Virus record (IMG/VR): IMGVR_UViG_3300037125_000033
Span: 1 to 27,453 of that record
Length of the DNA: 27,453 nucleotides
Direction: 5' to 3' (one strand)
From: a virus
Taxonomy: Duplodnaviria; Caudoviricetes
A program made the position numbers and the translations under genes. The notes beneath the pieces were generated by a model. The model saw nothing but the letters and a program-made list of their open reading frames with translations, was not told where the DNA came from and ran no database searches. Positions 1 through 27,453 of this stretch are shown here, piece by piece; the first letter of the stretch is position 1; each line of letters opens with the position of its first letter.

Positions 1-1264
1 TATCGATATATCCAGAATGCTTTTCTGGTGCATCAATGCTTATTTCAACATAACGTTGGTTATCTGTTAACCATGTATTATCAAGAACTGATGCTGTCAT
101 GTTTGTGTTAGTTTTACCAAGACCTTTTATAACTATGTGCAATCTATGGTTGTTAGTTGTACATTGCTTTGCAAGATTATCCATATTAGTTATAGCATCA
201 TAAAGTGCATCAGTTCCTCTGAAAGCATCTGTCCAAGATGTGCCGTCATTATCACCAGTAGAAAGATTATAATCAACATATCTATATAAATCAGTAATAA
301 TTTCTACTGTATAAGAGTCAACGCCTATATCCCATGGAGAGTTATATGCGTCTCCTTGCATGTCTGTTGAATAGTACCCACTGCTTGGGTTATCTGTACC
401 ACCCTGGTACAGATTTCCAGTCGGTAACAATGTAAAATCACCATTCGCCCAGTCAACAAATTCATTGTCCCAATCTCCACCAAACGGTGAGACAGTGTTT
501 GTGCCGTCACCATCATCTGATGCACAATAGTCAACCGTCCAAACACCTTGGTAATAATCAAAATCATTTGTGTTGTTAAACACAGCGCAATTTTTCACTA
601 TCATATCAGATGTTTGAGTTCCACCTATGCCTGCCTGATATGGTGCCGATGTGTTATTAGCCCCTACAAAAATAGAGTTATATACTCTACACTCTCCGTC
701 ATTTCCAAGACCATATAAAGGCACATTTCTAACTATGGTATTAGTTATCATGCTGTCACAATCTGGATCATCAAGATAGATTGCCGAAAAAGTACCGCTT
801 GCTCCCCCATTAGATTCAAAACGGCAATTATCTATGTGATAATATGCGCCCGCTGCAGCGTTATTAAAGTATGCAAGCCGGTGTGTCCCGCTCAAGGTAT
901 CATTTGACCTAATTTGTAATCCCTCAAGATCAATATTTTGATCATAGAAGTTGTTTGTTGAATCATCTTCATCAAGCCTTGCTCGATTGTCATCCCATCC
1001 ATTTTTTACAGCTTCATATCCTTCGGCAGCTCTTATAATTACTTTTCTTGTAAGGTCTGTTGTAAATCCGTCGAAGGTTCCAAAATCAAAAGCACCTCCA
1101 CCAGAGTTTCGAATAGTTAAAATATATATTTCATCACTTGAAGTTAAATCTTTTGCCAATAAATTATATGCGGATACAAGGTCGATGTAAGCGTCAGCCC
1201 ATGAGCTACCGTCATCATTACCTTGAGCATCACAATCTACAAAAAATTCAACTTCACTTGCCAC
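1..1264 (-). CDS. Right-handed beta-helix (pectin lyase-like) repeat protein, probable virion protein; 3' partial
   Basis: Not in ORF track because it runs off the window. Hand translation of both ends gives the same frame from GTG at 1264: MASEVEFFVDCDAQGNDDGSSWADAYIDL...EGLQI...SPWDIGVDSY, then a second module YRYVDYNLSTGDNDGTSWTDAF. YVD-x-G-x-DG-x-SW-x-x-A and C-terminal DIG are typical beta-helix module boundaries. Confidence 0.7.
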   Translation of the reverse strand, partial: MASEVEFFVDCDAQGNDDGSSWADAYIDLVSAYNLLAKDLTSSDEIYILTIRNSGGGAFDFGTFDGFTTDLTRKVIIRAAEGYEAVKNGWDDNRARLDEDDSTNNFYDQNIDLEGLQIRSNDTLSGTHRLAYFNNAAAGAYYHIDNCRFESNGGASGTFSAIYLDDPDCDSMITNTIVRNVPLYGLGNDGECRVYNSIFVGANNTSAPYQAGIGGTQTSDMIVKNCAVFNNTNDFDYYQGVWTVDYCASDDGDGTNTVSPFGGDWDNEFVDWANGDFTLLPTGNLYQGGTDNPSSGYYSTDMQGDAYNSPWDIGVDSYTVEIITDLYRYVDYNLSTGDNDGTSWTDAFRGTDALYDAITNMDNLAKQCTTNNHRLHIVIKGLGKTNTNMTASVLDNTWLTDNQRYVEISIDAPEKHSGYID

Positions 1265-1273
1265 AATAACACC

Positions 1274-1495
1274 CTAAAATTTATTAATCATACTTTGAAT
1301 TTCTAATTTAGCATCATCAATCATTTCCTGAATTTCTTTATACTCTTCGCTGTTTTTCTTATAGCTGTCCCTTATTTTACTAAGGCTTTGAAACATGCTT
1401 GTATATTCAACAGGAACTTTTTTCAATCTATTATACCAAGTCACAACTTGCCTTGCATTTTCCTGTCTTTTATAGTCTTCTGATAATGTAGCCAT
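1274..1495 (-). CDS. Hypothetical protein (73 aa, helical)
   Basis: ORF in operon orientation with GAGGAG RBS upstream. Confidence 0.75.
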   Translation of the reverse strand: MATLSEDYKRQENARQVVTWYNRLKKVPVEYTSMFQSLSKIRDSYKKNSEEYKEIQEMIDDAKLEIQSMINKF

Positions 1496-1508
1496 TTTTA
1501 TATTCTCC

Positions 1509-2039
1509 TCATAGTTTTAATATCCAAGATGTGTCTTTAAACACTTTATCAGGCTCGCCTAACCGCTCTTTGACGGCCTTAATGACTCCTGCAAATCTTT
1601 TTCGGTAATCATGACCACCAATAAAACCACCTTTTTTGATCTTAGGCAACCACAAATCAATATCTAACCCCATAGCTTTTTCAGTATGTAGTGCATCTAT
1701 ATACACAAAATCAATAGAGTTGTCTTCAAACATCACCGAAGCATGAGCCGATAGCTCCTCAATATGTATAACATGCTCATATTTCTTTATTGCTTTTTTA
1801 AAATATCGCCTAACCTCACGCATATCACATTTATCTGTGATATCCCCGATATTGTTTTTATAGGGATCCACAGCATAAACTTCTTTAAATTTCCCGAACT
1901 TAGCAAAAAGAACTGTTGAGTCGCCTTTGAAACAACCTACTTCAACCATTATTTTATCTTCTGTCCAGTCTCCCAAATAAGCTATCAAATCAGCTAATCC
2001 TTGCTTGCTGGAATCTGTTCGCATTATGATATCAGACAT
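1509..2039 (-). CDS. Class I SAM-dependent methyltransferase (Methyltransf_24-like)
   Basis: Motifs MVEVGCFKGDST, YAVDPY, IDFVYIDALH, KKGGFIGGHDY. Start moved to MSDII (GAGGAGG RBS; overlaps portal stop). Confidence 0.85.
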   Translation of the reverse strand: MSDIIMRTDSSKQGLADLIAYLGDWTEDKIMVEVGCFKGDSTVLFAKFGKFKEVYAVDPYKNNIGDITDKCDMREVRRYFKKAIKKYEHVIHIEELSAHASVMFEDNSIDFVYIDALHTEKAMGLDIDLWLPKIKKGGFIGGHDYRKRFAGVIKAVKERLGEPDKVFKDTSWILKL

Positions 2040-3426
2040 TCTCTGTGTCCTCCTCATTATTTGATATTGTAGTACCTGTTTGTTGATTTGTCAAGTCTGG
2101 AGCCCTCTCTGCCTCCTCTTTTCGCTGAGCTTCAAGCCTCTTTTTTTCAATGTCTGGATCAATGCCTGGGAGTTTTTGCTGATATGTTTCAACAGATATA
2201 TATTTTGAATCAACCGACTTTTTCAAAGCATCAACAATTGTCTTAATTTCAGCCAGTGAAACAAAAGGTAGTTTGACTTCAAAAGGCCCGATTATATCGT
2301 TATCCCAACCGGAATTAACAGCTATATCCATGGCTTTCCGAAAAACAACCTCTAAAGCTTCCTCCCAGGATTTGCGCTCTAATTGTGTACCAGCCTTAAC
2401 AACTTCAATAAGATTTTCAGCGGTGGCCCTGTTGCTCATTAAATCGGGATGCGCTAACCAGTGAATCGGGATGCTTGTCCCTGTAGATATAATTCGCAGT
2501 AAAGTAACCATTTCATCATAAATCACTTTGCTTGCATCAGAATCCGGGGCCACGAGATGAAGCATCCCGCTGCCTGCGTAACCGTCCCCTATTTCCCATT
2601 GCCCTGATTGTACCGCGTCCCTAAACTGTGCTGCCTCCGGGTCTGATTCTGTTTGCATCCATGGCGTTACGCGTCCAAAAAGATGATTGCTTTTTCGAGA
2701 ATCATATTTTGCACGTGAAAAGTTTTCAATATCCGTTAATACCTTTGCTATCTTAGGAGGGGTATCATTCACTTTGTCCCATGTGCCGCCTAACCTTACA
2801 AAGACATAATTTTCTTTTAGCTCAACATCGTCCATGCCATCTTTTTTATAAGTAATACTTGTTATCTCTTCTTTATCATAACCATCAGCATGTACTACAT
2901 ATTTATGTGTTTTCCAGCGAAAAGATGTTATTTTAACTTTTGATTCTTTTTTCATGTCCTTATTCAGGATCAAAAGATTTTTACCCTCAAGCTCTCCGGT
3001 TCTAATAGTATCAATAAATCTTGAGCCATCAAGACGATTGTCTTTAATGAATTGCTTTAAAAAATCCTCGGTTGCTGGTTTTTCGGCTGAAATAGAAATA
3101 CCCTCACCACCAATAAAAGATACTCGTGCATCGATAATAGCGCCTAACAGTTCAGCACCATAAGTCGATGTTCCGTTATACATCTCATAAGCCCCTAATA
3201 CCTGTTTTTCATAAGTGTCATAATTATTTATATCGGCTGCTCTGTTTGTCGCTTGTTCAATAAAAGCTTGACTCAAATAATCATGTGCTCCCTCTTCAAG
3301 GGCCCTGATTACTTTGTTTACTTTTCGAAGGGCTGAACTAAAAAAATTATGGCCCTTTAATTTTAAGGTCGCCCGCTTTAGGTAGTTATGTTTTAGCTTT
3401 TCGCTCAGCTGTTTAATATCAGTCAT
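2032..3426 (-). CDS. Portal protein
   Basis: ~464 aa directly downstream of TerL, with portal-like C-terminal half (TSIPIHWL...SNRATAE...ISVETYQQKL). Start moved to MTDIKQL (GAGGT RBS) because another ORF occupies 3419-3592. Confidence 0.75.
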   Translation of the reverse strand: MTDIKQLSEKLKHNYLKRATLKLKGHNFFSSALRKVNKVIRALEEGAHDYLSQAFIEQATNRAADINNYDTYEKQVLGAYEMYNGTSTYGAELLGAIIDARVSFIGGEGISISAEKPATEDFLKQFIKDNRLDGSRFIDTIRTGELEGKNLLILNKDMKKESKVKITSFRWKTHKYVVHADGYDKEEITSITYKKDGMDDVELKENYVFVRLGGTWDKVNDTPPKIAKVLTDIENFSRAKYDSRKSNHLFGRVTPWMQTESDPEAAQFRDAVQSGQWEIGDGYAGSGMLHLVAPDSDASKVIYDEMVTLLRIISTGTSIPIHWLAHPDLMSNRATAENLIEVVKAGTQLERKSWEEALEVVFRKAMDIAVNSGWDNDIIGPFEVKLPFVSLAEIKTIVDALKKSVDSKYISVETYQQKLPGIDPDIEKKRLEAQRKEEAERAPDLTNQQTGTTISNNEEDTENV

Positions 3427-3592
3427 TTTTGACCTCTTCTTTTGGAGTATGGTCTTTACAAGGCATCGTCTGTATACCTTTGATCTGACAACCATCAGAC
3501 CATAAAGAATTATACTTACAAGTAGAGCAATAATCAAGCAGCTTTGGCATTATGATTCTTGACTTTGCTTGCTCAACCCTTCGCTTTACCAT
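3419..3592 (-). CDS. Small Cys-rich protein (57 aa)
   Basis: Hand translation MVKRRVEQAKSRIIMPKLLDYCSTCKYNSLWSDGCQIKGIQTMPCKDHTPKEEVKND*. TAATG coupling to the TerL stop; overlaps portal start. Confidence 0.65.
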   Translation of the reverse strand: MVKRRVEQAKSRIIMPKLLDYCSTCKYNSLWSDGCQIKGIQTMPCKDHTPKEEVKND

Positions 3593-5049
3593 TACAACAT
3601 CCTTTTTTTGATAAAAAATCCCTTATTCCCCTTGGTATAGGCTTCATAACCTGTCACCAAACTGGCTAATTGATCATCGTGCCCGGATCCCGGAAACTCG
3701 GAAAGTTCCCTTAAAAACTCAGCATTCCAAGGTGCCCGGATTAAATAAACATTGCCCGCCTCAAAAACAGGCTCCAGGGCCGCTGCCCTAATTACAAGAT
3801 CCTTTGAAGGATGTACCTTGCCAATTGTACGATGACCTCTCAAAACATCTTGCAAATACTTATAAGAATCCTTAAAAAGCCCTGTATATTCTGCATAGAC
3901 CTCTACTTCCGGCCCATCTTCTAACGCTGTTTCAAGTATTATGCGATCCCTTTTGGTAGTGCCCCACTGTCCACGCTTAACATCAAGTATAAAAATAGTG
4001 TTTATAAAAAAGCTGTTAAAATGCTCCTCTTGATACACAGCCATTTTTATTCCAACTGTAAAATCAGGGTCATCCTTGACAGTCTCTTTTTCCGACAACG
4101 CCAAGTCCCAGGCCCTTATAACACGCAAACCCTTGGGCAGCTCTTCAAAATACTTCACATTATCGGTCTTGATAAGCTTACCACCTTTGACCGTAGGATT
4201 ACACTGTAAAAGCCCCGCTGCGCTATAGCTCCCCAAACTGGCAAATTGGCCCTCGTACCATTCCTTAGAAAATCGCTCCGGGAACAAATAACCGCTTGAA
4301 TACTCTTCACTTTTAGCGGGCATAACAACAAACTTAAACTTAGGAAAATCCGGAACTTCTTCCATGGCCTTTTTTATTCTGCCGTTAATGTCATCTACAT
4401 GCCACGGTGTATTGCACACAATAGTTATTGATACCGGAGCCCGCCGAGTTAAAAGTGAGTTAGTAAACTCATTCCAAATCTTGTCCCTTATGGTTAAGCT
4501 TTCAGCCTCTTCTCTGTTTTTTGTAGGATCATCCACAATAAGCAGAGAACCTCCGAGCCCTGTTAGCCCCGCTAACATACCAGCGGCGTTATAATCTCCC
4601 GCATGGTCTCGCCCTTCTCTGTCCTTAGGCCTCCACTTTTCAATGCTGGCCCTTGGCTGTAAAATAACATTTGAAAAAATTCGCTTGTAGTTCTCCGATC
4701 TCATTATGTCCTGGGTATGCTTCGAAAAACCACTCGCAAAAGTTGTGTTATATGCCGTCAATATAACATCTTCACTTGGAAACAATCCCCGAAAATAAGC
4801 CGGAAAATATCTCGATACCATATCAGACTTACCATGGCGAAAAGGAATATTAATCACCAAAAAAGATGACTCACCATTTTTGTATCGCTCTATAGCCTCA
4901 TCAAGCTCTGAACATACCCGCCTTGTATGACTGCCTACTATAAGCGGCTTCCTTGGATTCTGCCAGCAATATTTCATGAACTCCAAAAAAGAGCGTTTTG
5001 CTACTTCTGCATTAATCTGCTCAATCGTCGGAAGATTCGCTATCCTCAT
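3592..5049 (-). CDS. terL: Terminase large subunit
   Basis: Walker A PFRHGKS, Walker B LLIVDDP, coupling motif NTPWH, RNase H-like nuclease AWDLA...FPGSGHDDQ. Probable start MRIANL at 5049. Confidence 0.95.
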   Translation of the reverse strand: MRIANLPTIEQINAEVAKRSFLEFMKYCWQNPRKPLIVGSHTRRVCSELDEAIERYKNGESSFLVINIPFRHGKSDMVSRYFPAYFRGLFPSEDVILTAYNTTFASGFSKHTQDIMRSENYKRIFSNVILQPRASIEKWRPKDREGRDHAGDYNAAGMLAGLTGLGGSLLIVDDPTKNREEAESLTIRDKIWNEFTNSLLTRRAPVSITIVCNTPWHVDDINGRIKKAMEEVPDFPKFKFVVMPAKSEEYSSGYLFPERFSKEWYEGQFASLGSYSAAGLLQCNPTVKGGKLIKTDNVKYFEELPKGLRVIRAWDLALSEKETVKDDPDFTVGIKMAVYQEEHFNSFFINTIFILDVKRGQWGTTKRDRIILETALEDGPEVEVYAEYTGLFKDSYKYLQDVLRGHRTIGKVHPSKDLVIRAAALEPVFEAGNVYLIRAPWNAEFLRELSEFPGSGHDDQLASLVTGYEAYTKGNKGFFIKKRML

Positions 5050-5557
5050 TTTGTCCTTTTGCCAATAGGGCCTTAAGCTGCTCCAGCTCCTCGACTGTAT
5101 ACACAGACAGATCAATATCAAGCTCTTTTTTTTCTGTAACCTCTACTTGATTTTTCAGTACACCAATGGTCTTAGCCATTAGCTCTCGTGTTTTTGCCCT
5201 GGTAGAATTATCCGGCATCTCACCAAGCTCACGCCCTTTAAAAAACTTTGTATACTTAGCCTCAAGCCCTTTATCAATTTCTTCCTGTAATCTATCACGG
5301 CCACAGCCCGCAATTTCCATAAAATCTGCAAAATTATCTCCAAACTTATCATAAATTGCACTGTAGAGCCTTGACGATAGGTTAGAAAGGTTTTTAGAAT
5401 CCCTTGGTAAGTCTGGATGAGTATCTAAATAAGCCTTCTGCTTTGCTTTTGGCTTATCTTCACCATTCCTTGTATAATAAAAGCATTTAATAAAAAACTC
5501 ATACTCAAGAGGAGTTATGCGATATTTTTTTTGATAATAAAGCATAGATTTTGACAT
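5021..5557 (-). CDS. terS: Terminase small subunit (probable)
   Basis: Immediately upstream of and overlapping terL; C-terminal DLSVYTVEELEQL typical of TerS. Start at ATG 5557 because a promoter lies inside the longer predicted ORF. Confidence 0.7.
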   Translation of the reverse strand: MSKSMLYYQKKYRITPLEYEFFIKCFYYTRNGEDKPKAKQKAYLDTHPDLPRDSKNLSNLSSRLYSAIYDKFGDNFADFMEIAGCGRDRLQEEIDKGLEAKYTKFFKGRELGEMPDNSTRAKTRELMAKTIGVLKNQVEVTEKKELDIDLSVYTVEELEQLKALLAKGQNEDSESSDD

Positions 5558-5563
5558 ATTGTC

Positions 5564-5592
5564 ATTATATAGAAGATTCGGTAAAAAGTCAA
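5564..5592 (-). promoter_or_regulatory. Sigma70-type promoter of the terminase/late operon
   Basis: TTGACT (5592-5587), 17 bp, TATAAT (5569-5564); the terS ATG follows after only 6 nt. Confidence 0.8.
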
Positions 5593-5598
5593 GCCAAT

Positions 5599-5656
5599 AA
5601 AAAAAGGAGCCTGGAAAAGGATAAAACCAAACTCCTTTAATCAAAAGTCAAATATC
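5599..5656 (-). ncRNA. Candidate small RNA 1 (~58 nt)
   Basis: Promoter TTGATT-17-TAGTAT (5691-5663), then hairpin GGAGUUUGG/CCAGGCUCC (its G-U pairs form only on the minus strand), loop UUUUAUCCUUUU and a U7 tail. Confidence 0.5.
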
Positions 5657-5719
5657 CCTTAAATACTACTCAATAAAGCTCAAAAAATCAAGGTTTTCTA
5701 TCACTTAACAATGCGTTAT

Positions 5720-6235
5720 ATTTATTGTACCTCTATTTCCTTACAATATAAGTAATTACTCCAACTGCTACAATAAGATACAATACTTTTACAATATCCA
5801 AAATCAATTATTTCCTTTCCCTATATAGAGTTATTTTCACCTCTATTTTTTATTGTAGCTATTGTAGCTTTTTCAAAAAATTTTTTTGCCGAACTGTAAA
5901 AGAAAAAAGGGGGTGAAAATAGTACTATATAGGGAATTGCTCAGATCGATTGTATTCGAGTTGATAGAGAGATATTTTTTGTACTGAGATTTTCACAGAG
6001 TAGTAATATTTTGCGATTCGCAAAGATTTTGACAGAAAATAAAAAAAGGCCTAAAAAGCTACAATAGCTACAATATTTAGTCAAGAAAATGTTTTAATTT
6101 TTTATGCCATAACAAATTACAGCGTTTTTTTCTATTGTATCTCTTATTGTACTCATACAATAGATTTTTAATTCCTTTTACCATAGTAAAATAGAAGCTG
6201 CCTAAATTGTACCAATCACCCCTACTGGTACAATC
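5720..6235. repeat. Iteron/inverted-repeat region (candidate replication origin or packaging site)
   Basis: ~15 TACAAT/ATTGTA copies; perfect 23-bp inverted repeat 5851-5873 / 6053-6075; imperfect 28-bp inverted repeat 5817-5844 / 5909-5936. Confidence 0.8.
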
Positions 6236-6253
6236 GTGTTTTTCCAGAAGCAT

Positions 6254-6319
6254 AAAAAAAGCCCCAGCGATTGGGGCTTCAATAAAATTAAGGATAAAAC
6301 ACGAAAAAAAGAACTTCAT
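6254..6319 (-). ncRNA. Candidate small RNA 2 (~66 nt)
   Basis: Promoter TTGACA-17-TATAGT (6354-6326) and intrinsic terminator AAGCCCCA/TGGGGCTT with U7 tail (6279-6254). Confidence 0.55.
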
Positions 6320-6410
6320 GCTCATACTATAGCAAAAGCCCGGTTATCTGTCAAGTGTTTTTCTTTTATTGAAAAAAGTTGAAAATAATCAATATTTTTT
6401 TAAAAAAGAC

Positions 6411-6439
6411 TTGACTTTTTAGTCAAGATAGATTAATAT
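6411..6439 (+). promoter_or_regulatory. Early promoter with palindromic operator TTGACT-TTTT-AGTCAA
   Basis: TTGACT-17-TAATAT; palindrome 6411-6426; AT-rich UP element. Confidence 0.8.
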
Positions 6440-6470
6440 TAGATTATCAAGAGTTGATAAGGAGATAAAA

Positions 6471-6701
6471 ATGAAAAGAAAGATGGTTTATTTGGTAAGA
6501 GGTTCAGAAGATGGGGCTCTTGGAATTTACACAAACAAAAAGAAAGCTGCTGAAAGGGCTTCAATGTATTTAGAGCATCATAAAAAAGCCCCAAGTTTTA
6601 ATGAGATATATAGGGTATTATGTAAACAAGGCTATGCTTATTTAAATTTAAAGGATAGTTTTGTTAGTGTTGATATTGAGCCATTTATTTTAAACAATTA
6701 A
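6471..6701 (+). CDS. Early hypothetical protein
   Basis: AAGGAG RBS; first gene after the promoter. Confidence 0.75.
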   Translation: MKRKMVYLVRGSEDGALGIYTNKKKAAERASMYLEHHKKAPSFNEIYRVLCKQGYAYLNLKDSFVSVDIEPFILNN

Positions 6702-6707
6702 GAATAA

Positions 6708-6737
6708 AGCCGGAGCAATCCGGCTATCTTAATGCAG
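6708..6737 (+). repeat. Hairpin plus 5' half of twister (partial copy of 7048-7077)
   Basis: AGCCGGA-GCAA-TCCGGCTATCTTAATGCAG versus AGCCGGA-TTGC-TCCGGCTATCTTAATGCAG. Confidence 0.8.
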
Positions 6738-6759
6738 TCAAGGATTTTTAAAAAAAGAC

Positions 6760-6788
6760 TTGACTAAAAAGTCAAGACGTGCTATGTT
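6760..6788 (+). promoter_or_regulatory. Early promoter with operator TTGACT-AAAA-AGTCAA
   Basis: TTGACT-17-TATGTT; palindrome 6760-6775. Confidence 0.8.
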
Positions 6789-6852
6789 TAGAGAGTAAGG
6801 TTGATTAAGACCTTAACAAATAGGCGGCGGCCAATAAACGCAGGAGATTATT

Positions 6853-7041
6853 ATGCAAAAATTAGAAGCCGGACATTATGTAACGAAAACCTCTGAAAAA
6901 AATTACTATGTCACAAAAATGTATTATTGTGGTGGATTTTGTTGGGAATTGAGTGTTTGTGATGAAGAAAAACAATATGAGCCAGAGCATTTTAAAACAA
7001 AAAAAGAAGCTGTCAAAAGAATCGAAGAATTGATAGCATAA
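6853..7041 (+). CDS. Early hypothetical protein
   Basis: AGGAG RBS, 62-aa ORF. Confidence 0.75.
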   Translation: MQKLEAGHYVTKTSEKNYYVTKMYYCGGFCWELSVCDEEKQYEPEHFKTKKEAVKRIEELIA

Positions 7042-7064
7042 TCAAATAGCCGGATTGCTCCGGC

Positions 7065-7118
7065 TATCTTAATGCAGCCATGGCCGGTCACAAGCCCGGG
7101 AAAATGCAGAGTGAGAAA
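7065..7118 (+). ncRNA. Twister ribozyme, type P1
   Basis: UCU-UAA-UGCA-GCC-AUGG-CCG-GUCAC-AAGCC-CGG-GAAAA-UGCA-GA-GUG-AGA. P1 UCU/AGA, cleavage site U^AA, P2 UGCA/UGCA, P4 CCG/CGG, pseudoknots UCAC/GUG and GC/GC. Confidence 0.9.
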
Positions 7119-7154
7119 ATAATAACCGGCGGGTTAAAAACGCAAGGAGATATT

Positions 7155-7643
7155 ATGTCAAATTCAATTATTAATAGCTTAAAAAGACTTGAAAGAGTTG
7201 GTTCTGAAACTTCAGTTGTAACTCAAAAACTGAAGAAATCTTGTGAGGAAATTGCAGATAGAATCTTTGATATTTGTAAAGATTACTCAAATGTTTTCGA
7301 TCCTCATAATGAAGAAATCTCATGGACTAAAATAGCAGGTGATTACAATAAAGAAACAAAGAAGCATTCTAATTCTTTGTGGATAATTGAAACTATGGGG
7401 TCAAAAGACTTGTATTACGAATCCGTGGACAATCTTTCTTGGGAAAATATAATGTATAATTCTGAATTAGCAGAAGCTTATCAAATAAGATATTCTGGAT
7501 GTGTCTCAAGAGAGACTTGTCTTGCTTTTGCAAAACACATATCAAACGGCCTTTTGAATGAGGTTGTTGTATGGGTCGAGAACAAAAAGAAATCAGCTGA
7601 AAAGGCATTAGAGCAGCTGGAAGAAAACAAAGCAGTATTATAA
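7155..7643 (+). CDS. Early hypothetical protein (162 aa)
   Basis: Start MSNSII with AAGGAG RBS; the track's extension to 7080 runs through the ribozyme. Confidence 0.8.
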   Translation: MSNSIINSLKRLERVGSETSVVTQKLKKSCEEIADRIFDICKDYSNVFDPHNEEISWTKIAGDYNKETKKHSNSLWIIETMGSKDLYYESVDNLSWENIMYNSELAEAYQIRYSGCVSRETCLAFAKHISNGLLNEVVVWVENKKKSAEKALEQLEENKAVL

Positions 7644-7685
7644 AATAAAGCCCGGAGTGATCCGGGCCAATAAAAGGAGAAAAAC

Positions 7686-7859
7686 ATGAGAAGCATGAAA
7701 CAAATGGTAAAAGACAGTTTAAGAGATGCTGGCTTTAACATGGAAAACTTTGAAAGCGAATATGAAAAAGCAATTGATAGCTATAATTTTGAGTTTGGCT
7801 GCTATGATGCTGAAAGTCATGATGATTTTTGGAATTATTGTTTTGATAATTGGAGTTAA
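7686..7859 (+). CDS. Small acidic/aromatic early protein (57 aa)
   Basis: AAGGAG RBS; MRSMKQMVKDSLRDAGFNMENFESEYEKAIDSYNFEFGCYDAESHDDFWNYCFDNWS*; below the ORF-track cutoff. Confidence 0.75.
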   Translation: MRSMKQMVKDSLRDAGFNMENFESEYEKAIDSYNFEFGCYDAESHDDFWNYCFDNWS

Positions 7860-7968
7860 AAAGGAAAAAACCATCGTTGATGGTTCAAAATAAATCCACT
7901 TAATGGATTATTATTCTTATGGTTGGCCTGGTGATAAGCCCGGCTTTTTTAAAGAAAGGATAAAAAGG

Positions 7969-8139
7969 ATGCCTGATATAACATTAAGAAATGAAAAAAG
8001 AACAGCAAGAAAACAATACTATTGTGACTGGTGCGGGGCCCTTATCTCTAAAGGTGAAAAATACCAATACCTTTATGGTGGAAAAGACACTTTTGGTAAA
8101 ATGACAGTGCTTAGATACTGCAAAAAATGTCAAAAATAA
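7969..8139 (+). CDS. Zinc-ribbon protein
   Basis: ARKQYYCDWCG...I.KGEKY...YCKKC; start MPDITL with AAGGA RBS. Confidence 0.7.
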   Translation: MPDITLRNEKRTARKQYYCDWCGALISKGEKYQYLYGGKDTFGKMTVLRYCKKCQK

Positions 8140-8161
8140 TTAATATTTTTTACTTTTGCTC

Positions 8162-8190
8162 TTGACTTTTTAGTCAAGCTATGCTAATAT
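8162..8190 (+). promoter_or_regulatory. Promoter with operator TTGACT-TTTT-AGTCAA
   Basis: TTGACT-17-TAATAT with extended TG; palindrome 8162-8177. Confidence 0.8.
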
Positions 8191-8211
8191 TACAGTATAA
8201 GGAGATTGAAT

Positions 8212-8625
8212 ATGAAAAAAGGTGATTTTGTTAAGGTTAAAGAAAATGCGGATTATTCAGGACAAGATATGGCATGGACAGAGGAGAAAACAGGAAAAAA
8301 CACCTATGGAAAAGGTCACGTATTTTATCACTTTTCAGATTCAAAATTAAACGGGTTTTATCCCAAAACAACTTGCTTTTATGACGAAGAAAAAACAATT
8401 CCAGGCCATTGTTACGCTTATATATTAGATAGAGATATCAATATAGAGACATACTGTAATGAAGTTAGATTAAATCTAAAAGAAACCGACAATCTTATCT
8501 ATCTTGGAAAAGTTACTTACGAAAGAGATTATACAAAAAAAGAAAAACAATATGACAGTTGCGGTCGGTTTCAGGGATGGGGCCCAGTTGTAACTATAAA
8601 AGACAATAGGATTAAATTAGGCTAA
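8212..8625 (+). CDS. Hypothetical protein (possible ADP-ribosyltransferase-like fold)
   Basis: AAGGAG RBS; FYHFS...CFY...GHCY...NEV pattern; function speculative. Confidence 0.6.
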   Translation: MKKGDFVKVKENADYSGQDMAWTEEKTGKNTYGKGHVFYHFSDSKLNGFYPKTTCFYDEEKTIPGHCYAYILDRDINIETYCNEVRLNLKETDNLIYLGKVTYERDYTKKEKQYDSCGRFQGWGPVVTIKDNRIKLG

Positions 8626-8635
8626 GGAGATAAAC

Positions 8636-8932
8636 ATGATAACAAAAGAATGGATTGAATTAAACAAGAAAAGAAAAGCGTATTTTAAAGCCCATGCACC
8701 TAAAAACATTAAATCCCTTGTGATGACAAAAGCCTGGGAGCTATATAGGGAAGAACTTACAAAAGAAAACTATTTCACACCAAAGTTTAAATCAAGCCTT
8801 CAGAAAGCCTGGAGCATCTGCAAAAAAGATGTGTACAGCGAAGAGCTAAAAAAAGATGTTCGAATGTTCTTTGATTACGATGCACCAGCAAAGAGAGAGC
8901 GTCAATTTATTGACTGCTACAGTCCACTATAA
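8636..8932 (+). CDS. Phage hypothetical protein
   Basis: RBS; VMTKAWEL...FKSSLQKAW motif common in small phage early proteins. Confidence 0.75.
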   Translation: MITKEWIELNKKRKAYFKAHAPKNIKSLVMTKAWELYREELTKENYFTPKFKSSLQKAWSICKKDVYSEELKKDVRMFFDYDAPAKRERQFIDCYSPL

Positions 8933-8945
8933 AAAGGAGTAAAGA

Positions 8946-9155
8946 ATGATTGATAAAATAACAGAAATGTTAGAAAGCCTTAAAAGCTGTGCAAATTGCA
9001 AAGAAGCATTTAATTTCAATACTGAACAGACAGAAGAAAACCACTTTAAGACATCTTTTGTCACTGCTTCAAAATTATGCGGCCACTGTCAAGAATATTC
9101 AAACTGGGAGTTTGACGGAAAAACTAAAGCAGAAAGATGGGAGCAAGAGCTATGA
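8946..9155 (+). CDS. Cys-rich hypothetical protein
   Basis: RBS; CANC...CGHC. Confidence 0.7.
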   Translation: MIDKITEMLESLKSCANCKEAFNFNTEQTEENHFKTSFVTASKLCGHCQEYSNWEFDGKTKAERWEQEL

Positions 9156-9631
9156 TAGACCTGAACAAAAACCAAACCTTTGATCCACCAATTGAATTAG
9201 AAGTTTCAAACGACAATGAAAATTGGGAGCTTTGGAACATTGATGAGATTAACCATGAATCTTGGATTAATCCGTTTAAGTCCTTAAGCAAAGATGCTGC
9301 TTTCAAATATGCAAGGCACCCACAGCCAAAAACAATCGATAAAACAAAAGCTCAAATCTTTGACCCACCAGTGGAAATGCTGGTGAGTGACTATGAAGAT
9401 TTCAAGCATGTTAAAAAAAGGAAGGTGTTCTGCATCTATCCAGAAAATGAGTTTCCTATTTTGTCATTAAATAATGCTGGAAAAATTTGTTTTCATCTTT
9501 ATGCCAAAGAAATCACAGATACAGCAGAATTGGTTTTAAAAGATATGCTGTCTATGTTTCCAACAGAAGATTTTTTAACAGAAGATTTTAAAGCCCTGCT
9601 GCAAAGGGCCAGGAAGGCTTTAAATGATTGA
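9152..9631 (+). CDS. Hypothetical protein with two FDPP repeat domains
   Basis: ATGA coupling at 9152; IDLNKNQTFDPPIELEVSN and IDKTKAQIFDPPVEMLVSD. Confidence 0.75.
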   Translation: MIDLNKNQTFDPPIELEVSNDNENWELWNIDEINHESWINPFKSLSKDAAFKYARHPQPKTIDKTKAQIFDPPVEMLVSDYEDFKHVKKRKVFCIYPENEFPILSLNNAGKICFHLYAKEITDTAELVLKDMLSMFPTEDFLTEDFKALLQRARKALND

Positions 9632-9944
9632 TTTAAACAAAGCACAAGTTTTTGACCCACCAATTAAAATGCTGGTGAGTGATGATCCAGATTTTCCAGA
9701 AAATGAAAGTTTTGTTGAAAATGTATATTGTATATACCCTAAACTTTATTATCCAATAAAAACACTTTTTCAAGAAGGTACAGCTTCTTACAAATACGCC
9801 AAACCAATCCCAACAGAAACCGACGACTTTGAAAAAATGTTCAAAACTGCTTTTGATAAAGCTTGGAATGACATAATTAAAAACACCTGTAAAAAGGTGG
9901 TTGAAAGGATTATGAACGATGACAATAACGATGCCACTACATAG
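9624..9944 (+). CDS. Hypothetical protein with one FDPP domain (paralog)
   Basis: MIDLNKAQVFDPPIKMLVSD. Confidence 0.75.
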   Translation: MIDLNKAQVFDPPIKMLVSDDPDFPENESFVENVYCIYPKLYYPIKTLFQEGTASYKYAKPIPTETDDFEKMFKTAFDKAWNDIIKNTCKKVVERIMNDDNNDATT

Positions 9945-10081
9945 GGCCTTAAGGCTCGGAAAAGAAAAAGCCAAACAGATGTTTAGCGCCTATGGTGAAA
10001 AGGTAATAATCAAGAATTACCTTGGTGAAGAAATTCTCTCTATTGATGAGAAGGAAACAAAGCTGTTAGGGAAGGTGATTT

Positions 10082-10522
10082 ATGACAATTGATATTAACA
10101 TTGATGATTATGTAAGTGAAGAAGAAAAAAAAGATTTATGTCTTGAGTACATAAGGGAAACATTAAGAGGTGATAAAAACCATGAAGAAAGGGTTTTATC
10201 AAACATGGCCTATAATTCAGCTTATAAGCTGCTTGATGAAGCTTTGACAGAAGAGCAAAAAAATAAAATCAAGCAGAAAGTTGCTAAGATAATAGCGGAT
10301 GAAACTAATTTCGGGCTTTTCAGAAAAAAGAATGCTTGGGGACAAGAGGATTCAGAAGCGTATCTTGAAGTAAAAAAAGCAGTGGTAGAACACAAGCACC
10401 TTATAAATGGACTTGTTAAGAAAGCAATTCTTGAAAAAGATTACGAAAAAGAAATACCTAAAACCTACGATATAATAGGCGAGATTATAGGTGATGCTAT
10501 CTTGAAAGGGCTATCAAAATGA
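10082..10522 (+). CDS. Phage hypothetical protein
   Basis: 146-aa ORF with AAGGTG RBS, in operon. Confidence 0.75.
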   Translation: MTIDINIDDYVSEEEKKDLCLEYIRETLRGDKNHEERVLSNMAYNSAYKLLDEALTEEQKNKIKQKVAKIIADETNFGLFRKKNAWGQEDSEAYLEVKKAVVEHKHLINGLVKKAILEKDYEKEIPKTYDIIGEIIGDAILKGLSK

Positions 10523-10707
10523 TGACAAACAAAATGAAGCGTGTTGAAATACTTGTTAAGGACAAAAAAGCCCGTTTTCAACCTGGGGACAAAGGAATCA
10601 TAGTCACCTCTGAAGGCGATGATTACTTTTATCAATATGGTGTATTTGTCGAACGCATCGAAGAAATACTATACTTTGCAAGGCGGGAAGTGAAGGTTTT
10701 GAAATGA
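10519..10707 (+). CDS. Small hypothetical protein
   Basis: ATGA-coupled on both sides; SH3-like FQPGDKGIIV...YGV...YF pattern. Confidence 0.65.
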   Translation: MMTNKMKRVEILVKDKKARFQPGDKGIIVTSEGDDYFYQYGVFVERIEEILYFARREVKVLK

Positions 10708-11093
10708 CAGTACAAGAAAAAATAGAGCGTGTTTATGATATGTTTGAAAGCTCTTTTATACATAGAGAAGAAGAACTTATCTTGCATAAAAAATGGAACA
10801 TTTATTTTAGGCTGGTATTTGACCTTTGCCAAGAAAAAGGGAGCAGACCTATAACACCAATTGAATTTGATTATAGATTGATTTCTTGCCTATCTTTTTA
10901 CACCGCAGGTCATTACTTTAAAAAAAGTGAATCTCAATGTAAATGGGCATGGAATAGAATAAATCGCTGGTTTAGAAAAGATTTCACCTATGAAGAGCTG
11001 CAAAAGATCTATCAAAGACTTGGATGGGGTGCCAATATGCCTATTGGCCTAAAGTTTATTGAATCAGGTTTTAACATGGAGATTCTATCATGA
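10704..11093 (+). CDS. Conserved phage hypothetical protein
   Basis: ELILHKKWNIYFRL...IYQRLGWGAN...KFIESGF; coupled ORF. Confidence 0.75.
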   Translation: MTVQEKIERVYDMFESSFIHREEELILHKKWNIYFRLVFDLCQEKGSRPITPIEFDYRLISCLSFYTAGHYFKKSESQCKWAWNRINRWFRKDFTYEELQKIYQRLGWGANMPIGLKFIESGFNMEILS

Positions 11094-11444
11094 TAACACT
11101 CGCATGGGTAATAATAATCGCTTACCCAATTTTGGGCACAATAATATTTTCAATTAAAAAAGGTGTAAGATGAAACAAAAAACAATATTAATGCTAATTG
11201 CATTGGTTCTTTTAATGGCGTCAATTGTACTAACTTTTTTATGGTTTGATTGGAGACTACTGATAATACTTTTTATCTGGACATGGGGAAATAATATCAC
11301 TAATAAAGTAGAGTTGTTAAAACTTCTTGAAGAAATTACGGAGGTCGAAGAATGACATTACCACAATTTATTGAAATAGCTATAGGCTTTACTTTGTTAT
11401 ATGGCAGTGTAATTTTCATAATTGCTAAGGACTGGAAGAAATGA
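11090..11444 (+). CDS. Three coupled small membrane peptides (11090-11173, 11170-11355, 11352-11444)
   Basis: MITLAWVIIIAYPILGTIIFSIKKGVR; MKQKTILMLIALVLL...; MTLPQFIEIAIGFTLLYGSVIFIIAKDWKK; all joined by ATGA overlaps. Confidence 0.6.
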
Positions 11445-11691
11445 GCTTTGCAAGTTGTTGTGATTCTTTTAGTTGTTGGAGTTATTTTTTAAACTTATCA
11501 AAACACTCCTATGATGGGCAAGGCGATTTTTACAGGAACAACACAATATTTTTTCAAAAGGAAAGAGAGGAATCAATCATGCAGAAACTCTCTTTCCTTG
11601 TAAAAATATTTCTAACTATAAAAAGTTTTATTTTAAAAACTACGAAATCAACAATTGAGCCAATAAGGTTTAAGGACTGGAAGGGTAAAAG

Positions 11692-11919
11692 ATGATGAAA
11701 GAAAAACAACATTTTAATTTATTAGATGCCATATCTGACAATCAAACAGAAGAGAATATGAAAAAACATAGTAGTTGTCCTGAATGTAGAGGAAGCGGAG
11801 AGCATTGGGTTAATTTTTCAAATAGAGATAGGATAAAAGAATATTGTGGTTTTTGTAAAGGAACTGGAATAAACCCAAATGCAAATATAGGAGAAAATCC
11901 AAGGAATACCGATGATTGA
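11692..11919 (+). CDS. DnaJ-type zinc-finger small protein
   Basis: CPECRGSG...CGFCKGTG. Confidence 0.7.
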   Translation: MMKEKQHFNLLDAISDNQTEENMKKHSSCPECRGSGEHWVNFSNRDRIKEYCGFCKGTGINPNANIGENPRNTDD

Positions 11920-12256
11920 CAAAAAAACACGTTTTTTTATAACCGGGATTTTCACTCTTCTTGTTGTAATCTTTATTTATATGATTTGGTACACATCAAA
12001 CATTAAGATTGAAGCAGCAAGAGCAAAACCAAACTATGAATCTTATGATATTGAGGAAGGCATAAACATCATGCTAAACGGGGTCAATGAATTAAAAACT
12101 GTTCTATCGCAGTATGAAAAAGAAATTGCCTACTGGAAAAATAGGGTTGATTATGTTTATCATCGTTATTATCCGAAAGGTTCAGCCCAGGATATTGACT
12201 CACAGTTTAGGGCCCTTGAGCAAAGACTTTCAATTTTTAATTTTGAAAAGGAGTAG
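11912..12256 (+). CDS. Membrane-anchored hypothetical protein
   Basis: N-terminal TM helix followed by coiled-coil-like region. Confidence 0.7.
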   Translation: MIDKKTRFFITGIFTLLVVIFIYMIWYTSNIKIEAARAKPNYESYDIEEGINIMLNGVNELKTVLSQYEKEIAYWKNRVDYVYHRYYPKGSAQDIDSQFRALEQRLSIFNFEKE

Positions 12257-12260
12257 AAAA

Positions 12261-12479
12261 ATGAAAGTATATAAATTAGAAGTAATGGTGATTGATGAAT
12301 TTGTAAAAACAGTTGAAGATGCTAAAAGCCTTTTTGATATTAGGTTTCCAAACTGGGCAAATGTAGAAGTTGTTACCTGCAGAGAAGCTGACATCGGGGA
12401 ATGGAGTGATGAAAATCCTTTAAATTATATGGATAAGACAGAGGAAGAAATGAACAGACTTTTTCCAAAGGAGAAATAA
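12261..12479 (+). CDS. Phage hypothetical protein
   Basis: Start MKVYKLEV with AAGGAG RBS; ADIGEWSDENPLN motif. Confidence 0.7.
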   Translation: MKVYKLEVMVIDEFVKTVEDAKSLFDIRFPNWANVEVVTCREADIGEWSDENPLNYMDKTEEEMNRLFPKEK

Positions 12480-12480
12480 A

Positions 12481-12660
12481 ATGTCAGTAAGAAAAGAAAG
12501 AGACTATTCAGAATATAGGTGCTTAGGATGTGGAAAAATAGCCACAAAGAGGGAGCTTTTAGAACTTAATGAAGAGAAATGGCATTGTTACTTAGAATGT
12601 ACTTGCGGAGGTACTAAGTTTGAAAAAGTAAAGCCTATAAGATTTTTTAAGGAGTATTAG
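12481..12660 (+). CDS. Zinc-ribbon protein (59 aa)
   Basis: Hand translation YRCLGCG...ECTCGGTKF; AAGGAG RBS. Confidence 0.65.
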   Translation: MSVRKERDYSEYRCLGCGKIATKRELLELNEEKWHCYLECTCGGTKFEKVKPIRFFKEY

Positions 12661-12663
12661 AGG

Positions 12664-12996
12664 ATGAAAAATAAACACGTAGAAAAAAGCTTAAAGCATT
12701 GGTTCAGGATGCGCCGATGGGTGAGAAAGCAACCAAAATATAATAATATTAATTGCTGGAAAATGCTTGAAGAAATAAGCGAAAGTCCAGATGGTAAATT
12801 TTGCGCTTTATGTAAAAACTATTTCAAAAAAAGATCTTGTGATTGCTGTCCTTTATATAAATTTACAAGGTTATCTTGTGGAAAAGATACGCTATCCCCA
12901 TGGATGAAAGCAAATGATGCACAAGATTGGGGCGAATGGCTTAAAAACTCAAATGAAATGATAAAAGATTTATGGGAGATTAGAAACTATGAATAA
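12664..12996 (+). CDS. Cys-rich phage hypothetical protein
   Basis: CALC...CDCCPLY...C...SPW. Confidence 0.7.
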   Translation: MKNKHVEKSLKHWFRMRRWVRKQPKYNNINCWKMLEEISESPDGKFCALCKNYFKKRSCDCCPLYKFTRLSCGKDTLSPWMKANDAQDWGEWLKNSNEMIKDLWEIRNYE

Positions 12997-13507
12997 AAAA
13001 CTATACAACACAATAAACATTTTCCAGGAATGCTTACTTGTATTTTTTATGGTAGGTATTATTTATTTATTTTTTGAGGTGGCATGGGGCACTATAAAAA
13101 ATCCTGATGGCTTCAAAACCTTTAAGAATCTGCTTGCCATGTTTATAGTAGGCGGGAGCCTTGGTGTAATCGCTAACCGTATAACACCACTAATTAAAAA
13201 TCTGCCTGAAAAAGTTCAGTATATTATAACAACATTTATAATTCTGTTTGTTGAATTTTGGGCCGGGATACTTATCAATAAATTATTGGGCTGGGGCAAC
13301 TGGGACTACTCAGAATATCCGCTTAACTTCCTGGGTCAAATCTGCCTGCCCTTTGCATTCCTGTGGTTTTTATTGTCACCACTTTTATTGTGGATATCAC
13401 GAATCTTTAGGCAACAAAGAGAAATTGACACAATAGATTTATTTGATTTCATCGGCATAGATGAGCTTGGCAGTATGTACAGAGATTTATTTCTTAAGTG
13501 GGATTGA
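12989..13507 (+). CDS. CmpB/TMEM229 family (putative ABC transporter type IV permease) membrane protein
   Basis: MFIVGG...EFWAG...WDYSEYPLNFLGQICLPFAFLW signature; four TM segments. Confidence 0.8.
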   Translation: MNKKLYNTINIFQECLLVFFMVGIIYLFFEVAWGTIKNPDGFKTFKNLLAMFIVGGSLGVIANRITPLIKNLPEKVQYIITTFIILFVEFWAGILINKLLGWGNWDYSEYPLNFLGQICLPFAFLWFLLSPLLLWISRIFRQQREIDTIDLFDFIGIDELGSMYRDLFLKWD

Positions 13508-13531
13508 CTAATAAGTCAATTGTATTAATGT
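13504..13531 (+). promoter_or_regulatory. Promoter with operator TTGACT-AATA-AGTCAA
   Basis: Palindrome 13504-13519; TAATGT at 16-bp spacing. Confidence 0.7.
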
Positions 13532-13549
13532 ATCATAAAGGAGAAAAAC

Positions 13550-13759
13550 ATGAAGATAACTAAGTATGACTATAGCTCTGATTTTTTAGTAGAAATTACA
13601 GAAGACATAGAAATAAATTTTGATTTTGAAGATGAGACAGTGGACATCGAGTCATATGATAAAGATTTTAAAAGCATATCTTTTGAGGAGTTTGACAAAA
13701 TAATAGAGCTTTACCAAAAAAGGAGAAAAACAAAATTAAAGCGGGGTATTGATGTTTAA
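13550..13759 (+). CDS. Small acidic protein
   Basis: AAGGAG RBS; D/E-rich 69 aa. Confidence 0.7.
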   Translation: MKITKYDYSSDFLVEITEDIEINFDFEDETVDIESYDKDFKSISFEEFDKIIELYQKRRKTKLKRGIDV

Positions 13760-15155
13760 ACTAAACCCCTACGACTACCAACAAAAAGACATCGAGTTTT
13801 CATATCACAGCCTGATGTCATACGGCTATGCTGCGCTGCTCATGGAAATGGGAACCGGGAAAACAAAGGTATCACTTAACACCAGTGAGTTGATAATCAG
13901 ATTTGAAAAAGCAAAAGGCCTTATCATAATACCACCTAAATCTTTAATATCAACATGGGAAGATGAGGTTTTAAAGCAAACTTTTTTTGAACCTGATTTT
14001 TCTTACTGGCAAAATGCAAAGCCTTTGACAAGTCCATCCCTAATCACTTTTATTAATGTAGAAACATTCCAGCGGTCAAATAAAATTTTGAAAGAATTTT
14101 TACAGGAGTATTGTCAAGATAGAATTATCATCCTTGATGAATCCACAAAGATTAAAAACCCAAAGGCGCAAAGAACCAAAAATGTGCTTGATTACACACT
14201 AAACGCAAAGTATAAAATGATTTTAACAGGTACGGAAATAACCACATCACTTTTAGATTTATACACTCAATACGAATTTTTAAAAAATGGTTTTTGGGGT
14301 CTGCCCAACTTTTGGCTTTTTAGGTCAAAGTATGCAGAGTTGCAAAGAATAAAGTTGCCTAAAATATATAATCCAAAATTAAAGAAGTTTCAAGAACGAA
14401 CTTTTAACAAGGTAATAGGATTTAAGCGCATAGGGGAATTGACTTCAAAAATATCACACTGCACAGTTAGGCGAAAAAAGAAAGACTGCCTTGATTTGCC
14501 TGAAAAAGTTTTTCAAGATATACACCTTGAAATGACAAAAACACAAGAAAAGATCTATCATGATTTAAAGCGTGATTTAATAGCCGAGTACAAAGACCAG
14601 ATATTGACGGTTCAAGCAAAGGTGTCTTTATTTATTCGTTTCCGTCAAATCACAGGCGGTTTTATGCCGGAGTCCGGGGATTTCTTGGGATCACCAAAAC
14701 TTGCATTTATTAAAGATGATTCAGAAGACTATGAAGGTAAAATAATCATCTGGTCATGCTTTACCGCTGAGATAAATCACTTACATAAAGAATTAAAAAA
14801 TAGTGTAAAGTACGATGGTAAATCCAGCCAAGCAGAAAAAGACAAAGCAATAAACAGTTTTAGAAACAACCCTGATATAAAATATTTTATTGCTAACCCT
14901 CAGAGCGCAGCCTTTGGGCTGAATCTGCAATTTTGTAACTTGGTATATAATTACAGTCGAACCTTAAGTCCTGAACTTGATGTTCAGTCACAAGACCGAT
15001 GCCATAGAATAGGTGTTAAAGGCTCAGTACTATATAAAAACCTTGTGTGCAAAGGTACTATTGATGAGCGAGTGCAAAACATCCTTGACAGTAGACATGA
15101 TATGAGAGAATCTTTCCAGGACTTGAGCATTGGTGATTTTTTTAAATTAATTTGA
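13752..15155 (+). CDS. SNF2-family (SF2) helicase
   Basis: EMGTGKT, ILDEST, LTGT, GLNLQ, QSQDRCHRIG motifs. Confidence 0.95.
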   Translation: MFKLNPYDYQQKDIEFSYHSLMSYGYAALLMEMGTGKTKVSLNTSELIIRFEKAKGLIIIPPKSLISTWEDEVLKQTFFEPDFSYWQNAKPLTSPSLITFINVETFQRSNKILKEFLQEYCQDRIIILDESTKIKNPKAQRTKNVLDYTLNAKYKMILTGTEITTSLLDLYTQYEFLKNGFWGLPNFWLFRSKYAELQRIKLPKIYNPKLKKFQERTFNKVIGFKRIGELTSKISHCTVRRKKKDCLDLPEKVFQDIHLEMTKTQEKIYHDLKRDLIAEYKDQILTVQAKVSLFIRFRQITGGFMPESGDFLGSPKLAFIKDDSEDYEGKIIIWSCFTAEINHLHKELKNSVKYDGKSSQAEKDKAINSFRNNPDIKYFIANPQSAAFGLNLQFCNLVYNYSRTLSPELDVQSQDRCHRIGVKGSVLYKNLVCKGTIDERVQNILDSRHDMRESFQDLSIGDFFKLI

Positions 15156-15184
15156 TTGACTAATTAGTCAAGATGTGATATTTT
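15156..15184 (+). promoter_or_regulatory. Promoter with operator TTGACT-AATT-AGTCAA
   Basis: Perfect palindrome 15156-15171; TG-n-TATTTT at 17-bp spacing. Confidence 0.7.
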
Positions 15185-15203
15185 GTTTTATAAGGAGGTA
15201 AAC

Positions 15204-15380
15204 ATGAAAAAAGCAAAAATTAAGCTTAAGAAATCAGCAAACTTTATATTAAAAAGTTTTTTAGGAGAAAGGGTTTGGACTGGTGCTTTAATAGATGGAA
15301 AGTATATGATTCCTTTTCCAGGCTTTGACCTTGTTTTTGATGATGCAAAAGACATAGAAGTAAAAGAGGATAAATCATGA
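15204..15380 (+). CDS. Small hypothetical protein (paralog of 21514-21690)
   Basis: AAGGAGG RBS, start MKKAKIKL. Confidence 0.7.
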   Translation: MKKAKIKLKKSANFILKSFLGERVWTGALIDGKYMIPFPGFDLVFDDAKDIEVKEDKS

Positions 15381-15559
15381 AATACTATGAACAAAAACAC
15401 ACTGAAGAAACACCCAAACAGATTACAGAGTATGAAGCAAAAAGGGTGTTAGGTGTTCACTTTGGAGATACAAAGATAAATGACATCGTAACCCTATTAA
15501 AAGAAGGCCACCGATTTTTCACAAATGATGCGGTTTATTATGCAGAGAAGGAGTAGAAA

Positions 15560-15742
15560 ATGACAAAATCAGAGCAGAGAGAAAAAGATTGGGATAGATT
15601 TATAAATCTATCCCATAAATGTGACAGAACTTGTAAAAATAGGATATATAATTTTGAGCAAGAGGAGTGCTGCACCAGAGCTTATAAATATATTCACAAG
15701 CAAGATGGTAAAATATGTGAAGAGTATGAGCCAAAGGAGTAG
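15560..15742 (+). CDS. Cys-rich small protein
   Basis: AAGGAG RBS; C-x3-C...CC...CEEYEPK. Confidence 0.65.
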   Translation: MTKSEQREKDWDRFINLSHKCDRTCKNRIYNFEQEECCTRAYKYIHKQDGKICEEYEPKE

Positions 15743-15745
15743 AAA

Positions 15746-16429
15746 ATGAAACAAGAAGACATCGAACAACTAAAAGGTTTTATTGATCAAGGGGCCGAGA
15801 TTACAAGCGAAGATGTAAAGATCAAAATGCAGCGGCTTGTCAAAGAATATGAAGCCTTGACACGTGCAAGTAAAGTTGACTTTACACAGCACCAAGCTTT
15901 TGAAATGGCCATAGAGTTTATGGAGTCTCTATATCACACATACCCGCCATTAAAAATGCTTGAGGATCTTTATAAGCATTATAACAAAAAGAAACTTGCA
16001 ATTGAAGCAATCGATTTACCGGATGTTATGCGTGAACTCGGCGTTACATCCTACACCACAGAAGATGAAACACAGGTAAAAATAAAGCCTGTTATCAGTG
16101 TAAAAACCCTGGATAAAGAAAATCTTTTTAAGTGGTTAAAATCTGTAGGAAATGAGGATGATGTCAAAAACACATTGATTTTTTCCAAAGGTGAGTTTGA
16201 TAAAAATCTTGAAAATTATTTACAGTCTGAAGGCTATTCTTACGAAATCAAGGAAGATTGCCACTATAAAACTGTAGAGCGAATCATTAAAAACCGAATT
16301 GAACAGGCAGAGAAAAATGAAGGAAAGGAGGAACTGACAGAAGAGGAGAAAAAATACAGCCTCTTACCACCTGATTCAATCGCACAAATAACCCGCTTAG
16401 AAGTAGCGGAGATTAAAACAAAGGAATAA
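15746..16429 (+). CDS. Conserved phage replication-module protein
   Basis: IDLPDVMRELGV...FKWLKSVG...CHYKT pattern; typical position upstream of the SSB-like gene. Confidence 0.65.
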   Translation: MKQEDIEQLKGFIDQGAEITSEDVKIKMQRLVKEYEALTRASKVDFTQHQAFEMAIEFMESLYHTYPPLKMLEDLYKHYNKKKLAIEAIDLPDVMRELGVTSYTTEDETQVKIKPVISVKTLDKENLFKWLKSVGNEDDVKNTLIFSKGEFDKNLENYLQSEGYSYEIKEDCHYKTVERIIKNRIEQAEKNEGKEELTEEEKKYSLLPPDSIAQITRLEVAEIKTKE

Positions 16430-16432
16430 CAA

Positions 16433-17221
16433 ATGAATGAAATTGTAAAACTTGACAAAAACTTAATGGCCGGATTTGCTGGCATCCAGGATGACGGTTT
16501 TGAGGGCGTAACCTCCCAAGACCTGAAGCCAAACTTTTTACGCATCGCCCAAAGCACGACAGACTGTGCAAAAAAAGGCCATGCCTCTTTTGTCAAAGGT
16601 TTTGAGCCCGGTATTTTTTACGACACTACAACTAAAACAAACATGGGTGAAGTCCTAAAGGTTATTGTGTTAGGCTACTTTACGAATTATGTTGAATGGG
16701 GCCAAGATCAGGGTGATTTTCGAGGCTCCTACACTGTAGGCGATTTTGAGGGAATGAAAAACAGTCTTCCAAACTTTATTGACGATAAAGGAAAGACCCA
16801 CCCCTCAACATGGGTCACAGATGAAGGCAACAAAATTGTTGAGACAAAAAACTATTTTGTATTGCTACCTGATTACACAGACCTTGACATTCTGCTTTTC
16901 ACTATGTCCGGTACAGCTATACCGCAGTCAAGAGAATGGGTCACCAAAATGAATGCTATAAAAATTGAAGGGCAGCGACTCCCGATGTTTGCAAGTGTTT
17001 GGGAACTCGGCCTACTGATGAATGAAAATGAAAAAGGCTCCTGGTATGCACTCGGGAAAAAAGGCTCTTCAAAGATCAAACACCTTGGTATCGTACCCAA
17101 GGAACTACAGCCCCTTGTAATTGAAAAGCGGGAACTTGTAGCAAAATGGATCAATGAAAATAAATCCATTAACTACAAAACCGATGAGACTTTCAGCAAA
17201 GAGGAAGCAACAGAATATTAA
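16433..17221 (+). CDS. Putative ssDNA-binding/annealing protein
   Basis: GFEGVTSQDL.PNFLRIAQ...YVEW...SREW...NEKGSWY and acidic C-terminus ending in an aromatic residue; replication context. Confidence 0.6.
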   Translation: MNEIVKLDKNLMAGFAGIQDDGFEGVTSQDLKPNFLRIAQSTTDCAKKGHASFVKGFEPGIFYDTTTKTNMGEVLKVIVLGYFTNYVEWGQDQGDFRGSYTVGDFEGMKNSLPNFIDDKGKTHPSTWVTDEGNKIVETKNYFVLLPDYTDLDILLFTMSGTAIPQSREWVTKMNAIKIEGQRLPMFASVWELGLLMNENEKGSWYALGKKGSSKIKHLGIVPKELQPLVIEKRELVAKWINENKSINYKTDETFSKEEATEY

Positions 17222-17228
17222 AACTCAG

Positions 17229-17252
17229 GCCCGGAGCAATCCGGGCTTTTTT
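17229..17252 (+). terminator. Intrinsic terminator
   Basis: GCCCGGA-GCAA-TCCGGGC followed by T6. Confidence 0.85.
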
Positions 17253-17268
17253 GAAAGGAGGTAAAAAC

Positions 17269-17472
17269 GTGACTATAAAGAACATAAAACAAAAAATGCT
17301 TGAATGGCGTGATTTTTATGGTGGAGATATTCCTTATACCGATTTAATAAAAAAGGCAAAAACAAAAAAAGAGTTAAGACAGGTATTAGAAACGCATAGG
17401 AGCTTATTGGAAAACACTCTTATTGATGCCATGACACACCTTGACGAGTTTAAAAAATTACTATTTGAATAA
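17269..17472 (+). CDS. Hypothetical protein
   Basis: GTG start after AAGGAGG. Confidence 0.7.
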   Translation: MTIKNIKQKMLEWRDFYGGDIPYTDLIKKAKTKKELRQVLETHRSLLENTLIDAMTHLDEFKKLLFE

Positions 17473-17495
17473 AATTTTTTGAAAAGGTAGAATAA

Positions 17496-18974
17496 ATGCA
17501 AAAGTTTTTTGTCACAAGATCGGACAATATGATTCTAACTCATCTAACAGGAGAAACAGATGAAAGAGGCAAAGTAAAAGCTAAAACTTATCACCCAAGG
17601 CCAAGGCGTGACATTACCCTTGAGGATTGGGAGAACCATTTTTCTGGTAAAGTGGGGCTGGGTGTCTCTCCTTTGTTGCTATCTAATTCATGCAAATGGG
17701 CGGCAATAGATGTTGATATTTATCCTTATAATGTCGAAGAGTTTTCAAGGAAATATAAACATTTGCCCGCTGTTTTTTGCCGTACAAAGTCAGGCGGTTT
17801 GCATATTTATTTTTTCTTTAAAAGAAATAAAAAAGCTAAAGATGTTATTTTATTTTTAAAACAAGTAGCTCTTTTATTTGGCTTTATAGACTATGAATGG
17901 TTTCCAGCACAGGAAAAGTCACCAGCAGAGGGTGAGCCTAACTGTATTAATCTTCCTTATTTCAATAAGTATGATACAAACAGATACGCTATTTATGATG
18001 GTAATGTTTTAGACTACACATCTTTTATTGCACACATTCAAAAAAATATTATAATTGACTTTAACGAAGTTTTAAAACATTTTGTTTTATCTGAGGCCCC
18101 TCCGTGTGTTCAAAAAATGCACGCTCAAGGAATAATGGAAGGCAGCCGGGATGTTTCACTATTAAACACAGCAATATTTTTAAAACAAAAATACCCTAAC
18201 GACTGGATAAAAAAGCTTTATAAACTAAACTATTCACTTGATGAGCCTTTACCAGATAAAGAGCTTGAGCAATCTGTCATAAGCCAGGTACAAAACAAAG
18301 ATGTTTTTTTCACCTGCGGAAAATTAAAAGACGTATGCCAACGGGATGTTTGCCTCACAAGAAAATATGGCATAGGCTCTGCTTCCTCAGTAGAAAAAAT
18401 TTTAGGAGAGTTGAAAAAAATCACTACTGATCCCCCGGTTTGGGTGATGGTGGTTGATGGGCAGGAAATACAACTTTCTACTGAAAAACTTCTAAACTTT
18501 AACGCTTTCAGAATGAAGGTTTTAGAAACAACTAACAAACTAATAGCAAGAATAAAAGTTAATGACTGGGAGGCCATCTTAGCGGAGAAATGTGACCCCG
18601 CTAATCTGGTGATAATAGAGGCTCCTGAAGATGCGGGGCAGCATTCAGATTTTTATAGTTGCTTGAAAGAATTTTGTCTTAAGCGGTGCAATACAAGATC
18701 AAGGGACGATGTAACCGATGACAAAGTGCATATTGAAAACGGCAGAAATTATTTTAGAATTGAGGCCTTAGTCCGCTACCTAAAAAACCGGGTAAGATAC
18801 AACTATAAAAATAATGACATTTATCCGCTGATAAGAGGCATCGGGGGTGATGGCGATTACCAGGCAATAAAAGGTAAATCAACTCGCCTTTGGTATGTAC
18901 CAACATATAAAGAGCAGGAGCAACACGAAGAAAAACGAAAAGTGCCTGAATGGGCAGAGGAAGGAGGTTATTGA
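17496..18974 (+). CDS. AEP-superfamily primase/primpol with PriCT-like domain
   Basis: CKWAAIDVD (DxD), RTKSGGLHIYFF, INLPYF, then PPC...EGSRD..L. Confidence 0.85.
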   Translation: MQKFFVTRSDNMILTHLTGETDERGKVKAKTYHPRPRRDITLEDWENHFSGKVGLGVSPLLLSNSCKWAAIDVDIYPYNVEEFSRKYKHLPAVFCRTKSGGLHIYFFFKRNKKAKDVILFLKQVALLFGFIDYEWFPAQEKSPAEGEPNCINLPYFNKYDTNRYAIYDGNVLDYTSFIAHIQKNIIIDFNEVLKHFVLSEAPPCVQKMHAQGIMEGSRDVSLLNTAIFLKQKYPNDWIKKLYKLNYSLDEPLPDKELEQSVISQVQNKDVFFTCGKLKDVCQRDVCLTRKYGIGSASSVEKILGELKKITTDPPVWVMVVDGQEIQLSTEKLLNFNAFRMKVLETTNKLIARIKVNDWEAILAEKCDPANLVIIEAPEDAGQHSDFYSCLKEFCLKRCNTRSRDDVTDDKVHIENGRNYFRIEALVRYLKNRVRYNYKNNDIYPLIRGIGGDGDYQAIKGKSTRLWYVPTYKEQEQHEEKRKVPEWAEEGGY

Positions 18975-18975
18975 A

Positions 18976-19660
18976 ATGGTAATAAGAAAAGAAGATGTTG
19001 ACAAATTAACAGACAAAGCAGCAAAAGAACTACTGAAAGAAATTATTGACCAATTAGATGAATTAGATTGTGATGATTTCTTTGGCACAGAAGGATGGAG
19101 ACATATGTTTGGTTTGGAGGATTAAATGAATAAAAAATATTTAGTAAAGGTGAGAACATCACATCAAATAACAGAGGATACTTTTAAAGTTTATTATGAA
19201 GAAAAGCTGTTTGATAAAACAGCAACAATAGAAGACATCGAAGCTTGGTATAAGAAGCGTTTTCCATATAAAGAATCACGTCTTGATGTTAGATTAACGC
19301 AACCAGAGCAATAAAAGGAGATGATTAAGATGAAAGAAATATTAGCAGTAATATTACTTAGCTTTTTAAGCTTCTTTTTAGGAATGTTTGCAGCTTGGTT
19401 AATTGAAGCAATAAAAGAACTTAAAAAAACAAGACAAAGATTAAAGGAGCTTCAAAATGACAAAAACTGAAATCTGGCTACTTGAAAAACATAAAAAAAT
19501 GCTTTCAGTATGTAAAGAAGAGATTGATAATTTTAGGCTTAGTGTGAATGATTTTGAAACTGAGATAATGGACTCATTTGAAATATGGCTTAATAAAGAT
19601 AAGCCTCTAACATGGAAACAGTTTAAAGTATTAAATCGCATTTATGAAAGGATTGAATAA
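18976..19660 (+). CDS. Four small hypothetical genes (18976-19125, 19126-19314, 19321-19470 membrane peptide, 19457-19660)
   Basis: Closely packed ORFs, each with a GGAG-type RBS. Confidence 0.6.
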
Positions 19661-19917
19661 TGTCTGTATACGTTGATCAATCAATATGGCAATTTAAAAA
19701 TATGATTATGTGTCATATGATAGCAGATGATATAAAAGAGCTTCATAAAATGGCTGATTTAATAGGAATAAAAAGAAAGTGGTTTCAAAATAAAAAAATA
19801 CCTCATTATGATATCTGCAAAACTAAAAGAAAGTTAGCTATTGAAAATGGGGCTATTGAAATAGATATACGAGAATTTATAAAGAAAACAAAAGAGCTTC
19901 AAAATGACAAAAGCTGA
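19660..19917 (+). CDS. DUF4031 family protein
   Basis: MSVYVD...MCHMIAD...ELH..A..IGIKRKWFQ...PHYDI...R.LAI..GA. Confidence 0.85.
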   Translation: MSVYVDQSIWQFKNMIMCHMIADDIKELHKMADLIGIKRKWFQNKKIPHYDICKTKRKLAIENGAIEIDIREFIKKTKELQNDKS

Positions 19918-20155
19918 ATTATGGCTAATAAGCCAAGGCAGAAAAGCGAATCAAGAAACTATTGATTTGTTGGACGAATATTTAAAAAAAGAAGAAAGCA
20001 AATTTGAAAACCTAAAAAGATATATTGAGCCTATAAGATGTGAAGCTCTAACTTTAGAGGACAAAATTAGATCAGGAGGTGAAAATATTGAAGCTCTTTC
20101 AAATAGGGCTGATAAGATATGGTCTTTGCTTGATGAGGCGCTAAATGATAACTAA
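19904..20155 (+). CDS. Hypothetical protein
   Basis: Coupled ORF; N-terminus similar to that of the 19457 ORF. Confidence 0.65.
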   Translation: MTKAELWLISQGRKANQETIDLLDEYLKKEESKFENLKRYIEPIRCEALTLEDKIRSGGENIEALSNRADKIWSLLDEALNDN

Positions 20156-21512
20156 AATCATCGGCCCACCTGGAACAGGGAAAACCTACACCCTTGTACA
20201 GCTTGCAGAAAAATACAAAACTATTGCCGGGCTGTCATTCACAAAGGCAGCGGCTCAGGAATTTTCAGACCGTGTTCAAAAATCAAAAGATTATTGCAGG
20301 ACGCTTCACAGTTTTTGTTTTAAACTGTTAGGTTTAAGAATGTCTGACATGAGAGATTTTAAGCTTATGACTCAATTCAAAGAAAAAATGGGTGACATAG
20401 GCTATGAAATGTCATTTTATTTTGATGAGGAAAACTACCAAGAAAAAAGATCTATCCCGATGTACCTTTACCAGTTAAGTAAAAACTTGATGATGCCTAT
20501 CCAGGAAGTTTACAAAGATGGTGTTTATGATGTCAGCTTAAAAGATGTTCTTTACGTGACAAACTGTTATGACAATTTTAAAAAATATCATAGTGTAATT
20601 GATTTTAATGATATTCTCACGCAGGCAATAGAACAAAACATCAAGGCTCCTGAAGACATAGAAGCTGTTTTTCTCGATGAAGCACAGGACTTGACAGTTT
20701 TACAGTGGGAAGTTTTCAATCAAGTATTCGCAAACATTCCTGATAAATATATTGTAGGGGATGATTGCCAGTGTCTTTATCACTGGGCCGGGGTTGATAT
20801 CAAAAAATTTATTGATTACCCGTGCGATAAAATCGTAACACTTGAAAAATCATACAGATTAAAAAGCAATATCCTTGAAACCAGTAAAAAAATATATTCC
20901 AAAATTAAAACAAAGCTTGCAAGGGACTTCCAGCCTATAGCAGAAGGCGGTGAAGTTTCCAAAATCCATAGGCTTGACACCTTTGGTTTTACATCTAACG
21001 AAAGTTATTTTATCTTAGCAAGAAATCATTTTTTGTGTAGGCAATATGCCAAGATTTTAAAAGAAGAAGGCTATCCTTTTATTGTCGACGGTAAAGCCTC
21101 TATTGACTTAAAAGATGTCAAAGCAATTTTTGCATGGGAGCGACTCAGAAAAAGCGGCGGTGATTTTGACAAGGAATATTTCAAAGACTACACCGATAAT
21201 TTTGATAAAGAGAAAACTTGGTTTGAAGCTTTTGATTTCATGGAAACTGAAAAAGCTATTTACTACCGGGATGTTTTAAGGAATGGTTTCTCTATTGATC
21301 CAAAGAAAATACAAATTGAAATCACAACCATACACAAATCAAAGGGCCGTGAGGCCGACAATGTGATAGTAGCCTTGGATGTCTCATCAAAGGTTTTTGA
21401 AAATATAGAAAAGGATGAAGAACACAAAGTGTTTTATGTTGCAGTAACAAGGGCAAAGAAAAGGCTTTTTATTTTAACGCCTGAAACTGAAAAATATTAT
21501 AGAGGAGTATAA
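20145..21512 (+). CDS. UvrD/Rep-like SF1 helicase
   Basis: GPPGTGKT, SFTKAAA, DEAQD, VGDDCQ, TIHKSKGRE, YVAVTRAK. Confidence 0.95.
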   Translation: MITKIIGPPGTGKTYTLVQLAEKYKTIAGLSFTKAAAQEFSDRVQKSKDYCRTLHSFCFKLLGLRMSDMRDFKLMTQFKEKMGDIGYEMSFYFDEENYQEKRSIPMYLYQLSKNLMMPIQEVYKDGVYDVSLKDVLYVTNCYDNFKKYHSVIDFNDILTQAIEQNIKAPEDIEAVFLDEAQDLTVLQWEVFNQVFANIPDKYIVGDDCQCLYHWAGVDIKKFIDYPCDKIVTLEKSYRLKSNILETSKKIYSKIKTKLARDFQPIAEGGEVSKIHRLDTFGFTSNESYFILARNHFLCRQYAKILKEEGYPFIVDGKASIDLKDVKAIFAWERLRKSGGDFDKEYFKDYTDNFDKEKTWFEAFDFMETEKAIYYRDVLRNGFSIDPKKIQIEITTIHKSKGREADNVIVALDVSSKVFENIEKDEEHKVFYVAVTRAKKRLFILTPETEKYYRGV

Positions 21513-21513
21513 A

Positions 21514-21690
21514 ATGAAAGAAGTAAGAGTAAAATTGACAAGTGATTTCCCAAATAAATTTTTAGTTTCCTTTCTTGGAAATAACACTTCTTTTTTTGGA
21601 TATAAGTTTCAAGATAGAATAGAGTTAAATTTTAAACACTATAAAATTGTTTTTGAAGAAGAAGATTTTAAATACTTAGAAATAACTTGA
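21514..21690 (+). CDS. Small hypothetical protein (58 aa)
   Basis: GAGGAG RBS; MKEVRVKLTSDFPNKFLVSFLGNN...; its stop codon overlaps the operator. Confidence 0.65.
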   Translation: MKEVRVKLTSDFPNKFLVSFLGNNTSFFGYKFQDRIELNFKHYKIVFEEEDFKYLEIT

Positions 21691-21715
21691 CTTTTTAGTA
21701 AAGATATATTAAGGT
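21687..21715 (+). promoter_or_regulatory. Promoter with operator variant TTGACT-TTTT-AGTAAA
   Basis: One mismatch to the palindrome; TAAGGT at 17-bp spacing. Confidence 0.65.
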
Positions 21716-21733
21716 ATTGTAAAGGAGATAAGC

Positions 21734-21937
21734 ATGAAAATAATTTTTGATAAAGATGACATGATTAACTTTGTTAGTTGGTATGATGGAAAACATGAAA
21801 AGGATTGTCTTGCTTCTTTTGAGATGGAGTTTAATGAATGGGTGCGACTACAAAACTGTGAAAATCCTGTTCATGATGTACAGGTTGATGCTGATGGTAG
21901 ATGTCACTGGTGCAATTTAAAATACAAAAAATATTGA
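21734..21937 (+). CDS. Hypothetical protein
   Basis: AAGGAG RBS; C..H...CHWC. Confidence 0.7.
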   Translation: MKIIFDKDDMINFVSWYDGKHEKDCLASFEMEFNEWVRLQNCENPVHDVQVDADGRCHWCNLKYKKY

Positions 21938-21949
21938 TAGGAGATAAAC

Positions 21950-22387
21950 ATGAAAAAAGAAAAGAATTTTCAAAAAAGATTTGTTAAAGAAGCTGAACGC
22001 TTAGACCTTCAGTCGATTGAACTGTCAAACCTGATGAACCCAGATGGCAAGCCTGACTTACTTCTATTGCATCCAAACAACTACCTTTATATTGAAATAA
22101 AGATTTCAGAACACAAACAAGATTTTATGATAAAATCATTATTTACCGGGCGGCCTTTGCAGCTTCCATATTACTATGCTTTTTTAAAATCTCATGAATG
22201 GCGAATCTATGTGTTGATCAAAATGAATAGAGGCTTTGAAGTTTTAAAACTCAATAGAAAAATGGTTAAGGCAATAATGGCCGGGCTTAAATACAAAGAG
22301 CTATCAACAGACTGGTTTATGAATAGTAATTTTTTCACAAACAAAGAGGAATTGTTTTGTTACTTAAAAGGGGAGTTGGTGAAATGA
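21950..22387 (+). CDS. VRR-NUC / PD-(D/E)XK nuclease (resolvase-like)
   Basis: EKNFQ...GKPDLLL...YIEIK...Q. Confidence 0.8.
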   Translation: MKKEKNFQKRFVKEAERLDLQSIELSNLMNPDGKPDLLLLHPNNYLYIEIKISEHKQDFMIKSLFTGRPLQLPYYYAFLKSHEWRIYVLIKMNRGFEVLKLNRKMVKAIMAGLKYKELSTDWFMNSNFFTNKEELFCYLKGELVK

Positions 22388-22723
22388 ATGAATGAAATAA
22401 AATTTAGAGCATGGGATACATTTCTAAATGAATGGGTATACCAAGAAGAATCTGGATATTTTGATTTTATTGATAACTTAACTATAGATTATGATAAAGA
22501 ACGTTTTATACTTGAACAATACACCGAAGCAAATGACAAGACAAATACAGAAATCTATAAAAATGACATTTTAGAATCTGGCTTGTCAAAACATAAATAT
22601 GTTGTTGTAAAAGAAAATGGTGCATGGGTTGGGAGGTCTTTGACTTCTGGAATACTTGTACTACCCTTTAGGGGTTTTGCTTTTTCAAAAGTAATAGGAA
22701 ACACCCATGAGGAAATGAAATGA
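22388..22723 (+). CDS. YopX family protein
   Basis: MNEIKFRAWD...QYT...D....EIY.NDIL...VIGNTHE. Confidence 0.85.
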   Translation: MNEIKFRAWDTFLNEWVYQEESGYFDFIDNLTIDYDKERFILEQYTEANDKTNTEIYKNDILESGLSKHKYVVVKENGAWVGRSLTSGILVLPFRGFAFSKVIGNTHEEMK

Positions 22724-24483
22724 CATTCCCAAACCTCAGCCAAGAAAAAATAATCAGCCTTGATATTGAAACAAAGGATACCGAGCTAAAAAAGCTTGGC
22801 CCCGGCCCCCGCCGTGACGGTAAAATATTGGGTGTTGCTATTGCAGTAGAAAAAGGCTCATGGTATTTTGAACCATCGGAAAATCTTTTCACTTGGTTAA
22901 AAAGTCTCACTGATAAAACTTTCATCGGCGCAAACTTTCTTTATGACATGGACTTTTTGCAGTACCAAGATGTTTTAATACACAAGGCCCTCGATATTCA
23001 AGTAGCCGAACAATTGATAGATGAAAATCAAAAGAAATATTCCCTTGATTTTATGGGGCATAAGTATTTAGGCATCGGAAAAAAGAAAGATGAAATACAG
23101 GAGTTTTGTGATAGAAACGGACTGAAGGGTGACCCAAGAAAGCACCTTTGGAAAATGCCCCCGGCCTTAGTGGGTAAGTATGCGAAGATTGATGCTGAAC
23201 TTAATTTAAACGTTTTCAATAAGCAGTTACCAATTTTGAGAGAACAGGACTTAATTGATCTATTTGATCTTGAGATGAGGCTTTTTCCTTTGCTTTTGAA
23301 AATGCGAAAAGTAGGGATAAGGATTGATAGAAAGAAGCTTTATGACTTAGATGATTTATATACCAAGATTTTAACAGAACATCAAGAAAAACTTAATAAA
23401 CTTGTGGGTTTTGATTGTAATGTGAGATCAAGGATTGACGTACAAAAAGCCTTTGATAAGTTAGGCTATCCATACGGATATAACCCCCCTACGGAAAAAA
23501 TGATAGCGGCAGGGAAAGACCCTAATCCATGTTTTAATGCTGCTTTCCTGGATTCCTGTGACCATGAACTTGCTAACTTACTCCGCTATATTGCAAAGTA
23601 TAGGGACATTTCCTCAAAGTTTACCAGTACTTTAGATCATCATATAGTTAATGGTCGGATACATCCAAACTTTAAAAGTTTTCTTACTGAAGATGGTGGC
23701 ACAGTGTCAGGGCGGTTTTCCTGTAAAACACCTAACCTACAGCAACAGTGTAATGCTAAAAAAGTTTTTAAAGATGGCCGAAAGTTTGGAAAAGAAATAA
23801 GGAGCGTATTTTTACCTGAAGAAGATCATTACTTTGGGAAAGGTGATCAGGCACAAATAGAAATGCGGTTGTTTTTTCATTATGCCAGCGGGCCGGGATC
23901 GGATGATATCAGAGAAGCCTTGATCAAAAATCCTGATCTTGATTGTTATTCGATGCTATCGAGTGTCTCAGGTATCGAACGTGACCCAACAAAGACAATT
24001 ACCCTTGGACTTCTATATGGTATGGGCCTTGGAAAACTCTGTAAAAGTCTAAAGTTAACAGAAGAAGAAGGAAAAGCAGTCATAAATGGCTACCATGAAA
24101 AATTACCTTACATGAGGGCGACTACTTCACAGATTCAAAGAGTCGCATCATCAAGGGGATATATCAAAACCATATTAAAAAGGCGCAGAAGATTTCCAGA
24201 CAAAAATTGGTGTTATAAAGCACCAAATAGCTTGTTTCAAGGTTCGGCTGCTGATCAGCTCAAAAAAACCATGGTTGATGCGTATGAAGCCGGGGTTTTT
24301 GATGTGTTAGTGCCTCATTTGACAGTACATGATGAGCTTGACTACTCAGTGCCAAAAACCAAGGCAGGATATGAAGCTGAAAAAGAATTAAAGTATATTG
24401 CAGAGAACTGCGTAAAATTTAAAGTGCCCCTCAAGTTTGAACTTGAAAGGGGAGAAAATTGGGGAGAGTTGAAAGATGTATAA
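22720..24483 (+). CDS. polA: Family A DNA polymerase (3'-5' exonuclease + polymerase)
   Basis: Exo I DIET, Exo III YAKIDA, SGRFSC..PNLQQ, motif A DQAQIEMR, motif B KTITLGLLYG, motif C VHDEL. Confidence 0.95.
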   Translation: MTFPNLSQEKIISLDIETKDTELKKLGPGPRRDGKILGVAIAVEKGSWYFEPSENLFTWLKSLTDKTFIGANFLYDMDFLQYQDVLIHKALDIQVAEQLIDENQKKYSLDFMGHKYLGIGKKKDEIQEFCDRNGLKGDPRKHLWKMPPALVGKYAKIDAELNLNVFNKQLPILREQDLIDLFDLEMRLFPLLLKMRKVGIRIDRKKLYDLDDLYTKILTEHQEKLNKLVGFDCNVRSRIDVQKAFDKLGYPYGYNPPTEKMIAAGKDPNPCFNAAFLDSCDHELANLLRYIAKYRDISSKFTSTLDHHIVNGRIHPNFKSFLTEDGGTVSGRFSCKTPNLQQQCNAKKVFKDGRKFGKEIRSVFLPEEDHYFGKGDQAQIEMRLFFHYASGPGSDDIREALIKNPDLDCYSMLSSVSGIERDPTKTITLGLLYGMGLGKLCKSLKLTEEEGKAVINGYHEKLPYMRATTSQIQRVASSRGYIKTILKRRRRFPDKNWCYKAPNSLFQGSAADQLKKTMVDAYEAGVFDVLVPHLTVHDELDYSVPKTKAGYEAEKELKYIAENCVKFKVPLKFELERGENWGELKDV

Positions 24484-24664
24484 AAAATATGTTTCGATAG
24501 TTTATGATTTACAAGGGAAAAAAGGAGAACATGGCATAGGCAGGATTTTAGCTAAAATAGATATTAAAAAGAAAAGCAACTTTTCATATTTAAAAAAGAT
24601 AGAGAATGAGATAAGAGATATTCTTAATGTTGAAAATATTTTGATAACAAACATACTTGACTAA
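24476..24664 (+). CDS. Hypothetical protein
   Basis: ORF overlapping the polA stop. Confidence 0.6.
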   Translation: MYKKYVSIVYDLQGKKGEHGIGRILAKIDIKKKSNFSYLKKIENEIRDILNVENILITNILD

Positions 24665-24685
24665 AAAGTAAATAAGTATTATACT
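24657..24685 (+). promoter_or_regulatory. Promoter with operator variant TTGACT-AAAA-AGTAAA
   Basis: TTGACT-17-TATACT. Confidence 0.75.
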
Positions 24686-24717
24686 TTAAGAAGATATCTT
24701 TAATTCAGGAGAAATAG

Positions 24718-24906
24718 ATGATACCAAAGATTCACAAGCTTTTAGGACTTTTTCACTCACCAGGTATTGAATACCACATTAATGATGTGTTTGAAAATAC
24801 AGGGATTGTGTCACTCGGCAGCCTAAAAACTACATTTTATGACCTCAGAAAAAGAGGGAAAGCCGATATTAGGATTAAATTTAATTTTGTAAAAAGACAC
24901 GCATGA
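24718..24906 (+). CDS. Small basic protein, possible winged HTH
   Basis: AGGAG RBS; helix-helix(INDVFENTGI)-helix(SLKTTFYDLRKRG)-beta-hairpin pattern. Confidence 0.55.
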   Translation: MIPKIHKLLGLFHSPGIEYHINDVFENTGIVSLGSLKTTFYDLRKRGKADIRIKFNFVKRHA

Positions 24907-25853
24907 CAAAAGCGGTAAACCTGATTAAGAGATACTTCATAAAATATAAATTAATTCCCTCTTACAAATATGTTTCAACACAATTAAACATATCTGTAAA
25001 AACAGCTAAGGAAATAATAGAAAGACTCAGAGAACAAAAGGTCATTATAAAAAAACCTGATGGCTCGGAGTATATCCAAAATGCTGAGGCCCATGATAAA
25101 ACCGCACCAATAAAAGCAGACAAAGACATCACTTTAAAAATCATAAAAATCTTAATGGCTGTTATTGGTGGAGGTGCTTCAATAATGAGTGTGTATTATA
25201 CAGCTACTTTCCTACTGGAATATTTACACCCGATTTTAGCTGTTATGCTGTCGGCTATCATGGTTTTATTTTCTGTTTTTTGTATTGATGTTATGATTAT
25301 ATTTTACAATAACGGAAATCAAAGATCTTTAATTGCTTTATTCGCTGGGGCTTGGCTTGTTGTGTTTTTGTTTTCGATGGTCTCTACTGTTATAGGTCAA
25401 TATAATGCAAGGGCCTTGAATCTTTCAGAAGGTAATACAGTTGCCGAGTCGATGACCTGGGAACTTATAGGGGAGCAAGAGGAAACACTTAAAAAAGAAA
25501 TTGAAGAGGCAGAAAAAAGCCTTGCATCATTCCGGAAAAGCTTCAACACTCTGTCTGAAAAAGAAGATAGGAACTGGCATTTTTATGATGCAAGAAATAA
25601 ATTAAAAGATGCCGAAATACTCTTGACTAAAAAGACAAATGAATTAAAAGCCTTGCAGCAAGAGAGAAAAGATTTTTTAAACAAAGGAATGGCCACAGCA
25701 CCGAAGCATGATTTTTATCAATGGTTTGGTAAAGCCTTTGGATTTAATCCTGATAAGGTTTCCTTCATGGTTTCAATATTACCAGCTATTTTTATTGATG
25801 TAATCGCTCCGCTTGCAATAGCGGTAAGTATGTTTTTGAAAAGGAGAGAATAG
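24903..25853 (+). CDS. LexA-like winged-HTH fused to multi-pass membrane/coiled-coil domain
   Basis: IKRYFIKYKLIPSYKYVSTQLNISVKTAKEIIERLREQKVI, then three hydrophobic helices, a coiled coil and a C-terminal TM helix. Confidence 0.65.
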   Translation: MTKAVNLIKRYFIKYKLIPSYKYVSTQLNISVKTAKEIIERLREQKVIIKKPDGSEYIQNAEAHDKTAPIKADKDITLKIIKILMAVIGGGASIMSVYYTATFLLEYLHPILAVMLSAIMVLFSVFCIDVMIIFYNNGNQRSLIALFAGAWLVVFLFSMVSTVIGQYNARALNLSEGNTVAESMTWELIGEQEETLKKEIEEAEKSLASFRKSFNTLSEKEDRNWHFYDARNKLKDAEILLTKKTNELKALQQERKDFLNKGMATAPKHDFYQWFGKAFGFNPDKVSFMVSILPAIFIDVIAPLAIAVSMFLKRRE

Positions 25854-26047
25854 TGAAAAAAATATGTGAAACCTGTAAATACTTTGAACCTAACGAAGAA
25901 AGAAACGGATTTAATGGGTTTTGTGACAAAGCAACGTCACAAGAAAATGAAATGAACAGCAATCAATTTGCTATTCTTTGTGGTCACGATGGGCCTATTT
26001 ATGTAGGGAAAGACTTTGGTTGTGTTAATTGGAAAAGGAGAAAATAA
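25853..26047 (+). CDS. Cys-rich small protein
   Basis: CETCKYF...GFC...DFGCVNW. Confidence 0.7.
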   Translation: MKKICETCKYFEPNEERNGFNGFCDKATSQENEMNSNQFAILCGHDGPIYVGKDFGCVNWKRRK

Positions 26048-26168
26048 TGATAGTAACGAAAACTTTTATTGCCTCTGATCACATAATTGTGACAGTGGAA
26101 GAACACAATGTATTAACAGGAAAATGGGACTTGTTAGCAGAGAAAATTATTTATAAAGGGGATTTTGA

Positions 26169-26462
26169 ATGATTGAAAAATTAGGAATAACACCTGGACC
26201 ATGGGTTCCTGACTTTGACGAGTATGATGATATAAATGCAGGCAAGAACCTTGTAGCTTGTAGCATAGCTAATAGAAAAGACACAAAACTAATAGCAGCT
26301 GCCCCAGAAATGCTTGAAGCTTTGATTGAATTTGTTATGGATGTTGAAGAAGCTTACGGCTTATCAAGAGAAGATTTTTTAAAAAATACAAAGCCAGTTT
26401 TAAATTTAATAGAAAAAGCAACAGGAAAAACCTGGGAAGAAATAAAGGATTTAATAAAATGA
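26169..26462 (+). CDS. Phage hypothetical protein
   Basis: TPGPW...LIAAAPEMLEAL motif common in phage proteins. Confidence 0.8.
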   Translation: MIEKLGITPGPWVPDFDEYDDINAGKNLVACSIANRKDTKLIAAAPEMLEALIEFVMDVEEAYGLSREDFLKNTKPVLNLIEKATGKTWEEIKDLIK

Positions 26463-26474
26463 CAGAGATTAAAT

Positions 26475-26879
26475 TTAGAGCTTGTGAACAAACTGCCCAA
26501 TAACAAAACCGGCCAGTAAACCACTAATCAACCATATCCAAAAACTTGAGGATTGCTTTTTCAAGTCCGTTAACTGTGTTGATAATATCATCAATTTCGC
26601 TTGAAGCTTTTTCTCTATTGCTCTGTAGTTTACTAATTGTTTGTTCAAATCCTCTATAAGCTTCTTGTCGCTCGCTTTCAAGCTGTTTAATTCTTGATTC
26701 AAATCCGCTATTAGTTTTTGATAGTTCTCTATTGTCATCTTTAAGTTGCTTATTTGTATTTTCAATTTCTGAAATTGATTTGAGAAGCTTTCCTTTATTT
26801 CTGATTTCTCCAAGCCATAACACCAAAAACACAACAAAAGCAACAGCAAACACAATAATAAGAATTGTTTTGATATCAT
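26475..26879 (-). CDS. Spanin-like protein: N-terminal signal/lipoprotein-like sequence, coiled coil, C-terminal TM
   Basis: MISKQFLLLCLLLLLLCFWCYG..., heptad repeats, FWIWLISGLLAGFVIGQF; in lysis cassette. Confidence 0.55.
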   Translation of the reverse strand: MISKQFLLLCLLLLLLCFWCYGLEKSEIKESFSNQFQKLKIQISNLKMTIENYQKLIADLNQELNSLKASDKKLIEDLNKQLVNYRAIEKKLQAKLMILSTQLTDLKKQSSSFWIWLISGLLAGFVIGQFVHKL

Positions 26880-26883
26880 TCAT
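26524..26883 (-). CDS. i-spanin (Rz-like) protein
   Basis: Start MNDIK with GAGGG RBS; N-terminal TM plus coiled coil; downstream of holin. Confidence 0.6.
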   Translation of the reverse strand: MNDIKTILIIVFAVAFVVFLVLWLGEIRNKGKLLKSISEIENTNKQLKDDNRELSKTNSGFESRIKQLESERQEAYRGFEQTISKLQSNREKASSEIDDIINTVNGLEKAILKFLDMVD

Positions 26884-27100
26884 TTTTCCCTCTTTCTGCA
26901 AAACTTTGGAAGCTCTTTGCGAATAATGACAAAAAGCTTGTAGCACCTAATCCAGTCATAGCAAGAGCGTCAGCTTTATTTAAAAATAACCAGCCAATAA
27001 GACCGGATAAAACAACAATACATCCCAAACACAAAACCACAAAAACCCCAAGCCTCATTAAAGAAACTTTTCCTTTGTTATCAAAAAACATACTTCTCAT
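26876..27100 (-). CDS. Holin (two TM)
   Basis: 74 aa; DNKGKVSLMRL followed by two hydrophobic helices and charged tail; adjacent to endolysin. Confidence 0.7.
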   Translation of the reverse strand: MRSMFFDNKGKVSLMRLGVFVVLCLGCIVVLSGLIGWLFLNKADALAMTGLGATSFLSLFAKSFQSFAERGKNE

Positions 27101-27453
27101 GCTGCCCTCCTGAGCCTAACAATTAATGGCGGTGTTAAGGTCGAAATATTAAATATATCAGCTCTATAAAACTCACCGTTCTTTTCTCCTGCCTGTATAA
27201 TTTTACAGCCTTTGTCCATGTGGTACACTTCATCGGTCGGAGCAATAACAGCCACATGACCGGAACCTCCAACCAAAGAATGTGACAATAAAAAGATTAT
27301 ATCTCCTCTATTGGCGAATTGTTGGGCTATTGACTCCGGCAAAGTTTTTAACTCGCCTGATAAAACAGACTTCCAGGCATTCAGATACATATCATTAGCA
27401 TTTGTCCAGCCTATACCTTTTTCATGTAAAAACGGTTTTGTATAAAAGCCAAG
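27097..27453 (-). CDS. Endolysin, CHAP/NlpC-P60-like amidase; 5' partial
   Basis: Frame open to the window edge; ANDM...AQQFANRG...GHVAVI...IQAG. Confidence 0.65.
   Translation of the reverse strand, partial: LGFYTKPFLHEKGIGWTNANDMYLNAWKSVLSGELKTLPESIAQQFANRGDIIFLLSHSLVGGSGHVAVIAPTDEVYHMDKGCKIIQAGEKNGEFYRADIFNISTLTPPLIVRLRRAA

Follow-up and report, generated by a model that had tools for sequence, protein, structure and literature searches.

Hammerhead ribozymes in prophages were proposed in 2011 to cut long transcripts into gene-length mRNAs, and three native polycistronic fragments were cleaved in vitro (PMC3088659). Section 13 of PMC6765202 extends the idea to twisters, with products of different stability, and describes the purpose of phage ribozymes as still undefined. 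The catalytic A and G positions of the twister class are described in PMC5408937, and ~94% of 1948 natural twisters were active in vitro (PMC11662667); defects in P1, or its length, did not reduce cleavage among the 1948 tested (section 32 of the same source). Section 33, which cites Roth et al. 2014, describes an auxiliary stem-loop, P0/L0, present in ~10% of the twisters tested (a mixed library); the mean cleaved fraction was 0.40 where P0 was the sole auxiliary stem versus 0.85 without auxiliary stems.

Here we describe a gene junction in a stretch of viral DNA of 27,453 bases (its own genome record, hereafter the window) in which these elements meet. The layout and the polycistron-splitting idea are already in print, and the window copy is an ordinary type-P1 twister. 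It shares with the class modelled by RF03160 (PMC5408937, PMC11662667) the order of elements, both pseudoknots, the cleavage-site U-A, the catalytic A and G, and a match over the full length of the model, but it has no P3, a P1 of 3 bp and a score of 56.3 against a gathering score of 67.2. Its hairpin, immediately 5' of P1, is of the P0/L0 kind (PMC11662667), although the ~10% of that library compares with 30/36 viral clusters among the matches listed (under a different, energy-based criterion), and the window hairpin and one of the phage's terminators have stems of one family. Like the prophage hammerheads (PMC3088659), the element is intergenic, in sense orientation and proposed to cut a transcript, and a hammerhead occupies this slot in one relative (L176); unlike the prophage hammerheads, which flank single genes, it has another fold, and the 27-kb window holds one intact ribozyme by Rfam. 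RiboJ insulators (PMC6206723) and glmS (PMC3328962) likewise place a structured 5'-OH end upstream of a ribosome-binding site, but RiboJ is engineered and raises expression in E. coli, and glmS is ligand-dependent and lowers expression via RNase J1. A small leader motif at the junction also precedes scaffold genes (8/66 ORF pieces), as do GP20-a (RF02991), GP20-b (RF03003) and six further candidates (PMC10690425); those leaders measure 72-107 nt, whereas the window leader measures ~20 nt and precedes unrelated genes.

A putative early gene junction in a tailed phage

The window encodes a terminase, a family A DNA polymerase, a primase and two helicases and was therefore taken to be a tailed phage contig; its GC content is 35%. 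One contig of the probable source run (a wetland metagenome) covers 6300-7800 with 0 differences, an agreement that is not independent confirmation; the search of sequencing runs listed this single DNA run and no RNA run. No close relative was found: the terminase matched 2 loci (40-42% identity), neither with an Rfam match, GenBank phages gave partial matches only, and the best polymerase matches (35-37% identity) belong to phages of unrelated hosts. The genome collection held a single homologue of the protein downstream of the junction, ~30% identical and on a 4.4-kb contig of a Bacillota MAG that may be mis-binned, which is too weak to serve as a host pointer. The genes and expression signals around the junction are as follows.

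6411-6439, + strand: sigma-70-like promoter with an 18-bp palindrome over its -35 box (repeat families D1 and D4), putatively the first early promoter
6471-6701, + strand: 76-aa ORF without family
6760-6788, + strand: sigma-70-like promoter with TG extension, likely source of the ribozyme-bearing transcript
6853-7041, + strand: upstream 62-aa ORF with a marginal PHROG match (phrog_2287, E 9e-4, unknown function)
7144-7149, + strand: Shine-Dalgarno of the downstream gene
7155-7643, + strand: downstream 162-aa ORF of a small uncharacterised family (20 homologues) with a conserved N-terminus

Both promoters (6411 and 6760) diverge from the packaging genes, which by inference supports the label "early". 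The 18-bp palindrome over the -35 box is common to seven promoter-like sites (6410-6427, 6759-6776, 8161-8178, 13503-13520, 15155-15172, 21686-21703 and 24656-24673) and is likely an operator for a phage regulator; no regulator gene for it was identified within the window. Elsewhere, a 172-aa protein at 12989-13507 matches Pfam ABC_trans_CmpB (E 2e-11) and is a putative membrane protein.

Anatomy of the twister core

The space between the 62-aa and 162-aa ORFs is occupied by a compact RNA element, in the sense orientation claimed for it by an earlier sequence-only reading of this DNA.

7067-7116, + strand: type-P1 twister (Rfam match 7066-7117)
7067-7069/7114-7116, + strand: P1, 3 bp
7070-7072, + strand: cleavage triplet U-A-A
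7070-7071, + strand: predicted scissile bond U7070/A7071, placed by the Rfam alignment, with A7071 as predicted general acid and G7109 as predicted general base from the chemistry of the class (PMC5408937)
7073-7076/7105-7108, + strand: P2, 4 bp
7077-7078/7094-7095, + strand: 2-bp pseudoknot, complementary
7084-7087/7096-7099, + strand: P4, 4 bp
7089-7091/7111-7113, + strand: 3-bp pseudoknot, complementary
7109-7110, + strand: G7109-A7110

Each element lies where that reading had put it when it called a type-P1 twister, and the covariance model agrees: RF03160 matches 7066-7117 across model positions 1-68 of 68 at 56.3 bits (E 1.8e-11, 2 kb searched). When the whole window was scanned (E <= 1) this was the sole ribozyme match, at E 2.5e-10. 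The score falls ~11 bits short of the RF03160 gathering score of 67.2, which is a curation threshold and not a biological feature; a default Rfam scan, which applies gathering thresholds, therefore returned 0, and the twister was found in E-value mode alone. In the Rfam alignment the optional P3 stem is absent and the outer P1 pair is mismatched; P1, P2 and P4 comprise 3, 4 and 4 Watson-Crick pairs, with the RNA ends in P1. A7071, A7072, G7109, A7110 and the L4 loop agree with the Rfam model, and the single loop change is compensated. A structural descriptor of the fold gave 1 match in the window versus 0 in 300 Markov resamples (both strands).

The start codon of the downstream gene at 7155 lies 36 nt after 7118, as the earlier estimate of ~36 nt had it. 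The same reading saw compensatory changes relative to the rice twister; the letters are indeed present, but they are common variants, the middle pair of the 3-bp pseudoknot being A-U in 20/36 representatives among the matches listed (a count that is inflated because the first scan fixed those letters). An AUG within the ribozyme, at 7080, shares the frame of the downstream gene, and that frame stays open from one to the other (7080-7643). It was set aside as a start: the predicted new 5' end is 9 nt away, and a matching N-terminal extension is found in 0/20 homologues.

Covariation and layout among viral twisters

Two pattern scans of viral contigs returned 27 loci and at least 140 loci (about 180 estimated), respectively. 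Among the matches listed, 177 core matches were reduced to 166 with the P1 layout, 107 distinct sequences, 103 with enough flank and finally 36 flank clusters, the window included; the exact hairpin-twister junction pattern of the window had 0 matches in viral contigs. In the 36-cluster alignment, among the matches listed, 94.6% of cells are paired, and two-sided changes occur at every pair of P1 (4/4) and of P2 (4/4); 0/500 shuffles reach this, and slid controls stand at 18-41%. The search pattern fixed P4 and most of the loop, and the covariation accordingly bears on P1 and P2 only; the middle pair of the 3-bp pseudoknot is nonetheless realised by four pair types and is paired in 36/36 clusters among the matches listed.

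The flanks of these twisters are equally patterned. Among the matches listed, the 40-nt stretch up to the cut has a folding energy of -10 kcal/mol or lower in 30/36 clusters, versus 8, 5 and 9/36 in three control windows. Only 17/36 of the same listed clusters reach z <= -2 against shuffles, so part of the upstream hairpin signal is GC content. A Shine-Dalgarno with an ORF follows within 80 nt in sense orientation in 26/36 clusters, as opposed to 1/36 antisense and 4/36 further downstream (among the matches listed). Also among the matches listed, a sense reading frame ends within 90 nt upstream in 32/36 (a count without control), and a U run stands at the cut in 0/36. From these flank counts, gene-hairpin-twister-ribosome-binding site-gene is the usual layout of viral P1 twisters and is not peculiar to the window copy.

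The upstream hairpin and U7067

7046-7067, + strand: P0/L0 hairpin, 8-9 bp, by folding; P0 type as in PMC11662667 section 33

The hairpin that the sequence-only reading placed here folds at -14.2 kcal/mol (z -4.9) and abuts P1. It is not a new element, since it corresponds to the described P0/L0 (PMC11662667 section 33). The further proposal of a hairpin-ended upstream product is supported; P0 would be followed there by a tail of 3-4 nt. No intrinsic terminator was called at 7046-7067 on the + strand, where a U run after the stem is absent. The stop codons at 7643 and 17221 are each followed by a hairpin related to P0; that at 17229-17252 is a related stem with six U and looks like a real terminator, and this shared stem family places P0 in a general hairpin family of the phage. 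The ribozyme would thus supply here the 3' end that termination supplies elsewhere in the phage.

It had also been suggested that the hairpin competes for U7067 of P1 and could tune activity. The competition exists in a pseudoknot-free folding model, where U7067 pairs with A7046 at a probability of 0.45 and with A7116 at 0.46, with equal fold energies; its use for regulation is poorly favoured, one isoenergetic terminal A-U pair being at stake in a stem reported to be dispensable. Overlap of hairpin and P1 is absent in 20/36 clusters and present in 16/36, reaching at least 3 nt in 9 of those (among the matches listed). The 3' arm of P0 could in addition pair with 7082-7088 (-10.6 kcal/mol as a duplex), but P0 is more stable and is made first. 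On this modelling, switching through U7067 is unlikely. A general damping by P0 could still operate by another route, because P0-bearing twisters are cleaved less on average (0.40 versus 0.85).

Contents of the same slot in homologous loci

The downstream protein has 20 homologues, and searching with their alignment located 12, 8 and 1 loci in three collections; once 5 duplicates had been merged and 1 locus that lacked upstream DNA set aside, 15 remained, whose upstream regions were read by eye. An intact twister in the slot before the homologous gene was found in 0/15 distinct loci, and several had no recognisable cutting element; cleavage is therefore not required for the downstream gene, and the cutter is exchangeable. 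The slot holds a hammerhead in 1 of these relatives and a tRNA-like half in 6, the rest having plain hairpins or nothing evident.

The hammerhead, in L176, is of type II (32 bits against a gathering score of 37, E 0.002, fold z -3.4), and a P0-twister lies one gene upstream of its slot. At 1078-1130, L176 contains a variant P1 twister (36.8 bits) whose loop is one base shorter than the consensus, and whose hairpin and P1 5' strand are very like those of the window. Twisters occur elsewhere in the locus in 4/16 homologue loci scanned. Operons of related phages are interspersed with type-P5 twisters whose P2 has 3 bp (L170:1379-1455; L182:1984-2035 and 4275-4326; L185:1148-1199, 1615-1666 and 4252-4303), and long GC-rich hairpins occupy the same slot at approximately L181:690-715 and L189:1765-1800.

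In the slots of L170, L172-L175 and L179 (5/6 of them close relatives) an acceptor-like stem is stacked on a T-arm-like hairpin. Four were folded: the tRNA-like shape formed in L172, L174 and L179 but not in L170. With ARAGORN, 13 homologue loci yielded no tRNA call. Such halves lie at L170:816-858, L172:2413-2455, L179:2372-2455 and L188:2426-2470, in intergenic slots that ribozymes occupy in relatives, with anticodon arm and CCA absent. They are possible processing sites for a host nuclease, and by the substrate rules of RNase P they might be cut by that enzyme.

A truncated copy upstream

6708-6737, + strand: truncated second copy (repeat D12), consisting of a P0-type hairpin and the twister 5' strand as far as the first G of the 2-bp pseudoknot, then the promoter cassette; no catalytic core

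This stub, which lacks the core, reads as a recombination scar and ends where the repeated promoter cassette (D1) begins. Its hairpin loop is the reverse complement of the loop in the 7048-7065 hairpin. In two repeat pairs the palindrome centres are reversed between copies (6708-6725 versus 7048-7065, and 6410-6427 versus 6759-6776), each copy being the exact reverse complement of the other, which is what template switching at inverted repeats would produce. A similar truncated P0-twister 5' half occurs at L179:2348-2376, fused to the tRNA-like element. The truncated halves suggest cassette shuffling at short homologies, and the ribozyme is a cassette of the intergenic space that can be exchanged, and no fixed component of the downstream gene's leader.

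A small leader hairpin before the Shine-Dalgarno

6823-6841, + strand: leader copy 1, a putative mini-pseudoknot directly 5' of the Shine-Dalgarno of the gene at 6853, with a different stem
7123-7143, + strand: leader copy 2 (5-bp stem, 4-nt loop, the loop possibly pairing with 7141-7143), unmatched in Rfam

The leader motif occurs in 9/15 homologue loci but after only 1/107 twisters among the matches listed (the window itself), so that it travels with the genes and not with the ribozyme. The same 1/107, among the matches listed, ruled out the mini-pseudoknot as part of a general twister cassette. In an unselected scan a leader stem of at least 3 bp was present in 13/30 pattern matches with a start codon versus 3/85 without (Fisher P 8e-7), and in 26 partly hand-picked sequences 3/4 pairs of stem 1 change on both sides; a flank-shuffle test of the stem fell short of significance (16 observed, against a shuffle mean of 8.8 and a maximum of 19). 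The motif stands before an ATG-started ORF in 19/62 clusters of one scan and in 53/75 of another, the latter among the matches listed.

For the putative stem 2, the search patterns had fixed two of the three pairs. The third is paired in 7/19 (P 0.12) and in 15/53 (P 0.005; among the matches listed); a loop G faces C or U in 14/14 clusters, and a loop A faces G in 35/51 and U in 5, again among the matches listed. A general 3-bp second stem is not supported.

Among the 66/105 downstream ORF pieces that were scanned, 8 hit capsid scaffold families, 1 hit a tail chaperone and 1 showed a weak packaging match, with nothing for 56. The motif is also seen in L171, L176, L177, L179, L183, L186, L188, L189, L310 and many of L311-L529, before unrelated phage genes, and before first genes after promoters. 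Rfam gave no match to it at E <= 1 in 20 motif-bearing loci, and neither GP20-a nor GP20-b matched in the window or in those 20 loci. The motif was not found in paper searches that included passages of PMC5737381, PMC10690425 and bioRxiv 10.64898/2026.10.21.760802 and 6 supplementary files of PMC10690425; other supplements may list such a leader.

A model for transcript cutting and its alternatives

The sequence of the junction, the covarying structure of its relatives, its orientation and its spacing lead us to regard 7046-7116 as an intact type-P1 twister with P0 that probably cuts the early transcript once, at U7070/A7071; the 62-aa gene would then be left on a message ending in the hairpin, and the 162-aa gene on a message with a 5'-OH end and its own ribosome-binding site. 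Transcripts from the putative promoter at 6760, and from that at 6411, would run through the junction; P0 would fold first, and the twister would then cut in vivo at 7070/7071. By the chemistry known for the class, the upstream product would carry a hairpin end, a 3-4 nt tail and a cyclic phosphate, and the downstream product a 5'-OH 84 nt before its AUG, followed by its own Shine-Dalgarno. P0, which resembles the 17229-17252 terminator hairpin without its U run, would protect the upstream 3' end, and the two products may have separate lifetimes. The 3-pair P1, a score 11 bits short and the mean of 0.40 cleaved in the P0-only class (PMC11662667) count against this model; the full-length Rfam match counts for it, as does L176, with a type II hammerhead before the homologous downstream gene and a P0-twister one gene upstream.

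Which way any stability effect on the downstream mRNA goes would be set by the host. RNase J1 of B. subtilis takes the 5'-OH glmS product as a substrate and destroys it (PMC3328962); in E. coli the ribozyme-made 5' end of an insulator raised mRNA about twofold (PMC6206723). Cleavage might accordingly serve mainly to lower the downstream gene, its 5'-OH product being degraded by an RNase J-type 5'-3' exonuclease as for glmS while P0 spares the upstream gene. We think this improbable: beyond the glmS precedent, what points to such a host is the 4.4-kb Bacillota MAG contig with the only genome-collection homologue of the downstream gene, but that homologue is only ~30% identical and may be mis-binned, and the strong Shine-Dalgarno and conserved leader of the downstream gene, like the increase seen in E. 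coli, argue the other way. The cassette could instead be near-neutral, with recombination shuffling hairpin-ribozyme units among gene junctions, this copy perhaps damped by P0 and its cutting of little effect. The truncated copies at 6708-6737 (promoter-fused) and in L179, the differing slot content of the 15 relatives and the lower average cleavage with P0 (PMC11662667) would all fit, yet catalytic and pseudoknot positions are all intact in a genome of 35% GC, and orientation and spacing are strongly non-random in the 36 clusters (among the matches listed); we give this account, too, only a small chance.

Two further readings concern the reach of the ribozyme and its control. A switch in which the hairpin governs cleavage by taking U7067 from P1 seems to us very unlikely, since the two states are isoenergetic and one terminal pair apart, P1 length and defects were irrelevant in the large assay (PMC11662667) and no input signal is apparent; in its favour are the competition in the folding model, some overlap in 16/36 relatives (at least 3 nt in 9; among the matches listed) and the lower mean cleavage with P0 (PMC11662667). 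The intact core might also cut the truncated copy at 6730/6731 as a long-range substrate, one core thereby serving two junctions: the 5' strands of P1 and P2 and the cleavage triplet are all preserved exactly in the stub, whose pseudoknot could form with a single U-G wobble, a change that is tolerated (PMC11662667). This is scarcely credible, however, given that the core has its native 5' strand right beside it, still joined to it once self-cleavage is over, that the stub lies 340 nt off and upstream of the second promoter, and that its junction coincides with the start of the repeated promoter cassette (D1), as that of a recombination scar would.

Implications for phage operons

The purpose of self-cleaving phage ribozymes is unresolved in PMC6765202 section 13, and to that question the window copy adds one more example and no answer. 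What it offers beyond that is modest and comparative. The parts of interest are the slot with its exchangeable contents and the small leader; the leader is widespread, not in Rfam and simple to test by reporter. That the same junction holds a hammerhead or a tRNA-like half in relatives argues that the cut matters more than the cutter. As a tentative generalisation, on balance doubtful, these early operons may be built from two independent RNA parts: a cutter slot with exchangeable contents (twister, hammerhead, or a tRNA half that lacks the anticodon and would serve a host nuclease, RNase P for example) and a mini-pseudoknot of 20 nt, not yet catalogued, that stands before the Shine-Dalgarno of many phage genes and would set translation or shield new 5' ends. 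If this is true, the junction and its relatives would form a natural swap series on what phage ribozymes are for.
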